From positions 8,866-72,865 of the forward strand of contig DCTT01000018.1 of assembly GCA_002329295.1 (NCBI GenBank): a stretch of 64,000 nt of DNA. The letters run 5' to 3'. How positions within the stretch are numbered: position 1 is the first letter of the stretch; the number at the start of each line of letters is the position of its first letter. The position numbers and the translations under genes were made by a program. The notes beneath the pieces are model-generated. The model was not told the origin of the DNA, searched no databases, and saw only the letters and a program-made list of their open reading frames with translations. The DNA is from Eubacteriaceae bacterium UBA1433. Its GTDB lineage: Bacteria > Bacillota > Clostridia > Eubacteriales > UBA1433. Shown in pieces: positions 1-64,000 of this stretch.

Positions 1-64
1 TGGAGGAGATGGCAAACAAAATACTATTTCCTATGAGGAAATTAATGCAGTAGAAGAACTGTAA
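1..64 (+). CDS. 3' end of an unidentified CDS (partial at window edge)
   Basis: Frame is open from the window edge: ..GGDGKQNTISYEEINAVEEL, then TAA at 62-64. Too short to assign a family. Confidence 0.3.
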   Translation, partial: GGDGKQNTISYEEINAVEEL

Positions 65-325
65 TTGAGAAGTTTTTCATCGGATACAAAACGAATATTC
101 GTTCCTACATAGGAAACTTGTAAGATATTAAGTGAGGATTTGGTTATATTTTTTTAACTGGAAATGGTTGGGGTTATTTGGAATTTATCGTGTACTCCTG
201 CTAACTTCTATGAAAAGACAATGTTGATGTTTCTAAATTCTTACTTCAGTAGTGACAGAGTAAATACTATTTTGTCAGGGTTGACGTGGCATAGCTCTAA
301 CTGCGATAGTATTAGCATCGATTGT

Positions 326-377
326 AAAAGAAGCTGAATATGAAAAACGCTGATTTTTTCTTCAGCTTCTTTTTTTT
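326..377 (+). terminator. Hairpin plus T-run (candidate intrinsic terminator with an unusually long loop)
   Basis: aaaagaagctgaa (326-338) pairs perfectly with ttcagcttctttt (361-373). The loop is 22 nt and the T-run extends to 377. Confidence 0.45.
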
Positions 378-623
378 GTTAAAAAGAAGTGTGGTTTATT
401 ATCAGTTTGATGTCTTTTGAGTATCATTGTTGCATAAAGTTTTTTAGAAGTATTTTTCCTGATTAGCAAAAACATTTTTGTGCGCAAAGTTGAAACGAGA
501 CCTTTCTTTTCAGCGTATTAAGCGCAATTTCTTCAGGCTTAGGAGAATGCATTACGGATTCCAAGTCAAAAAACTTCATATTCACAAAGTCAAGAAAGAA
601 AGCCTTTCCTTTTAGCGTGGTTT

Positions 624-632
624 TGGTATAAT
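624..632 (+). promoter_or_regulatory. Extended -10 promoter element upstream of ruvA
   Basis: TGgTATAAT at 624-632, about 24 nt upstream of the ruvA start. The -35 (CTTTCC) is weak. Confidence 0.4.
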
Positions 633-655
633 AAATAAAACAGGAGTGAAATAAA

Positions 656-1252
656 TTGTACGATTATATTCAAGGAAACTTAATTGAGATTGGTGCGGAT
701 TACGCAGTCATTGAAAACGGCGGGATTGGATACAGAATGTCTGTATCTGCCAATGCCGCCTTTGTTTTGCAAGAGACGAAAAACAACGCCAAGCTCTACA
801 CACATGTAAAAATCAGAGATGATGTGCTGGTGATTTACGGATTTATCAGCAAAGCGGAACGGGAACTGTATTTATCGCTCAACACGGTTTCGGGAGTGGG
901 GCCGAAAGCGGCGATGGCCATTCTCAGCTATCTTTCGGATAAAGCGATTATAGAGGCAATCCGCAGCGGCGATGCAAAATTGCTCTGTACGGCGCCCGGC
1001 ATAGGACTCAAAACCGCTCAGCGCATTATTGTGGATTTAAAAGGCAAGTTTGCGGACTCAAATGATTTTGACGATTTGCCTGTGGGCGTGTTACAGGAAG
1101 CGAGCGAGGAGAAAATGATTTGTATCGATGCGCTGATCTCTTTGGGATATGATCGAACGACGGCAACTCATATGGTGGAACAAACTTTTCAAAAAGAAGA
1201 AACGACACAAAAAAATATTTTGAAAGCGCTTGCCAGCGCTGACAGGCTGTAG
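656..1252 (+). CDS. ruvA: Holliday junction branch migration complex subunit RuvA
   Basis: 198 aa with N-terminus MYDYIQGNL..GGIGY and HhH motifs (VSGVGPKAA, APGIGLKTAQRI). TTG start, AGGAG 9 nt upstream, followed by ruvB. Confidence 0.93.
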   Translation: MYDYIQGNLIEIGADYAVIENGGIGYRMSVSANAAFVLQETKNNAKLYTHVKIRDDVLVIYGFISKAERELYLSLNTVSGVGPKAAMAILSYLSDKAIIEAIRSGDAKLLCTAPGIGLKTAQRIIVDLKGKFADSNDFDDLPVGVLQEASEEKMICIDALISLGYDRTTATHMVEQTFQKEETTQKNILKALASADRL

Positions 1253-1261
1253 GGGGTTGTT

Positions 1262-2293
1262 ATGGGAAAAAAAAGGATTGTCACGGCTTCAAAAACGGAG
1301 ATGGATGCAGACAATGAAAAAAGCTTGCGCCCTTCTTCGCTGAAAGAATATATCGGCCAAGAAAAAATTAAAAACAACATGAATGTATTTATCTCGGCAG
1401 CAAAGCAACGAGGGGATACTTTGGATCATGTGTTGTTTTTTGGCCCGCCCGGCTTGGGAAAAACCACCCTGGCTTATATTGTTGCACATGAAATGGGTGT
1501 AAACATCAAAGTAACTTCAGGGCCGGCGATCGAAAAGCCGGGAGATTTGGCGGCCATGCTGTCCAACTTGAACAAAGGGGATATTTTGTTCATTGATGAA
1601 ATTCACAGAATGAACAAGGTCGTGGAAGAGGTGCTCTATCCCGCCTTGGAAGACTTTGCTTTGGACATTATTGTCGGAAAAGGACCCGGTGCAAGGTCGA
1701 TACGGTTGGATCTGCCTCCCTTTACGCTTATTGGCGCCACAACAAGGGCGGGGTTGCTTTCATCGCCTTTGCGAGATCGCTTTGGCGTAATGTGCAGACT
1801 GGAACTGTACAGTCCCGAAGAATTGCAGGAAATTATTATGCGTTCGGCGAAAATATTGAATGTGGAAATCACCCCTCAGGGAGCGCGCGAACTTGCCTGC
1901 AGAAGCAGAGGCACACCGCGTATCGCCAACAGAATCCTCAAGCGCGCAAGAGACTTTGTGCAGGTGTTGAATATGAAAATCATTGATGAAAAATCCGCAA
2001 AAAAATCGTTGGATTTCTTGGAAGTGGACGAAAGGGGACTGGACAATAACGATCGGCGGATGCTGCATGCCATTATCGGCTCGTTTGGCGGAGGTCCGGT
2101 TGGGTTAGATACACTGGCGGCGGCAATCGGCGAAGAAAAAGACAACATTGAAGATGTTTATGAACCCTATTTGATTCAAATCGGATTTATTCAAAGAACG
2201 CCTCGGGGGCGTGTGGCAACCCGTCATGCCTATGAGCATTTGCAAATACCATATCAAGAGGGAACGGTTGAAAACGAGCGATTTTTATTATGA
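1262..2293 (+). CDS. ruvB: Holliday junction DNA helicase RuvB
   Basis: 343 aa. Walker [10 protein letters not shown], Walker B FIDEIHR, and the RuvB-type C-terminal winged helix. Confidence 0.96.
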
Positions 2294-3290
2294 ACTCCCC
2301 AAAGAATTAATAGCGCAATATCCTTCGGCACGGCGGGATGAATCTTTATTAATGATTATCAATCGTACAACAGGAGCCATTGCGCATAGGCGGTTTTATG
2401 ATCTTGTCGATTATCTGCAAGCGGGAGATTGTCTGGTATTTAACGACTCAAAGGTTATTCGAGCAAGATTGCTCGGAAAAAAACAAACCGGTGCAAAGGT
2501 CGAAACATTGCTTATCAAGCATATCGAAAAAAATTTTTGGCAAGCTTTGATAAAACCGTTAAAACGTTTAAAAGAAAATGATATAATCATGATAGAGCAG
2601 GACTTTCAGGTAAAACTTCTGCAAAAAAACTCGGACGGCACCTGTGTTGTGGAGCTCATGGGGCAAAACGACATGGAAGAACAAATCGAGCGCTACGGGA
2701 AAATTCCGCTACCGCCTTATATTGTGGATGACGAGAAAAAATATGACAGATATCAGACGGTTTATGCGAAAAATCCGGGGTCGGTAGCAGCACCCACGGC
2801 AGGGCTCCACTTTAGCCCGAATTTGCTTGACAAACTCAAAGAAAAAAAAATCTCTCAGGCATTTTTGACTTTGCATGTAGGGATAGATACCTTTCGTCCC
2901 GTAAAGGAAGAATATGTTGAAGAACACAAAATGCATAGAGAATACTATCATATATCAAAGGAAAGTGCAGATGTAATCAATCAAACCAAAGAGAGCGGCG
3001 GGCGCATTATCCCGGTAGGGACTACGGCGATGCGCACACTGGAAGGATGCATGAAGAAGCACGGGAAAATTATTCCGGTGGCTGACAGCACGGACATTTA
3101 TATTTATCCGCCCTATCAATTTCAAATTGCCGATGCACTGATTACGAATTTTCATTTGCCGCAGTCCACGTTGTTAATGCTGGTATCAGCGTTTTATGAC
3201 AGAGAAAAATTGTTGGATGCCTATGGCAAAGCGATTGAACAAAAGTATCGTTTCTTCAGTTTCGGAGACGCGATGTTTCTGCATTCATAG
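2268..3290 (+). CDS. queA: tRNA preQ1(34) S-adenosylmethionine ribosyltransferase-isomerase QueA
   Basis: The track ORF starts at 2211, but the canonical QueA N-terminus (M)[18 protein letters not shown] begins at the in-frame TTG 2268, preceded by GAGGGA. It overlaps the ruvB 3' end by 26 nt. Confidence 0.9.
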
Positions 3291-3328
3291 ATGATTTTAT
3301 ATATAATTGATGCAAAGGAGAGAGAAAG

Positions 3329-4528
3329 ATGCAACCGATTCGAACATGCAAAAACTTACAAACTATTACACCTTCCATGACACTGGCCATTACGGCAAAG
3401 GCAAAACAGTTGCGAGCCGAGGGCAAAGATGTCATTGGCTTTGGCGCAGGAGAACCTGATTTTGATACCCCTGAGGCTATTAAACAAGCGGGGATTGCCG
3501 CCATTGAAGCGAATTTTACACGCTATACGGAAGTAAACGGCACCATGGCATTGCGCAAACTGATTTGTAAAAAGTTTCAAGAAGAAAACGGACTGGACTA
3601 TGAGCCGAAGAACATCATTGTCAACAGCGGTGCAAAACACAGTTTATATGTTGCGCTTTCTGCCATATTAAATCAGGGGGAAGAAGTGATTGTCCCCGTC
3701 CCTTATTGGGTCAGTTATCCGGAAATGGTGAAAATTGCCGGTGGAGTACCTGTATATGTACAGACAACGGCAGAAAACGGATTTAAAGTAACGGCGCAAG
3801 ACTTGCAAAATGCATTGAGCGAAAAAACAAAAGCCATTATGCTCAACTCGCCGTCAAACCCGACCGGAAGTGTATATTCGAGAGAAGAGCTGCAAGTGGT
3901 TGCTGATTTTGCGGTAAAAAATAATATCATCGTGCTCTCCGACGAGATTTATGAAAGCATTATTTATGACGGGGCAGAACATGTCAGCATTGCACAGCTG
4001 GGCGAAGAAATCAAAAAGAACACCATTGTCATCAACGGGCTTTCAAAGACCTATGCCATGACGGGATGGCGCGTTGGGTATACGGCGGCAGAAGAAGACA
4101 TTATCAAGGCCATGAGCAGCATTCAAGGGCATACCGTGTCGCACCCTGCTTCTATATCACAAAAAGCCGGAGAAGCCGCCATGACATTGGATAAAAAAAT
4201 TATCGAAGATATGGTGAGACAGTACGATGAACGACGACGATTTATGATGCGCTATATTGATGAAAATATTCCGATGTTTTCATATATCAAACCGGAAGGC
4301 GCTTTTTATCTGTATGTGGATATTTCCAAAACATTCGGAAAAACCTACAAGGGCAAAGAAGTAAACTGTGCATTGGATTTTGCCGGTGTACTCCTGGAAG
4401 AATCTTTGGTTGCGGTGATTCCCGGTGAAGGTTTTGGCACCAAAGAATTTATTCGTTTGTCTTATGCAACATCCATGAAAAACATTGAAGAAGGATTGAA
4501 AAGAATCAGAGATTTTGTAGCACAATGA
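3329..4528 (+). CDS. Class I pyridoxal-phosphate aminotransferase, aspartate aminotransferase-like
   Basis: 399 aa. Motifs GAGEPDFDTP, SNPTGSVYS and the PLP-lysine context LSKTYAMTGWRVGY. AAGGAGAG ribosome-binding site. Confidence 0.85.
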   Translation: MQPIRTCKNLQTITPSMTLAITAKAKQLRAEGKDVIGFGAGEPDFDTPEAIKQAGIAAIEANFTRYTEVNGTMALRKLICKKFQEENGLDYEPKNIIVNSGAKHSLYVALSAILNQGEEVIVPVPYWVSYPEMVKIAGGVPVYVQTTAENGFKVTAQDLQNALSEKTKAIMLNSPSNPTGSVYSREELQVVADFAVKNNIIVLSDEIYESIIYDGAEHVSIAQLGEEIKKNTIVINGLSKTYAMTGWRVGYTAAEEDIIKAMSSIQGHTVSHPASISQKAGEAAMTLDKKIIEDMVRQYDERRRFMMRYIDENIPMFSYIKPEGAFYLYVDISKTFGKTYKGKEVNCALDFAGVLLEESLVAVIPGEGFGTKEFIRLSYATSMKNIEEGLKRIRDFVAQ

Positions 4529-4546
4529 AATGATTTGAGGTAATGT

Positions 4547-5974
4547 ATGACAGAGCAATATGTAAGTCCGCTGAGCGAAAGATATGCATCTAAGGAAATG
4601 TTGCGCATTTTTTCTGCAGACAACAAGTTTTCCACCTGGCGTAAGCTGTGGGTGGCTCTGGCGGTTGCCCAAAAAGAGTTGGGTCTTCCTGTCACGGAAG
4701 AACAAATCGCACAAATGAAAGCGCATATTGATGATATTGATTATGAGAAAGCGGCGCAATACGAACAAACATTTAAGCATGACGTGATGGCGCATGTGCA
4801 TACCTATGGAGAAGCGGCGCCCAAGGCAAAGGCGATTATTCATTTGGGCGCCACAAGCGCTTATGTAGGTGACAATGCGGATTTGATAATGTATCGCCAA
4901 GGGCTGAAGTTGGTCTATGAGAAAGTTCTGTTGTTAATGGAGCGTATGAAAGATTTTGCGCTTCAATATGCAGATTTGCCCACATTGGGTTATACACATT
5001 TTCAGCCGGCTCAGTTGACTACTGTAGGCAAACGTGCAAGTTTGTGGTTATATGATTTGGTGTTGGATACGGAACAAATTCGTTTTACGCTGGATTCTTT
5101 TCGTCTGTTGGGCGTAAAAGGTACCACGGGTACACAGGCAAGCTTTATGAGTTTGTTTGAAAATGACGAGGAGAAGGTGCTGGCTCTTGAAAAATCAGTG
5201 GAAAAGCAAATGGGCTTTGAAGCGTCCTTTGCGGTTACAGGGCAAACTTATCCTCGCAAATTTGATTCTCGTATTTTGTATTGTTTGAGTGATATTGCAC
5301 AGTCCTTACACAAATGCGCTACGGATATTCGGTTATTACAACACCTCAAAGAAATAGAAGAGCCCTTTGGCAAGAAACAGATCGGCTCTTCGGCCATGGC
5401 CTATAAGCGCAATCCTATGAAGTGTGAGCGCATTTGTTCATTGGCAAGATATATTCTCACCAGCGCTATGAATCCGCAACTGACTGCATCGGTGCAATGG
5501 TTTGAGCGAACTTTGGATGACAGCGCCAATAGACGGATTTGTATTCCGGAGGCGTTCTTGGCTGCAGATGCTATTTTAAATTTGGCCATCAATGTATTTG
5601 ATGGTCTGGTTGTCAACGAAAAAGTGATTGAAAGTCATATTCGACAAGAGCTGCCTTTTATGTTGACAGAAAATATGATTATGGAAAGTGTAAAGCATGG
5701 AGCAGACAGGCAAGAGGTTCATGAGCGCATTCGCGTATTGAGTATGGAGGCGGCAGAACAGGTAAAAGTTTATGGTAAAGAAAATGACTTGCTGCAGCGC
5801 ATTGCAAAGGATGACTTGATAAAGTTGGACGAAGCACAATTGGAGAAAATGACGGATCCGAGTCTTTATGTAGGACGTTCAGGCAACCAGGTGCGTGAAT
5901 TCATCAATCAGAAAGTGTTGCCTTTATTAAAAAAACTCGACAAAACGACAAAGATTGAACAGCCAAAAGTTTGA
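4547..5974 (+). CDS. purB: Adenylosuccinate lyase
   Basis: 475 aa. N-terminus SPLSERYASKEM and fumarate-lyase signature GSSAMAYKRNP. Confidence 0.93.
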   Translation: MTEQYVSPLSERYASKEMLRIFSADNKFSTWRKLWVALAVAQKELGLPVTEEQIAQMKAHIDDIDYEKAAQYEQTFKHDVMAHVHTYGEAAPKAKAIIHLGATSAYVGDNADLIMYRQGLKLVYEKVLLLMERMKDFALQYADLPTLGYTHFQPAQLTTVGKRASLWLYDLVLDTEQIRFTLDSFRLLGVKGTTGTQASFMSLFENDEEKVLALEKSVEKQMGFEASFAVTGQTYPRKFDSRILYCLSDIAQSLHKCATDIRLLQHLKEIEEPFGKKQIGSSAMAYKRNPMKCERICSLARYILTSAMNPQLTASVQWFERTLDDSANRRICIPEAFLAADAILNLAINVFDGLVVNEKVIESHIRQELPFMLTENMIMESVKHGADRQEVHERIRVLSMEAAEQVKVYGKENDLLQRIAKDDLIKLDEAQLEKMTDPSLYVGRSGNQVREFINQKVLPLLKKLDKTTKIEQPKV

Positions 5975-5998
5975 TGGCCGAATGATAAAAAAAGAATG

Positions 5999-6037
5999 AA
6001 CACATAGCCATGTTGTATAGGCTATGTGTTTTTCTTT
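5999..6037 (+). terminator. Intrinsic terminator after purB
   Basis: aacacatagcc / ggctatgtgtt 11-bp stem, 10-nt loop, T-run. Confidence 0.75.
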
Positions 6038-6143
6038 AGAAAAGAATCATAAAGGGGTTGATTTTTTATTTCAAAAGCAGTATACTTTAATTGTTACAAA
6101 ATAGTTACAAATCAGATACACTTTATATAACTGGGGGAAGTTT

Positions 6144-6617
6144 ATGAAACGCGTTTTGACGGCATTTGTGGGCACAGCGGTTCTGATTCTTATCTTGGTT
6201 CTTTCTTTGGTTTCCTGTAAAAAGGCGGAACCTGCTTTGAAAATTGTCGATCTCGATCTTTTGAAAGAAGAAGTGAGCGCTACGATGAATATATCGATGC
6301 CTGTGGAAATTGACGAGAATATGCTGCGATCACAATATGCAATCAGTGCAAACCAGATAGAAAAATTCAGCGGCATTACTTCGGCAACGATGACTAACGC
6401 TGATACGTTTTTAGCCGTTATGGCAAAAGAAGGAAATACGGCGGTCATAGAAAGTGCATTCGAAAAACGAATCGAAGATATCAGACAGTCTTTCGCCAAT
6501 AATTTGGAGGCGAAAAAGTTGGAAAACGCAAAAATTATCAAAAAAGACGATTATGTATTTTTGGTTATCACTGATAAGCCCAAAGAAGTAGAAAAAATCA
6601 TTAACAGCCGTTTTTAA
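6144..6617 (+). CDS. DUF4358-like lipoprotein
   Basis: 157 aa. Signal peptide with lipobox LVSC. The C-terminal part resembles DUF4358 proteins (recalled from memory, no search). Confidence 0.65.
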   Translation: MKRVLTAFVGTAVLILILVLSLVSCKKAEPALKIVDLDLLKEEVSATMNISMPVEIDENMLRSQYAISANQIEKFSGITSATMTNADTFLAVMAKEGNTAVIESAFEKRIEDIRQSFANNLEAKKLENAKIIKKDDYVFLVITDKPKEVEKIINSRF

Positions 6618-6633
6618 ACGGATATGGATATGG

Positions 6634-6666
6634 ATACGTCTCGGCGCAAGCGAGGCGTATTTTTTT
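6634..6666 (+). terminator. Intrinsic terminator
   Basis: atacgtctcg / cgaggcgtat stem with one G-U pair, followed by TTTTTTT. Confidence 0.7.
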
Positions 6667-6756
6667 ATAAAGAAACGATTTATATGAATTTCAGTTGTGA
6701 AATGATTTCAAATCGACTATGATATAAGCAATATGTTAAAACGAAGGGAAGCAATT

Positions 6757-7902
6757 ATGAGTACAGAAAAATTAGAAAAACACATGAAAAAAATCATCGA
6801 TTCACAATATCAACGCATTGAAAAAATGAAAGAAGAGAAAGATTTTATTGATTATACAACACTGCGCCCTATTGTTGTAGGCCTTATAGGCGGGGACGGG
6901 ATCGGGCCTTATATAACAGAGCACACTTATCAAGTGTTAAAAGTCCTTTTACAAGAAGAAATAAATGCGGGCAAAATCGTTTTTCGAACCATTGACGGCT
7001 TGACAATTGAAAACAGAGTGCAGGCAGAAAAAGCCATTCCCGATGATGTGTTGCAAGAAATCAAGGCTTGTCATGTGTTGCTCAAAGGACCTACTACCAC
7101 ACCTAGAGCGGGTGATAAGTGGAAAAATATTGAGAGCGCCAACGTGGCTATGCGCAGAGAATTGGATTTGTTTGCAAATATTCGACCGGTTAGAGTGCCG
7201 GAAGAAGGAATCGATTGGGTGTTTTATCGTGAAAATACGGAAGGGTCTTATATTTTGGGCAGCCAGGGAATTTGCTTGGATGATGAACTGTGCATCGATT
7301 TTACCGTGACCACAAAGGAGGGCAGTGATCGCATTTTGCGCGCGGCTTTTGACTATGCAAGCAAGTCCGGAAAAAACAGGGTAACGGCAGTAACAAAGGC
7401 GAATATTATCAAGGCCACCGATGGAAAATTTTTGGAACAGGCGAAAATCATCGCCAAAGAATATCCTGCCGTTGTATTTGATGACTGGTATGTGGATATT
7501 ATGGCGGCCAAGTTGCTGGACACAAAGCGAAGGGATCAGTTTAAAGTCATTGTTTTGCCCAATCTTTACGGTGATATTTTGACCGACGAGGCTGCTGAAC
7601 TGCAGGGAGGCGTTGGCACGGCAGGAAGCGCCAATGTGGGCAAAAAATATGCGATGTTTGAGGCGATTCACGGTTCGGCGCCGAGGATGGTAGAAGAAGG
7701 CAGAGCCGCTTATGCCGATCCTTCCAGCATGATGCGCGCAGCGGTGATGATGTTGGAACACATCGGTTTTACGCAAAAAGCAAAGCAACTTTCTTCTGCA
7801 TTGGATCAAGCGGTGATATTTGAAAAGAAAGTGAAAATCACAGGTCGAGAAGATGGAGCAACCTCTGAAGAATTTTCCGAATATGTGATGAGTCTTATGT
7901 GA
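6757..7902 (+). CDS. Isocitrate/isopropylmalate dehydrogenase family protein (NAD-IDH-like; substrate not certain)
   Basis: Motifs GGDGIGPYI and NLYGDILTDEAA..GG.G...SAN.G. Start moved to ATG 6757 (GAAGGGAAG ribosome-binding site) from the track start 6733. Confidence 0.8.
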   Translation: MSTEKLEKHMKKIIDSQYQRIEKMKEEKDFIDYTTLRPIVVGLIGGDGIGPYITEHTYQVLKVLLQEEINAGKIVFRTIDGLTIENRVQAEKAIPDDVLQEIKACHVLLKGPTTTPRAGDKWKNIESANVAMRRELDLFANIRPVRVPEEGIDWVFYRENTEGSYILGSQGICLDDELCIDFTVTTKEGSDRILRAAFDYASKSGKNRVTAVTKANIIKATDGKFLEQAKIIAKEYPAVVFDDWYVDIMAAKLLDTKRRDQFKVIVLPNLYGDILTDEAAELQGGVGTAGSANVGKKYAMFEAIHGSAPRMVEEGRAAYADPSSMMRAAVMMLEHIGFTQKAKQLSSALDQAVIFEKKVKITGREDGATSEEFSEYVMSLM

Positions 7903-7934
7903 AAAAAATGCTTTTATGCGAGGTAGAATAAAAT

Positions 7935-7971
7935 AAAAAAACCTTACCCGATATCGGATAAGGTTTTTTTT
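7935..7971. terminator. Bidirectional intrinsic terminator between convergent genes
   Basis: An A-run, then the accttacccg / cggataaggt stem, then a T-run. It lies between the dehydrogenase (+) and the PBP (-). Confidence 0.75.
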
Positions 7972-7988
7972 GATATTCTATTGGGCTC

Positions 7989-10900
7989 TTACGGTTGAAC
8001 TACTTTTACGGTCAAGGTTGCAGTTCCGGTTTTACCCAAAGAGTTGGTAACGGAATATATAACGGAATATGTGCCAGGTTGATCGACATTTACAGCGGAA
8101 GAATTAATGCTTACGTTGCCGAAAGGAATATTGCCATCGGTTCCGTCCGTTACCGAATAGATAAATGTAGTAAAATCAGGTAACGGACCGCCCTTATTTA
8201 CGGTGGTAGAAGTAGGATTCAATACAATCACAGGAACGGTAATCACCGTTGTTTTCACGGTAACGTTAACCGAAGTGGAAAACGCTGAGCCATGCGGGTC
8301 GGTATAGGTAACGGTAATGACGGCGTTACCGCCTTTTTTGCCCTTGACAGTGACATTGTTGCCGGAAATGGAGACAGAAGCCACGTTGTTGTTGCTTGTG
8401 CCGGCAGAAAGATTTGTTAAACCTGATACCTGACCTCCGATAGCATTGGTGCCCTGAACAGTAAAGGTGACGGTGTCGTTTTGATTAACGGTGACATCAT
8501 TGGGCGCGGAACCACCGTAGTACAAATCAATGGCAGCCACAGAGCTGGCATTATGAATCGGGCAGTTTTCTGCCTCGCCCTCGGCAGGGAAATAGACAAC
8601 ATCCTGCTCATTTGCCGGTACAAAAGTGGGGTTCAGCGCCTTTACGCCTGCAGGGAATCGTGAGTCAGGTTTCACAATAACGACTTTTTTGGTGACCAAA
8701 TCAGGGGGGCAATATTGCGTTGCCGTTTTGCCGGAAACGTTGCAAAGAACCAGTTCCTGGTGAAAGTCATCCGGTTCGCTTGGCACGGTACCTGCAATAA
8801 ACATTTCAGTGTATACCCTTGAGCCGCGAGGGTCTCTTGAAGAAAGTTCGGTAGGTAATTTGCCGGATACGTTGTCAACGGCTGCTGTTACGATATTATC
8901 GGGACGAGCAGGAAAACTGCCGGAAGAAAGACCTTTTGCGGAATGGATTTCGCGCATATTCACTTCCCACATATAAGCGGGACCGGGCTTGCTGCCGCCA
9001 AAAATACCGATATTGAGTGTGTAGGTTTGACCGTTTGCGATTACCTTATTTTCATCATATCCATACCAAACAGCACCGGTGTAATAGGGGGTATAGCCAC
9101 AGAAATATGCGTGGCGCCGTTCGTCGGTGGTTCCTGTTTTGCCTGCTACGGGAATGCCGGAAATGCTGATTGATGTTGTGCCGCCGCGTACAACCATTTG
9201 CAATACGTCAGTAATCAAATAGGATGTAGCCGGCGAGAAAACCTGCGTTTTTTCTGCTTTGTTTTCAAAGAGTAAATTTCCTTCGCGGTCATAGACGGCA
9301 GTATATAAAAGCGGGTCGGTTCTAATGCCTTGATTTGGGAAGGTGGTAAAAGCCGCAGCCATGACCAAAGGCGTTTGACCACGGGTGTATCCTCCTAAGG
9401 ACAATGCCGCTGCGCCATAATCGGATTCTTCCAATTCTAAGCCCAGTTTAAGCGCATAGGACGAAGAGGTTTCAACACCTACCAGATACCAGGCTTGAGC
9501 GGCAACTAAGTTCAGAGATTTGGCCAGCCCGTTGCGCACGGTTGTCATCCCTGATTGTCCGCCGCCGGAGTTGGTAGGTTTCCAGCCCCCTGCATTGATG
9601 CGCACATCATCGAAAGTAGTTGCCAGTGTCAGTACGCCGGTATCAAGACCCGGACCATATACGGTCAGCGGTTTGGTGGAAGAACCGACCTGAAATTTGC
9701 GTGTGGCGCGATTGAGAGAAAGGCTTGCTGTTTTTTCTCGTCCGCCGATCAGGCCGGCAACATATCCTGTCTGATTATCAATGACCACCATGGCGCATTG
9801 CGGGATATAATTGACCGTTTCACCGGTGGCAGCGGATTTTGCTGCGCTAGCAGCACGCGCTGTTGAGCTCTGAGAAGGAAAGAGTCTGCTGTTAGAAGCA
9901 TTTTTTTCTAAGATGCTTTGAATTTGCGGATCCAAGGTAGAATGAATCACCAATCCGCCGTTAAGCAATGTATCTTGAGCCGATTCCTGCGTGTAACCAT
10001 ATTTGTTGACCATGTCTTTTAACAGTTGTTCGTAAAGCGCATCGGTGAAATATGAATATACGGTACTGGACGCGCTCTCAGGCCTAAGTCCTACATTGCC
10101 GGAGTCGATTTGCTGGATGGCAATATCATATTCGGCTTTTACAATATATTTTAATTCGAGCATTTTATTTAAAACGAGCTTGGCTCGCTCGGCATTTTTG
10201 GGGTTGAGCGGATAATATTTGTTGCCGGCTTCATCTGTTGCGGAAACAATATAGCTGACATTGTCTTCGGTGTTGGTTTCCAGAACAAAAGGCAAATATA
10301 TGCTTGGAGCCTGAGGCATGGCAGCCAATACGGCTGATTGTGCCAAGGTAAGCTCAGAACAAGGTTTGTCGAAAAAAGTATTGGACGCTGACTCAATGCC
10401 CCATGCCCAGGCAAAATTGATTTTATTTAAGTAAGCTGCCAAAATTTGATCTTTGGTCAACATGTTTTCAAGTTCTATGGACAATTTCCATTCCATAACT
10501 TTTCGTTGAATCCTTTTGACATCGCTCAAATGGGTGCCCTTGATTAGTTGTTGGGTAATGGTGCTTCCGCCCGGACCGGAGAGAGAGCGTTTTTTTACTA
10601 TATTCAAAACAGCCCTGGTAATTCCTTTCAAGTCAATGCCTTGATGGGTATAAAAACGCTCGTCTTCAATTGCAATGAATGCAAACTGCACTTGTTCGGG
10701 GATTTGGTCAATGCCAACGGCTTTGCGCTTTTCTTTTCCCTGGAGTTCCTGATAAAAATGACCGTCTTTATCAACGATGATGGAGGATTCAATGTATTTA
10801 AGATTTTCTAAATCGATATCGGGCGCTGTGGCAATCCAATAAAAACCGAAAAAGGAAAGAATGGTGCCGCCAAGCAAAATCAAAGCGAAACCAGCTACTG

Positions 10901-11207
10901 CAATCAGTTGAATGATATAAATGACCTTTTTTTTCGGGATGGCCACTCGTTCCTGGTAACGATAGATTTTTTGTTGTTCTTTGGATAATCGCTTATATTT
11001 TGATTTTGGAATAGGGGCGAACTCTTCTTTGATTTTTGCGTGATATAATTTTTTTTGTTCCGCCGTCATTTTTGGGGGTTTTGGAGAAGCGGGATAAGCG
11101 GCGTTCTTGTGTTGTTGCTTCTTAATACTTTTTTTAAACTTATCCAAAAAAGAAGCAGAATTTTTTTTCGCAGGGTTTTTTTTGGGTTTCTTAATTTTTT
11201 TATCCAT
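7989..11207 (-). CDS. Class A penicillin-binding protein (PBP1A family) with a Lys-rich cytoplasmic tail and C-terminal Ig-like domains
   Basis: Glycosyltransferase motif EDERFYTHQGID, transpeptidase SSTKP. Start set at ATG 11207 (MDKKIKK), 6 nt after GGAGG; the track start 11222 would overlap that ribosome-binding site. The last ~190 aa look like Big_2/DUF5011-type beta-sandwich repeats. Confidence 0.9.
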   Translation of the reverse strand: MDKKIKKPKKNPAKKNSASFLDKFKKSIKKQQHKNAAYPASPKPPKMTAEQKKLYHAKIKEEFAPIPKSKYKRLSKEQQKIYRYQERVAIPKKKVIYIIQLIAVAGFALILLGGTILSFFGFYWIATAPDIDLENLKYIESSIIVDKDGHFYQELQGKEKRKAVGIDQIPEQVQFAFIAIEDERFYTHQGIDLKGITRAVLNIVKKRSLSGPGGSTITQQLIKGTHLSDVKRIQRKVMEWKLSIELENMLTKDQILAAYLNKINFAWAWGIESASNTFFDKPCSELTLAQSAVLAAMPQAPSIYLPFVLETNTEDNVSYIVSATDEAGNKYYPLNPKNAERAKLVLNKMLELKYIVKAEYDIAIQQIDSGNVGLRPESASSTVYSYFTDALYEQLLKDMVNKYGYTQESAQDTLLNGGLVIHSTLDPQIQSILEKNASNSRLFPSQSSTARAASAAKSAATGETVNYIPQCAMVVIDNQTGYVAGLIGGREKTASLSLNRATRKFQVGSSTKPLTVYGPGLDTGVLTLATTFDDVRINAGGWKPTNSGGGQSGMTTVRNGLAKSLNLVAAQAWYLVGVETSSSYALKLGLELEESDYGAAALSLGGYTRGQTPLVMAAAFTTFPNQGIRTDPLLYTAVYDREGNLLFENKAEKTQVFSPATSYLITDVLQMVVRGGTTSISISGIPVAGKTGTTDERRHAYFCGYTPYYTGAVWYGYDENKVIANGQTYTLNIGIFGGSKPGPAYMWEVNMREIHSAKGLSSGSFPARPDNIVTAAVDNVSGKLPTELSSRDPRGSRVYTEMFIAGTVPSEPDDFHQELVLCNVSGKTATQYCPPDLVTKKVVIVKPDSRFPAGVKALNPTFVPANEQDVVYFPAEGEAENCPIHNASSVAAIDLYYGGSAPNDVTVNQNDTVTFTVQGTNAIGGQVSGLTNLSAGTSNNNVASVSISGNNVTVKGKKGGNAVITVTYTDPHGSAFSTSVNVTVKTTVITVPVIVLNPTSTTVNKGGPLPDFTTFIYSVTDGTDGNIPFGNVSINSSAVNVDQPGTYSVIYSVTNSLGKTGTATLTVKVVQP

Positions 11208-11342
11208 ATATGTCCTCCGCATAAAGCGTATGTCGTTTTTATGTTTATAACAGACAAATAATACCTTTTTTTATGAGAAAAGTCAACTTTTATGAGAAAT
11301 ATGGTAGAATAGAAAGCAAGATAATAAATGACGGAGGTTGAC

Positions 11343-12092
11343 ATGGCCGGACATTCAAAATGGGCAAACATTAAACATAAAAAGGAAAGACAAGATTCAA
11401 AAAAAGGAAAAATTTTTACGAAACATGCACGCGCCATTGCAGTAGCTGCCAAAGAGGGCGGATCAGATCCGGAGATGAATGCTAAATTAAAAGATGCGAT
11501 TCTAAAGGCAAAAATGGAAAATATGCCTAACGATAACATTGACAGAGCCATTAAAAAAGGCAGTGGAGAAATGCAAGGCCAAAACTTTGAAGAAATTACT
11601 TATGAAGGCTATGGTCCCGGGGGAGCTGCAGTCATTGTTTTTACGTTAACAGATAACAAAAATCGTACTGCAGCAGATGTGCGCTATATTTTTGATAAAA
11701 ACAAAGGCAACTTAGGCACCAGCGGATGTGTGTCATATCTATTTGCAAAAAAAGGACAGATATTTATTTCTTCAGAGGCCACAGATGAAGACACACTTTT
11801 CACCGTTGCCCTTGAAAACGGGGCAGAAGATATTTTAAGCAGTGAAGAGGGTTATGAAATATTGACGAAAGAAGCAGATTTTGCATCGGTCTACAATGCG
11901 TTTACAGAGAACAGCATTGCTGTATTGGAAGCGCAAGTGGCTATGATACCTTCCAGTGAAACATTGATAGAAGGGGAGAACGTGCAACGTTTCGAAAAAA
12001 TGTTGGACATGTTTTCTGAGAATGACGATGTGCAAGAAATTTGGCATAACGGGATTTATGAAGAAGAGCAGGAAAACAATGAATCAAAATAA
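11343..12092 (+). CDS. YebC/PmpR family DNA-binding transcriptional regulator
   Basis: N-terminus MAGHSKWANIKHKK. GGAGG lies 5 nt upstream of ATG 11343. Confidence 0.92.
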   Translation: MAGHSKWANIKHKKERQDSKKGKIFTKHARAIAVAAKEGGSDPEMNAKLKDAILKAKMENMPNDNIDRAIKKGSGEMQGQNFEEITYEGYGPGGAAVIVFTLTDNKNRTAADVRYIFDKNKGNLGTSGCVSYLFAKKGQIFISSEATDEDTLFTVALENGAEDILSSEEGYEILTKEADFASVYNAFTENSIAVLEAQVAMIPSSETLIEGENVQRFEKMLDMFSENDDVQEIWHNGIYEEEQENNESK

Positions 12093-12690
12093 AGAAAAAT
12101 CCGGTACGGGTGAAAAGAAGAGAGATACTTACAGGACCCGCTTCGCAGCACTGGCAAAGTCCTTTTTAAAAATAGGCGCATTTACTTTTGGTGGCGGCTA
12201 TGCGATGATTCCGTTAATTTCCAGAGAAATGGTGGAAAAGCACGGCTGGCTTACCGACAAAGAAATGCTGGACATTTTTGCAGTTGCCGAGTGCACGCCG
12301 GGAGTCATTGCCGTAAATTGTGCAACGTTTGTGGGGTATAAAGTTGCAGGGTATACAGGAGCAACTTTGGCAACCATTTGTGTTGTTTTTCCGGCTTTTG
12401 TCATTATCAGCACTATTTCTTTGTTTGTTCATGCGTTTAAAAATTTGGAGTGGGTAGCCTATGCGTTTTCAGGTATCCGTGTAGGAATTATTATTTTATT
12501 GTTTATGGCCTTGCTAAAATTTGTGAAGCATATTGACAAAAATATTTTCAGTATATTGTTGATAGCCGCAGCCTTTCTCCTGAGCGCATTTACAACAATA
12601 AATACGATTTGGTTGTTGATGGGGGCGATTGTTTTGGGCATATTCATTAACCTGTACAAGGTCTGCCGCTGCAAAAGGGGGGGAAAATAA
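12079..12690 (+). CDS. Chromate transporter (ChrA family, first half-size subunit)
   Basis: FGGGYAMIPL and ECTPGVIAVN motifs. Start at ATG 12079 (MNQNKEK), overlapping the yebC-family stop. Confidence 0.85.
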   Translation: MNQNKEKSGTGEKKRDTYRTRFAALAKSFLKIGAFTFGGGYAMIPLISREMVEKHGWLTDKEMLDIFAVAECTPGVIAVNCATFVGYKVAGYTGATLATICVVFPAFVIISTISLFVHAFKNLEWVAYAFSGIRVGIIILLFMALLKFVKHIDKNIFSILLIAAAFLLSAFTTINTIWLLMGAIVLGIFINLYKVCRCKRGGK

Positions 12691-12693
12691 ACC

Positions 12694-13278
12694 ATGTATG
12701 TGCTGTTGGATTTATTCGTTACGTTTTTTGAAATAGGTTTATTTACCATTGGCGGCGGTTATGCAATGATTCCGTTGATTCAGCAGGAAGTGGTGGCAAA
12801 AGGTTGGATCAACATGATGGATATGATGGACTTTATTGCCATTGCCGAATCCACACCGGGACCCTTTGCTGTCAATATTGCCACTTTTAGCGGGATGTTT
12901 ACATCAGGCTTGGCAGGTGCAGTTGCCGCAACGGTAGGGGTAGTGATGCCTTCATTTATTATTATTTTGCTCATTGCGCGAAAATCTGCGAATATTTTTG
13001 CCAACTCTTATGTACGCAGTGCATTGTGCACGATACGTCCGGTGATTGTAGGACTTATCACGGTAGTAATTTTTCGTTTTGCAAAACTGGGGTTTGTAAC
13101 AGCCAACACAACCCGTTTTCCTATAGAAATTAGAGCAGCGGTTACATTGTTTTTGCTGGGAGTTATTTGGTTTGTGCAAAAACGAAGGGGAAAAAAATTC
13201 AGCCCTGTTATGGTTGTTTTGGCGTCTGCCGGTCTGGGGATCATTCTTTACGGAATCATTCCACGCTTATTTGCGTAG
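12694..13278 (+). CDS. Chromate transporter (ChrA family, second half-size subunit)
   Basis: IGGGYAMIPL and ESTPGPFAVN motifs, paralogous to the preceding ORF. Confidence 0.85.
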   Translation: MYVLLDLFVTFFEIGLFTIGGGYAMIPLIQQEVVAKGWINMMDMMDFIAIAESTPGPFAVNIATFSGMFTSGLAGAVAATVGVVMPSFIIILLIARKSANIFANSYVRSALCTIRPVIVGLITVVIFRFAKLGFVTANTTRFPIEIRAAVTLFLLGVIWFVQKRRGKKFSPVMVVLASAGLGIILYGIIPRLFA

Positions 13279-13280
13279 TT

Positions 13281-13982
13281 TTATAGGAGTGTGTTGATAA
13301 TTTTTTGGATGGCAAGAATTTTTTGATGCGCTTCATCCATGGCTTGTTTGGCACGAGGAGAAGTTTTGTTATGACAGGTAGCAAGAATTTTTTCTTGCTG
13401 CCTTTTTTTGTAATTCAAAAAAGGCAGCAGTTCTTCGCAGGGTTCTGATAAACAAAGATAAGGAATATGATAATAAATATCTTCGCGAAACTGCTTTTTT
13501 GAAGCGGGACAAGCGCAGATGATTTCATAAAATTTTGCTTCTTCTTTGACAAGGTGTTCTGCGACAATTTGAAAAGCGTTTTCAATCAAAAAGCGGCGCA
13601 CTTCGGCTATGGCATGCTGAGGTTGTAAAATCAGCTGTTGAAAAGAACGTGTGTGAGACAGATTTTTATTTAGAATCTCAATGATTGTGCTGCCGCCCAT
13701 ACCGGCAATTACAATCGCTTCTACCTCGCCAGGAGCAACATCATCAATGCCGTAAGAGAGGAGTACTTTCGCTTTTCCGGCTTCAATATAAGGCGACAAA
13801 TTCTTGCACGAAACCATATAGGGACCGGATTTGACTTCTACATTGAGTGCATAAGAAATGATCTTGTTTTCAAGCAAGTATTTGGATAAATGCGAATGAT
13901 CGGAGCCGATGTCGGCAATACTGGACAGTCCGTGTAGACAGTCCGCTATTTTCATAAGTCGTGGAGAAAGAATTGTTTTCAT
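13281..13982 (-). CDS. trmK: tRNA (adenine(22)-N(1))-methyltransferase TrmK
   Basis: MKTILSPRLMKIADCL..IADIGSDHSHL matches my recollection of the TrmK/YqfN N-terminus. The track start 14039 would lie inside the upstream terminator. Confidence 0.8.
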   Translation of the reverse strand: MKTILSPRLMKIADCLHGLSSIADIGSDHSHLSKYLLENKIISYALNVEVKSGPYMVSCKNLSPYIEAGKAKVLLSYGIDDVAPGEVEAIVIAGMGGSTIIEILNKNLSHTRSFQQLILQPQHAIAEVRRFLIENAFQIVAEHLVKEEAKFYEIICACPASKKQFREDIYYHIPYLCLSEPCEELLPFLNYKKRQQEKILATCHNKTSPRAKQAMDEAHQKILAIQKIINTLL

Positions 13983-13988
13983 AGTGGC

Positions 13989-14017
13989 ATTATAACATAT
14001 CCAAAGTCTGCTAATAA
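13989..14017 (-). promoter_or_regulatory. Extended -10 promoter ending 6 nt before the trmK ATG (candidate leaderless mRNA)
   Basis: The minus strand reads TTATTA-N17 (spacer ends TGT)-TATAAT-gccact-ATG, with no Shine-Dalgarno sequence. Confidence 0.45.
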
Positions 14018-14023
14018 AAAACA

Positions 14024-14055
14024 GCAATAAAAAAGTCAAGGATTCCTTGACTTTT
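14024..14055 (-). terminator. Intrinsic terminator after the TPM gene
   Basis: aaaagtcaagg / ccttgactttt stem with a 3-nt loop. On the minus strand it is followed by TTTTTTATT. Confidence 0.75.
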
Positions 14056-14078
14056 AGGGTTGTTTTTAGATGATCTCG

Positions 14079-15032
14079 TTAAAATCCGCCGCCACCGCCA
14101 CGGGAGCTGCCACCACCGCCCGAAAACCCGCCGCCACCGCGGGAGCTGCTTCCACCGCCAGAAAATCCACCGCCTCCGCCGCGCGAACTTCCGCCTCCAC
14201 CGCTGAAAAATCCGCCGCCACTGCCGCCAAAGAAGGAGTCATCGTCATCGTCCTTACTGCGGCGCGAGGAACGTGTAGTGTTATCATCATATCGTCTGCG
14301 GGAGGTGGAGATATAAGGCGGGAAAATGCGTCTGCCTCTATAGCTTGAGGTGCTGCGTCTGCGCTTGGAATGCGCAATGAAATAGACAATCAAAATCAAA
14401 ATCAAAATACCCCAAGGAAAAGAGAATGAAGAAGATGAGGTAGTATTACGGGGAGCGGTTGATGCAGTGGTGCCGACTTTGGGTTTCGGAGTCGGTTGGG
14501 GTGAAACAGTAGTACCGCCAGGATGAAACCCGTATATTTGCGCCACTTCGCTATAAAGCACATCAAAGGTTTTTCGTGTACCGATGCTGTATCTGCCGTT
14601 TAAAAAATCGTCTTTTAGATACGTGTTTAATATTTGACCAAGCTCGCCGGAAGGCAGGGAGTGTTCCAATCCTTTGCCCTGCAAGGCCCAGGCTCTGTTT
14701 TCGCCCACAACCATCAGCAACAAAACACCGTTGTTTTTTTGAGCGGAACCTATTTTCCACTGATTAAACAAGGTATAAGCGTAATCCTCAATTTCCATAC
14801 CGTCTAAATAATCCACGGTAACAACAACGATTTGTGCGCCGGTATTTTCGTAGAGTGAAATGTTTTTTTCTATGATATAGGCCTCTAAATCGCTGTCCAA
14901 TACGTCGGCATAGTCTGCAACATAAAAATCACTTGTAGGAGATGGAATCGCAGCCGAGACAGCTGTTGTCGGCACAAAAACCAAAAGAACCAAAAGTGCC
15001 AATGCGATTAGTCGCAATTTTCGTGTTTTCAT
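14079..15032 (-). CDS. TPM domain-containing protein (YgcG-like) with a Gly-rich C-terminal tail
   Basis: Signal peptide, TPM core YVADYADVL..GAQIVVVTV..NNGVLLLMV, one TM helix, then GGGGFSGGGSSSR-type repeats. Confidence 0.88.
   Translation of the reverse strand: MKTRKLRLIALALLVLLVFVPTTAVSAAIPSPTSDFYVADYADVLDSDLEAYIIEKNISLYENTGAQIVVVTVDYLDGMEIEDYAYTLFNQWKIGSAQKNNGVLLLMVVGENRAWALQGKGLEHSLPSGELGQILNTYLKDDFLNGRYSIGTRKTFDVLYSEVAQIYGFHPGGTTVSPQPTPKPKVGTTASTAPRNTTSSSSFSFPWGILILILIVYFIAHSKRRRSTSSYRGRRIFPPYISTSRRRYDDNTTRSSRRSKDDDDDSFFGGSGGGFFSGGGGSSRGGGGGFSGGGSSSRGGGGFSGGGGSSRGGGGGF
14085..14235 (-). repeat. Degenerate tandem coding repeat (Gly/Ser/Phe/Arg low-complexity tail)
   Basis: ccgccgccaccgcc..ggagctgc units recur. 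It encodes (G3-5 F S G3-4 S2-3 R)n and creates shadow ORFs in other frames. Confidence 0.8.
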
Positions 15033-15042
15033 TTCGTATCTC

Positions 15043-15591
15043 CTAATTAAAATATTCCAGTTTTTTTAGTCCGGAAAGTTTGCTTAAAATATTTGCCGGA
15101 AAAGAATTTAAGACTTCGTTGTATTTTGCCGCATAGCTGTTGTAAGGATCGTGGCTGATGGTGCTTTGCCTCGAAGTAAAGTCGGTATACAATCTTGCGC
15201 GATAAGAGGCATCCTTGGATGAAAGAGGGTATTTTTCCAATTCAGCGTAAAGTGCCGTTACCGCATCGCCGAGTTTTTTGTTTGCCGTATATTTGCCGCT
15301 GATGGTTTTCGCTGCGAACAATTCATCGGAAGCGGCCTGCACATTGGTGATAAGAACATCAGTAGAGTTGATATAGTTTTGTGCAAGGGTGATAAAATTA
15401 CGCGCAAGATTGATGCGCTCACTCAAGTCGTTTTGAATGCTGAGTGTGGAATTGTCCTCGCCGTTATAAAAAACATTTTCTGCTTCCGAGGCCAAATCGG
15501 AAAGTCCGTTTCTACTCGATATGAGCGTGGAAACAATGATAATGGCCAGCATCAGCACAAAGGCAAAATGCCGGTTTTTAAAAAGAAACAT
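15043..15591 (-). CDS. LemA family-like membrane protein (divergent)
   Basis: N-terminal TM helix. C-terminus YN..AAKYNEVLNSFPANILSKLSGLKKLEYF matches the LemA YN..YN...FP.N....G.K...YF signature. A LemA gene is typically found next to a TPM gene. Confidence 0.62.
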   Translation of the reverse strand: MFLFKNRHFAFVLMLAIIIVSTLISSRNGLSDLASEAENVFYNGEDNSTLSIQNDLSERINLARNFITLAQNYINSTDVLITNVQAASDELFAAKTISGKYTANKKLGDAVTALYAELEKYPLSSKDASYRARLYTDFTSRQSTISHDPYNSYAAKYNEVLNSFPANILSKLSGLKKLEYFN

Positions 15592-15618
15592 TCAAATATC
15601 TCCGTTATATTTAATGGT

Positions 15619-16794
15619 TTAACCTTGGCGAATATCAAGCAATTTTTGTTTCAGTTCGGTTTCGATACGAACCAGTTCGCCTTCGGCACTCTTGCGCTTG
15701 GCACGTCCTTCATTTTGTATTTTTACAACTTCATCCAATGTAGTAATCAGCATTTGATTTGTAGCGGTCAGCGTTTCAATATCGATAATGCCACGCTCAG
15801 ATTCTCTGGCCGCTTCAATGGTGCCGGTTTTTAATGTTTCTGCATTTTTGCGCAACAATTCGTTGGTCATATCAGTAACTTCACGTTGGGCTTTGATGGC
15901 CTCTTGCGAATGAGCGAGACCCAATGCCAGTACCATTTGGCTTTTCCAAAGCGGAATGGTGTTTACCAGAGTAGACTGGATTTTTTCGGTCATCAAAGTA
16001 TCGTTGTTTTGAATCAGACGAATTTGCGGTGCCATTTGAATGGAAACGGCACGAGTAAGCTGCAGGTCATGAAGTTTCTTTTCGAAACGATCATAGAGTG
16101 CAGCCAGATCATTGGCGACCTGTGAATCTTCGGCAAGGCCGGAGCGTTTGGCTTTTTCAATCGCTTCGGGCAATTTTGTTTTGCGCAGTTCTTCCAGGCG
16201 TTTTTTGCCGGCAAGAATATACATGGATAATTCTTTAAAATGAATCAAATTGGCTTTGTACATTTCATCGAGCATCGCAATGTCTTTTAGCAACTGTATT
16301 TGATGACCTTCCAAAGTATTGCTGATCTTTTCTACGTTTACTTCAGCTTTATCGTAGCTTGCTTTCAGTGCGGCAATTTTTTTGGCACCCTTTTTGAAAA
16401 ATCCGAAAAAGCCCTTGCTTTCTTGGTTGGCCGAAAATCCTCTGAGTTCAACTACCAGCTCTGAGAGCATATCGCCCACTTCGCCTAAATCTTTTGTACG
16501 AATGCTTTCCAAAGCCGCTTCCGAGAAATCGGCGATTTTTTGTTGAGCGGCCGCACCATATTGTAGAATAGCGGATTGGTTATGAATCTCAATTTTTTTT
16601 GAAAAAGCTTCTACGGCTTGCAACTCTTCCGGCGTAAGGCTCTCTGCGTTAACGCTTGCCAAAGGGTCTTCTTTTTCTTCGTTTTTTATTTCGGCAAGCG
16701 CTTGTTCCGCCACATAGGGCTCTAATACCAGTTCAGGAACAAGATCTTCAATTTTTTGTTCTGCGACAGGCTGTAGTTGTTGATTGTTTTCCAT
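15619..16794 (-). CDS. telA: Toxic anion resistance protein TelA/YaaN family
   Basis: 391 aa, all-helical TelA-like sequence. Adjacent to an XpaC-like gene, as with B. subtilis yaaN-xpaC. Confidence 0.8.
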   Translation of the reverse strand: MENNQQLQPVAEQKIEDLVPELVLEPYVAEQALAEIKNEEKEDPLASVNAESLTPEELQAVEAFSKKIEIHNQSAILQYGAAAQQKIADFSEAALESIRTKDLGEVGDMLSELVVELRGFSANQESKGFFGFFKKGAKKIAALKASYDKAEVNVEKISNTLEGHQIQLLKDIAMLDEMYKANLIHFKELSMYILAGKKRLEELRKTKLPEAIEKAKRSGLAEDSQVANDLAALYDRFEKKLHDLQLTRAVSIQMAPQIRLIQNNDTLMTEKIQSTLVNTIPLWKSQMVLALGLAHSQEAIKAQREVTDMTNELLRKNAETLKTGTIEAARESERGIIDIETLTATNQMLITTLDEVVKIQNEGRAKRKSAEGELVRIETELKQKLLDIRQG

Positions 16795-16809
16795 AAATTA
16801 CCTCCGAAT

Positions 16810-17517
16810 TTATTGTTTTAAAGTTATTTGATCAGGGTCTGTTTCAAAATCGGCATTTTGCAGCAGACCGTCTTTAGAAAGCATGTTTTCAAGTACAGTA
16901 ATATCAGTCGATATATCCAGTTTCTCGTGAGAGAACATGTTATCCAGTTGTTTTTTAAAAGCTTGCGAAATATCGTCCATGGCTGTGCGGATTTTGGACA
17001 TGCCTAAAGAAACATTTTCGCTTTCAATGTTTTGAAGCTCTAACTTATGATAAGAATTGAGCAGTTTGATGGTGGTTGGCAAATAATAATTCATAAATTT
17101 TCGCAGCTGTGGTTGTTTGGAGGGTTGCGCTTGCAAAGCTTTTAGTATCTTGACGGCAGTATCTTCAATCTCAACGATTTTATTGGATAAGTCTTCATTG
17201 ACAATTTTTTCATTGGCTTGTTGGAGTTCAGTGATGTATCCGGTTCCCTGCACAATAAGAGCGTCTGCATCGGCATCGCCCGTTTTGGTCATCGGCACAT
17301 TGCGATAAATAACAGTTTCTTTTTTCGGTGCAAATTTTTCCGCAATAATATAAACAATGATTGAAGCAACAATGGCAATGACAAAATCTTTGATGCGGTA
17401 CATCGGCAATAAAATTGTACACAAAACCCATGTAGCCGCCACTGCATAAAAGGGAATGGCTGAACGGGTAATAAATTTGATTTCTTCTTTTTCGAGACCC
17501 AAGGTTTTGTTGTCCAT
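16810..17517 (-). CDS. xpaC: XpaC-like protein (5-bromo-4-chloroindolyl phosphate hydrolysis protein family)
   Basis: 235 aa. Two N-terminal TM helices plus a helical cytoplasmic domain, paired with telA. Confidence 0.6.
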   Translation of the reverse strand: MDNKTLGLEKEEIKFITRSAIPFYAVAATWVLCTILLPMYRIKDFVIAIVASIIVYIIAEKFAPKKETVIYRNVPMTKTGDADADALIVQGTGYITELQQANEKIVNEDLSNKIVEIEDTAVKILKALQAQPSKQPQLRKFMNYYLPTTIKLLNSYHKLELQNIESENVSLGMSKIRTAMDDISQAFKKQLDNMFSHEKLDISTDITVLENMLSKDGLLQNADFETDPDQITLKQ

Positions 17518-17952
17518 TTGCGTTTTCCTTTATAACAAAATCAAGTCGGCAAAAAAGGTCTTTACGGTTTTACAAAATAAGAATGCCGATTATAATCAGT
17601 CTAATTATATACGATTTAGAGAAAAATACAAAGAGATTCCATGAATATCACATTTTTTTACAATGAGATTTTTGACTGCATTTTATTGAGAAAATATTGT
17701 CAAAGCACATCGGACAACATTTTTAACATAGGTGTATGGGCATAAGGTTTTTATTCGGAGGATCAAAGGGATTGCTTTATTTTTTATTGCTGTTCTTGAC
17801 AATATTGCAAATTACCTATTCATTTTTGAAAACCTGAAACAATAAATGGTATTATTATGATAAATATAAAAAATTATTATAGTAAAAGCCAATTCATTTC
17901 TTAATATTTATATGGCAAAAGTATATCGTTTTGGATGAGAAGAAAGAATATC

Positions 17953-17981
17953 TTGACAAATCCAAAAAGAAGCGATATAAT
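17953..17981 (+). promoter_or_regulatory. Consensus sigma-A type promoter of the ABC exporter operon
   Basis: TTGACA (17953-17958), 17-nt spacer, TATAAT (17976-17981). Confidence 0.7.
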
Positions 17982-17990
17982 TCAAACAAA

Positions 17991-18006
17991 GTTAGCGTGC
18001 TCTAAC
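17991..18006. promoter_or_regulatory. Palindromic operator candidate GTTAG-N6-CTAAC
   Basis: gttagcgtgctctaac, about +3 to +18 relative to the predicted transcription start site. Confidence 0.55.
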
Positions 18007-18024
18007 TATATTTTTTACACAAGG

Positions 18025-18040
18025 GTTAGAATAATCTAAC
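18025..18040. promoter_or_regulatory. Palindromic operator candidate GTTAG-N6-CTAAC
   Basis: gttagaataatctaac, 37 nt upstream of the ABC gene start. Confidence 0.55.
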
Positions 18041-18076
18041 TGCCTGCGGAATATTACCATTGCATATTGGGAGTTT

Positions 18077-19822
18077 ATGGCAACGATGATCAACAGACGA
18101 TTGATTGGAACAATTAAAGAAAGCAAACCGTATATTGTTAAGAACGTGGCTTTTCAATGGGTCTCGTTGATGGCGAATATCGTTATGATGGGAGCCGTTG
18201 CCCAATTGCTCCAAAGTCTGTATCAGGGTAATGTTACTAACAAACAAACGGGTGTAACTGCGATGATGATGACAGCGGCTATCTTGGTGCGGTTTTTCTG
18301 CGCTATGGGCGCCAACCGGATGGGTTTTTTGTCTTCTAAAACGGTAAAGGCAACTCTGCGTGAGCGAATTTATCGGAAATTGCTACGACTCGGTTCTTCT
18401 TATTCCCAACAAGTCAACACTTCCGAGGTAGTGCAGATTGCAGTAGAAGGTGTAGAACAGTTAGAAACCTATTTTGGTCAATATTTGCCTCAGTTTTTTT
18501 ACGCCATCCTTGCTCCACTGACTCTGTTCATGGTTCTTGCATGCATCAGTTTTCCTGTTGCATTGGTGCTGTTGGTCTGTGTACCGCTTATTCCTGTTGC
18601 CATTATCAGTATTCAGCGATGGGCAAAGAAGCTGCTTTCTAAATACTGGGGAGAATATACGACTCTCGGTGATACTTTTTTGGAAAATCTGCAGGGATTG
18701 TGCACTACAAAGATTTATCAGGCGGACGCATTTAAGCATCAAGAAATGAACGAACAGTCGGAGCGGTTCCGTAAAATTACGATGAAAGTGCTGACCATGC
18801 AGCTCAACTCTATTACCGTCATGGATCTTATTGCCTATGGCGGTGCAGCCTTGGGGGTGATTCTGGCAGCTATTCAGTTTCGCCTTGGAAATGTGAATTT
18901 GGCCGGCTGCATTCTGATTATTTTGTTGGCAGCAGACTTTTTTCTTCCTATGCGTCTTCTGGGCAGTTTTTTCCATATATCCATGAACGGTATGGCTGCA
19001 TCGGATAAAATTTTCCACCTGCTGGATTTGCCGGAAAAAGAAGAAAAAACAAAAGTGATTTCTGCCAACTGCACTATTGAATGTTGTGACCTCTGTTTTT
19101 CCTATGAAGAAGATAGAGAAATTCTTGCAGGTATTAATATGACTTTTCCCGAGGGCAGTTTTACTGCCATTGTGGGAGAAAGCGGTTGTGGAAAGTCCAC
19201 TTTTGCATCCATTCTCATGGGTCGAAATCAAGGATATTTTGGAAGCCTCACCGTGGGCGGTGTTGAACTGAATCAAATCAGCGAAGACAGCCTCATGAAA
19301 CATTTTACTTACATTGGACACCAGAGCTATCTGTTTAAAGGCACTGTTCGGGAGAATTTGTTGATGGCTAAACCTGATGCCGAAGAAGGGACTCTTTGGG
19401 AGGTGTTAGAACAGGTGCATCTGGCAGATTTTCTTCGAGAAGAAAAAGGTTTGGATACCATGTTGAATGAAAAAGCATCCAATTTCTCCGGCGGTCAATG
19501 TCAGCGATTGGCTTTGGCACGTGCATTGCTTCATGATAGCGCTGTTTATATTTTTGATGAAGCCACTTCTAATATTGATGTAGAAAGCGAAACCAGTATT
19601 ATGGAAGAAATTAAAAATCTTGCGAAAACCAAAACCGTTATTTTGATATCTCACCGATTGGCCAATGTGGTCAGCGCTGACCAAATCTATGTGCTAAGTA
19701 ATGGGCGTATTGCGGGTTTCGGTAACCATCAAGAACTTTTGAAGCAAAATAACGATTACGCAAAGCTTTGGAATGTTCAGCAGAAGCTGGAATCTTACAA
19801 TCGTGGGGGTGCAGGCGTATGA
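18077..19822 (+). CDS. ABC transporter permease/ATP-binding protein (CydD-like half transporter)
   Basis: 581 aa. Six-TM exporter domain, Walker A GESGCGKST, signature FSGGQCQRLALAR, Walker B IFDEATSNID. Confidence 0.85.
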   Translation: MATMINRRLIGTIKESKPYIVKNVAFQWVSLMANIVMMGAVAQLLQSLYQGNVTNKQTGVTAMMMTAAILVRFFCAMGANRMGFLSSKTVKATLRERIYRKLLRLGSSYSQQVNTSEVVQIAVEGVEQLETYFGQYLPQFFYAILAPLTLFMVLACISFPVALVLLVCVPLIPVAIISIQRWAKKLLSKYWGEYTTLGDTFLENLQGLCTTKIYQADAFKHQEMNEQSERFRKITMKVLTMQLNSITVMDLIAYGGAALGVILAAIQFRLGNVNLAGCILIILLAADFFLPMRLLGSFFHISMNGMAASDKIFHLLDLPEKEEKTKVISANCTIECCDLCFSYEEDREILAGINMTFPEGSFTAIVGESGCGKSTFASILMGRNQGYFGSLTVGGVELNQISEDSLMKHFTYIGHQSYLFKGTVRENLLMAKPDAEEGTLWEVLEQVHLADFLREEKGLDTMLNEKASNFSGGQCQRLALARALLHDSAVYIFDEATSNIDVESETSIMEEIKNLAKTKTVILISHRLANVVSADQIYVLSNGRIAGFGNHQELLKQNNDYAKLWNVQQKLESYNRGGAGV

Positions 19823-21459
19823 AGCGAAACGGCTTTCAAATTATGACACGATTAACAGGTCTTGTTCGTCCCTTGATCGGCTATATGGCGTTAGCCGTTG
19901 TAATGGGTTTGGTTGGCCATTTATGCGCCAGTTTTATTACTATTTTCGGCGGTTATGCAGCGCTTGGAATTATAGGATATAAGATACCCCTGTCCTTAAG
20001 ATTTATTTTTATTTGCTTGATTGTTTTTGCATTGCTCCGGGGATTTCTTCGATATGCCGAACAGTTTTGTAATCATCTTATTGCCTTCAAGCTTCTTGCA
20101 TTGATTCGCGACAAAATCTTCGGCGCGTTAAGAAGGCTATGTCCGGCGAAACTGGATGGCAAAGATAAAGGAGACTTGATTGCAGTCATCACTTCCGATA
20201 TTGAGCTTTTGGAGGTTTTTTACGCCCACACCATTTCCCCTGTCTGCATTGCTCTTCTTTTTTCCGGTGTGATGGTTGCGTTTATCGGATCCTATCATAT
20301 TGCGTTGGCTGTGTTAGCGCTGATTGCGTATTTAACCGTCGGTATAGCCGTTCCGATCGTGACTTCTAAAATCAGCGGAGATGATGGCATGCGCTTTCGT
20401 TGCAAATCCGGACAGTTATCTGCCTTCGTGCTGGATAGTCTTCGCGGATTGCAAGAAATTATTCAGTACAGACAGGGAGAAAATCGTGTGGCGGAAATGA
20501 ATGACCGTACCAATGCTCTTTCTAAAGACGAAGAGAAGATGAAACGAACTGCAGGTCGCAACAGCGCTGTTACCGATACGGTAATTTTGATATTCGATTT
20601 TGTCATGTTGTTTATGTCTGCGGTACTTGTGGGATTTGAAGGAGCTTTGATTGTCACGTTAGCATTGATGAGTTCTTTTGGTCCTGTAGTTGCTTTGGCG
20701 GCGTTGGGAAGCACGTTGCAAAATACCTTTGCTGCAGGAAACAGGGTGCTGGACATTTTGGATGAAAATCCTGTGGTGGAAGAAATAAGCGGGAAACCTA
20801 AGGTAGATTTTAGAGGTGCATCTGCAAAAAATGTCATTTTTTCTTATAGAGAGGAAATAGTTTTAGATAATTTCTCGGTGGAAATTCCGGAAAATAAGAT
20901 TATTGGTATTACCGGTCGTTCCGGTTCCGGCAAATCCACGCTGTTGAAGCTTTTTATGCGATTTTGGCAGGTACAGAGCGGTGAAATCGCTATCAGCAAA
21001 ATCAGTGTAAATCATATCAATACTGCAAATCTTCGTGATATGGAAAGTTTCGTCACTCAAGAAACACACTTGTTTCATGATTCCATTCGCAACAATTTGC
21101 GCATTGCAAAACAAGATGCAACGGAGGAAGAAATTATTGCAGCTTGCAAAAAAGCCTCTGTTCACGATTTTATTCTTTCTTTGCCCAAAGGCTATGATGC
21201 GGAGGTCGGTGAGCTTGGCGATACCTTATCAGGCGGTGAGCGACAGCGTCTGGGGTTGGCCAGGGCGTTTCTCCATAATGCGCCTTTTCTGTTATTGGAT
21301 GAGCCTACTTCCAATTTGGATAGTTTGAATGAAGCGGTGATTTTGAGGTCGTTGAAAGAAGAAAGTCAGGGAAAAACTGTGGTTTTGGTGTCTCATCGAA
21401 AGTCTACTATGGGCATTGCAGACATAGCCCATTCCGTAGAACACGGAAGAATCAGTTGA
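19819..21459 (+). CDS. ABC transporter permease/ATP-binding protein (CydC-like half transporter)
   Basis: Start ATG 19819 forms an ATGA overlap with the upstream stop. Walker A GRSGSGKST, signature LSGGERQRLGLAR, Walker B LLLDEPTSNLD. Confidence 0.85.
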   Translation: MKRNGFQIMTRLTGLVRPLIGYMALAVVMGLVGHLCASFITIFGGYAALGIIGYKIPLSLRFIFICLIVFALLRGFLRYAEQFCNHLIAFKLLALIRDKIFGALRRLCPAKLDGKDKGDLIAVITSDIELLEVFYAHTISPVCIALLFSGVMVAFIGSYHIALAVLALIAYLTVGIAVPIVTSKISGDDGMRFRCKSGQLSAFVLDSLRGLQEIIQYRQGENRVAEMNDRTNALSKDEEKMKRTAGRNSAVTDTVILIFDFVMLFMSAVLVGFEGALIVTLALMSSFGPVVALAALGSTLQNTFAAGNRVLDILDENPVVEEISGKPKVDFRGASAKNVIFSYREEIVLDNFSVEIPENKIIGITGRSGSGKSTLLKLFMRFWQVQSGEIAISKISVNHINTANLRDMESFVTQETHLFHDSIRNNLRIAKQDATEEEIIAACKKASVHDFILSLPKGYDAEVGELGDTLSGGERQRLGLARAFLHNAPFLLLDEPTSNLDSLNEAVILRSLKEESQGKTVVLVSHRKSTMGIADIAHSVEHGRIS

Positions 21460-21787
21460 GGGATATAAAAGCGGAGCAAAAATGAAAAAACAGTATCCTT
21501 GGAAGGGTTTCTGCATTTTTGTAAAAATATGGTGTAAGGGTTTGTGTTCAGCTAACAAAGCAAACAATGATTATACAAAGATGTACAGTGAAAAATATTC
21601 TTTGTTAGTTGGTTAGAAACAAAAGTATTTTATTCCAATGGAAAGTTTATTGTGATCGTTTTAATCTGCGTAAAAAATTTGAGAAGCAGTGCGGTTTTCT
21701 GATTTCTAAATGATATTTTGCCATCCTGTTATGGCAATATGCTACATGGTTGAAACACGAGAAAAAAATGATACGGGAGAAATATAA

Positions 21788-22198
21788 GTGAATTTGAAAA
21801 AAACATTTTATATGATTCTTGGGTGTATCGGGCTGGGATTGGGTGCAGTTGGTGCCGTGGTGCCAATGCTTCCGGCATTTCCTTTTTTATTGTTGGCAGC
21901 CTATTGTTTTGCTCGCAGCAACGAAAAGTTGCACAGCTGGTTTGTGCAGACAAAGCTCTACAAAGAAAACCTGGAAGATTATGTTGCAGGTCGAGGTATG
22001 ACAAAAAAAACGAAAGTCCGCATTATGATTACGGTGACGTTGTTAATGAGTATCGGCTTTGCCATGATGGGTGCGGTTCCCGTAGGCCGAATGGTGTTGG
22101 GTGGCGTATGGGCGTTTCATATTGTTTATTTTATTTTTGGAATTAAAACAATTCCTGCAAAAGCGAGGGATATTACAACAACATATAAAAAAATGTAA
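21788..22198 (+). CDS. DUF454 (YbaN) family inner membrane protein
   Basis: LGLGAVGAVVPMLPAFPFLLLAAYCFARS motif. GTG start with GGGAG upstream; ATG 21812 is an alternative start. Confidence 0.8.
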   Translation: MNLKKTFYMILGCIGLGLGAVGAVVPMLPAFPFLLLAAYCFARSNEKLHSWFVQTKLYKENLEDYVAGRGMTKKTKVRIMITVTLLMSIGFAMMGAVPVGRMVLGGVWAFHIVYFIFGIKTIPAKARDITTTYKKM

Positions 22199-22434
22199 AG
22201 CCTTAAATATTCTGCTGCCGGTCAGTAATCTCTTCCATGTTCAGATTTCAAGGAGTGGGTTTGTATTAAAAAATTGGCTTTCATAATTTTTTTATTGCTG
22301 TATGCAGTTTGCACCGGAAGCTGTCAGCAAGCAGAATCGTGTTTAAATGGTTGAGAAAAGAGGACGGTGAATGGCAGGCGTGAAAGCCGAAGGAAAGTAA
22401 AAAAAAGCAAAGTATATGAACTTTGCATAAAAAA

Positions 22435-23034
22435 TTATTTTTTTGAACGACTTCTTAATTGCATGGCATGATCCTTAGCGCGATCCCACAAACTGTCTTT
22501 TCCTTTTTTTTGTTTCTTTTTATATTCTTTCGCCATTTTTACATAATCAACTTCCGTATTGTTGACAAAAGTGTTGCGCACGCGAATCGATTTGTTCATA
22601 TATATTAAAAACGAGACGGGAATAATCAATGATTGCAAAAGACGCATAAAGAACGGAAAATCGAGCGGAGATTTTGTAATATTGGCACCTATAAAGTAGC
22701 TGAGAATCAAAATGATGACGGAAAGAGGCATTAAAATATTGACCAGCTTTTTTACGATGGGTTTTTCTAAAGCCACTAAAACAGCGATTGCAATAAAGGA
22801 TAAGACAATCAGTACATATCCAAAAAATTCGTAAGTGCGGAATACATTATAGATTTGTGCACTTTGTGTGGAAAAATGAAATCCGGATTGTAAAAAGTAG
22901 GGAAAGTAGGATCGATACATTGAAATCAAGTATCCAACAGCGGTTGCAGCCAGTGCTACCGTGAAAAGCATCATCATACCGTCAAAACCGCGGACATCTT
23001 TTTTTGGATTTTTAAACTTATCAATAATGGACAT
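22435..23034 (-). CDS. Hypothetical multi-pass membrane protein with a basic C-terminal tail
   Basis: 199 aa, 4-5 hydrophobic segments, GGAG ribosome-binding site. No family recognised. Confidence 0.6.
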   Translation of the reverse strand: MSIIDKFKNPKKDVRGFDGMMMLFTVALAATAVGYLISMYRSYFPYFLQSGFHFSTQSAQIYNVFRTYEFFGYVLIVLSFIAIAVLVALEKPIVKKLVNILMPLSVIILILSYFIGANITKSPLDFPFFMRLLQSLIIPVSFLIYMNKSIRVRNTFVNNTEVDYVKMAKEYKKKQKKGKDSLWDRAKDHAMQLRSRSKK

Positions 23035-23402
23035 TTTCTACTCCAGACTGTAATTTGTAACATTCTAACATAAAACAAAGAAGAAGTCATCATAAATCTG
23101 TTTATTTCTGAAAACTCACGTTTTCTCAACATGAAACGAAGGTTGCAATAGCAGTTGTTCGGAATGGAAGGGCTTATTTTCTATACAAATAGTTGCGATT
23201 TTATATATTATTTTTGTGCGTATAGGTGCTGATTGGAATAGGGTTACATTTTTTAAAGTGCGAAGAAAGGTTTCAATTATTTTGACTGTGACTGATTTGT
23301 GTTGTAATAAATCAGTGTTGTTTGAGCGAGCAATATCTTATATAATAAAAAAAGAAGTATAGATAAGACCAGGGAAAATATAAGAAATCGGCAGGGAAAA
23401 AC

Positions 23403-24344
23403 GTGCAAAAAATTGTAGTTCATGAAAGCGAATGCGGTCAGCGTGTTGACCGATTTATTTCAAAATATTTCAAACAGCTTCCTTTTGCGAAAATACAAAA
23501 AATGTTACGGGAAAAAGACATCAGAGTTAACGAACAAAAAGTAGCCGGAAGTTATCGGTTGGCAGCCGGTGACGAGATTCGTATTTTTTTGTATGAGCGG
23601 GCAACACAATCCGATGACCATGTTCACGGTGATTTTATGCTCAGTGCAAAAAAAATTGTTTATGAAGATGAAAATATTCTTATTTATTATAAATCCGTCA
23701 ATCAAACTGCCCAAGGCGCGCAATCTCAGAGCGAAAATCTCACAGACGGACTGGTGAATTATTTGAAACACAAAGGAGAATATGATCCGAGGACACAAAA
23801 GATATTTTCACCCTCTTTTATTAATCGCCTGGATACAAACACGCAAGGGTTGATGTTTGGCGTAAAAAACTATGTATCGGCGCGCAAGTATGCTGCGCTG
23901 TTGAGAGAGGGAAAAATCAAAAAATATTATACGGCGCTTTTGTGCGGTGTCGCGCCGAAAAAAGGAACTTATCAGGCTTTTCATCTCAAGGATACGCGAA
24001 CAAAAACAGCCTGGATCGGGCAAAGAGCAAAGCCGGGCGCAAAACCCATTGCCACGACGATTATAGACGTGGCAAGCAATCGGGATTTTCATCTTTGCAG
24101 GATTTTATTGGATACGGGAAAGTTTCATCAAATCAGAGCGCATATGGCTTATTTACATGCTCCGGTAGTGGGAGACAATAAATACGGAAATGCAACAATC
24201 AATGAAATTGTGCAAAGAAGGCATGGCGTCGAGCATCAGTTGTTGATTGCCGATGAGTTGGTATTTCCGATGGGAGAAGAAATAAAGCGAATCAAAATAG
24301 ACTTACCTGAAAAGTTTACGGAAGTTTTTATGGAAAGGCAGTAG
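23403..24344 (+). CDS. RluA family pseudouridine synthase (S4 domain plus catalytic domain)
   Basis: NRLDTNTQGLM catalytic-Asp motif (RLD), GKFHQIRAH motif, N-terminal S4-like RVDRF..L. GTG start. Confidence 0.85.
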   Translation: MQKIVVHESECGQRVDRFISKYFKQLPFAKIQKMLREKDIRVNEQKVAGSYRLAAGDEIRIFLYERATQSDDHVHGDFMLSAKKIVYEDENILIYYKSVNQTAQGAQSQSENLTDGLVNYLKHKGEYDPRTQKIFSPSFINRLDTNTQGLMFGVKNYVSARKYAALLREGKIKKYYTALLCGVAPKKGTYQAFHLKDTRTKTAWIGQRAKPGAKPIATTIIDVASNRDFHLCRILLDTGKFHQIRAHMAYLHAPVVGDNKYGNATINEIVQRRHGVEHQLLIADELVFPMGEEIKRIKIDLPEKFTEVFMERQ

Positions 24345-24345
24345 C

Positions 24346-24882
24346 ATGGGATATTTTCACACACGCGGGCTGCGGGGCAATACCCTGGAAGAGCTGATCA
24401 ACATCACCAATGCGGAATATTTAAAACATCATCTGGCGGCGGTGCAAAAGGTGCCTACCCCTATTACGGCGACGGAGATCGACAAAAAACGGGGGGTCAT
24501 TACGTTGGGATATTTTGAAAAAAAATCTACCGTGGATTATATCGGCAACGTGCAAGGCATTCCCATTTGCTTTGATGCAAAAGAAACTTCGCTTCAATCT
24601 CTTCCGATTCAAAACATCCATGCGCATCAGATGGAATTTATGGAAAGTTTTACAAAACAGGAAGGCGTTGCTTTTCTTCTCGTTTATTTTTCTCGTTACA
24701 ACGAGTCCTATTTTATTGATTTTGAAACAGTGAAAACCTACTATGATCATGCGGCAAAAGGGGGACGCAAGAGCATTCCTTACAGCAGCATGAATCAGCG
24801 CTATAAAATCGAACGAGCCGGAGGATATTTGTTGCATTATTTAGAGGCGCTCAGCGCTTACATGGAGGATACGAAAAAATGA
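24346..24882 (+). CDS. recU: Holliday junction resolvase RecU
   Basis: 178 aa. RG..LE..IN.TN..Y N-terminus and VDYIG..GIPICFDAKET core. Confidence 0.85.
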   Translation: MGYFHTRGLRGNTLEELINITNAEYLKHHLAAVQKVPTPITATEIDKKRGVITLGYFEKKSTVDYIGNVQGIPICFDAKETSLQSLPIQNIHAHQMEFMESFTKQEGVAFLLVYFSRYNESYFIDFETVKTYYDHAAKGGRKSIPYSSMNQRYKIERAGGYLLHYLEALSAYMEDTKK

Positions 24883-25328
24883 AAGAAGTATTGATTTACA
24901 CCGATGGCGGATGCAGAGGCAATGATTCTTCTCAGGAGAATATTGGCGCTATCGGCATTGTATTGATCTATAAAGGAAATAAAAAAGAATACAGTGAAGT
25001 ATTTTATAACACGACCAATAACAAAATGGAGCTGACAGCGGTAATCAAAGCATTGCAAATGCTCAAAGAGCCTTGCAAGGTGAAATTGCATAGTGATTCG
25101 GCATATATTGTGGAAGCGTTTCGTCAAGGTTGGGTGGATATATGGAAGCAAAACGGTTGGCGACGACCGAAAAATGAAGAACTGAAAAACAGAGAATTGT
25201 GGCAACTGTTGGATATTTTGGTCAGGAGACACGATGTGGAGTTTATCAAAGTAAAAGGTCATAGTACAGATGTTTACAACAATCGATGTGATGAAATACT
25301 CAATATCGCATTGGATGAAGCGCAGTAA
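24879..25328 (+). CDS. rnhA: Ribonuclease HI
   Basis: 149 aa. YTDGGCRGN, TNNKMELTAV and the C-terminal N.RCDE motif. ATGA overlap with recU. Confidence 0.88.
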   Translation: MKEVLIYTDGGCRGNDSSQENIGAIGIVLIYKGNKKEYSEVFYNTTNNKMELTAVIKALQMLKEPCKVKLHSDSAYIVEAFRQGWVDIWKQNGWRRPKNEELKNRELWQLLDILVRRHDVEFIKVKGHSTDVYNNRCDEILNIALDEAQ

Positions 25329-25341
25329 AATGCGCTTTTTT
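25318..25341 (+). terminator. Intrinsic terminator after rnhA
   Basis: aagcgca / tgcgctt stem, 6-nt loop, T-run. Confidence 0.65.
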
Positions 25342-25371
25342 GTTTGAAAGAAGGTGAAAGATAAAATTATT

Positions 25372-25400
25372 TTGCCTTGCAAATAGTTTTATAGTATAAT
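25372..25400 (+). promoter_or_regulatory. Sigma-A type promoter
   Basis: TTGCCT-N17-TATAAT upstream of the 25458 dehydrogenase gene. Confidence 0.5.
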
Positions 25401-25457
25401 AATAAAGAAAAAAGCGCCGAAATGTTATCGGTATATTGAGTTATTGGAGGAGAAGAA

Positions 25458-26438
25458 ATGAAAAAGAAAGTTTATATTGCAGATGATACCATTGTCAGTA
25501 AAGACATTGCAGAAAGGATTTTTGATTCCGAAAAATATGAATTGTATTTTTCTATGAGCAAAACAGAGGAAGACTTAATTGCGAACTGCAAAGACGCCAA
25601 TGCTTTGATTGTCACCGATTGTGATGTGACAAAAAAAGTTCTTGACGCTATGCCCAACTTGGAATATGTATCGGGAGCAATCATCGGGTTTAACACCATA
25701 GATCTTGAAGAAACCAAAAAACGCGGTATTCCGGTTTCCAATAATCCGCGTTATTGCACAAATGAAGTGGCAGACCATACATGTTCGTTGATTATGACCT
25801 TGAATCGATATATTTTAGAGTTGAACAGAGATGTACAGGTTGATCATAAATGGACGCGCGGCCATAGTATTCCCGGCAACAAAATCCGCAGACTCAATAC
25901 GCAGGTGCTTGGAATGTTCGGCTTTGGCGCTATTGCAAAAGCCGTGGCAAAACGCATGCAGGCATTTGGCTTGACCGTGATTGCTTATGACCCTTATGTG
26001 TCTAAAGAAGTAGGTGATTCGCTGAATGTGGAAATGGTAGAAATTGACGAATTGTGCAAACGTGCAAACATTATCTCGATCCATATGCCGCATATGGACT
26101 CTACAGACAAGATGATTAACAAGTCGTTGTTTGATAAAATGGAACAAAATCCGATTATCGTAAACTGTGCCAGAGGCGGCGTTGTGAATGAAGATGACCT
26201 TGTAGAAGCGCTGAAATCCGGACAACTCAGCGGAGCCGGTCTGGATGTTGTAAGTGACGAAAGAGCGCCAATCGGCGACAATCCGCTTTTGGGGCTGGAA
26301 CATGTGATTATCACTCCTCATGCAGCGTATTATTCCTACGACGCAAGAATCGAAATGCAAGAGTTGAGCTGCAAACATGTAGTTTGGTTCTATGAAGGCG
26401 AAAAAGACAAATTACCTATCGTAAACGGGGTCAAATAA
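25458..26438 (+). CDS. D-isomer-specific 2-hydroxyacid dehydrogenase, CtBP-like
   Basis: 326 aa. NNPRYCTNEVADHT, GMFGFGAIAK NAD fold, CARGG, ITPHAAYYS. Confidence 0.85.
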   Translation: MKKKVYIADDTIVSKDIAERIFDSEKYELYFSMSKTEEDLIANCKDANALIVTDCDVTKKVLDAMPNLEYVSGAIIGFNTIDLEETKKRGIPVSNNPRYCTNEVADHTCSLIMTLNRYILELNRDVQVDHKWTRGHSIPGNKIRRLNTQVLGMFGFGAIAKAVAKRMQAFGLTVIAYDPYVSKEVGDSLNVEMVEIDELCKRANIISIHMPHMDSTDKMINKSLFDKMEQNPIIVNCARGGVVNEDDLVEALKSGQLSGAGLDVVSDERAPIGDNPLLGLEHVIITPHAAYYSYDARIEMQELSCKHVVWFYEGEKDKLPIVNGVK

Positions 26439-26486
26439 TATAACAATGCCGGCTATAATCGGCGTGTTTACCTTTGACGAAAGATT

Positions 26487-26519
26487 AAGCCTCTGTCGTT
26501 ATAACGACAGAGGCTTTTT
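26487..26519 (+). terminator. Intrinsic terminator
   Basis: gcctctgtcg / cgacagaggc stem followed by TTTTT. Confidence 0.8.
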
Positions 26520-26577
26520 GTTTAAAAACATCCGTTTTTTTGTGTTGAACCATTATAGCGGTAAACACTGAAAAAAT

Positions 26578-26949
26578 TCAGTTTTTTAGCTGTTTCATAT
26601 AATTTTGAATTGCCGCAAAAGTCGCCTCGCTGATTTCGTGTTCCACTTTGCAAGCATCTTCATCGGCCGTTTCGTCATCAACGCCTAAAGCGATGAAAAA
26701 ATCAGTCAGTACGTTATGTCGCTCATAGATGCGTTTGGCGATGTCCATTCCCGCAGAAGTCAACGTAATTAATCCGTCGGTATCCATCGTAATATAGCCG
26801 TTTTCGCGAAGCCGTTTGGTGGCATAGCTGACACTGGGTTTTGTAACGCCTAATTCTGCGGCAATATCAACAGAACGTACATAGCCGTGTCGTTTTTTTA
26901 AAACAAGCATTGCTTCCAGATAATCTTCTGATGATTTTAATATTCTCAT
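26578..26949 (-). CDS. DtxR/MntR family metal-dependent transcriptional repressor (short form, no SH3-like domain)
   Basis: 123 aa. MRILKSSEDYLEAM..GYVRSVDIAAELGVTKPSVS.ATKRL..GY helix-turn-helix plus a metal-binding helical domain. Divergent from feoA. Confidence 0.85.
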   Translation of the reverse strand: MRILKSSEDYLEAMLVLKKRHGYVRSVDIAAELGVTKPSVSYATKRLRENGYITMDTDGLITLTSAGMDIAKRIYERHNVLTDFFIALGVDDETADEDACKVEHEISEATFAAIQNYMKQLKN

Positions 26950-27022
26950 AATGATTTTTTCCCCGCATTCAATGAATCTACAGTCACGTTAACATATTTG
27001 ATAAAAAAAGACAAGAAAATGC

Positions 27023-27051
27023 TTGACATATTGAGTTAGAGGCGTTAAACT
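27023..27051 (+). promoter_or_regulatory. feo operon promoter
   Basis: TTGACA (27023-27028), 17-nt spacer, TAAACT (27046-27051). Confidence 0.55.
27035..27050. promoter_or_regulatory. Palindromic operator candidate (imperfect) GTTAG-N6-TTAAAC
   Basis: gttagaggcgttaaac overlaps the promoter spacer and -10. Confidence 0.4.
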
Positions 27052-27057
27052 ATTCGA

Positions 27058-27077
27058 TAGTTAGACAAAACTAACTA
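27058..27077. promoter_or_regulatory. Palindromic operator candidate TAGTTAG-N6-CTAACTA
   Basis: tagttagacaaaactaacta with perfect 7-bp arms, at the predicted transcript start. Confidence 0.6.
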
Positions 27078-27116
27078 AAAAACAAATTGTCTGTAATCGG
27101 AAAGGCGGCGAGAAGA

Positions 27117-27326
27117 ATGGTATTGTCAAAGGCGGAAATCGGAAAGCCTGTCTGCATTCGGGAAATTCAAGGTGAAAATGAGATGCGAAAACACTTGGGT
27201 GAGTTGGGTTTGGTGGTAGGAGAAGAGGTTAGCATCGTATTGAAATGCGCAGGGAATTTTATTCTGCAAGTAAAAGACAGCCGCTTGGCATTGGATGCCG
27301 GAATGGTAAACAGAATTATTATTTAG
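27117..27326 (+). CDS. feoA: Ferrous iron transport protein A (FeoA)
   Basis: FeoA-size SH3-like sequence (M)VLSKAEIGKPVCIREI..LGELGLVVGEEVSIV. ATG 27117 is preferred over the TTG 27087 track start, but the choice is uncertain. Confidence 0.8.
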   Translation: MVLSKAEIGKPVCIREIQGENEMRKHLGELGLVVGEEVSIVLKCAGNFILQVKDSRLALDAGMVNRIII

Positions 27327-27342
27327 TGGGAGGAGACGAAAA

Positions 27343-27564
27343 ATGAAAACATTACGGGACGCTAAAATCGGCGAAATTGTCGTTGTGGCAAAATTACACG
27401 GTGAAGGAGCGACGAAACGGCGCATTATGGATATGGGCATTACAAAGGGCACCAATATTTTTGTTCGCAAATCCGCGCCGCTGGGTGACCCATTGGAGAT
27501 CAATGTGCGCGGCTATGAGCTTTCTTTGCGAAAGGCTGATGCGGAAATGATTGAAATCAAATAA
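27343..27564 (+). CDS. feoA: Ferrous iron transport protein A (FeoA), second copy
   Basis: 73 aa. L.DAKIGEIVVV..RRIMDMGITKGT. GGAGGAG ribosome-binding site. Confidence 0.88.
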   Translation: MKTLRDAKIGEIVVVAKLHGEGATKRRIMDMGITKGTNIFVRKSAPLGDPLEINVRGYELSLRKADAEMIEIK

Positions 27565-27578
27565 TTTTTTTAAGCAAA

Positions 27579-27598
27579 AAGTTAGACAAGGCTAACTA
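27579..27598. promoter_or_regulatory. Palindromic operator candidate AGTTAG-N6-CTAACT between feoA2 and feoB
   Basis: aagttagacaaggctaacta. With its flank it is near-identical to the 27058-27083 module. Confidence 0.55.
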
Positions 27599-27612
27599 AA
27601 AAAGGAGGAGAC

Positions 27613-29775
27613 ATGAAAATCAACATTGCCCTTGCAGGGAATCCGAACAGTGGAAAAACCACGCTTTTCAATCGATTGACCGGTTCAAATCAATATGTAG
27701 GTAACTGGCCAGGCGTGACGGTTGAAAAAAAAGAAGGAAGAGTCAAAGACAATAAAAACATCATTATCCAGGATTTGCCGGGAATTTATTCGCTGTCGCC
27801 TTATTCACCGGAAGAGGCCATTGCGAGAAAATATTTATTGGAAGAGAAACCGGACGCTATTATCAATGTTGTAGATGCTACCAATATGGAACGAAATCTG
27901 TATTTGACCACTCAGCTGGCGGAATTAGGCATACCGGTGATAGTTGCCTTAAATATGATGGATGTTGTAAGGAAAAATAAAGATGAAATAAATTTAAAAA
28001 AGATGAGCAGAGCCCTAGGTTGCGAAGTGGTGGAAATCAGTGCTTTGAAAGGAGAGGGTATTGAGCGGTTGATGGACAAAGCCGTTGCAGCAGCGATGAA
28101 CAAGGAGAGAAGAGAGCCGCTGCATGTGTTTACAGGCAGCGTGGAACACGCAATCGCTCATATAGAAGAATCGATTTTGGATAAGGTAGACCACGGGGCG
28201 ATGCGATGGTATGCGATAAAAATTTTTGAAAGAGATGAGCAGACTTTACAAAAATTAAATTTAGGAGACGATCTCCTAGAACACCTGGAAAAACATATTA
28301 CAGACTGTGAAAGCGAGATGGACGACGATGCGCAAAGTATTATTACCACTCAACGTTACGCATATATCAAGAATATCGCTGAAGAGGCGGTGAAGAAAAA
28401 AGCGCCGAAATTCAGTCTTTCCGCTTCCGATAAAATCGATCGAATTGTAACCAATCGTATTTTGGCGCTGCCGATTTTTGCTGCTGTCATGTTTGTGGTT
28501 TATTATATATCCATCGGCTCCGTAGGCGCTTGGGTTACTGATTGGACAAATGAGACATTGTTTTCAGAAATCATAGCCGGCAATCTGCGCACCTGGATGG
28601 AAGCTGTCGGCATGCAGGCATGGTTCGTCGGTTTGGTTGTGGACGGGATAGTGGGCGGGGTGGGCGCTGTGTTGGGTTTTGTGCCGCAAATGCTGATCTT
28701 GTTTCTCATGCTTTCGATTTTGGAGGATATCGGTTATATGGCGCGTGTTGCCTTTATTATGGACCGCATCTTCCGCAAATTCGGACTTTCGGGCAAAAGC
28801 TTTATTCCGATGTTGATTGGATCGGGGTGCAGTGTGCCCGGTATCATGGCTTGCAGAACCATTGAAAACGAAAGAGATCGAAGAATGACAATTATGACCA
28901 CAAGTTTTGTTCCCTGCGGAGCAAAAATGCCCATTATTGCACTGTTTGCCGGCGCTTTGTTTGGCGGCAGCGGCTTCGTGGCTGTGTCCGCCTATTTTAT
29001 CGGAGTGGCGGCCGTCTTGGTTTCGGGTGTTATTTTAAAGAAAACGAAGGCTTTTTCAGGAAAACCGGCTCCGTTTGTAATGGAGTTGCCGCCTTACCAT
29101 GCTCCTGCTTCAAGCAACGTACTTCATGCCACTTGGGAGAGAGGCTGGAGCTTTATCAAACGTGCAGGAACCATTATTTTAGCCTCTGCCGTTGTGTTGT
29201 GGTTTTTGCAAAGCTTCGGTATAGAGTCAGGAACACTGACAATGGTAGAAGACAACAATACAAGTTTACTTGCTTCTATCGGCAACGCAGTGGCGATACT
29301 CTTTAAACCTTTGGGCTTTGGCGACTGGAAAGCAGCAGTTGCCACCTTTACAGGGCTGATAGCAAAGGAAAATGTGGTGGGCACCTTCGGTGTGTTATAT
29401 GGTATGGCGGAAGTAGCCGAAAACGGTGCAGAAATCTGGAGTGCCTTAGCGGCAGATTATACAGCGCTTACTGCTTACAGTTTTATGATCTTCAATTTGC
29501 TTTGCGCACCTTGTTTTGCTGCGATTGGAGCCATTAGAAGAGAAATGAACAGCGCAAAATGGACGTGGTTATCTATCGGATATCTTACAATTTTTGCTTA
29601 TGCGATTTCGTTTTTGGTGTATCAATTCGGCCAGTTTTTCTTAAACAAAGTTTGGGGTGTGGGAACCGTAGCAGCATTGATAGTTCTTGTCGGAATGCTG
29701 TGGCTTTTGTTTAGAAAAAATAAATATGATACGGAAAGATTCACTGCTGCAGTACTGGCAAATCAGGTGAAATAA
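27613..29775 (+). CDS. feoB: Ferrous iron transporter FeoB
   Basis: 720 aa. G-domain GNPNSGKTTLFN, DLPG, and a polytopic membrane domain. Confidence 0.96.
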   Translation: MKINIALAGNPNSGKTTLFNRLTGSNQYVGNWPGVTVEKKEGRVKDNKNIIIQDLPGIYSLSPYSPEEAIARKYLLEEKPDAIINVVDATNMERNLYLTTQLAELGIPVIVALNMMDVVRKNKDEINLKKMSRALGCEVVEISALKGEGIERLMDKAVAAAMNKERREPLHVFTGSVEHAIAHIEESILDKVDHGAMRWYAIKIFERDEQTLQKLNLGDDLLEHLEKHITDCESEMDDDAQSIITTQRYAYIKNIAEEAVKKKAPKFSLSASDKIDRIVTNRILALPIFAAVMFVVYYISIGSVGAWVTDWTNETLFSEIIAGNLRTWMEAVGMQAWFVGLVVDGIVGGVGAVLGFVPQMLILFLMLSILEDIGYMARVAFIMDRIFRKFGLSGKSFIPMLIGSGCSVPGIMACRTIENERDRRMTIMTTSFVPCGAKMPIIALFAGALFGGSGFVAVSAYFIGVAAVLVSGVILKKTKAFSGKPAPFVMELPPYHAPASSNVLHATWERGWSFIKRAGTIILASAVVLWFLQSFGIESGTLTMVEDNNTSLLASIGNAVAILFKPLGFGDWKAAVATFTGLIAKENVVGTFGVLYGMAEVAENGAEIWSALAADYTALTAYSFMIFNLLCAPCFAAIGAIRREMNSAKWTWLSIGYLTIFAYAISFLVYQFGQFFLNKVWGVGTVAALIVLVGMLWLLFRKNKYDTERFTAAVLANQVK

Positions 29776-29976
29776 ATGACTTTGCAGACAGTGGTTCAAA
29801 ATATTCCCACGTTGTTAGGCAGCGTTGTTGTCGCCGCAATCGTTATTGCCGTTATTGTAACGCATATTAAAAAACGCAAGAATGGTCAAGGTGGCTGCAA
29901 CGGCTGTAGCAGCTGCGTTTATCATCATTGCAAAAAAAATACAGATAACACAAAAAGAAAAAGTTCATATTTGTAG
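29776..29976 (+). CDS. FeoB-associated Cys-rich membrane protein
   Basis: 66 aa. One TM helix then GGCNGCSSC..HHC. The start abuts the feoB stop. Confidence 0.8.
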   Translation: MTLQTVVQNIPTLLGSVVVAAIVIAVIVTHIKKRKNGQGGCNGCSSCVYHHCKKNTDNTKRKSSYL

Positions 29977-30020
29977 TATGTAGTATTCTGTAGCATAATA
30001 AATAAATAAATTATCACATA

Positions 30021-30077
30021 AACCCCGCAATAAAATGTGCTTAATAGGCGAAAACAGAGAAGGATTGCGGGGTTTTT
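30021..30077 (+). terminator. Hairpin plus T-run after the feo operon (long loop)
   Basis: ccccgcaat (30023-30031) pairs with attgcgggg (30064-30072), followed by TTTTT. Confidence 0.55.
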
Positions 30078-30298
30078 CATATGTAATAAGCGTTATTTTT
30101 TAAGTGATACTGGTGAGAAAAAAAGAAAAGAGTGTGTACTTAATAAGAAAAGCGAAAAAGGGTGTCTTGTCTTTCGACCGGATAATAAAGACTTTTTATA
30201 ACGGAAATTGATAAACCTCTTTTAAAAAAAAGGAACATGTTGTATCATAGATATAAACAAATTGTCAAAAATTCATAACGAGCAAAAAAGGTGAATGA

Positions 30299-31357
30299 AT
30301 GAAAAAAATAATTGCAATATTGCTTTGCATGAGCCTTATCCTGACATGTTTTTCGGCATGCGGAATAAAAAGACCGGGGCAAAAAAAAGTCACTGTCGTG
30401 TTTTTAACGGACAGCAGCGGATTCTCGAGCGAAGATGATACAAATAAACAAATCAAAGACGCACTGGAAGGGCTGAAAAAAAGTGCGGGCATCGTGCCGA
30501 CTTATAAAGAAGGAAAAGACAAAGAAAGCTATGTTTCAAATCTGAGAGAACTGGCGGAAAGCAAAGAGTATGACGTTATTTTAACGGTGGGATATGCCAT
30601 GAGCAGGGCGGTAGACAACGTGGCAAAAGAATACCCCGAACAGCTGTTTGTGACGATTGATTATCCTGTTAACAAAGACAATGTACTCTCTATTGTGTTT
30701 CGGGAAGAAGAAAGTGCGTTCTATAGCGGTGTGTTGGCTGCGTTGATGACAAAAACAAATAAAGTGGGTTTTGTCTCCTCTTTTGAAGGGCAAAATATGT
30801 CGCATTTATATGGATTTTTGTTGGGCATAAGAGCAGTAGACCCTAATATAGCGGTCGAGATTGTCTACACGCATTCCTACACAGATTTGTCTACGGGCAC
30901 GGCAGCGGCAGAAAAGCTGAAAGCGGCGGGTGTGGATGTTATTTATTCGTGTGCAACAGCACCTACATCGGCATTAGTTGATTATGCAAAAGAAAATAAG
31001 ATGCTGGTCATTAATTCAGATGTTTATAAATATGACTCAACAGACAAAGCGTTGATCAGTGAAGCGAGCAAAAAATATAAAAGTTCGGTGGAATACATTA
31101 TTAATGCAGCCATAGAGGTTACGAAGGATGGCGAAGGAGCAAAGAGGGGAGGAATCAGCACGGAAAGTCGCTATGTCGGAATTGCCCAAAATGCCTTTGA
31201 GTTTTCTTTCAGCAGCAATGTGCCCAAAGACATTCGCGGGAAACTGGAAGCCGTACAAATTATGTTTACAAATTCGGAAATTGTTGTACCGACCGACGAA
31301 GCAGGTTACACAAATTTCGATTTAAGCATTTTTGAAGGAAAATCATTTAAAAAATAA
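30299..31357 (+). CDS. BMP family (Med/PnrA-like) ABC-type substrate-binding lipoprotein
   Basis: 352 aa. Lipobox FSAC. BMP-like segments TVGYAM..AVDNVAKEYP and KVGFVSS.EG. No permease or ATPase genes adjacent. Confidence 0.75.
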   Translation: MKKIIAILLCMSLILTCFSACGIKRPGQKKVTVVFLTDSSGFSSEDDTNKQIKDALEGLKKSAGIVPTYKEGKDKESYVSNLRELAESKEYDVILTVGYAMSRAVDNVAKEYPEQLFVTIDYPVNKDNVLSIVFREEESAFYSGVLAALMTKTNKVGFVSSFEGQNMSHLYGFLLGIRAVDPNIAVEIVYTHSYTDLSTGTAAAEKLKAAGVDVIYSCATAPTSALVDYAKENKMLVINSDVYKYDSTDKALISEASKKYKSSVEYIINAAIEVTKDGEGAKRGGISTESRYVGIAQNAFEFSFSSNVPKDIRGKLEAVQIMFTNSEIVVPTDEAGYTNFDLSIFEGKSFKK

Positions 31358-31370
31358 ATGTATCTCTATG

Positions 31371-31385
31371 TGCAAACGCTTTGCA
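31371..31385. promoter_or_regulatory. 15-bp palindrome TGCAAA-CGC-TTTGCA overlapping the gap -35
   Basis: Perfect 6-bp arms, overlapping TTGCAT at 31381-31386. Confidence 0.4.
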
Positions 31386-31409
31386 TATCTTGTTTAGAAA
31401 TAGTATAAT
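31381..31409 (+). promoter_or_regulatory. Promoter of the glycolytic operon
   Basis: TTGCAT-N17-TATAAT (31404-31409). Confidence 0.6.
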
Positions 31410-31457
31410 AGAAAGGGAAAAATTTATCCAAATGGATAAAAATAAGGAGGATGCAAA

Positions 31458-32459
31458 ATGCCTGTAAAAGTTGGAATCAACGGATTTGGAAGAATTGGAA
31501 GGTTGGCCTTTCGTTTGATGTTTGACAATGAAGATTTTGAAATTGTTGCCATCAACACCAGGACGACCAGCACCATTGCCTATCTTTTGAAATATGATAC
31601 GGCACAGGGGAAATATGACAAAGAAATTAGCTATGACGGTACGCACTTGATCGTCGATGGTCAAAAAATAAGAGTTTTTACGGAAACGGAAGCGCCCAAT
31701 ATTCCTTGGGGAGAAGTGGGTGCGGATGTAGTCATTGAATCGACAGGAAAGCACAATACCTATGATGCCGCTCACGAACATATTGTTGCGGGGGCAAAAA
31801 AAGTTTTGGTGTCGGCGCCGGCAAAGGGCGATGTAAAAACCATTGTATACAATATCAATCATGATATTTTAGACGGAACAGAACAAGTAATCAGCGGTGC
31901 GAGCTGTACGACAAACTGTCTTGCGCCTGTGGCAAAAGTGCTGAACGATGTATTTGGAATCGAGAAGGGTCTGATGAGTACGGTACATGCCTATACCACG
32001 GACCAGCGCTTGTTGGATAATTCGCATCCGAAAGATTTTCGACGTGCAAGAGCAGCGGCTGCCAATATTGTGCCCACTACAACCGGTGCGGCATCAGCGG
32101 TAGGCAAAGTCATCCCGCAACTGGCAGGCAAATTAGACGGAATTGCTCTGCGTGTGCCCACCATCACCGGATCGTTGGTGGACTTGGTTGTCGAATTAAA
32201 AAAGAATGTGACTGTAGAAGAAATCAACGCTGCAATGAAGGCGGCGGCAAACGAAACGCTGCATTATACGGAAGAAGAAATTGTTTCTTCGGATGTGATT
32301 GGAGTTGAAGCCGGCGGAGTGTTTGATGCCAAAGCTACGAGTGTGTTGGAAGTTGATGGAAAACAATTGGTCAAAGTGCTTGTCTGGTACGACAACGAAA
32401 TGGGATACACTTCCCAATTGGTGCGCTTGGCGAAATATGTAGGAAATCAAATCAAATAA
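31458..32459 (+). CDS. gap: Type I glyceraldehyde-3-phosphate dehydrogenase
   Basis: 333 aa. INGFGRIGR and active site SCTTNCLAP. Confidence 0.96.
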   Translation: MPVKVGINGFGRIGRLAFRLMFDNEDFEIVAINTRTTSTIAYLLKYDTAQGKYDKEISYDGTHLIVDGQKIRVFTETEAPNIPWGEVGADVVIESTGKHNTYDAAHEHIVAGAKKVLVSAPAKGDVKTIVYNINHDILDGTEQVISGASCTTNCLAPVAKVLNDVFGIEKGLMSTVHAYTTDQRLLDNSHPKDFRRARAAAANIVPTTTGAASAVGKVIPQLAGKLDGIALRVPTITGSLVDLVVELKKNVTVEEINAAMKAAANETLHYTEEEIVSSDVIGVEAGGVFDAKATSVLEVDGKQLVKVLVWYDNEMGYTSQLVRLAKYVGNQIK

Positions 32460-32521
32460 ACGAAAAAATAAGGAAGTGAAAATAGCAATTATTGAGCTTC
32501 CTTTTTTCGATGGAGAAAGTT

Positions 32522-33715
32522 ATGAACAAAAAGACGATTCGAGACGTGTCCTTTCAAAACAAAACTGCTTTGGTGCGTGTGGATTATAATGTGCCGCTGG
32601 AAAACGGCGTAATTACCAGCGACAAAAGAATAACAGCAAGTTTGCCGACGATTCAAGCCATTTTAGACGATGGCGGAAAAGTCATTTTGTGTTCCCACTT
32701 GGGGAGGCCGAAAGGAGAGGCTGACCCGCAATTTTCTTTAAAACCCGTGGCAGATAAATTATCTGAATTGCTGAAGCTGCCGGTCGTCTTTGCCGATGAT
32801 GACAGGGTAACGGGGCAAAAAGCTGACGAGATTGTAAAGGCATTTAAACAATCCGAAAACAAAGTATTGTTATTGCAAAATACAAGGTTCAGAGCGGAAG
32901 AAACAAAAAATGCCGGTGACTTTGCCAAGGAATTGGCCGCCTATGGAGATGTTTTTGTCAATGATGCCTTTGGTACGGCGCATCGTGCCCATTCGTCCAA
33001 TGTAGGTGTATGCGCCTATTTGGAAGGGGTATTGGGATTGTTGATGGAAAAGGAAGTCACAATGCTTTCAAAAGTATTCGACAACCCGAGGCGACCTTTT
33101 GTGGCGGTGTTGGGCGGTGCCAAGGTCAGCGACAAAATCGGCGTCGTGAAAAATTTAATTGAAAAGGTAGATACGATTTTGGTGGGCGGCGCCATGGCAT
33201 ATACATTTCTTAAGGCACAAGGCTATGCGATGGGTAAGTCTTTAGTCGAAGAAGACAAGGTGGATTTGGCAAGAGAGTTGATGGAAGAGGCGAAAAAGGC
33301 GAATGTGAAATTTTTATTGCCTCTGGATATAAAAACGACCACAGTCTTTGAAGACACAAAAGAATTTGCTTTGCGCAAAGTGGACGGGTTGAGAGAAAAT
33401 GAGATGGGCATGGATATCGGCGAAGAGACCATTGCTCTTTTCGCAGAAGAATTGAAAGATGCCAAAACCGTTGTTTGGAACGGCCCGATGGGAGTCTTTG
33501 AATTTGAGCATTTTGCAGAAGGGACTTTTCAAGTGGCGAGCGCCATTGCCGAAAGCGATGCTTACAGTGTTGTGGGGGGCGGAGATTCGGCAGCGGCAGT
33601 AAAAAAACTGGGATTTGAAAATCGCATTTCGCATATTTCTACCGGGGGAGGTGCCACACTGGAGTTTTTGGAAGGCATTGAACTGCCGGGAATTGCGGCA
33701 ATGAGTGAAAAGTAG
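32522..33715 (+). CDS. pgk: Phosphoglycerate kinase
   Basis: [24 protein letters not shown]. Start ATG 32522 with a GGAGAAAG ribosome-binding site. Confidence 0.95.
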
Positions 33716-33723
33716 GTGTTAAT

Positions 33724-34459
33724 TTGAGAAAGAAAATAATTGCCGGTAACTGGAAAATGAATATGACGGCAAAAGAAGCGGAAAATTTTTTAAAAAATAT
33801 CAAAAGTAAAGTTCAAAATGCAAAAGCTGAAGTGGTGTTTTGTGTACCGTATTTGGCTATTGATGCTTCGTTGCGTGCGGTGGCAGGAACCGATATTTGT
33901 ATCGGTGCGCAGAACATGCATTATCTGGACAACGGCGCTTATACGGGAGAGATTTCTGCGCCGATGCTTCAGGAAGCCGGTGTTGACTATGTCATTATTG
34001 GTCATTCGGAACGGCGAATGTATAACAATGAAACCGATGAGAGTGTCAATAAAAAAATTATCAAAGCCTTAGAAACAGACATCAAGCCCATCTTTTGCGT
34101 AGGAGAAAGCTTGCAGGAGCGAGAAGGAAATACTACGAAAGAAGTCATCGCTTCACAAATCAATAAAGGCCTTACAAATATCGAAAAAGAAAAGGTTGTC
34201 GATGTAACGATTGCTTATGAACCTATTTGGGCGATTGGTACAGGCAAAACAGCAACCGATGAGCAAGCCAATGAAGTTTGCGCCTTTATACGAGAGATTT
34301 TAAGAGAAAAGTATGACGATGCAGCTGAAAGAATCAGTATTTTATATGGCGGAAGCGTGAACGAAAAAAACATCGGCGGGCTGATGCATATGTCGGATAT
34401 TGACGGCGCGTTGGTAGGGGGAGCGAGTTTGAAGGAGACCTTTGCGGAGATTGTCCATT

Positions 34460-34467
<8 letters not shown>
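33724..34467 (+). CDS. tpiA: Triose-phosphate isomerase
   Basis: IAGNWKMN, IGHSERR, AYEPIWAIGTG. TTG start. Confidence 0.95.
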
Positions 34468-37304
<2,837 letters not shown>

Positions 37305-37409
37305 TTCCATAAAAATGGTTTGACCTGCCTTGTTATTTCGGCCGGATATGGTATAATAGTATCATAAATGGTTAGATAAAAAAATCAAACAGAAAGTGAG
37401 AGGAAGATT

Positions 37410-38408
37410 ATGTCAAAATTGAAAGTTGTTGTGACCTCAAGTTTCGTAGACGATGAATTTATGAAAGTTGCGAATGAAGTATTGGGAGACATTGCAGATG
37501 TGGTTCTTGATCCGGGCGCGACGGAAGATGAACTCATCGAAAAATGCAAAGACGCTGATGCGGCGTTGGCGATCTATGACCCCTTTACAGACAGAGTATT
37601 TGCGGCATTACCGAAATTGAAGTTGGTATCCGTTATTTCTATCGGCTATAACTTCATTGATGCGGAAGCGGCGAAAAAATACGGAGTCGCTGTATGCAAT
37701 AACCCGACCTATTGCGTAAACGAAGTGGCAGACCACACAGCAGCGCTGATGTTGGCGTTGAACAGAAGACTGTTGAACTACAATACAGCTGTTAAAGTAA
37801 ATCATATCTGGAAAGCAACGGCGGAAAAGGGCAATATCAAGCGCATGAATACACAAACAGTAGGTTTGGTAGGCTTCGGAAATATTGCGCGTCGTGTAGC
37901 AACCCGTATGCAAGCATGCGGCTGTAAAGTTATTGCTTTTGACCCCTATGTCAAACAAGAATTCGCTGATCAGTTCAATGTACAGTTGGTAACATTGGAT
38001 GAGATTTATGAACAGTCCGATATGATTTCCTTGCATGCATTGCTGAACAAAGAAACAGAAAAAATGATTAATAAAGAAGCTTTCGAAAAAATGGCAGCGA
38101 AAAAACCCTATCTCGTAAACTGCGGCAGAGGCGGCTTGATTGATGAAGACGCATTGTTAGAAGCATTGCAGACAGGCAAACTTATGGGAGCGGGTCTTGA
38201 TGTCTTTGTATCAGAAACCCCTGATTTAGCAGCTTCGCCTTTCACAAAACTGGGAGATAATGTGATTATCACACCTCACGCAGCATTCTTCTCCGATCAT
38301 GCATCCTATGAACAAAAATTGTTTGCTTGCCAGAACCTGAGAAACTTCTTCACAGGCAACGGCGACAAAGTACCCGTGGTCAACGGCATTCGCACACCGC
38401 GTGCATAA
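37410..38408 (+). CDS. D-isomer-specific 2-hydroxyacid dehydrogenase, CtBP-like (tandem paralog 1)
   Basis: 332 aa. NNPTYCVNEVADHT, GLVGFGNIARR, CGRGG, ITPHAAFFS. Confidence 0.88.
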   Translation: MSKLKVVVTSSFVDDEFMKVANEVLGDIADVVLDPGATEDELIEKCKDADAALAIYDPFTDRVFAALPKLKLVSVISIGYNFIDAEAAKKYGVAVCNNPTYCVNEVADHTAALMLALNRRLLNYNTAVKVNHIWKATAEKGNIKRMNTQTVGLVGFGNIARRVATRMQACGCKVIAFDPYVKQEFADQFNVQLVTLDEIYEQSDMISLHALLNKETEKMINKEAFEKMAAKKPYLVNCGRGGLIDEDALLEALQTGKLMGAGLDVFVSETPDLAASPFTKLGDNVIITPHAAFFSDHASYEQKLFACQNLRNFFTGNGDKVPVVNGIRTPRA

Positions 38409-38430
38409 TTCTTTGAAACAAGAATTTATC

Positions 38431-38465
38431 AAGAAAGGGCAAATTTTGCCCTTTCTTACTTTTGG
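38431..38465 (+). terminator. Intrinsic terminator between the tandem paralogs
   Basis: 28-nt perfect palindrome aagaaagggcaaaa/ttttgccctttctt, then acTTTT. Confidence 0.8.
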
Positions 38466-38610
38466 GTAAGATGAATGTATTGCTTTTTTACAAAAGAGGA
38501 TATATCGCATGAAGCAGTAGAGGGAAAAAATTCGGCTTGTAAGTAAACGGCATTTCCTTTATAATAATAGTATACTAAATTGATGAAAAAAGTATAGGAA
38601 AGGAGAGTGG

Positions 38611-39609
38611 ATGATCATGTATAAAGTGATTGTTACTACGGACTATGCAGACGATCAATTAATGAACTTAGCAAAAGAGATGCTGAAAGGAAAAGCGGAA
38701 ATAGAGCTGATTGCTTGTCCGACAGAGGAGGACTTGATCGAAAAATGTCAAGATGCCGATGCAACCCTGAGCGGATATGAGCCTTTTACAGACAAAGTGT
38801 TTGCCGCATTGCCAAAATTGAAATTGGTGTCGATTTTGTCAATCGGCTATAACTTTGCAGATGTGGACGCTGCAAAGAAGTATGGCGTTGCCGTATGCAA
38901 TAATCCCACGTATTGCGTAAACGAAGTGGCGGATCATACGATGGCATTGTTATTGACATTAAACAGAAGGTTATTTAATTATAATGCGGCAATCAAAAAG
39001 GAGCATATCTGGAGTGCCAGAATGGAAAAAGGCAATATCAAGCGTATGAATACACAAACAGTAGGTTTGGTAGGCTTTGGAAATATTGCGCGCCGTGTAG
39101 CAGCCCGTATGCAAGCATGCGGCTGTAAAGTCATTGCTTATGACCCCTATGTTAAACAAGAATTCGCTGATCAATTCAATGTGCAGTTGGTAACACTGGA
39201 TGAGATTTATGAACAGTCCGATATGATTTCTTTGCATGCATTGCTGAACAAGGAAACGGAAAAGTTGGTAAACAGAGAAGCTTTCGAAAAAATGGCGGCG
39301 AAAAAGCCTTATCTCGTAAACTGCGGCAGAGGCGGCTTGATTGATGAAGAAGCATTGTTAGAAGCATTGCAGACAGGCAAACTTATGGGAGCGGGTCTTG
39401 ATGTCTTTGTATCAGAAACCCCTGACTTAGCAGCTTCGCCTTTCACAAAACTGGGAGATAATGTGATCCTAACGCCCCATGCAGCGTTTTTCTCCGATGA
39501 TGCTGCGTATGAACAAAAGGTCTTGGCGGTACAACATATTATAGATTTCTTTGAGGGAAGAGGAGACAAGGTGCCGGTATTAAACGGTATTCGCTCACCC
39601 AAAGCATAA
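38611..39609 (+). CDS. D-isomer-specific 2-hydroxyacid dehydrogenase, CtBP-like (tandem paralog 2)
   Basis: 332 aa with the same motifs as paralog 1. AGGAG ribosome-binding site. ATG 38617 is an alternative start. Confidence 0.88.
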   Translation: MIMYKVIVTTDYADDQLMNLAKEMLKGKAEIELIACPTEEDLIEKCQDADATLSGYEPFTDKVFAALPKLKLVSILSIGYNFADVDAAKKYGVAVCNNPTYCVNEVADHTMALLLTLNRRLFNYNAAIKKEHIWSARMEKGNIKRMNTQTVGLVGFGNIARRVAARMQACGCKVIAYDPYVKQEFADQFNVQLVTLDEIYEQSDMISLHALLNKETEKLVNREAFEKMAAKKPYLVNCGRGGLIDEEALLEALQTGKLMGAGLDVFVSETPDLAASPFTKLGDNVILTPHAAFFSDDAAYEQKVLAVQHIIDFFEGRGDKVPVLNGIRSPKA

Positions 39610-39665
39610 TCAAAAAACAAGGTGGCGTCAACAAGCTACTTGTAATATAAACGATGAGGTGAAAA

Positions 39666-40973
39666 ATGAGTTTTAAACAAGAGTATGAAAGCAAAAAAAT
39701 GACATTTGAAGAAGCTGTCAAATTAGTGAAAGACGGCGACAGAATATTTATTAACGGCGGCGGGTCTCTTTCCGTGCCGCTTGCAGAAGCGCTGTATGAA
39801 CGAAAAGACGAATTGAATGAAGTGTATATTCTAAGCTCTTTGATGAGCAAAAATCTGAGAATATACGGCATGGATTGTGAAGGCAAGTTTCATATTACAT
39901 CGTCCTTTTTGGGCAGTACGGACAGAGCAGCGATGAAACAAGGCAGAACCATTGACAACATGAGTTATCAATTGCGAAACAATCTTTTTGTTTTGAGAGA
40001 TGTTTTTCAAACAAACGTGTGTTTTATTCTTGCACGACCTATGGATGATGAAGGTTATTTTAACTTAAGCCTTTCTCCCAGTGATTTTGATTCATTGGTG
40101 CATGTAGCCGATACGGTGATTGTGCATGTAAATGATCAATTGCCGCATATTTGTACGGATGAAAACAAAATACATATTTCGAAAGTGCATGCCGTTTGTG
40201 AACAGAGTGAACCGCCTGTAACATTGCCATCCGGTGAACCTTCTGACCTTGACAAGCAAGTGGCTTCGCATATTGTTGAGCGCATTCCCAATGGTGCATG
40301 CTTGCAAATCGGAATCGGCGGTATTGCCAATGCAGTGGGCTTTAGTTTGATTAACCATAAAGATTTGGGAATCTACACGGAAATGTATACAGAAAGCATG
40401 TATTATCTGCAGAAAAATGGCGCCGTGAATAACAGCAAAAAACCTATCCACACAGGGGTATCGGTTTTAGGCTTTGCGTTAGGCAGCCAGGATATGTATG
40501 ATTTTATTCATGAAAATCCGAAAGTGTTTTCCAGGCCGTTAGGATACACCAACGATCCCTATCTTGTTGCAAAGCATGATAACTTCGTTTCGGTAAACGC
40601 TTGTCTCAGTGTGGATATTACCGGACAAGTGGCATCGGAAGCATTAGGCAAAACACAATTTTCCGGAACCGGAGGACAAGTTGATTTTGTGCGTGGTGCG
40701 CAGATGTCTAAGGGCGGAAAGTCTTTTATCGCCACTCATTCGGTAAACGTAAAAAAAGACGGAACGAGAAATTCGAAAATTGTTATGAGCCATCCTGAAG
40801 GAGGCATTATCACCACAGGCAGAACCGATGTGCAATATATTGTTACAGAATACGGTGTTGCTGATTTGCAAAACAAGTCGAGAATGCAGAGGGCAAAAGC
40901 GCTTATTGCCATTGCACATCCCGACTACAGAGACGAGTTGACATTTCAAGCAAAAAAAGAAGGATATCTGTAA
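39666..40973 (+). CDS. Acetyl-CoA hydrolase/transferase family protein (4-hydroxybutyrate/butyryl-CoA:acetate CoA-transferase-like)
   Basis: 435 aa. SGTGGQVDFVRGA motif. Size and layout fit the family I CoA-transferase Cat2/AbfT group. Confidence 0.8.
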   Translation: MSFKQEYESKKMTFEEAVKLVKDGDRIFINGGGSLSVPLAEALYERKDELNEVYILSSLMSKNLRIYGMDCEGKFHITSSFLGSTDRAAMKQGRTIDNMSYQLRNNLFVLRDVFQTNVCFILARPMDDEGYFNLSLSPSDFDSLVHVADTVIVHVNDQLPHICTDENKIHISKVHAVCEQSEPPVTLPSGEPSDLDKQVASHIVERIPNGACLQIGIGGIANAVGFSLINHKDLGIYTEMYTESMYYLQKNGAVNNSKKPIHTGVSVLGFALGSQDMYDFIHENPKVFSRPLGYTNDPYLVAKHDNFVSVNACLSVDITGQVASEALGKTQFSGTGGQVDFVRGAQMSKGGKSFIATHSVNVKKDGTRNSKIVMSHPEGGIITTGRTDVQYIVTEYGVADLQNKSRMQRAKALIAIAHPDYRDELTFQAKKEGYL

Positions 40974-40988
40974 ACACAAAACAAAAAA

Positions 40989-41016
40989 GCATGCAACTCA
41001 GTTGCATGCTTTTTTT
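40989..41016 (+). terminator. Intrinsic terminator after the CoA-transferase gene
   Basis: gcatgcaac-tca-gttgcatgc stem-loop followed by TTTTTTT. Confidence 0.85.
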
Positions 41017-41102
41017 AATAACAATTTCCATACAAAAAAACTTGCGCTTTTCTTGTCAAATGTAGTATAATAAAAAAACGTTAATGAAAGGGGGGTGGCA
41101 TA

Positions 41103-41282
41103 ATGGATGCGACAACATTGATTTCTGCAAAAAAAGAATTGAGAAAGCTCCAGAAAACACTGGGTGCTGAGTTGGCGAAGGGAAAATACAAAGATACACG
41201 AAAAATTATAGAGCTGAAAAATGATATTCGGGCAAAAAAAATCAAAATCGGCGACATCACACGAGAAATGATTGCTCAATAA
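41103..41282 (+). CDS. Small Lys-rich helical protein, 59 aa (below the ORF-track cutoff)
   Basis: MDATTLISAKKELRKLQKTLGAELAKGKYKDTRKIIELKNDIRAKKIKIGDITREMIAQ. AGGGGGGTGG ribosome-binding site, TATAAT about 35 nt upstream, own terminator downstream. Confidence 0.6.
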   Translation: MDATTLISAKKELRKLQKTLGAELAKGKYKDTRKIIELKNDIRAKKIKIGDITREMIAQ

Positions 41283-41285
41283 AAC

Positions 41286-41311
41286 AAAAACAGGAGGTAT
41301 CCTGTTTTTTT
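41286..41311 (+). terminator. Intrinsic terminator after the 59-aa ORF
   Basis: acagga-ggta-tcctgt stem-loop followed by TTTTTT. Confidence 0.7.
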
Positions 41312-41333
41312 ATAGATTCAGAGGAATAACAGA

Positions 41334-41648
41334 ATGGAAAAAGTGTTCGGGATTTTATTGCTGGCCATATTCATTATAGCGGTAGGTACTTTTACATGTG
41401 TCTATTGTGTTTCAATAAACGGGAATATTGATAAAATGTTGAAACGAAAAGGATACAGCGGATATAAAGAATATCGTAAAATGATGACTGCCAAAGTATC
41501 AAGGCGCAAAAGAAATCAAATAAGGCAATTGGAACAACCTGTTTCGTTGCCGAAAAAAACAAATTACACACGAAAAATGGCAAAACGTCAACAGAAAAAA
41601 CAAGTAGATGCCTTTTATCAACATAACGTTGATCAATCCAAGAGGTAA
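41334..41648 (+). CDS. Hypothetical small membrane-anchored protein with a highly basic tail
   Basis: 104 aa. One N-terminal TM helix, then a K/R-rich segment. GAGGAA ribosome-binding site. Confidence 0.55.
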   Translation: MEKVFGILLLAIFIIAVGTFTCVYCVSINGNIDKMLKRKGYSGYKEYRKMMTAKVSRRKRNQIRQLEQPVSLPKKTNYTRKMAKRQQKKQVDAFYQHNVDQSKR

Positions 41649-41652
41649 AAAA

Positions 41653-41955
41653 ATGAAAATTTTTGAAATGATTAGAAACCTTCGGTATATCAAACAATTG
41701 TTCCGAGATAAACATGTACCGATGTGGCAAAAGATTCTTCTTGTTTTCGGGTTTATTTATATTTTATCGCCGATTGATTTGATTCCGGCGCCGGCGTTGG
41801 GTTTTGCTGTGATTGATGACATTGCCGTATTTTTATTTGCGGTGTATTCTCTGCGGGAAAACCTGGCAAGGTATAAAGAAAAAGATGAGAACGGTAACAT
41901 ACATGAAAATGCCGATTATAGCATCGTTGATGATAAAGATGAACTTCCCAAATAG
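41653..41955 (+). CDS. DUF1232 (YkvA) family membrane protein
   Basis: W.K......YILSPIDLIPAP..GFAVIDDIAV signature. ATG 41653 with an AAGAGG ribosome-binding site. Confidence 0.75.
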   Translation: MKIFEMIRNLRYIKQLFRDKHVPMWQKILLVFGFIYILSPIDLIPAPALGFAVIDDIAVFLFAVYSLRENLARYKEKDENGNIHENADYSIVDDKDELPK

Positions 41956-42053
41956 AGTTGTTTATGTTAAAATGAGTGAGATTTTATAAGAATGTTAATC
42001 TTTTTATAAAGGGAAAAATAAGTTTGGTTGCAGACGGGAGTAGACAGTTAAGT

Positions 42054-43142
42054 ATGCAAAAAAAAACGTATAATTATTCGGCGGGACCTGCCGTGTTGCC
42101 GGAAGAAGTTTTAAAGGAAATCCAAACAGAGATATTCGATTATCAGAATACGGGCATGTCTGTTATGGAGATCAGCCATCGTGGCAAGGTCTGTATTGCG
42201 CTTTTTGATGAAACGGAAGCATTGTTGCGAAAATTGATGGATGTTTCCGAACATTATTCGGTTTTGTTTATGCAGGGCGGTGCTCGACTGCAGTTTGCCG
42301 CCGTGCCCCTGAATTTGTTTACAAAAAACAAAAAAGCGGACTATATTCATACCGGGAGCTGGACAAAATATGCCATTGCAGAGGCCGATAAAATCGGAGA
42401 GGCTGTGGTGGTAGCCAGCGGAGAGAATGATCACTTTCGAAAAATTCCTGATTTGAGCAAACTCAAAGCGTCTGCGGATGCAGACTATTTATATCTTTGT
42501 ACCAATAATACTATCGAAGGAACAACGATTCGACCCGAGGCTATGCCCGTCAGTGTACTTCCGATAGTAGCGGACATGTCCTCTAATATTCTCAGTGAAG
42601 AATACGATATAGAGCAATTTGGACTGATATTTGCCGGAGCGCAAAAAAATATGGGTATCGCAGGTGTAACGATAGTGATTGTGCGCAATGATTTATTGGA
42701 GCGAAGCTCCAAAAATAATGCCGATATGATAAATTATCAGTTAATGCAATCAAAACAATCGATGTTGAATACGCCCCCTGTTTTCGCAGTATATGTATTG
42801 AACAAAGTATTGAAATGGGTGGAAAAAAAAGGCGGCGTGCGTCAAATGGCGGTACAGAACAAAGAAAAGGCGTCAATGCTTTATGATTTTATCGATAACA
42901 GCAATCTTTACAAAAACAGCATTGATGTCGATAGCCGTTCATTAATGAATGTAATCTTTAATCTGCCTACGGCAGAAGAAGATGCGCAATTTGCCAAGGA
43001 AGCGGAAAAAAACGGATTGATGTTTTTAAAAGGTCATCGGGATGTAGGCGGAATTCGAGCAAGTATTTACAATGCTGCGCCTCCTGAACAAGTGCAAGCG
43101 CTTATTGAATTTATGAAAAAATATGAGACAGGCAGGTACTAA
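42054..43142 (+). CDS. serC: 3-phosphoserine/phosphohydroxythreonine aminotransferase
   Basis: MQKKTYNYSAGPAVLPEEVL N-terminus and GAQKNMG PLP-lysine region. The track start 41976 was rejected. Confidence 0.9.
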   Translation: MQKKTYNYSAGPAVLPEEVLKEIQTEIFDYQNTGMSVMEISHRGKVCIALFDETEALLRKLMDVSEHYSVLFMQGGARLQFAAVPLNLFTKNKKADYIHTGSWTKYAIAEADKIGEAVVVASGENDHFRKIPDLSKLKASADADYLYLCTNNTIEGTTIRPEAMPVSVLPIVADMSSNILSEEYDIEQFGLIFAGAQKNMGIAGVTIVIVRNDLLERSSKNNADMINYQLMQSKQSMLNTPPVFAVYVLNKVLKWVEKKGGVRQMAVQNKEKASMLYDFIDNSNLYKNSIDVDSRSLMNVIFNLPTAEEDAQFAKEAEKNGLMFLKGHRDVGGIRASIYNAAPPEQVQALIEFMKKYETGRY

Positions 43143-43145
43143 TTT

Positions 43146-44324
43146 ATGTATAGAGTGGCATACTTTAATCATATTACTCCACAGGCATTGTCATTGATTG
43201 ATAAAGAACTTTATGAAATAGTGGAAAATGATGCAGAATATGATGCGCTATTGCTGCGCAGCAAGGAAATCAGTATCGCTGATGTTTCTAAAGATGTTCT
43301 TTATATCGGCAGGGCAGGTGTAGGCGTGAATAACATTGATGTTCCCGCTTTTACTGAAAAGGGTGTGGTAGTAGCCAATGCACCGGGCGCCAATGCCAAT
43401 GCAGTGAAAGAGTTGGTGATTTTGGGCATGTTGTTGGCATCTCGAGATGTTATTGGCGGTATGCGATGGCTTTACGGACAGCGAAATGCCAGTTGCGATA
43501 TTGAGCGTGCCGTTGAAGATAACAAAAATCGATTTATCGGACCGGAAATTGCCGGAAAGACCCTTGGTGTGGTAGGGTTGGGCGCCATAGGCGTTTTAGT
43601 GGCCAATGCCATGATTGCACTGGATGTTAATGTATACGGGTATGATCCGTTTATTTCGGTCAAATCTGCTTGGGGACTTTCGCCGAAAGTGCGGCGTGCT
43701 GTGTCGTTGGAAGAATTGTTTACCGAGTGTGACTATGTAACGTTGCATTTGCCGTTAATGGAAAAAACAAAACATTACGTAAATGCAAAGCAATTTAAAA
43801 AAGCAAAAAAAGGATTGCGTCTTTTGAATTTTGCCCGTGGCGGGCTGGTAAATAACGAAGATTTGATTGAATATCTGGAAAACGGAACTATTGCTCGCTA
43901 TGTTACGGATTTTCCCAGCAGAGAAATCATGAAACAGCCTAAAGTACTCAGTATTCCGCATTTAGGCGCATGCACGCCTGAAAGCGAGATTAATTGTGCT
44001 AAAATGGTTGTGCAACAAATGAAAGAATATTTGGAAAGCGGCAATATTATTAATTCGGTGAACTTTCCTGAGACGTTTATCGGGCCGTTGAAATCTAAAA
44101 ATCGTATTATGATTCACAACAAAAATATTCCAAACATGATCGGACAAATTACACAGATATTGTCCGCTGAAGGCATTAATATTACCAATATGGTCAACAA
44201 TTCAAAGGGAGAGTGGGCTTATACGGTTATTGATGTAGAAAGCGATGTTCACAAGCCGCTTATCGAAAAATTAGAAAATATCGTTGGTATTGTGCGTGTG
44301 CGCATATTGACGCATGAGGAATAA
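43146..44324 (+). CDS. serA: D-3-phosphoglycerate dehydrogenase (with C-terminal ACT domain)
   Basis: 392 aa. GVVGLGAIG NAD fold, FARGG, an ACT-like C-terminus, and serC adjacency. Confidence 0.85.
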   Translation: MYRVAYFNHITPQALSLIDKELYEIVENDAEYDALLLRSKEISIADVSKDVLYIGRAGVGVNNIDVPAFTEKGVVVANAPGANANAVKELVILGMLLASRDVIGGMRWLYGQRNASCDIERAVEDNKNRFIGPEIAGKTLGVVGLGAIGVLVANAMIALDVNVYGYDPFISVKSAWGLSPKVRRAVSLEELFTECDYVTLHLPLMEKTKHYVNAKQFKKAKKGLRLLNFARGGLVNNEDLIEYLENGTIARYVTDFPSREIMKQPKVLSIPHLGACTPESEINCAKMVVQQMKEYLESGNIINSVNFPETFIGPLKSKNRIMIHNKNIPNMIGQITQILSAEGINITNMVNNSKGEWAYTVIDVESDVHKPLIEKLENIVGIVRVRILTHEE

Positions 44325-44437
44325 GAGAAAACAAGATATTTTTTAAAAATAAATTGACAGATAAAAAATATAGTTAGATAATGATAGATAATAGTCAAAA
44401 ACACAGATGTAATTAAAGATAAAGGAGCTGAAACATT

Positions 44438-46078
44438 ATGATTCAATGGCCAAAAACAAACGATGCGTTGGGGACTGTCAACAGAGGAAATCCTGCGGAG
44501 TCAGGGCTTTGCACGTTGTGCAGATCAGACTGTCAGGGCAAATGTGAAACATGGACTGCCTGTTTAAAAGGGAGAAAGCTGTTGTACCCCAGAGACTTTG
44601 GGCGGATTACGTCAGGAAGCGCAAATACAACGCATGTGGGCGTCAATTATAACAATTTACGAATTCAAGGGTATAACTATGGTTCAAACGCAGCAGCTCA
44701 CGGACTGAGCAATTCTGCGGATGATTGTATTTTTCCCAATGTCAGTTTAGAAAGTGAATTCGGTTATCAATTGAAAACAAAGGTGAAATTGCCGATTATG
44801 ACCGGTGCATTAGGCTCCACCTTTATTGCGGCAAAATATTGGGAATCTTTTGCGACAGGCGCTGCTTTGGTAGGCTTTCCGATCGTTATCGGTGAAAACG
44901 TTGTGGGGATTGATAAACAAGCTGTATTGGAAAACGGAAAAGTTGTCAAAGCACCCGAATTGGATCGCAGAATCAATACTTATATGAAATACTTCAGCGG
45001 ATATGGCGCTATTATTGTGCAAATCAATGTGGAAGATGCACGCAACGGTGTTGCCGAATATGTTATTGATAAATATGGTGACGACATTATTGTGGAAATC
45101 AAATGGGGTCAAGGTGCAAAAAATATCGGAGGCGAAATTCAAGTTTCAGATATTGAATATGCCACTTTCTTAAAAAACAGAGGCTATGTGGTGGATCCGG
45201 ATCCTACCAAACCCGAGGTAATTGAAGGGTATAAACACGGTGCAATCAAATCTTTTGCTCGTCACAGCCGATTGGGCTTTACAGAGGCTACCAATGCAGA
45301 AGAAGCGGAAGCAGCGTTCATGAAACAAGTGGAATATCTCAGAGGTCTCGGCTATAAACGCATTACGCTGAAAACAGGAGCATTCGGCACGGAGGCATTG
45401 GCTATGGCCATGAAATTTGCGTCTAAAGCTAACTTGGATTTGCTCACGATTGATGGCGCGGGTGGCGGTACAGGTATGAGTCCCTGGAACATGATGGAAA
45501 CATGGGGCGTTCCTTCTATTCTTTTGCACTCCAAAGCTTATGAATATGCAAATATTCTCAAATCTACGGGTCAAAGAGTGGTGGATCTGGCTTTCGGCGG
45601 CGGACTGGCTCGCGAAGATCATATTATTAAAGCGTTGTCGTTGGGCGGTGAATTCACCAAATTGGTATGCCTTGGCAGATCAATCATGATTCCCGGATTT
45701 TTGGGCAGCAATATTGAAGGTGTTTTGAAACCTGAACGTAAAGCAGAAGTGAACGGAAACTGGAGTGAACTTCCTAAGTCCGTAGTCGAACATGGAACAA
45801 AAGCAGAGGATATTTTTGCCGGATACTATGACTTACAGGCAGTAGTTGGCCCCGAAGCAATGAAAACCATGCCTTACGGCGCGATTGCCATTTGGACCAT
45901 GGCAGATAAATTGGCGGCCGGGCTCCAACAATTTTTGGCCGGCTTGCGCAAATTTTCGGTTACAGAGTTGGATCGGGGGGATATTTATTCGGCGAACAGA
46001 GAGACCGAAAAAGAAACGGGCATTCCTTTTATCACGGATGCAGGTGACGAAAAAGCGAAAGCCATCTTAAAAGGCTAA
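44438..46078 (+). CDS. FMN-binding glutamate synthase family protein (GltS domain-2-like) with an N-terminal Cys cluster
   Basis: 546 aa. KWGQGAKNIGGE and IDGAGGGTGMSP match the GltB FMN-domain motifs K.GQGAKPG.GG and DG..GGTGA.P. N-terminal C-x2-C-x3-C-x3-C-x5-C. Confidence 0.75.
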   Translation: MIQWPKTNDALGTVNRGNPAESGLCTLCRSDCQGKCETWTACLKGRKLLYPRDFGRITSGSANTTHVGVNYNNLRIQGYNYGSNAAAHGLSNSADDCIFPNVSLESEFGYQLKTKVKLPIMTGALGSTFIAAKYWESFATGAALVGFPIVIGENVVGIDKQAVLENGKVVKAPELDRRINTYMKYFSGYGAIIVQINVEDARNGVAEYVIDKYGDDIIVEIKWGQGAKNIGGEIQVSDIEYATFLKNRGYVVDPDPTKPEVIEGYKHGAIKSFARHSRLGFTEATNAEEAEAAFMKQVEYLRGLGYKRITLKTGAFGTEALAMAMKFASKANLDLLTIDGAGGGTGMSPWNMMETWGVPSILLHSKAYEYANILKSTGQRVVDLAFGGGLAREDHIIKALSLGGEFTKLVCLGRSIMIPGFLGSNIEGVLKPERKAEVNGNWSELPKSVVEHGTKAEDIFAGYYDLQAVVGPEAMKTMPYGAIAIWTMADKLAAGLQQFLAGLRKFSVTELDRGDIYSANRETEKETGIPFITDAGDEKAKAILKG

Positions 46079-46094
46079 TGCATAAAAAAATAAA

Positions 46095-46124
46095 AGAAAA
46101 GAGCTGACGACTGTCAGCTCTTTT
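46095..46124. terminator. Bidirectional intrinsic terminator
   Basis: gagctgac-gact-gtcagctc flanked by an A-run and a T-run, between convergent genes. Confidence 0.8.
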
Positions 46125-46146
46125 GGTTGTTTGTTTCACGTAATCG

Positions 46147-47037
46147 TTAGTCTACCATGATGTTTTCGAAGGTTTCCAGATCTTGGATTTCACATCGAAC
46201 AACGTCACCGGCTTTTAAGAATTTGGGTGGGTTAAAAGCAGCGCCTACCCCTGCAGGCGTACCTGTCATAAGCATATCGCCGGGATATAAGGTAACGCCT
46301 TGCGTCAAATCGTTGAGTGCGGTTGGGATATCAAAAATAAAGTGTTTGGTGTTTGAAGATTGTCTTTCTTCATCGTTTACGAAGCAACGAATGTCCAGTT
46401 CAATGGGCAACGGGAACATGCTTTTATGAGCGATCCAATGACCCATCGCAAAGTGACCGTCATAACTCTTGCCGTAAAACCACTGACCACGCCCAAGTTG
46501 GGTGTTGCGTATAGAAAAGTCGTTTCCGACAGCATAGCCGAATATATAATCTTCTGCGTTTTCTTTTGTTACATTGGTAGCTTCTTTGCCCAGTACGACA
46601 ATGAGCTCTACTTCGTAGTCGGCAGTGCGGTCTTGTGCGGCATAAACACTGACTTCATCTCCGGGGCCCGAAGAAAAAAAGGCTGCCTTAGAAAAATAAA
46701 TCGGCTCAGCGGGCAAAGCTTCGTTTGCATCCATCTCAGCAACATGGTCTTTGTAGTTTTTGCCAAGGCAAACAACGTTTCTTAAGGGATAGGGAATGGC
46801 GGGAAGCAATGTAGCAGAAGACAAATCTTCTATATCACCTTCTTCGTCGGACTCAATAATGTCGCGAATTTTTTCAATGATGTCATCATCGTGCTCATCA
46901 ATAAATTGCAGCAGATCGAAATATGGTTCAAAATCGAGCTGTTCTGCCAGTGCATCCATTGTAAAAAATTTGTCTCTGGCTTTGTTGGCAACGATAATTT
47001 TCGGCTCATCGTTTAGTAATGCAGTTGTAAAAAACAT
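46147..47037 (-). CDS. Fumarylacetoacetate hydrolase (FAH) family protein
   Basis: 296 aa. C-terminal FAH fold (GDMLMTGTPAGVG, NYKDH). AGGAGGTGA ribosome-binding site. Confidence 0.82.
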   Translation of the reverse strand: MFFTTALLNDEPKIIVANKARDKFFTMDALAEQLDFEPYFDLLQFIDEHDDDIIEKIRDIIESDEEGDIEDLSSATLLPAIPYPLRNVVCLGKNYKDHVAEMDANEALPAEPIYFSKAAFFSSGPGDEVSVYAAQDRTADYEVELIVVLGKEATNVTKENAEDYIFGYAVGNDFSIRNTQLGRGQWFYGKSYDGHFAMGHWIAHKSMFPLPIELDIRCFVNDEERQSSNTKHFIFDIPTALNDLTQGVTLYPGDMLMTGTPAGVGAAFNPPKFLKAGDVVRCEIQDLETFENIMVD

Positions 47038-47130
47038 GCTGTAGTCACCTCCTAAAAATATTTATAAATATTATATCATTTAAATTGACATTCGCATAGT
47101 TTTAATATATTATTTATAAAAATAATGCTT

Positions 47131-47210
47131 TTGTTTAGAGGGGATTCTAAAGCGAGAAGGCGTTATAAACAAATAATGATTGTTTGATGCCTTTACAGGC
47201 ATGTTTTTTT
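47131..47210 (+). promoter_or_regulatory. pyr operon leader: structured element plus intrinsic terminator (candidate attenuator)
   Basis: Stem ttgttta (47131-37) / taaacaa (47166-72) encloses the purine-rich agaggggattctaaagcgagaagg. The terminator atgcct-ttac-aggcat followed by gTTTTTTT (47187-47210) lies 30 nt before pyrB. Confidence 0.55.
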
Positions 47211-47239
47211 ATGCAAATCACAAGATAAGGGAGGAAAAA

Positions 47240-48154
47240 ATGCTAAAAGGAAGACACTTAATAGAACCAAGCGAATTTAGCATCGACGAATTAGAAGAAA
47301 TTTTCGGACTTGCTGACAGCATTATTCAAAAACCGGAAGATTATTCCGAAATTTGCAAAAATAAGCTGCTGGCAAGTCTTTTTTATGAGCCATCCACTCG
47401 TACGAAGTTTTCTTTTGACGCTGCGATGCTCAGACTTGGCGGTGAAGTGATCGGTTTTTCTGATCCCAATACAAGTTCGGTTGCAAAAGGAGAAACGCTG
47501 AAAGATACCATTATCACAATTTCCAACTATGTGGACATTGTTGTGGTGCGCCATCCCCAGGAAGGAACGGCAAAACTGATGGCAAAGTATGCATTGGTAC
47601 CTGTCATTAACGCAGGGGACGGCGGACATCAACATCCCACACAGACTCTGACAGACCTGCTCACGATACGACATTACAAAAAAAGCCTGAACAATCATTG
47701 CATTGCCGTGTGCGGTGATTTAAAATTCGGTCGTACAATCCATTCTCTTGTTAAGGCAATGCATCGATATCAGGATGTAAAATTTATTTTCATCTCGCCG
47801 GAAGAATTAAAAATTCCTCGTTACATTAAAGACCTTTTGGAACCGGGGTCTTATTTTGAAACCACCAATCTGGATAAGGTCATTGGAAAAGCGGATATTT
47901 TATATATGTCAAGAGTGCAGCGAGAGCGATTTGTCAGTGAATATGAATATTTACGTTTAAAAGATTATTTTATTTTAACGCCGGAGAAGATGTTGCGGGC
48001 AAAAGATGATATGATTGTTATGCATCCTCTTCCGCGGGTAAATGAAATTGCCGAAGAAGTGGATAGCGATAAGCGGGCGGTATATTTTCATCAGGCAAAA
48101 TTTGGTATGTATGTGAGAATGGCGTTGATTGTAAAATTGCTTGGATTGGAGTGA
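47240..48154 (+). CDS. pyrB: Aspartate carbamoyltransferase catalytic subunit
   Basis: [16 protein letters not shown] motifs. ATG 47240 follows GGGAGGA. The track start 47180 lies inside the leader terminator. Confidence 0.94.
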
Positions 48155-48161
48155 AAATACG

Positions 48162-48584
48162 ATGATTAATGTATCCAAACTGAAAAAAGGAATCGTAATA
48201 GACCATATCGAAGCAGGGCACGGGTACAAAATTTTCAGTCAATTGGGATTGGATGCGCTGGAAGATGTGGTAGTACTTATGCGCAATGTGCCGAGTCGAA
48301 AAATGGGGAAAAAAGATTTAATCAAAATTGAAACTGATATTCATTTAGATTTAACGGTATTAGGGCTCATTGACCCGAATGTTACGATTAATTTTGTAAA
48401 AGACGGCGCGCTGATACGCAAAGAAAAATTGCAGCTTCCTGCAGTAGTAGAAGGCATTTTGGAATGTAAAAATCCACGGTGCATCAGCAAGTATCAAAAA
48501 ATTAATGACATTAAATTTTATTTGATAGATGAAAAAACAAAAGAGTACAGGTGTGAATATTGTGATACGGCAACATCTTTTTAA
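48162..48584 (+). CDS. pyrI: Aspartate carbamoyltransferase regulatory subunit
   Basis: VSKLKKGIVIDHI N-terminus and C-terminal Zn site CKNPRC..C.YC. Confidence 0.9.
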   Translation: MINVSKLKKGIVIDHIEAGHGYKIFSQLGLDALEDVVVLMRNVPSRKMGKKDLIKIETDIHLDLTVLGLIDPNVTINFVKDGALIRKEKLQLPAVVEGILECKNPRCISKYQKINDIKFYLIDEKTKEYRCEYCDTATSF

Positions 48585-49800
48585 TAATATCTTATTTCAA
48601 AATGCACGCATTACGGACGGAATGTGTGATCAATTTGGCGATGTGTGGATAGAAAATGGCATTATTCGCAAAGTGGCACGCAAGATAGATTTCAAAGCGA
48701 GTGATATTGCGGAGATCATTGATTTGCAGGGATTGTCTCTTTTGCCTGCTATGGCAGATGTGCATTGTCATTTTCGCGAACCAGGATATGAATATAAAGA
48801 AGACATTGATTCCGGTCTTCGAGCTGCAATCAAGGGTGGCTATGGTTTTGTAGCGGCTATGGCTAATACACTGCCTGTAGCGGATACTTATGATATTATT
48901 TCCGCAAACAATGCAAAGGCCAAAAGTGCGAATTTATGCGACTTTTTGCAAATAGCGGCCATTGGGAAGGGGCTCTGTGACAGCGAATTGGTAGATGTAG
49001 AGACATTGTTAAAATTGACGAGATTGTTTTCCAATGACGGCAATAGTATTTTATGCGAAGATTTTATGTTGCGTGCATTGCAGGCATCGGCTCAATACGG
49101 TTTTGTGTTGGCGACACACTGTCAACCCGAAGAAGAATTGATTGAAAGAGATTTGCACTTGTTGAAAAAAGTCCCCAATGCACAACTTCATATTTGCCAT
49201 GTGAGCAAAGTGGATTCCGTGGAGATGATTCGCAACGCAAAAAGGGAAAAATTGCCCGTAACTTGCGAAGTTACGCCGCATCATTTATTTGCGGCACAGG
49301 CAGACATAGCGATGCCATGCGATTTGCCTTTTGTGCAAAATCTCGACTATAAAGTCAATCCGCCGATCGGAAACTTCAAGGATCGACTGGCATTGATAGA
49401 AGGGTTACGGGACGGTACCATTGATATGCTGGCAAGCGACCATGCGCCGCACAGCGAAGAAGACAAACGTGCCGGCGCTCCGGGGATTGCAAATATTGAA
49501 ACGGCGTTCGGCATGTATTTACAGGTTTTTGATGAAGACGGCAGTCTTTCAATGAAAGATTTTTGCCGATTGACATCCGATGCGCCGTATCGACTGCTAG
49601 GCAGACAATCTGCAAGGATAAAAGAAGGCAGGGAGGCTACTTTGATTGTGGCGGATGTTGAGACGAAGGGGAAAATAGATACGAGTGATTTTGTATCCAA
49701 GAGCAAAAACACACCCTTTGACGGCTGGGATATCAGAGGTAAAGTCCTTCGCACTTATATCAGAGGGGAGAAAAAATATGATAGCGGACAAACTTTATAA
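48553..49800 (+). CDS. pyrC: Dihydroorotase
   Basis: DVHCHFREPG, ASDHAPH. The start is uncertain (GTG 48553 or 48562); no in-frame ATG lies downstream of the pyrI stop. Confidence 0.85.
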   Translation: MNIVIRQHLFNNILFQNARITDGMCDQFGDVWIENGIIRKVARKIDFKASDIAEIIDLQGLSLLPAMADVHCHFREPGYEYKEDIDSGLRAAIKGGYGFVAAMANTLPVADTYDIISANNAKAKSANLCDFLQIAAIGKGLCDSELVDVETLLKLTRLFSNDGNSILCEDFMLRALQASAQYGFVLATHCQPEEELIERDLHLLKKVPNAQLHICHVSKVDSVEMIRNAKREKLPVTCEVTPHHLFAAQADIAMPCDLPFVQNLDYKVNPPIGNFKDRLALIEGLRDGTIDMLASDHAPHSEEDKRAGAPGIANIETAFGMYLQVFDEDGSLSMKDFCRLTSDAPYRLLGRQSARIKEGREATLIVADVETKGKIDTSDFVSKSKNTPFDGWDIRGKVLRTYIRGEKKYDSGQTL

Positions 49801-50632
49801 AAAAGCCATCGAAATCTCGCCTGTGTGTGTGGGATTGGATAGCCAAATCGCCTATGTACCCGGCTGCATTCGAGCAAAAGATATCTCTGAAGGGGAGAAA
49901 ATTTTTGAATTTAACAGGCAAATTATTGATGCAGTCTATGAAAACGTAGCCTGCTTTAAAGTGCAGGTAGCCTATTATGAAGCTTTGGGGATAGACGGTA
50001 TGCGCGCTTATGCAAAAACGCTGCAATACATTCGCAAAAAAGGTGCAATTGCCATTGCAGACGTAAAAAGAGGAGACATTTCTTCTACTGCGATCCAATA
50101 TGCCAAGGGGCATTTTGAAGGAGATTTTGAGTCAGATTATATGACGCTGAATGCCTATATGGGGCAGGATGCCATTTCACCCTATTACCCTTATCTTAAA
50201 GAAAAAAACAAAGGATTGTTTTTGCTGTTAAAAACTTCCAATCCTTCCTCGGCGGATTTTCAGGATGTTTTAGTGGGCAAACGGCCTTTTTATGAACTGG
50301 TTGCCGAAAAAATCGAACAATGGGGAGAGGCTTTTATAGGTTCTGAGGGTTTTAGCGCCGTGGGCGCTGTGGTGGGACTAACTTACCCTTCAGAGTTTTT
50401 GCGCATTGTAAAACAGATGCCTCATACCTTCTTTTTAATTCCGGGTTACGGAGCCCAGGGAGGAACGGGCAAAGACATTGCTCAAATATTTCAAGATAAA
50501 ATATGTGGTGTGGTCAACTCTTCCCGAGGTCTGATTACGGCACATCAAGGGAAAACGGAAGATACGGACTTTATTGAATATATTCAACAAGCGGTAATGG
50601 CGATGAAGGAGGATATTGTCAAATGGCTTTGA
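49778..50632 (+). CDS. pyrF: Orotidine 5'-phosphate decarboxylase (long, type 2)
   Basis: VGLD.., ADVKRGDI, PGYGAQGG. ATG 49778 follows GAGGGGAG. Confidence 0.9.
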   Translation: MIADKLYKKAIEISPVCVGLDSQIAYVPGCIRAKDISEGEKIFEFNRQIIDAVYENVACFKVQVAYYEALGIDGMRAYAKTLQYIRKKGAIAIADVKRGDISSTAIQYAKGHFEGDFESDYMTLNAYMGQDAISPYYPYLKEKNKGLFLLLKTSNPSSADFQDVLVGKRPFYELVAEKIEQWGEAFIGSEGFSAVGAVVGLTYPSEFLRIVKQMPHTFFLIPGYGAQGGTGKDIAQIFQDKICGVVNSSRGLITAHQGKTEDTDFIEYIQQAVMAMKEDIVKWL

Positions 50633-51321
50633 TTCTTGAAAACAAACCCATTGCATCCAATGTTTTTCAAATGCGCGTTGCTGCAAATCAGCAGGTGAAG
50701 GCAGGGCAGTTTTATATGTTGCGTGCCTGGGAAAACATTCCCACCTTTTCCAGACCTATCAGCATTTGCGATCAAAACGGAGAAGAAATGACGTTTGTTT
50801 ATGAAGTCAAGGGAAAAGGGACAGAAATCTTTTCAACGCTGCAGGCAGGTGATGAGATAGAATTGATGGGGCCCAGAGGGAACGGTTTTGTGCTGAAGGG
50901 ACAAAAATGCGTGTTGGTTGGTGGTGGAGTAGGCATTGCACCGTTGTTGCTGCTAGCCAAAAGACTCCGTGAACAGGGGGCGCAAATCACAGCGTATTTA
51001 GGTTTTCGCAGCGAGGAATATTTGAAAGAAGACTTTGCCCGTTATTGTCATCGCATCATCACGGATGTAGGAGGCAAAATTACGGATGTAATCGAAACGG
51101 AATCTTTTGATTGCGCTTACATATGCGGCCCGGAGGTGATGATGCAAGCAGCATGGGATAAATTAAAACATTCTGCCGAACAGGTAGTTGTCTCAGTAGA
51201 AAGGCGAATGGCGTGTGGGGTAGGGGTTTGTTTGGGCTGTAACATCAAGACAAGGCAAGGAAACAAAAAGGTATGCAGCGACGGACCGATATTTGCTGCA
51301 GAGGATGTGTTTTATGAATAG
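50623..51321 (+). CDS. pyrK: Dihydroorotate dehydrogenase electron transfer subunit
   Basis: FAD/NAD-binding fold and C-terminal 2Fe-2S motif MACGVGVCLGC. Confidence 0.9.
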   Translation: MALILENKPIASNVFQMRVAANQQVKAGQFYMLRAWENIPTFSRPISICDQNGEEMTFVYEVKGKGTEIFSTLQAGDEIELMGPRGNGFVLKGQKCVLVGGGVGIAPLLLLAKRLREQGAQITAYLGFRSEEYLKEDFARYCHRIITDVGGKITDVIETESFDCAYICGPEVMMQAAWDKLKHSAEQVVVSVERRMACGVGVCLGCNIKTRQGNKKVCSDGPIFAAEDVFYE

Positions 51322-52213
51322 ATTGGGAGTTGATTTTTTGGGATTTTCTTTGAAAAATCCTATTGCGGCGGCTTCAGGCACTTTTGGATTCGGCAAAGAG
51401 TATGCTGAGTTTTATGATATCAATCAATTGGGAGCCGTTTGCCTTAAAGGGCTGACGCTTCATAAAAAGGCGGGAAACGACGGAGTCCGTATCTGGGAAT
51501 GCACAGGAGGAATGCTCAACAGCATCGGTCTGGAAAATCCCGGTGTGAAAGCTTTCATCGAAGAGTATGAAGAAACACAGGCTCGCATTCAAACGGTGAA
51601 AATCGTCAATTTGGGCGGAGACAGTTTGGAGGAATATGTCGAAGGAGCGCGTTTGTTGAATCAAATCGACATTGATATATTGGAACTCAATATTTCTTGC
51701 CCGAATGTGAAAAGCGGCGGCATGCTTTTTGGTGTCTCCGAGGATTCGGCCTATCAGGTAACCCGTGCGGTAAAAGATATCACTCGCTTTCCGCTCATGG
51801 TGAAACTTTCGCCAAATGTGGCTGATATTGCCGTCATAGCAGCAGCTTGCGAGGAGGCGGGAGCAGACGGCTTATCGTTGATCAATACGGTACAGGGTAT
51901 GGCGATAGATATTCAAAACAGGCGGGCAGTGTTTGATAACGTGTATGCGGGGCTTTCCGGTGCCGCCATCAAGCCGATTGCGCTGCGCATGGTGCATCAG
52001 GCGGCGAAAGCCGTAAATATTCCGATTATGGGCATTGGGGGTATTTACAGCGGCAGAGATGTCCTTGAATTTTTAATGGTGGGTGCAAGCTGTGTGCAAA
52101 TTGGTACTGCAGGCTTTATCCGGCCGACAAAGCTGATGGAAATTTTGGCGGAACTCAAAGCGTATTGTGAAGAAAATGACCTTTTTTTAAAGGAAATCAT
52201 AAATATTATATGA
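51314..52213 (+). CDS. pyrD: Dihydroorotate dehydrogenase B catalytic subunit
   Basis: LKNPI..ASGTFGFG, NISCPNVK, GIGGI. Confidence 0.93.
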   Translation: MNRLGVDFLGFSLKNPIAAASGTFGFGKEYAEFYDINQLGAVCLKGLTLHKKAGNDGVRIWECTGGMLNSIGLENPGVKAFIEEYEETQARIQTVKIVNLGGDSLEEYVEGARLLNQIDIDILELNISCPNVKSGGMLFGVSEDSAYQVTRAVKDITRFPLMVKLSPNVADIAVIAAACEEAGADGLSLINTVQGMAIDIQNRRAVFDNVYAGLSGAAIKPIALRMVHQAAKAVNIPIMGIGGIYSGRDVLEFLMVGASCVQIGTAGFIRPTKLMEILAELKAYCEENDLFLKEIINII

Positions 52214-52231
52214 GTGCGAGGCGGTTAGAGA

Positions 52232-52798
52232 ATGAGTGAACAAATATTAAAAATATTACAAGATACTGAAGCGGTGCTAAGCGGGCATTTTTTATTGTCT
52301 TCGGGTAAACACAGCAAAGGATATGTGCAATGTGCCAAATTGCTGCGCTATGCGGATAAAGCAGAGATTGTTTTGAGAGAAGCGGTGAAAAAATTGCCGC
52401 AAAAGCCGGACATTGTGGTCGGGCCTGCGATGGGCGGCGTGATCGTTTCTTATGAAGTGGGCAGACAGTTGGGGGTAGAAAGCATTTTTACGGAACGGGT
52501 GGAAAATGTGATGTCGCTGCGACGAGGGTTTGACATTCCGAAGGGTGCAAAGATACTTATTGCCGAAGACGTTTTGACCACAGGTAAGTCTACGAAAGAA
52601 ACCATCGATGCACTGGCGAGTTTTGGCGGGGAAGTAATCGGCGTGCTCTGTATTGTAGACAGAACAGACGGCAGCTTGCCTTTTGATCTGCCGATTTACA
52701 GCGCGGTCAAACTAAATATAGAAACTTATGAAGCAGAGCATTGTCCGCTCTGCAAGCAGGGGAGTGTTCCTGTGAAGCCGGGCAGCAGGAGGTTTTAA
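52232..52798 (+). CDS. pyrE: Orotate phosphoribosyltransferase
   Basis: GHFLLSSGKHS and the PRPP loop ILIAEDVLTTGKS. Confidence 0.9.
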   Translation: MSEQILKILQDTEAVLSGHFLLSSGKHSKGYVQCAKLLRYADKAEIVLREAVKKLPQKPDIVVGPAMGGVIVSYEVGRQLGVESIFTERVENVMSLRRGFDIPKGAKILIAEDVLTTGKSTKETIDALASFGGEVIGVLCIVDRTDGSLPFDLPIYSAVKLNIETYEAEHCPLCKQGSVPVKPGSRRF

Positions 52799-52802
52799 AC
52801 GG

Positions 52803-53897
52803 ATGAAAAATCACTTTGTTCAAAATGGCAAGACGGTGCGATTGTATTTGGAAAACGGCGCCGTGTTTCAAGGAAGAGGTTTTGGCTATATTGAGGAAGA
52901 AGTCATTGGAGAAGTGGTATTTAATACCGGTATGACGGGTTATCAGGAGGTGTTGACGGATCCTTCTTATTTTGGGCAAATTGTATTGATGACCTATCCT
53001 CTAATTGGCAATTACGGCATCAATCTGGAAGATGACCAATCTCTTTATCCGAAAGTCAGAGGATTTATTGTCAAAGAATTATGCGAATATCCTAACAATT
53101 TTCGATATGAAATGAATTTAAATGATTATTTGTATGTCCATAAAATTTTTGGCATGCAGGATTTGGATACGCGCTATTTAACGAAAACCATTCGAGATCA
53201 TGGCGTTATGAAGGGGATTTTAACTGCACGCACGATGGAAAAAGAAGAAATAAAGCAATGTTTGACGCCTTATCATAACAAAGATGTGGTGAAGCATGTA
53301 AGTACACAAAAGGTGTATTCGATAGGCGAGGGGCGAAACATAGCAGTTATGGATTTCGGCATTAAACAAAATATTTTGGATGCCTTTATAAAAAAAGGCT
53401 GCAGGTTGACGGTATTTCCGTATAATGCTACGGCGAAAGATATATTGGCCATAGAGCCGGAAGGTGTTTTGTTGTCTAACGGACCGGGAGATCCCAACGA
53501 CTTAGAGGAAAGTCTTGCAACCGTTAAAGAGCTGATCGATAAAAAGCCTGTAGTGGGCATTTGTTTGGGACATCAACTGCTTACATTGGCGATGGGAGGA
53601 GAGTGCATCAAACTTGCTTACGGACACAGAGGAAGCAACCATCCTGTCAAAGACTTGCGAAAGGATCGGGTGTATATCACAAGTCAAAATCACGGATTTG
53701 TTACGACCAATCTGCCAAAAGAATTTGAAATCACACATATCAATATGAACGATGGCAGTGTAGAAGGGATGAAACATAAAAGCAAACCGATTTTTTCGGT
53801 GCAGTATCATCCTGAAGCGTGCCCGGGACCGGGGGATTCGGAGTACATTTTTGAAGAGATGATTGCGACATTCAAAGGGGGAGTGCAAAATGCCTAA
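52803..53897 (+). CDS. carA: Carbamoyl-phosphate synthase small (glutaminase) subunit
   Basis: GICLGHQLL catalytic Cys and FSVQYHPEA. Confidence 0.94.
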
Positions 53898-56800
53898 GGA
53901 CAATTCTATACAAAAAGTACTCATTATCGGATCGGGGCCCATTGTCATAGGCCAGGCTGCGGAATTTGACTATTCGGGTACCCAGGCTTGTACAGCGATG
54001 CGTGAAGAAGGCGTGCAAACGGTGCTTGCCAACTCCAATCCGGCAACGATTATGACGGATACGGAGATTGCCGATGCGGTTTATATTGAACCTTTGACAA
54101 CGGAATATGTTGAAAAAATTATTATCCAGGATAAACCTGATGCAATTTTGGCAGGAATGGGCGGGCAAACCGGACTCAATCTTGCTGTGGATTTATACAA
54201 CAAAGGGATATTGGAAAAACATGGTGTGCGTGTTATCGGTACCTCTATCGAGTCCATCATCAAGGGAGAGGATCGAGACAGTTTTTGTCGTCTGATGGAG
54301 GAAGTGAACCAGCCCATCATTGAAAGCGAAGTGGTGAGCACCATAGAAGACGGCTTTGCTGTAGCGCGAAAAATCGGTTATCCGGTGATTGTGCGCCCTG
54401 CCTATACTTTGGGCGGAGCGGGTGGCGGCATGGCCGAGGATCCGGCAGAACTGGAAGCGATTCTTAAAAGCGGACTTTCTTTGAGTTTTGGCAATCAGGT
54501 ACTGATTGAAAAAAGCATCAAAGGGTGGAAAGAAATTGAATTTGAAGTGATGCGAGACAGCAAAGGAAATTGCATTACGGTATGCAGTATGGAAAATATA
54601 GACCCGGTCGGCATTCACACCGGGGACAGTATTGTAGTGGCGCCTTGTCAAACGCTGAGCGATAAAGAATTTCAAATGCTGCGCACGGCAGCTTTAAGCA
54701 TTATTGATGCTGCAGAAATCATCGGCGGATGCAATGTTCAATTTGCGCTTAAACCGGACAGTTTTGAATATGCCGTTATTGAGATCAATCCTCGCGTAAG
54801 CCGTTCTTCGGCGCTGGCTTCCAAGGCTACAGGATACCCAATTGCAAAAATTGCGGCAAAATTGGCGTTGGGTTACGGTCTTGACGAAGTACTCAATGCC
54901 GTAACAAAAAAAACCTATGCGTGTTTTGAACCTACCATTGATTATGTGGTAGTCAAAATACCCAAATGGCCTTTTGACAAGTTTGAATCGGATAACAAAT
55001 TCCTGGGTACTCGCATGATGGCCACAGGGGAGACCATGGCCATCGGCGCCAATTTTGAACAAGCGTTGTTGAAAGCGGTGCGTTCGCTGGAAATCGGCAG
55101 TTTTTCGCTGAAGCATAAACCCTCGGAAGCACGCAGCATGGCAGAACTCAAAGAGCGAGTGATTCATCCTGATGATGAACGCCTTTTTGATATTGCGGAA
55201 TTGCTGCGCCGCAGGTACAGTTTTGAACGCATTGCGAAAGTAACGGGGATTGATCGTTTTTTCATTGAAAAGCTGCGAAATATCGTAGAAAAAGAAGAAA
55301 TGTTGGCAAAAATGACGATTGATGAGATAAATGAGGAGTTTTTAAGAGAACTTAAAAAACACGGCTTTGCCGATAAAGGTATAGCTGATATTATGGGCGT
55401 TAAAGAGGAAGACATTTTTAATTTGCGCAAAAAATACAAGATTATCCCTTCTTATAAACTCGTAGACACTTGTGCCGCAGAATTTGAAGCGGTATCGCCC
55501 TATTATTATTCCACCTATGATGAATTTGACGAGAGTGTTGTGAGCAACAATAAAAAGGTGGTTGTCGTAGGAAGCGGTCCCATACGCATCGGTCAGGGAA
55601 TCGAGTTTGATTATTGTTGTGTACACAGTGTGTTTACATTAAAAAAACAAGGGATCGAAGCGATTGTTATTAACAACAATCCCGAAACGGTGAGTACGGA
55701 CTTTGATATATCCGACAAACTGTACTTTGAACCCTTGGCGGAAGAAGATTTTTACAACATCATCGAAAGAGAAAAACCAGACGGCGTGATTTTGCAATTC
55801 GGCGGTCAGACAGCCATTAAACTTGCCAATTTCTGTACGAAGAAAAACATTCCCATCATCGGCACCCAACCCAAGAGCATTGATGCGGCGGAGGACAGAG
55901 AAAAATTTGATGCTATTTTGGAAGAGTTGCAAATTAACCGCCCTGAAGGCAAAGGGGTGTGGACCATGGAAGAGGGCATTATGGCGGCTGAAAAAATCGG
56001 TTATCCGGTTTTGGTGCGGCCTTCTTATGTACTCGGCGGGAGAGGGATGGAGATTTGCTATGAACAGGCGTCGTTAGAAAAATATTTGCAGGAAGCTTTT
56101 CGTTTCGACCAGGAGAATCCTGTGTTGATCGACAAATACATCTGTGGAACCGAATTGGAAATTGATGCGGTATGTGACGGAGAAGATGTGTTGATACCGG
56201 GTATCATGCAACATTTGGAAAAAGCAGGGGTACACTCTGGAGACAGCATTACGATTTATCCGCCGGTGAACATGAAACAGGAAATAAAAGACAAAATTTA
56301 TGACTATACAAAGCGTATTGCCATTAAAATGGAAGTGTTGGGGATTATTAATATTCAATTTATTGAGCAGGACGGAGAGGTCTATATCATTGAGGTCAAT
56401 CCTCGCTCCAGCAGAACGGTGCCTTATATCAGCAAAATTTCTGGACTGCCGATTATTCCGCTGGCTGTACGTGTCTCACTGGGCGAAAAACTCAGAAATA
56501 TGAGATGCGGAATGGGACTCTATCCCGAATCTGAATTGTTCGGCATTAAAATTCCGGTGTTTTCCACAGAAAAAATACCCGGGATTGAGGCGGTGTTAGG
56601 GCCGCAAATGCGTTCCACGGGAGAAGTGATGGGCGTTGCCGAAAACTATGAAGACGCACTTTATAAGGGGCTTTGTGCTGCAGGAACGGATTTGGCAAAA
56701 ATTAAAAAGAAAATCTTAATTACTCTCAATAATAAAGACAAAGAACAATTTGTGCCTTTGGTAGCGAAATTAGCGGAAATGAACTATGACATTTTGGCTA

Positions 56801-57129
56801 CGGCAGGGACAGCGCATGCTTTGGAAGAACATGGCGTGAAGGCGCAGGTAGTCAACAAAATCAAAGGACAGACGCCCACGATGTTAGATGTGATACGCAG
56901 CCGGGAAATCAATCTGATCATCAACACGCCGGAAAAAACAGAAAACTCACAATCCGATGCCTTTAAAATGCGAAGAGCGGCGATTGAGAGCAAAGTGGAA
57001 ATTATTACCACATTGGAAAAGGCACATGAAGTAGTGAGGTTATTGTTTATGAAAATCAACCATGCTTCACAAAAGGTGTATGATATTTGTCGACTATATT
57101 ATAAAAAGGAAGAGGAAAATGCATTATAG
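53890..57129 (+). CDS. carB: Carbamoyl-phosphate synthase large subunit
   Basis: [30 protein letters not shown], duplicated ATP-grasp halves, and an MGS-like C-terminus. Confidence 0.97.
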
Positions 57130-58507
57130 AGAGTATATTGATAAAAACAAAGAAAATATCATCAGAGATGTGCAGCGTCTGGTGCGTATAAAAAGTGTCG
57201 ATGATACGCCTGCAGAGACAATGCCTTTTGGAAAAGGAATCGGAAAAGCGCTGAAAGAAGCGTTGCAAATCAGTTCAGAGTTGGGTTTTGACACGTGTAA
57301 TTTGGACGGATATGCAGCTTATGCCGAGGCGGGTGAGGGTGAGGAAGTGGTGGGGATTTTGGTTCATTTGGACGTGGTGCCCGAAGGGGAGGGCTGGCAA
57401 ATGGAACCTTATGGTGCAAAAGTGAAAGACGGCAAAATTTATGGACGCGGTACCAGTGATGACAAGGGGCCTGCCGTTGCTGCGCTCTATGCGCTGAAGT
57501 CCGTGGTTCAAAGCGGCATCAAACTCAAACGTCGTGTGCGGGTAATTTTTGGAACCAATGAAGAAATCGGCAGCAAATGCATGGAATATTATATTAAGCA
57601 GTGCGGACATGTGGATGTCGGTTTTACGCCGGATGCCAACTTTCCGCTCATTCACGGGGAAAAGCCGATTTTGCAAGGCGAGATTACTTTTGCAGATTGC
57701 GGAGAAAAAAGGGTTCCTTATCTTGCCGAAATTGCCGGCGGCAAGGCAGCGAATATGGTTGCTGACGATTGTCGTGCAGTATTGCAAATGCAGGAGGGAC
57801 AAAGTTTTGAAGAAAAGTTCAACGCCTACTGCAAAAAACATGTTTTAAAGGGATTCTATCAAAAAGAGGAGACGAAACATATTTTAAGCTTGTCGGGAGC
57901 CTCTTCTCACGGCAGCCGCCCGGAGGAAGGCGTGAACGCAATTTCTCATATGGTTGATTTTTTAACTGCATTGCCGCTGCATTACGGCAGTGAATTTGTA
58001 AAAAAATATATGGAAACTATCGGATTAACCACGGATGGAAGCAAATTGGGCATTGCAGCAACCGATGCATTTGGTTCCCTGACCTTTTGTGTAGGGACGG
58101 TTCGCACAAAAAAAGACGGTTTTGCGGTAGGGATAGATGTTCGCTATCCCCTGACGTTGAAGGATCAGGCACGAGAGTTGTTTGACGCTGCCCTAAAGGA
58201 GAAAGGCATTGTCTATGAAGAAAAAGCTTATAAAGCAGGATTGTATATGCCTGTTGACAGCAAGCTTGTCAAAACGCTGATGAAGTGTTATAGTGAAGAA
58301 ACGGGGGATAGAAAAGCAAAACCTTTTACGATCGGCGGAGGCACTTATGCCAGAAGCATGAAAAATATATTGGGATTCGGCATGGTGTTTCCGGGTGAAG
58401 AAGAAGTGATGCACAAGCATGACGAATATGTAAAAATTGATCGGCTAATCACGGCAAGTAAAATATATGCTGCGGCGATTGTAGCACTTGCGACAAATGA
58501 GGGATAG
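57119..58507 (+). CDS. pepV: M20 family dipeptidase (PepV/Sapep-like)
   Basis: [26 protein letters not shown] 57119 overlaps the carB end. Confidence 0.85.
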
Positions 58508-58508
58508 T

Positions 58509-59903
58509 ATGAAAAATGTGAATGTGGCAAAACTGTACAGAGATCAGGAACAATATGCAGATCAAATGATTAATGTGCGAGGATGGATTCGCACACTGCG
58601 GGCTTCAAATGTTCGTGCTTTTATTGAACTGAATGACGGAACCTGCTTTCAAAATTTGCAAATAGTTGTGGAAAAAGAGAAAATTAAAGGCTTTGATTTT
58701 ATCACCAAACTGCATATCAGCTCTGCTATTGAAGTACAAGGCGTGTTGATATTGACGCCGGAAGAGAAACAGCCCTTTGAACTTGATGCATCAAGTATTA
58801 CGCTTTCTGCGCATAGCGATAGTGATTATCCGTTGCAGAAAAAGCGACACAGTTTAGAATATTTGCGTGAGATTGCGCATTTACGCAGTCGTTCCAATAC
58901 GTTTTCTGCGGTTTTTCGCACTCGCTCAATTCTTTCTTACGCCATTCATCGTTTTTTTCAAGGACGGGGATTTGTGCATGTGCATACGCCTATTATTACG
59001 GCCAGTGACTGTGAAGGAGCAGGAGAGCTGTTTCGTGTAACGACGCTGGATTTAAACTACCTTCCCTTGACAAAAAAACATCAGGTAGACTATGGTAAAG
59101 ATTTTTTTGGCAAAGAAACCTATCTTACGGTGAGCGGTCAGCTGCAGGCAGAAGCTTTTGCCATGGCTTTTCAGAAGGTGTATACTTTTGGGCCTACTTT
59201 TCGTGCGGAAAACTCCAACACCACGCGACATGCAGCGGAGTTTTGGATGGTGGAGCCTGAAATGGCCTTTGCAGATATCAACGATAACATGGATTTAGCT
59301 GAAAAGATGATGAAATATCTGATTGGTTATCTGCTTGAACATTGTCAGCCCGAAATGAATTTTTTTAATCAATTTATCGATAAAGAATTGTTTGGCAGAC
59401 TTGAGGGGATATTGCAATCAAAATTTGAACGCATCAGCTACACGGAAGCGATTGCGATGTTGGAAAAAAGCGACAAGCAATTTGTTTATCCCGTGCAGTG
59501 GGGGGGCGATTTGCAAACCGAGCACGAACGTTATCTGACAGAGGAGGTGTATCAAAAACCCGTTTTTGTTACGGATTATCCGAAAGATATCAAGGCTTTT
59601 TATATGCGACAAAATGATGACGGAAAAACCGTGGCAGCAATGGATTTATTGGTGCCCGGAGTCGGTGAAATTATTGGCGGCAGCCAGAGAGAAGAACGCT
59701 ATAGTCAACTTGTGGCGGCCATGCAAGATCACGGCATAGCGCCTGAGAGTATGCAGTGGTATTTGGATTTAAGGCGTTATGGCGGGTGCAAGCATGCGGG
59801 ATTTGGTTTGGGATTTGAACGCATGCTAATGTATGTAACGGGAATGAAAAACATCAGAGATATTATTCCGTTCGCAAGAACGGTAAATAATGCAGAATTT
59901 TAA
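58509..59903 (+). CDS. asnS: Asparagine--tRNA ligase
   Basis: Class IIb motifs [20 protein letters not shown] and [12 protein letters not shown] 58509 follows GAGGG. Confidence 0.93.
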
Positions 59904-59932
59904 TTCTGAAGATAAATAACGGAGGATGTAAA

Positions 59933-60094
59933 ATGAAAAAATATGTATGTACAGTATGCGGATATGTATATGATCCAGCAGTAGGCGACGAAGAAAACGG
60001 TGTTGCTCCCAACACAGCATTTGAAGATGTGCCTGAGGATTGGGTATGTCCGCTTTGTGGTGTGGGAAAAGATATGTTTGAAGTTGAAGAATAA
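59933..60094 (+). CDS. Rubredoxin (53 aa, below the ORF-track cutoff)
   Basis: [15 protein letters not shown]...[15 protein letters not shown] carries the two CxxCG knuckles. GGAGGA ribosome-binding site, terminator downstream. Confidence 0.93.
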
Positions 60095-60099
60095 GAAAA

Positions 60100-60134
60100 A
60101 AAAGAGAAACAGGGGAAACATCCCCTGTTTTTTT
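60100..60134. terminator. Bidirectional intrinsic terminator (rubredoxin / trxA)
   Basis: aacagggga-aaca-tcccctgtt flanked by an A-run and a T-run. Confidence 0.85.
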
Positions 60135-60139
60135 ATGGT

Positions 60140-60466
60140 TTATAACATCGAATTGATTTTTTCAAAAAAATAATCTTTCGATTTTACGCCGATATCTCTG
60201 GAGACTTCCACTCCGTCTTTAAAGATGAGAATGGTGGGAATGCTCATAACTTTATATTGTGCGGCGAGATCAGTGTTTTCGTCAACATTTAATTTGCAGA
60301 TTGCTGCTTTTCCAGCAAATTCATCAGCCAATTCATCAATGACAGGTGCCATCATTTTACACGGACCACACCAGGATGCCCAAAAGTCCACCAAAACAGG
60401 GGTACTTGCCGAAATAGTTTGCGCAAAATTTTCTTGAGTTAACTCAAGTACGTTTTGATTTGCCAT
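60140..60466 (-). CDS. trxA: Thioredoxin
   Basis: WCGPC active site. Start moved to ATG 60466 (MANQNVLEL), preceded by AAAGGAGGAT. The track start 60547 adds an implausible extension. Confidence 0.93.
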   Translation of the reverse strand: MANQNVLELTQENFAQTISASTPVLVDFWASWCGPCKMMAPVIDELADEFAGKAAICKLNVDENTDLAAQYKVMSIPTILIFKDGVEVSRDIGVKSKDYFFEKINSML

Positions 60467-60615
60467 AATAATCCTCCTTTTGTATATTCGCTTAATCATT
60501 ATAACAGATTTTTCTTCAATCGGTAAAAAAAAGATATATTTTTTCATATATCAAAGAGAATTAAATTTTGCTATACTATTGGCAGCAATAATTTAAGGGT
60601 AAAGGAAGAATAAAG

Positions 60616-61974
60616 TTGTCGATTTTTGAAAGTCTGCAGCAGTATTATGACACGATTCGTTTTCATATGCCCGGACATAAGGGAAGGGAGTTGCACGAGC
60701 CCTATGGGGTATCAAAAGCGGATTTGACCGAACTGGCGCAAACAGATTGTCTTCACAGACCGAGTGGTATGATAGATCAGGCACAGCGTCGCATTGCGCA
60801 AATTTATGGTGTGGACAAGAGCAGGATGCTCATCAACGGCAGCAGTGCGGGGTTGTTGGCGGCGATTTTATCGGGGTTTTCTCCGAAAGAAAAAGTGTTG
60901 TTGCCTCGCGGCAGTCATTTGTCAATTTATCATGGACTTATGTTGCAAGAGATGGAACCTGTTTATATTTATCCCGACGCCGAAATGTGGGCTGAAGCGT
61001 ATACCGTTACGATGGAAGATATTCTTACTGCAGAAAAAGAGCATTCACTGGCAGGATTGATTTTGACGTATCCTACCTATTTAGGCACCTGTGCAGATAT
61101 AAAAAAAATAGTCGGGTGGGCAAAGAACAATAACAAGATATGTATCGTGGACGAGGCGCACGGAGCGCATTTGGCTTTTTGTGAGGATTATCCTGTGGCG
61201 GCGGAGCGTGTTGGAGCGGACATTGTAGTGCAAAGCACCCATAAAATGTTGTCATCTTTGACGCAAAGCGCAATGCTTCATGTGGCGCAAAGGCGTGTAG
61301 ATATAGAGAAACTGGATATGTATTTGAGATTGTTTCAATCCAGCAGCCCTTCTTATTTGTTGTTGGCATCTTTGGAAGCGGCAGTGAATTATGCGGAGAA
61401 AAACGCAAAGAAAATTTTTGAAAAAATAGCATCGGCGCGAAAAGAGTTTGCAGAGGCATTTGCCGACGGAAAATATTTTCTTTGGCAACCGCAAACGCAG
61501 TATGATTATGCCAAATGGGTTATTGGAATAAAAAACACAGATCTGAGCGGTACAGAAATTCAACGTCAGCTTTCGCTGAAAAAAATCGAAGCGGAATACG
61601 CTGCGGATGAGTTTGTATTGGCTTATTGTGGTATTGGGACGACAAAAGATGATATAATAAATCTGATAAGAGCGCTTAATGAAGTACAACCGATTCAAAA
61701 AAAGAATGTCGACAAAGCAAAGCGAACTTGCCTGCCTGCCAAAGCGCAGATGTCTATGAAGGAGGCGGCGGGGCAACGGACGGAGTATCTTTTCGTTCGA
61801 GAGGCTGTGGGTCGCATAGCAGCTGATTTTGTCGTACCTTATCCTCCCGGGATTCCGCTTTTGGTGCCGGGCGAAATGATCAGTGAAGAAATTGCGCAGG
61901 TGATTTTGGAGAACATAGAAAGTAAGAAAACAATGATAGGTATACAAAACAGTGCAATGAAAGTTGTTTTATAA
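60616..61974 (+). CDS. Orn/Lys/Arg decarboxylase family PLP enzyme (YaaO-like)
   Basis: FHMPGHKG N-terminus and the STHKML PLP lysine. It sits upstream of tmk, like B. subtilis yaaO. TTG start. Confidence 0.82.
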   Translation: MSIFESLQQYYDTIRFHMPGHKGRELHEPYGVSKADLTELAQTDCLHRPSGMIDQAQRRIAQIYGVDKSRMLINGSSAGLLAAILSGFSPKEKVLLPRGSHLSIYHGLMLQEMEPVYIYPDAEMWAEAYTVTMEDILTAEKEHSLAGLILTYPTYLGTCADIKKIVGWAKNNNKICIVDEAHGAHLAFCEDYPVAAERVGADIVVQSTHKMLSSLTQSAMLHVAQRRVDIEKLDMYLRLFQSSSPSYLLLASLEAAVNYAEKNAKKIFEKIASARKEFAEAFADGKYFLWQPQTQYDYAKWVIGIKNTDLSGTEIQRQLSLKKIEAEYAADEFVLAYCGIGTTKDDIINLIRALNEVQPIQKKNVDKAKRTCLPAKAQMSMKEAAGQRTEYLFVREAVGRIAADFVVPYPPGIPLLVPGEMISEEIAQVILENIESKKTMIGIQNSAMKVVL

Positions 61975-61983
61975 GGGGAAAAC

Positions 61984-62670
61984 ATGGCAAAAGGTAAAAT
62001 GATTGTCTTTGAAGGACTTGACGGAAGCGGAAAACAAACACAAAGCGAACTTTTTTATCAAAAGTTGATCGGCATGAACAAAAAAGTCATGAAAATATCC
62101 TATCCGCGCTATGACAATGCTTCTTCGTCGTTGGTAAAGATGTATCTGGCGGGAGAATTCGGTACAGATCCGGCGGCAGTAAACGCCTATGCGGCATCTA
62201 CATTTTTTGCGGTGGACAGATATGCTTCGTATAAACAAGATTATGAGAAATTTTACAAGGATGGCGGTTTTATCATCGCGGACAGATACACCACATCCAA
62301 TATGTTGCATCAAGGGTCAAAAATAGATGACAGCACGGAGCGGGGGAAATTTTTGGAATGGCTGTGGCAGTTGGAATTTGTTTTGTATGGCCTGCCGGTG
62401 CCTGATTATGTGTTTTTTTTGGATATGTCGTTGAAAGGGACGAAAAAATTAACAAACAAAAGGGTGAACAAGATAACCGGCGGTGAAAAAAAAGACATTC
62501 ATGAAGCCAGCGAAAATCATTTAACAAGAGCTTATGAAATTGCCGACGAACTTATAGAGCGATATGGATGGATCCGTATTGCCTGTATGCGGGAAAAAAC
62601 CATTCGTGATATAGAGGACATAGGCAGAGAATTGATGGAAATATTTATCGAGAAAGAAGGCAAAATATGA
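61984..62670 (+). CDS. tmk: dTMP (thymidylate) kinase
   Basis: FEGLDGSGKQTQ P-loop and DRY motif. Confidence 0.9.
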   Translation: MAKGKMIVFEGLDGSGKQTQSELFYQKLIGMNKKVMKISYPRYDNASSSLVKMYLAGEFGTDPAAVNAYAASTFFAVDRYASYKQDYEKFYKDGGFIIADRYTTSNMLHQGSKIDDSTERGKFLEWLWQLEFVLYGLPVPDYVFFLDMSLKGTKKLTNKRVNKITGGEKKDIHEASENHLTRAYEIADELIERYGWIRIACMREKTIRDIEDIGRELMEIFIEKEGKI

Positions 62671-62996
62671 AATTGATGATGGCAGTGGTACAAAAGGATG
62701 ATGCATCAATGCTTTCTTCAGCTTTGATTGAAAAGGGGTTTTCGGTGACAAAGCTTTCCACGACGGGAGGATTTTTGACTACGGGAAACACCACCTTGTT
62801 AATAGGCGTTGATGATGACAAAGTGGAAAAAGTGAAAGAAATTATCAAATCAATTTGCCGGACGCGAGAGCAAATTATTTCTACGCCAATGTCGTATTCT
62901 TATCTGGAAGGCAGCGGCGTTTCTTGTGATGTAAATGTTAAAGTGGGCGGTGCAACGGTGTTTGTACTCAATGTGGAAGAATTTGAGAAATTGTAG
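62667..62996 (+). CDS. darA: Cyclic-di-AMP receptor, PII-like (DarA/PstA/YaaQ)
   Basis: 109 aa. MKL..AVVQ.DD...L..AL...GF..TKLSTTGGFL..GNTTLLIGV. Confidence 0.85.
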   Translation: MKLMMAVVQKDDASMLSSALIEKGFSVTKLSTTGGFLTTGNTTLLIGVDDDKVEKVKEIIKSICRTREQIISTPMSYSYLEGSGVSCDVNVKVGGATVFVLNVEEFEKL

Positions 62997-63002
62997 GCAA
63001 AA

Positions 63003-63851
63003 ATGTTTGAGGAATTGAGAATTGCGGAACCAATTAAATACGCGCTGAGCAAAGCGGTGTCGGAAAAAAAGATATCTCATGCTTATTTATTTTACGGCGG
63101 GGACGAACAAACCGTTGAAAAGGTCGCATGGGCATTTGCAGCTGGCTGTGTTTGTACGAGCGAGCAACCGCCTTGCGGTGTTTGTGCACATTGCCGAAAA
63201 GCTGCCCAAAAAGCGCATGCGGATATTATTGTACTTCGTTCGGATGAGGCAAGCATTAAAATCAGTCATATCCGGCAAATGCAGTATGAAATCAGTTTGA
63301 TGCCCTATGAAGCCGAAAAGAAAGTGTATATTGTTTATCAAGCGGACAGCATGCAAAAACCGGCGCAAAACAGTTTGCTCAAACTCTTGGAAGAACCCAA
63401 TGAATATGCTATAATTATATTGCTGGCGCAATCAAAGAGCGGATTTTATCCAACCGTCTTATCGAGATGTCAGGTGTATGATTTTGGCCCCGCGGCCATG
63501 GATGTACACACTCGGCAACTGACGGTATCTTTTTTTGAAAGCATTTTACAGGGCGATATGAAAGACAGTCTTGCCAAAAGCGCAACGCTTGCCGGTGAAG
63601 ACTTAGATCAAGTGACAAAATGTATTGTGTCATTTTTGCGCGATGCGTTGTTATATCAAAAACAGCAAGGCAATGTGTCGACCTTGCTTATAAACAGTGA
63701 AAACGAAAAATTGATTCATAAAATAGCACGCCGTTATGGAGGCGAACAAATACAAAAAACGCTTGATTTTATTTTTGACAGCCGGTTGAGTACATCGACA
63801 AACAGCCAGTTGTTTATGCAGGCGGTATATTGTTTATTGAGTGCAAGATAG
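63003..63851 (+). CDS. holB: DNA polymerase III subunit delta'
   Basis: ISHAYLFYG, Zn module CGVCAHC, SLLKLLEEP. Confidence 0.88.
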   Translation: MFEELRIAEPIKYALSKAVSEKKISHAYLFYGGDEQTVEKVAWAFAAGCVCTSEQPPCGVCAHCRKAAQKAHADIIVLRSDEASIKISHIRQMQYEISLMPYEAEKKVYIVYQADSMQKPAQNSLLKLLEEPNEYAIIILLAQSKSGFYPTVLSRCQVYDFGPAAMDVHTRQLTVSFFESILQGDMKDSLAKSATLAGEDLDQVTKCIVSFLRDALLYQKQQGNVSTLLINSENEKLIHKIARRYGGEQIQKTLDFIFDSRLSTSTNSQLFMQAVYCLLSAR

Positions 63852-63859
63852 GAGAGAAC

Positions 63860-64000
63860 ATGCATAAGGTAGTTGGAATAAAATTTAAAGCAACAGGAAA
63901 AATATATTATTTTGATCCGATGCAGGTTTTTTTGTGCAAAGGAGATTTTGCCATTGTGGAAACAGCACGTGGCGTGGAATATGGAGAGGCGGTAACGGAT
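63860..64000 (+). CDS. ricT: PSP1 domain protein RicT/YaaT (5' part, truncated by the window end)
   Basis: MHKVVGIKFKATGKIYYFDP...GDFAIVETARGVEYGE. GGAGAG ribosome-binding site. Confidence 0.85.
   Translation, partial: MHKVVGIKFKATGKIYYFDPMQVFLCKGDFAIVETARGVEYGEAVTD

Follow-up and report, generated by a model that had tools for sequence, protein, structure and literature searches.

The palindrome GTTAG-N6-CTAAC occurs at two operons in the window, the whole 64-kb stretch of DNA analysed here: a CydDC-type ABC transporter operon and the feo locus. These palindromes very probably are operators of a DtxR/MntR-family metalloregulator, through which iron shortage would induce feo and the CydDC-type (probably haem-handling) pair together. 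The sequence-only reading of the window had proposed joint repression of feo and the CydDC-like pair through a DtxR-type operator common to both. Sites at orthologous transporters and published co-expression data from Faecalibacterium duncaniae both lend support to this proposal.

The transporter operon and its leader have the following features, with palindromic sites given without strand:

17953..17981, plus strand, sigma-70-type promoter of the transporter operon: TTGACA (17953-17958), 17 nt, TATAAT (17976-17981); 12/12 in the consensus scan
17991..18006, putative operator O1: GTTAGCGTGCTCTAAC, exact GTTAG-N6-CTAAC
18007..18016, plus strand, T-rich tract tatatttttt immediately 3' of O1
18025..18040, putative operator O2: GTTAGAATAATCTAAC, exact site
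18086..19822, plus strand, CydD-like ABC half-transporter (TMD-NBD), 578 aa: Pfam ABC_membrane and ABC_tran
19819..21459, plus strand, CydC-like ABC half-transporter, 546 aa: Pfam ABC_membrane and ABC_tran; start overlaps the upstream stop codon by 4 nt

The perfect promoter and the two palindromes behind it, noted before, are both present. Transcription is predicted to start at about 17987-17989. O1 starts 10 nt past the -10 element and would span about +3 to +18 of the transcript. O2 lies 34 bp from O1, and its end is 45 nt upstream of the ATG at 18086. This ATG is the preferred start of the CydD-like subunit and gives the 578-aa form that is called in public assemblies; the ATG at 18077 is less likely. 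The promoter-O1-O2-RBS layout is conserved and is the usual arrangement at orthologous transporters. Most orthologous loci have an equivalent TTGACA/-10 pair at an equal distance from the first site, and the position of O1 is kept. The distance between neighbouring sites has its mode at 34 bp (11 unique cases, with five more at 33 or 35 bp). In the 34-35-bp modules that we read, which stand upstream of four kinds of gene, a T-rich tract again follows O1 on the sense strand.

The feo locus and the regulator gene beside it have a similar set of features:

26578..26949, minus strand, DtxR/MntR-family metalloregulator, 123 aa, without SH3 domain: PF01325 and PF02742
27023..27051, plus strand, feo promoter: TTGACA, 17 nt, TAAACT; 10/12 consensus positions
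27035..27050, degenerate site: GTTAGAGGCGTTAAAC; two mismatches; overlaps the feo spacer and -10 element
27060..27075, putative feo operator O1: GTTAGACAAAACTAAC, exact; starts 9 nt past the -10 element
27117..27564, plus strand, feoA1 and feoA2: both match Pfam FeoA
27581..27596, putative internal operator: GTTAGACAAGGCTAAC, exact, in the feoA2-feoB gap; ends 16 nt before the feoB ATG
27613..29976, plus strand, feoB: Pfam FeoB_N, Gate, FeoB_C and FeoB_associated

The geometry of the feo O1 relative to the -10 element is like that of the transporter O1 (9 vs. 10 nt). The feoA1 start is the ATG at 27117 (the mechanical ORF start is 27087), and feoA2 occupies 27343-27564. The degenerate form GTTAG-N6-TAAAC, merged with the -10 element TAAACT, is also found at the feo promoter of a Faecalibacterium locus (L165). 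The site in the feoA2-feoB gap is conserved in many feo loci (e.g., L081, L082, L084, L089, L091, L097, L108, L110, L112, L116, and L141).

Exact GTTAG-N6-CTAAC occurs four times in the window (at 17991, 18025, 27060, and 27581). The chance expectation from 100 dinucleotide shuffles is 0.03 exact sites, and none of the shuffles reached four. The sequence-only reading had counted five sites; its fifth is the degenerate site at 27035-27050, which has two mismatches. It had also confined the sites to the feo and exporter promoter regions. Both loci stand, but the site at 27581 is in the 48-nt gap between feoA2 and feoB. The sole further window site with no more than one mismatch, at 40538, falls within a 435-aa ORF and is probably a chance match. 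With up to two mismatches there are 10 window sites, against 15 expected, and thus no wider motif family in the window.

We surveyed the motif in 529 kb, comprising 40 Clostridia transporter loci and the window, and found 60 exact sites and 25 sites with one mismatch. Of the 40 Clostridia loci, 32 have a site in the 1 kb upstream of the transporter, and 24 have one in the 200 bp upstream. The motif density in the 200 bp upstream of the transporter is 86-fold that of the rest of those loci. A check for the same sites upstream of orthologous exporters, suggested along with the original proposal, thus turned out in its favor. The nearest named relatives are Oscillospiraceae MAGs, at 75% identity. 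We did not find the GTTAG-N6-CTAAC motif at the Atopobiaceae orthologs (L015, L026, L041-L080). The half-sites do not vary but the spacer does so freely (the aligned motif is rGTTAG-N6-CTAACy), as expected of a dimeric DNA-binding protein.

Across about 1.5 Mb of related loci, the motif occurs only in leaders of iron and haem genes and between the regulator gene and feoA. It is not a frequent genome-wide repeat unrelated to promoters, an outcome that had been named as one that would count against the proposal. The motif precedes feoA and feoB in many loci, a DUF3793-flavodoxin in L005, L014, L022, and L165, and a NEAT/Shp haem-uptake operon in L031. Apart from the transporter, the targets are classic genes of iron limitation, and in L005 and L009 they extend to methyltransferases and an FMN-binding protein. 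A gene with a site in L022 encodes a Trep_Strep membrane protein, which we suspect to be ECF-related. In L005 a regulator gene adjoins targets, in L019 and L165 one immediately precedes the transporter, and the divergent region between regulator and feoA holds sites in many of the 80 metagenomic loci.

We propose the metalloregulator at 26578-26949 as the candidate repressor that binds the GTTAG-N6-CTAAC sites. Its gene is about 5 kb downstream of the transporter and is divergent from feoA. The protein scores 44.7 bits on PF01325 (cut-off 26) and 52.7 bits on PF02742 (cut-off 27). Its nearest relatives, by sequence and among solved structures, are MntR of E. coli and B. subtilis. It resembles these in its size, its two domains, and five of the six metal ligands. 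It falls below both MntR equivalog cut-offs (103.8 vs. 153 for NF008273; 80.1 vs. 138 for NF003025) and scores 31 on NF053665 DtxR (cut-off 290). The ligand set D9, E12, H78, C100, E103, and H104 is invariant in 80 homologs. Compared with the MntR set (Asp8, Glu11, His77, Glu99, Glu102, and His103), the one replacement is that of Glu99 by Cys100, at the position of DtxR Cys102. The regulon also differs from that of MntR, since it is made up of iron and haem genes and not of Mn transporters. DtxR/IdeR iron sensors are recognized by Met10, Cys102, Glu105, His106, and an SH3-like domain; the regulator has the Cys, Glu, and His and does not have the whole set. We take Asp9 to be at the position of DtxR Met10 and a Glu to be at that of Arg13 in an alignment to the DtxR sequence.

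The IdeR/DtxR iron box of Actinobacteria is the 19-bp TTAGGTTAGSCTAACCTAA, and the single-dimer IdeR consensus is TTAGGNNNNCCTAA, with one dimer per TTAGG-N4-CCTAA (PMC8464063). The two systems share the protein family (PF01325 and PF02742), the pentamers GTTAG/CTAAC, and a Cys-x-x-Glu-His metal motif. The spacing of the TTAG-N6-CTAA core here equals that of a one-dimer IdeR site, and in both systems iron-uptake genes have the sites over their promoter or start of transcription. They differ in that the regulator here is only 123 aa long, has no SH3 domain, and belongs to Clostridia. Each site here is a single-dimer box, whereas the IdeR box takes two interleaved dimers. The inner G/C is conserved in the IdeR box, but here it is the outer G/C of TTAG that is conserved instead. 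Gln43 of IdeR appears as Tyr in the regulator. We did not find a description of the regulator clade, the operator, or the regulon in the literature.

The two adjacent TMD-NBD genes agree with their first description as a heterodimeric CydD/CydC-type pair. CydD and CydC are the top NCBIfam families for the respective subunits, even though both scores are below cut-off (397.1 bits vs. 435 on TIGR02857 CydD for the D-like subunit; 304.5 bits vs. 329.05 on TIGR02868 CydC for the C-like subunit). Both NBDs have Walker A, the signature motif, the Walker B D-E, and the H-loop. Identity to CydDC of E. coli, likewise a heterodimer of TMD-NBD subunits, is 27-28%. The haem axial ligands of E. coli CydDC are H85 of CydC and H312 of CydD. 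His86 of the C-like subunit aligns with the former and His297 of the D-like subunit with the latter, and both are invariant in an alignment of E. coli, the window, and three orthologs. These positions hold Asn/Ala and Gln/Gly in an unrelated ABC pair from L001. Arg77 of CydC is also kept in the C-like subunit (it is Lys in L031). Of the haem propionate contacts of CydC, Arg81 has become Gln and Arg136 His in the window and all three orthologs. To our knowledge, control by an iron repressor is not a described feature of cydDC.

The absence of cydAB near the exporter, stated from the window at first, extends to its relatives. A tblastn of E. coli CydA and CydB (E <= 1e-3) resulted in no match, either in the window or across 165 loci (1.52 Mb in total), and no cydAB was found beside any of the 80 orthologs. 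CydDC of E. coli is a haem exporter for cytochrome bd, whereas CydDC of E. faecalis and group B Streptococcus carries out haem import or membrane extraction; for Gram-positives, there are reports of CydDC as a haem importer (PMC9296619; PMC13192879). In four loci (L019, L024, L028, and L031), the transporter is directly 3' of a Shr/Shp/HtsABC-like operon. This operon is complete in L019 and L024, is ended by the contig end in L028, and is partial in L031 (contig or ORF cut). Haem is most likely the substrate, as a best guess from sequence, because the axial histidines are kept, no cydAB is nearby, and the four loci have the transporter behind a shr-shp-htsABC-like operon. Thiol, heme, and a metallophore had been listed as candidates on an equal footing; haem is now favored. 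Thiol export is a possible role of the transporter, for which we found no specific support. IrtAB (IdeR-regulated) and YbtPQ (Fur-regulated) are heterodimeric exporter-fold ABC siderophore importers induced by iron starvation. The best 60 solved-structure matches of the D-like subunit include CydD but neither of these two. Siderophore biosynthesis genes were not seen near any locus, and we rank siderophore import of the IrtAB/YbtPQ type below haem.

Control of such a pair by a DtxR-family repressor has a counterpart in S. pyogenes, where the repressor, MtsR, is a three-domain protein with a different operator. MtsR represses the sia operon, shr-shp-siaABC-siaDE-siaFGH, within a regulon for the acquisition of haem and iron, and siaD and siaE of this operon are annotated as a "putative ABC transporter" pair of the exporter type (PMC6593403). 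By gene order, the loci L019, L024, L028, and L031 can be likened to this operon: NEAT protein, Shp, binding protein, permease, ATPase, and ABC pair. The window differs in that its pair is alone behind its own promoter, and no NEAT or Shp genes were found in the 64 kb. The context had been called unusual for CydDC-like genes; with siaDE already known under a DtxR-family repressor, it is less unusual than was thought.

Expression data are available from F. duncaniae. The genes CG447_12735-12765 (DUF3793-like, feoA1, feoA2, feoB, a COG1321 regulator, and cydD) and a flavodoxin co-vary in two RNA-seq comparisons, in which the cydD-like CG447_12765 changes by +4.5 and -5.5 log2; these comparisons altered many unrelated genes too (PMC10781979). 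In the same strain feoB is repressed by FeSO4; the paper, which describes feo and flavodoxin being induced together, does not name a regulator (PMC10781979). A related Faecalibacterium contig has the same gene order as CG447_12735-12765, with sites present. The Faecalibacterium transporter adjoins feo, has its own regulator paralog without three of the metal ligands, and has only a one-mismatch site.

In the model that we favor, we infer the binding protein, the sensed metal, the roles of O1 and O2, the substrate, and the direction of transport. The metal-loaded regulator, most likely with Fe2+, would place one dimer on each rGTTAG-N6-CTAACy site. At the transporter, a dimer on O1 would cover the transcription start and block RNA polymerase, and O2, 34 bp further, may contribute by cooperative binding or as a roadblock. 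The same regulator would repress feoA-feoA-feoB via three sites. Since feo and the transporter would share it, iron shortage would induce both operons. The ABC pair, untied from cytochrome bd, would then move haem for haem or iron acquisition in iron starvation.

Other explanations of the palindromes differ in what they say of the binding protein, or do without one. Chance matches or a dispersed REP-like repeat with no regulatory role have the short length of the motif in their favor and nothing more. Four window sites stand against 0.03 expected, degenerate copies are not in excess in the window, and the position of the sites is conserved across genomes whose transporter proteins share only 57-75% identity. 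This explanation is effectively refuted already, and its probability is negligible. It is highly improbable that the palindromes are bound by a regulator of another kind (Fur-, Rrf2-, or other family), with the DtxR-like gene a mere neighbor of feo. The finding that 38 of the 40 transporter loci have no DtxR-like gene within 6 kb would fit such a regulator. However, sites occur in the regulator-feoA divergent region of many independent contigs, the motif agrees with the single-dimer DtxR/IdeR box in half-site and spacing, and it does not resemble the Fur and PerR consensus boxes. A DtxR/MntR-like protein could also bind the sites and sense manganese, and the genes would then form a Mn regulon with FeoB as a Mn importer. 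The best family and structure matches of the regulator are indeed E. coli and B. subtilis MntR, its Asp9, Glu12, His78, Glu103, and His104 are MntR ligands, and Mn import is reported for some FeoB paralogs. We nevertheless consider manganese sensing unlikely. The sixth ligand is a Cys as in DtxR/IdeR and is invariant in the 80 homologs, the scores are under both MntR equivalog cut-offs, the regulon has the flavodoxin and NEAT/Shp haem uptake, i.e., iron-sparing and iron-acquisition functions, and FeSO4 represses the orthologous feoB in F. duncaniae.

Many leaders of the transporter operons also contain hairpins built on O1. In 14 of 25 leaders a hairpin followed by a U-tract is found on the sense strand, and in 0 of 25 on the antisense strand. 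The hairpins of some orthologs are very stable (-30 kcal/mol and z = -8.9 in L014; z = -8.2 in L010, -6.1 in L006, and -4.3 in L027). In L006 and L010, O1 is base-paired to the site that follows it, and the two species are distinguished by a compensatory change from G-C to A-U and by a change of U.G to C-G. The hairpin/U-tract finder, applied as a control to the feo-regulator intergenic regions, gave 29 vs. 23 of 39 on the two strands, a result too noisy to serve as a clean control, as these regions are long and AT-rich. The peak of O1-O2 spacing at 34 bp and the leaders with an O1-built hairpin and U-tract are both left unexplained by the operator model. The palindromes might act mainly as RNA, with the O1 hairpin and U-tract forming a leader terminator/attenuator or a 5' stabilizing stem-loop; their conservation would then be that of an RNA structure and not of a protein operator. 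The strand bias, the stability, and the compensatory change argue for this. Against it, invariant half-sites with a free spacer are the opposite of RNA-stem covariation, sites lie within promoters and overlap the -10 element at 27035 and in L005, and in half-site and spacing the motif is of the DtxR type. The window's own O1 hairpin, taken with the T-rich tract, is a weak terminator-like element (5-6 base pairs, -4.2 kcal/mol, z = -0.95), and a scan found no terminator-like site in the O1-O2 leader. An Rfam search of 17500-18300 at a permissive E-value resulted in three chance-level matches to eukaryotic families, none on the leader. A mainly RNA-level function is distinctly unlikely, and an RNA role is more likely to be an added layer than a replacement of the operator role. 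The strong hairpin and U-tract structures do point to such an extra layer outside the operator model. One form it might take, which we offer tentatively and hold to be rather unlikely, is roadblock-assisted termination via the O1-hairpin/U-tract and O2, with the pair as an iron-starvation haem importer in strict anaerobes without cytochrome bd nearby. O1, or O1 paired with an inverted copy, would be the leader terminator hairpin before the U-tract. A repressor on O2, about 34 bp downstream, would halt RNA polymerase at a point where the active site is over the U-tract. The O2-bound repressor would make a weak terminator efficient, and a single palindrome would thus give a two-level iron switch.

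Within the DtxR/MntR operator model, the conserved operators over the CydDC-type pair add a solid new case to a known type of gene control in gut Clostridia. Metal regulation is largely uncharted in Oscillospiraceae, Faecalibacterium, Ruminococcus, and their relatives, which are dominant among the anaerobes of the gut. The motif provides a simple searchable marker of an iron-starvation regulon that includes feoAB, DUF3793-flavodoxin, NEAT/Shp haem uptake, and the CydDC-type pair. The CydDC family itself is debated, as a haem exporter in E. coli vs. an importer in enterococci and streptococci, and here it occurs in a context of iron and haem acquisition without cytochrome bd. The direction and substrate of the transporter thus become testable in a new setting.

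Four exact copies of the palindrome GTTAG-N6-CTAAC occur in the window, against 0.03 expected (0/100 shuffles reached four). Two of them follow a consensus promoter, as the sequence-only reading had seen, ahead of a pair of CydD-like and CydC-like ABC genes (the transporter), and the remaining two begin at 27060 and 27581, in the feo region. That reading had counted five sites; its fifth has two mismatches, a class that is not in excess in the window (10 found versus 15 expected). A further one-mismatch site, at 40538, lies within a 435-aa ORF. The features concerned are:

15619-17517, minus strand: TelA (toxic anion resistance) and XpaC-like (PF10112) genes, directly upstream of the transporter promoter
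17953-17981: transporter promoter, TTGACA (17953-17958), 17 nt, TATAAT (17976-17981), 12/12 consensus match
17991-18006: GTTAGCGTGCTCTAAC, first predicted operator (O1), exact site downstream of the transporter promoter
18025-18040: GTTAGAATAATCTAAC, second predicted operator (O2), exact site after O1
18086-19822: CydD-like fused TMD-NBD half-transporter; best NCBIfam family CydD, 397 bits versus a cut-off of 435
19819-21459: CydC-like fused TMD-NBD half-transporter; best NCBIfam family CydC, 304.5 bits versus a cut-off of 329
26578-26949, minus strand: DtxR/MntR-family regulator, 123 aa
27023-27051: feo promoter, TTGACA-17-TAAACT
27035-27050: GTTAGAGGCGTTAAAC, degenerate site with two mismatches, overlapping the feo -10 element
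27117-29976: feoA-feoA-feoB and a FeoB-associated protein gene, divergent from the regulator

Public gene calls and orthologues place the CydD-like start at 18086 (MINRRL..., 578 aa), and the ATG at 18077 is probably wrong. The CydC-like gene begins at 19819, overlapping the stop codon of the first gene, rather than at the TTG at 19768. The nucleotide-binding domains of both half-transporters look catalytically complete. Between about 14 and 36 kb, the other annotated neighbors have housekeeping functions (TelA, XpaC-like, RecU, RNase H and glycolysis genes); the TelA and XpaC-like genes lack the motif and have no evident tie to the transporter.

A scan with the transporter, taking one genome per species, gave 80 loci (L001-L080). 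L001-L040, excepting L015 and L026 (Atopobiaceae), are from Clostridia (Oscillospiraceae, Christensenellales, Lachnospiraceae and one Erysipelotrichaceae MAG) with transporter identities of 57-75%, and L041-L080 are Atopobiaceae at about 55%. L001-L040 and the window (529 kb) contain 60 exact and 25 one-mismatch sites. The sequence-only reading had proposed looking for sites at orthologous exporters, and they are there: 32/40 loci have at least one in the 1 kb preceding the transporter and 24/40 in the nearest 200 bp, where the density is 86 times that of the rest of the loci. The layout is also kept, with a TTGACA/-10 promoter followed by O1 (a few to about 11 nt past the -10, typically 8-10), a second site 19-68 bp beyond O1, and a ribosome-binding site. 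The sequence anatomy and the conservation of the sites are observed directly.

Over 178 unique sites the consensus is rGTTAG-N6-CTAACy, with nearly invariant half-sites flanked by a purine/pyrimidine pair and six spacer positions of almost no information content; selection at one mismatch or fewer inflates the core conservation values. Invariant half-sites around a free spacer are characteristic of a dimeric DNA-binding protein rather than a base-paired RNA stem. The site is absent from the Atopobiaceae orthologues (L015, L026, L041-L080), which suggests that the transporter moved between phyla with altered regulation.

Used as a query against metagenomes, the regulator matched 80 loci at 65-75% identity. 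On contigs that include feo, that operon and the regulator gene are mostly divergent, the region between them holds exact or one-mismatch sites, and very often another lies just 5′ of feoB. In L005, a 59%-identical regulator sits among six sites. Each IdeR monomer reads a CCTAA pentamer, and a single dimer requires TTAGGNNNNCCTAA (PMC8464063). The TTAG-N6-CTAA spacing of our motif is identical, and thus the motif appears to be a one-dimer DtxR-type box, fitting a two-domain regulator that has no SH3 domain.

The nearest solved relatives of the regulator are the MntR proteins of E. coli and B. subtilis, and it scores below both MntR equivalog cut-offs. In alignment, Asp8, Glu11, His77, Glu102 and His103 of B. 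subtilis MntR are kept, but Glu99 is replaced by Cys100; D9, E12, H78, C100, E103 and H104 are invariant across 80/80 homologues. Cysteine at this ligand position (Cys102) is a hallmark of DtxR/IdeR. The protein is a DtxR/MntR family member that matches the definition of neither subfamily, MntR or DtxR/IdeR. Given Cys100 and the regulon members (feoAB, flavodoxin, haem uptake), iron is the likelier signal. DtxR-like paralogues lie immediately 5′ of the transporter in L019 (5603-5950) and in a Faecalibacterium contig, L165 (12548-12949, 4-nt overlap). The former keeps Asp, Cys, Glu and His and lacks two other ligands; the latter lacks three metal ligands (Arg9, Leu12 and Leu78 instead). These paralogues may sense something besides a free metal ion.

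Outside the transporter leaders, the genes behind the sites are, by their annotation, recognisable iron-limitation genes. They include DUF3793-flavodoxin operons (L005, L014, L022, L165), FMN-binding-domain protein and SAM methyltransferase genes (L005, L009), Trep_Strep membrane protein and AraC-type regulator genes and, in Ruminococcus L031, an operon opening with NEAT-domain and Shp haem-binding proteins. At feo in the window, the -10 element and the exact site at 27060 have a geometry like that of the transporter O1, with the site beginning 9 nt past the -10 (10 nt at the transporter). The exact site at 27581-27596 lies in the feoA2-feoB gap, just 5′ of the feoB start codon. This operator position within the feo operon is widely kept (L081, L082, L084, L089, L091, L097, L108, L110, L112, L116 and L141) and may reflect an internal promoter or a roadblock. 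The degenerate fifth site has the form GTTAG-N6-TAAAC, its right half merged with the feo -10 TAAACT. Since this form is kept between the window and Faecalibacterium (L165 9328-9343), the site is probably functional.

An iron-loaded regulator dimer on O1 (about +3 to +18) would occlude RNA polymerase at a promoter that, being consensus, is probably intrinsically strong, and a second dimer would occupy O2. At feo, three sites would serve likewise, one covering the -10 element, one the transcription start and one ahead of feoB. Loss of iron would release all promoters at once. From the sites we infer their occupancy, how it depends on metal and what O2 contributes.

The leaders have further structure. 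Distances between neighboring sites show a sharp maximum at 34 bp (11 unique cases, and 5 at 33 or 35). Spacing of this type is found in the window (17991/18025), L014 (4557/4591), L031 (2018/2052), L017, L025, L034, L035 and L038, and in the feo loci L084, L097 and L116. These modules have a sense-strand T-rich tract after O1, and the promoter-O1-T-tract-O2 order keeps its orientation 5′ of four kinds of gene (transporter, DUF3793, NEAT operon, feoA). Other transporter leaders have a strong hairpin and U-tract between O1 and O2, often made from O1 (L014 5871-5920, -30 kcal/mol, z = -8.9; strong also in L010 5939-5980, L006 5896-5935 and L027 5926-5960). Such elements occur in many leaders of the regulon, L165 8267-8343 among them. 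In L006 and L010, O1 pairs with its own inverted copy, and the species differ by one compensatory and one wobble change. A crude hairpin/U-tract finder recovered 14/25 transporter leaders on the sense strand and 0/25 on the antisense; feo regions were too noisy for use as a control. The window element (tract 18007-18016) is weak (-4.2 kcal/mol, z = -0.95). Roadblock-assisted termination, in which an O2-bound repressor stalls polymerase on the U-tract after the O1 hairpin, is speculation.

Shared control of the exporter and feo, as the sequence-only reading had proposed, can be compared with RNA-seq of Faecalibacterium duncaniae A2-165. L165 encodes a FeoB with 95% identity to the A2-165 protein and shows the order DUF3793, feoA, feoA, feoB, small protein, DtxR-like gene, ABC, ABC, with two exact sites 5′ of DUF3793 and a one-mismatch site 5′ of the regulator-transporter pair. 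In supplementary file 2 (PMC10781979), log2FC in the first comparison is +5.5 for CG447_12735 (hypothetical, in the DUF3793 gene position of L165), +5.2 to +5.9 for feoA1, feoA2 and feoB, +4.5 for CG447_12755, +4.6 for CG447_12760 (COG1321 regulator), +4.46 for CG447_12765 (cydD, COG4988) and +4.4 for the flavodoxin CG447_01530. In the second, the listed CG447_12735-12765 genes are at -4.9 to -5.9 (12765, -5.5), and a flavodoxin entry in that part of the file reads +3.7. By RT-PCR, feoB rises 6 log2 without added iron and 50 uM FeSO4 represses it; no regulator is named in the paper (PMC10781979). A cydD-like gene does move with feo in these data, but in another genus.

In E. coli, CydDC transports haem, which is ligated by CydC His85 (invariant, essential) and CydD His312 (PMC10374445). 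An alignment of the window pair with E. coli CydDC and three orthologues shows both histidines invariant (C-like His86, D-like His297); neither is present in an unrelated heterodimeric ABC pair of L001. Of the other E. coli residues compared, Arg77 is kept, Tyr311 and Phe195 become Phe and Trp, both still aromatic, and Arg81 and Arg136 become Gln and His. The pair shares the haem ligands of E. coli CydDC but falls below the family cut-offs and is without cydAB: as the sequence-only reading had noted for its vicinity, there is no CydA or CydB homologue in the window, nor cydAB beside any of the 80 orthologues. In L019 (238-5577), L024 (7-6747), L028 (281-2935) and L031 (2044-6795) the pair lies directly 3′ of NEAT/FIVAR, Shp, Peripla_BP_2, FecCD permease and ATPase genes; L019 and L024 have every one of these genes, and L028 begins at the binding protein. 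In Ruminococcus-type genomes the pair closes a haem-acquisition operon of Shr/Shp/HtsABC-like type. The gene order matches shr-shp-siaABC-siaDE of S. pyogenes, which is repressed by the DtxR-family MtsR (PMC6593403). Haem import or extraction has been reported for CydDC of E. faecalis (PMC9296619) and group B Streptococcus (PMC13192879). Given the ligand histidines, the haem-operon neighbors, these precedents and the absence of cydAB alongside, haem is the best-supported prediction for the substrate; a thiol or a metallophore is a possible alternative.

Two small genes accompany the transporter. A YgbA_NO (PF11756) gene is directly 3′ of the pair in most orthologous loci (L031 10224-10556, and the equivalent place in 55 loci), including Atopobiaceae (Lancefieldella/Atopobium), where the transporter and the YgbA-like gene have clear orthologues at 55-68% identity; no copy follows 21459 in the window. 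Nine loci have a gene encoding a ~115-aa membrane protein that contains conserved His residues, upstream in L023 (5647-5994), L025, L029, L030, L032, L033 and L037 and downstream in L003 and L014; in Gemmiger/Subdoligranulum it separates the sites from the transporter. The sole Pfam hint for this protein is a sub-threshold match to COX15-CtaA (E = 0.004).

Our literature searches found no description of the regulator clade, its operator or its regulon, which are, as far as we found, not previously described. The system itself is of a known type: it would act like the DtxR/IdeR iron regulon and is similar to the MtsR-sia arrangement of S. pyogenes. What may prove unusual is the leader architecture.

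Follow-up and report, generated by a model that had tools for sequence, protein, structure and literature searches.

The locus raises the question of which factor controls the feo operon through the palindromes on its promoter and in response to which metal. For anaerobic gut Firmicutes, the control of iron is mostly framed around Fur, and the short DtxR-type genes found beside feo are usually annotated just as "metal-dependent transcriptional regulator." According to our analysis of the window, by which we mean the whole 64-kb stretch of DNA, the palindromic boxes are likely to be the operators of the divergently transcribed 123-residue DtxR/MntR-type repressor, each holding one metal-loaded dimer, which would shut the promoters of feo and of an ABC transporter operon when the metal, Fe2+ being the likeliest, is sufficient. 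We infer that the regulator binds the boxes, that binding causes repression, and that Fe2+ is the co-repressor; for repression and for the metal we draw on the behavior of the family, the target genes, and the Cys ligand described below. The features of the window on which the argument draws are collected in Table 1.

Table 1. Promoters, boxes, and genes of the feo and ABC transporter loci in the 64-kb window (PWM, score in bits)
Feature	Position	Strand	Description
ABC operon promoter	17953..17981	+	TTGACA-N17-TATAAT; 12/12 consensus match
Box D1, AGTTAGCGTGCTCTAACT	17990..18007	n/a	Perfect box just past the -10, at about the position of the predicted transcript start; PWM 22.4 bits
Box D2, GGTTAGAATAATCTAACT	18024..18041	n/a	Perfect core, 34 bp after D1; PWM 22.9 bits
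Two overlapping genes, heterodimeric CydD/CydC-like ABC exporter-type transporter	18077..21459 (18077-19822, ~19819-21459)	+	TIGR02857, TIGR02868
DtxR/MntR-family metalloregulator, 123 aa, two domains	26578..26949	-	PF01325 + PF02742
feoA promoter	27023..27051	+	-35 TTGACA 27023-27028, N17, -10 TAAACT 27046-27051; promoter scan 10/12
Box A, AGTTAGAGGCGTTAAACT	27034..27051	n/a	2 mismatches to AGTTAG-N6-CTAACT; PWM 12.9 bits
Box B, AGTTAGACAAAACTAACT	27059..27076	n/a	Perfect box; PWM 19.9 bits
feoA copy 1	27117..27326	+	PF04023, 48 bits
feoA copy 2	27343..27564	+	PF04023, 72.8 bits
Box C, AGTTAGACAAGGCTAACT	27580..27597	n/a	Perfect box in the feoA2-feoB spacer; PWM 20.7 bits
feoB, ferrous iron transporter	27613..29775	+	TIGR00437, 584.8 bits, above cut-off; Pfam FeoB_N, Gate, FeoB_C
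FeoB-associated Cys-rich membrane protein	29776..29976	+	PF12669, 36.5 bits

The regulator belongs to the DtxR/MntR family. Its N-terminal winged helix-turn-helix (PF01325, 44.7 bits versus a cut-off of 26, residues 5 to 55) is followed by the dimerization and metal-binding domain (PF02742, 52.7 bits versus a cut-off of 27, residues 64 to 122), and the chain ends at residue 123, after the dimerization domain, with the SH3-like C-terminal domain absent. Foldseek searches with its AF2 model (pLDDT 90; helices 26-33 and 37-49, beta wing 53-63) returned MntR structures, including the DNA-bound 9c4c, with TM scores of 0.86 to 0.88 and a best rmsd of approximately 1.5 Å, and the first two domains of DtxR/IdeR with TM scores of 0.79 to 0.84; the closest named structures are those of MntR (PDB 2h09, 6kta, and 1on1). 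The best NCBIfam match is MntR PRK11050 with 103.8 bits. Both MntR equivalog cut-offs were missed (NF008273, 103.8 versus 153; NF003025, 80.1 versus 138), as was that of the DtxR/IdeR family NF053665 (31.2 versus 290). Homologues of the regulator form 5379 clusters at an E value of ≤0.001, the closest of them being 97% identical and coming from a Eubacteriaceae MAG.

The predicted metal ligands D9, E12, H78, C100, E103, and H104 are invariant in 16 homologues. In an ungapped alignment they fall on D8, E11, H77, E99, E102, and H103 of Bacillus subtilis MntR, while alignment to DtxR pairs D9 with M10, H78 with H79, and C100, E103, and H104 with C102, E105, and H106. Of the six ligand positions of B. 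subtilis MntR, five are hence kept, including Asp9 where DtxR has Met10, and, with respect to the two-sulfur primary site formed in DtxR by Met10 and Cys102, the regulator has the Cys (C100) and an Asp instead of the Met. The two alignments therefore describe a metal site of the MntR type that has one DtxR-like Cys.

The earlier note on this DNA had described a promoter of the form TTGACA-N17-TAAACT at feoA, overlapped by gttagaggcgttaaac at 27035 to 27050 and followed at the predicted transcript start by tagttagacaaaactaacta at 27058 to 27077, with perfect 7-bp arms, and a divergent 123-residue DtxR/MntR-type gene about 75 bp away. All of these elements are present. The promoter coordinates are right, with 10 of 12 positions matching in the scan, and the regulator gene, which carries both family domains and has a modeled fold matching MntR at a TM score of 0.88, has its start codon 74 bp from the -35 of feoA. 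gttagaggcgttaaac lies inside the 18-mer of box A, and tagttagacaaaactaacta, whose 7-bp arms are indeed perfect, corresponds to box B. The left arm of box A falls within the promoter spacer and its degenerate right arm coincides with the -10 hexamer, which accounts for the low score of this box. Box B lies 25 bp beyond box A (start to start), approximately 7 nt after the -10, and starts 1 to 2 bases past the predicted transcript start. As a stand-alone match box A is not significant, since its 12.9 bits are what the best hit in a shuffled window reaches on average and the 18-mer has two mismatches; we nevertheless accept it because its position is conserved, the corresponding composite promoter being found in 27 of 80 related loci.

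The specific word of the boxes carries statistical weight. Perfect copies of AGTTAG-N6-CTAACT number three in the 64-kb window versus 0.00 expected from 100 shuffles, namely, boxes B, C (before feoB), and D1 (at the ABC promoter), and five sites are found when up to two mismatches are allowed, versus 1.4 in the shuffles. Boxes C, D1, and D2 come in addition to the pair that had been noted before, and all five boxes of the window fall within the promoters or leaders of metal-transport operons. Palindromy per se was dismissed as a signal, since generic perfect palindromes of the 7-N6-7 type are common in the window (16 versus 4.5 in shuffles). A weak match at 142 to 159 (14.7 bits), upstream of ruvA/ruvB-like genes named from their translations alone, was taken as chance.

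For comparison, we assembled 80 loci of regulator homologues (60 to 76% identity) with 4-kb flanks from species-representative genomes, 578 kb in total, mostly from Oscillospiraceae, Christensenellales-like, Lachnospiraceae, and other Clostridia. When the spacing k of GTTAG-Nk-CTAAC was varied from 0 to 14, exact matches in these 578 kb were confined essentially to k = 6, which gave 48; five more had k = 10 and one had k = 11, and all remaining spacings gave 0. The five N10 matches were rejected as a second spacing because sequences bordering N6 boxes, for instance TAGTTAG and CTAACTAA, account for them. The GTTAG-N1-CTAAC arrangement is represented by 0 exact sites and 3 sites with one mismatch in the 578 kb, and by 0 exact sites in the window. 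TTAG-N6-CTAA, a core that introduces less bias, was counted 57 times in the 80 loci versus 0 to 5 for most other spacings, and the flanks of these sites give the consensus R-GTTAG-A-N4-T-CTAAC-Y. In the 300 bp upstream of the regulator, boxes reach a density of 3.07 per kb and in the feoA-feoB spacer one of 5.39 per kb, versus 0.034 per kb elsewhere.

The alignment of feo upstream regions for which the earlier note had called bears out its reading of the layout as a metalloregulator with its operator on the feo promoter, which box position and conservation both support: of the 33 loci where regulator and feo are divergent, 30 keep the palindrome in the intergenic region between the two, and 19 of the 33 have two or more boxes there. 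The common promoter design consists of TTGACA, 6 to 7 nt, GTTAG, 6 nt, TAAACT, 7 to 12 nt, and then GTTAG-N6-CTAAC. The 15 bases of the composite TTGAC-N6-8-GTTAG-N6-TAAAC recur in the 27 loci mentioned above, and in 22 of them a second box lies 8 to 13 nt on; a third box often follows approximately 34 bp further in the aligned promoters. In approximately 18 relatives, GTTAGAGTRTGTTAAC is found 52 to 66 nt ahead of the start codon of the regulator itself, a hint that the regulator may control its own gene there. We considered the same for the window and rejected it, as only one half-site survives, with 5 of 10 core positions mismatched. The consensus promoter scan detected no promoter for the regulator and no internal promoter before feoB, and inspection by eye yielded weak candidates only.

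Box C occupies a peculiar position within the 48-bp feoA2-feoB spacer, its end lying 4 nt from the feoB Shine-Dalgarno sequence. This placement is shared by relatives: among 64 feoB genes examined, 33 have a box within 120 bp upstream of the start, and in 28 of the 64 its end lies 15 to 31 nt ahead of the feoB start codon. Box C could act as a transcriptional roadblock, as a loop anchor approximately 520 bp from the promoter boxes, or as the operator of a weak internal promoter. The literature searched contains no description of a control point between feoA and feoB for Feo operons.

The other two boxes point to the ABC transporter operon as a predicted second member of the regulon, with D1 at approximately +1 to +18 and D2 at approximately +35 to +52 relative to the predicted start. 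Assignment of its gene pair to true CydDC was rejected, since both scores lie under the equivalog cut-offs (TIGR02857, 397 bits versus 435; TIGR02868, 304.7 bits versus 329); the best single-subunit PDB match is CydD. In locus L116, the orthologous pair (60% and 63% identity) is preceded by a NEAT-like open reading frame and paired boxes, and a box also lies upstream of a CydDC-like pair in Anaerotignum neopropionicum. The commonest distance between neighboring boxes in related loci is 33 to 35 bp.

In the model that we favor, each 18-bp box would hold one dimer, with its recognition helices placed in two successive major grooves. Since box A lies on the spacer and the -10 and box B on the transcript start, RNA polymerase would be excluded when the metal is sufficient and released when it is scarce; dimers on both boxes would span approximately -24 to +19, as in classic occlusion. 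The same repressor would act on the ABC operon via the two boxes just downstream of its promoter and on a third feo site right before the feoB ribosome-binding site. The box-to-box distances of 25 and 34 bp correspond to 2.4 and 3.2 helical turns, with the dimers predicted not to lie on one face of the DNA. Because of this, and because the spacings are unlike the 19-bp register of MntR, we assume independent or additive binding of the dimers; a cooperative mechanism is not evident from such spacings.

The content of the regulon was approached from the opposite direction with at least 120 metagenome contigs picked solely for two perfect cores 7 to 21 nt apart. Among the 120 paired-box contigs listed, at least 38 have feo within 1.5 kb, at least 24 a homologue of the regulator, and at least 7 a CydDC-like ABC gene. 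Other neighbors among these listed contigs are genes for a SAM-dependent methyltransferase (at least 10), DUF2325 proteins (at least 6), NEAT heme-binding proteins (at least 3), NrdI, ZIP transporters, and a CobW-type GTPase with a Crp-family regulator (at least 2 each). We take these neighbor genes as the predicted content of the iron regulon. Neither mntH nor mntABC lies beside the boxes in any of the 200 loci listed, i.e., the 80 homologue loci and the 120 metagenome contigs. An Fe2+-responsive repressor regulon of this kind is probably widespread in Clostridia.

Whether the sensed metal could be different, with operators and repressor unchanged, deserves consideration. The regulator might respond to Mn2+, or to Mn2+ and Fe2+, as an MntR, with a Feo-type transporter serving manganese uptake; one FeoB paralogue of Porphyromonas gingivalis carries manganese. 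The closest named families and structures are those of MntR (PRK11050, 103.8 bits; 2h09, 6kta, and 1on1; TM 0.88), the ligand set keeps five of six MntR positions with Asp9 instead of the Met10 of DtxR, and NrdI and ZIP genes adjoin paired boxes among the metagenome contigs listed. However, the protein falls under both MntR equivalog cut-offs and has an invariant Cys instead of the MntR Glu99, as in Fe sensors; moreover, feo dominates the box neighbors, NEAT heme-binding proteins occur among them, and the manganese transporter genes mntH and mntABC are missing from the loci listed. We deem a manganese sensor unlikely on this balance. Iron is favored over manganese by the targets, feo and heme genes, and by Cys100 at the position of DtxR Cys102 and MntR Glu99, where sulfur ligands have been tied to Fe2+ selectivity in a 2024 review (PMC11672702). 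Manganese or a dual specificity is conceivable to this extent since the metal site is a hybrid, with Asp9 for DtxR Met10, and the nearest named relatives are Mn sensors.

The boxes might also be bound by some other transcription factor, with the DtxR-family gene lying beside feo for another reason. In favor of this, feo is absent from the 4-kb flanks in 43 of the 80 homologue loci, and most of those 43 also lack a box. We consider it highly improbable, though, since a TTAG half-site with N6 geometry is the operator type of the DtxR family, the boxes sit in the intergenic region shared by regulator and feo in nearly all divergent loci (30 of 33), the box ahead of the regulator start in some 18 loci is what autoregulation would lead one to expect, and contigs chosen by the motif alone bring in a regulator homologue within 1.5 kb in at least 24 of the 120 listed. 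Hardly credible, in our view, is a role of the palindromes at the RNA level, where they would form hairpins within the feoA leader and before feoB and act on mRNA stability or translation, and not as DNA operators. It is true that box B is predicted to be transcribed and to form a stem of 7 bp at the leader's 5' end, and that box C abuts the feoB Shine-Dalgarno sequence. Against this, the arms are kept as sequence and not via compensatory changes while the loop varies, box A is not self-complementary and sits in the promoter, the predicted fold of the feoA leader is unremarkable (z = -1.61), and neither the leader nor the feoA2-feoB spacer matches Rfam; the few sub-threshold Rfam matches between 26400 and 27800 lie outside both and are all well under the gathering scores.

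On the reading of the boxes as operators of the divergent regulator, a broader proposal may be put forward tentatively, and we regard its parts, taken jointly, as possible rather than probable. The two-domain regulator with its hybrid Asp/Cys site would serve as the principal Fe2+ sensor in a very large set of gut and rumen Clostridia, its homologues forming more than 5000 protein clusters, and would govern feo, NEAT heme-binding proteins, the CydDC-like ABC transporter, and other genes. The feoA-feoB operator next to the feoB ribosome-binding site would add a separate point of control, either a roadblock uncoupling feoB from feoA or the anchor of an approximately 520-bp repression loop. The 18-bp box, the promoter in which the -10 serves as a half-site, and the list of co-regulated genes (feo, CydDC-like ABC, and NEAT) would make the regulon predictable in thousands of metagenome-assembled genomes. 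A full-text literature search, which included literal patterns, returned no report of the motif and no characterization of the subfamily.

One suggestion of the earlier note did not hold per dimer when the system was set beside known ones, namely, that the N6 spacing may mark an architecture unlike that of characterized operators. The 19-bp IdeR/DtxR box TTAGGTTAGSCTAACCTAA consists, in crystal structures, of four CCTAA repeats, of which one dimer takes repeats 1 + 3, the second dimer repeats 2 + 4, and on a designed site with one repeat pair IdeR binds as one dimer, its affinity being similar (PMC8464063). Repeats 1 and 3 read TTAGG-N4-SCTAA, i.e., TTAG-N6-CTAA, which is the core of the boxes described here, while the arms of the textbook GTTAG-N1-CTAAC are half-sites of two different dimers. 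The contrast fails because the N1 comparison spans the half-sites of two dimers; the per-dimer unit of IdeR has the same geometry, as do the sites of MntR and TroR, so that the operator unit of the window is canonical. As in other single-dimer operators of the DtxR family, its inverted half-sites of 4 to 5 bp have their centers approximately 10 to 11 bp from each other.

IdeR and DtxR thus share with the window the TTAG/CTAA half-site core at the per-dimer N6 spacing and, as predicted here, the logic of a metal-loaded repressor on iron-uptake promoters. DtxR also shares with the regulator the Cys-x2-Glu-His motif (C102, E105, and H106, versus C100, E103, and H104) and a proline of the recognition helix (Pro39, versus Pro38). 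In contrast, IdeR and DtxR have three domains, including the SH3-like one, and the regulator is 25% identical over 110 residues to DtxR; DtxR has Met10 where the regulator has Asp9 and the base-contacting Gln43 where it has Tyr42. The latter exchange may go with the T rather than C at position 1 of the repeat (TCTAA versus CCTAA). Regarding the operators, the dimer sites of IdeR are interleaved with a 5-bp offset, whereas those of the window are separate and 25 or 34 bp apart; this side-by-side arrangement is the only true difference between the two operators. Overall, four differences from IdeR emerge: separate units, no SH3 domain, a hybrid metal site, and Tyr42 for Gln43.

MntR of B. subtilis and Escherichia coli resembles the regulator in two-domain architecture and fold (PDB 1on1, 2h09, and 9c4c). 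The site of the B. subtilis protein is 18 bp long and made up of two 9-bp inverted repeats, in which the helix contacts bp 4 to 7 (PMC11882963); the window is similar in that one dimer per 18-bp site is predicted here, with the conserved bases at positions 4 to 8. The enterobacterial MntR box AACATAGCnnnnGCTATGTT (PMC1698941), in the form ATAG-N6-CTAT, has the same geometry, and some MntR promoters carry paired sites as well. MntR differs in having Glu99 where the regulator has Cys, in targeting mntH and mntABC rather than feo and an ABC exporter-type pair, and in the sequence of its half-site, while its cooperative arrays have a 19-bp spacing, unlike the 25 or 34 bp found here (PMC11882963).

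A close parallel outside bacteria is TroR of Haloferax volcanii, a DtxR-family regulator of iron homeostasis with the ChIP-seq motif TTTAGGC-NNN-CCTAAA, in which the TTAG-N6-CTAA pattern recurs; the motif of SirR is TTTwGAnnnnTCwAAA (PMC10783522). TroR motifs occur in tandem approximately 30 bp apart on iron-uptake promoters, and either one is enough for repression (PMC10783522). TroR is, however, a protein of an archaeon working on archaeal promoters, it targets siderophore genes and dpsA instead of feo, and its motif has GGC/GCC flanks where the window has R-G...C-Y outside the core. DtxR homologues lie beside feoAB in Akkermansia muciniphila (Amuc_1082; PMC12552655) and Methanococcus voltae (PMC8516115) and, as cited in PMC8516115, beside feo in Pyrococcus furiosus. 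According to PMC12552655 and PMC8516115, the homologues of these three genera are co-expressed with feoAB under iron limitation and have been proposed as Fe2+-dependent feo repressors; their likeness to the system described here consists in gene context and family, and the Akkermansia and Methanococcus papers define no operator, unlike the present case. What is new, then, is a member of the family with a defined box and a predicted regulon and not a new mechanism, useful for annotation and unsurprising to the specialist. The comparison also corrects a tempting misreading of the DtxR box: the unit of the family is one dimer on TTAG-N6-CTAA, and lineages vary the arrangement of that unit.

In about 18 relatives, a box (GTTAGAGTRTGTTAAC) closely precedes the regulator gene, at positions -52 to -66 relative to its start (among others in L001, L007, L021, L022, L046, L053, and L058, loci of related genomes encoding regulator homologues), and it resembles box A of the feoA promoter in its build, with the right arm at a -10-like position. 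This box probably serves autoregulation in the relatives. At the matching site of the window (26985-27005), only a single half-site, GTTAAC, is left, and the window copy of the regulator may therefore have lost autoregulation. A direct repeat, CGTTAACATATTTGATA at 26987-27003 and CGTTAAACTATTCGATA at 27043-27059, is the trace of the former regulator-upstream box. On the other side of the regulator gene, a hairpin flanked by T runs is probably a bidirectional terminator. Some loci of the relatives carry near the first regulator gene a second, distant paralogue (32-44% identity), and in L062, the stretch that separates the two paralogue genes contains a box (4419-4436).

Coordinates of boxes, genes, and hairpin (window unless a locus is named)
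Feature	Position	Details
Second regulator paralogue	L007 365-634
Second regulator paralogue	L029 727-999
Second regulator paralogue	L056 7126-7470
Second regulator paralogue	L062 4500-4856
Perfect box in feo operon	27580-27597	feoA2-feoB spacer, 4 nt ahead of the Shine-Dalgarno sequence of feoB
Hairpin, 13-bp stem, T runs on both sides	26487-26516	in the gap separating the regulator gene from the 2-hydroxyacid dehydrogenase gene (25458-26438), which converges on it
CydD/CydC-like ABC transporter operon	L116 2533-6859
CydD/CydC-like ABC transporter operon	L049 about 4474-8010

Inside the feo operon, no promoter was found at the feoA2-feoB box, which may act as a roadblock, a loop anchor, or an internal operator. 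Equivalent boxes occur in loci including L001, L006, L007, L013, L018, L022, L025, L037, L047, and L071; 33 of the 64 feoB starts examined have a box within 120 bp upstream, most of which end 15-31 nt before the start codon. The site GGTTATATTTTTTTAACT (142-159), upstream of ruvA/ruvB-like genes named by eye from their translations, was rejected as a genuine box since its score with the box matrix, 14.7 bits, is within the chance range and its context is not metal related.

Among the matches listed from metagenome contigs chosen by paired boxes alone (L081-L200), the genes that recurrently adjoin such pairs outside feo are candidate regulon members: they encode a 204-210-aa SAM-dependent methyltransferase (at least 10 contigs), DUF2325 (at least six), NEAT proteins (at least three), and, in at least two contigs each, NrdI, ZIP transporters, DUF3793, and a Crp-family regulator divergent from a CobW/HypB-type GTPase. 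In the window, two boxes 34 bp apart directly follow the 12/12 consensus promoter of an operon (17953-21459) for a CydD/CydC-like heterodimeric ABC transporter. Paired boxes also lie upstream of its orthologues in the metagenome contig L116 (60% and 63% identity), as does a NEAT-like haem-binding ORF, and this gives a hint that the substrate is related to haem or iron; compared with known CydDC, the window pair scores under the NCBIfam cut-offs.
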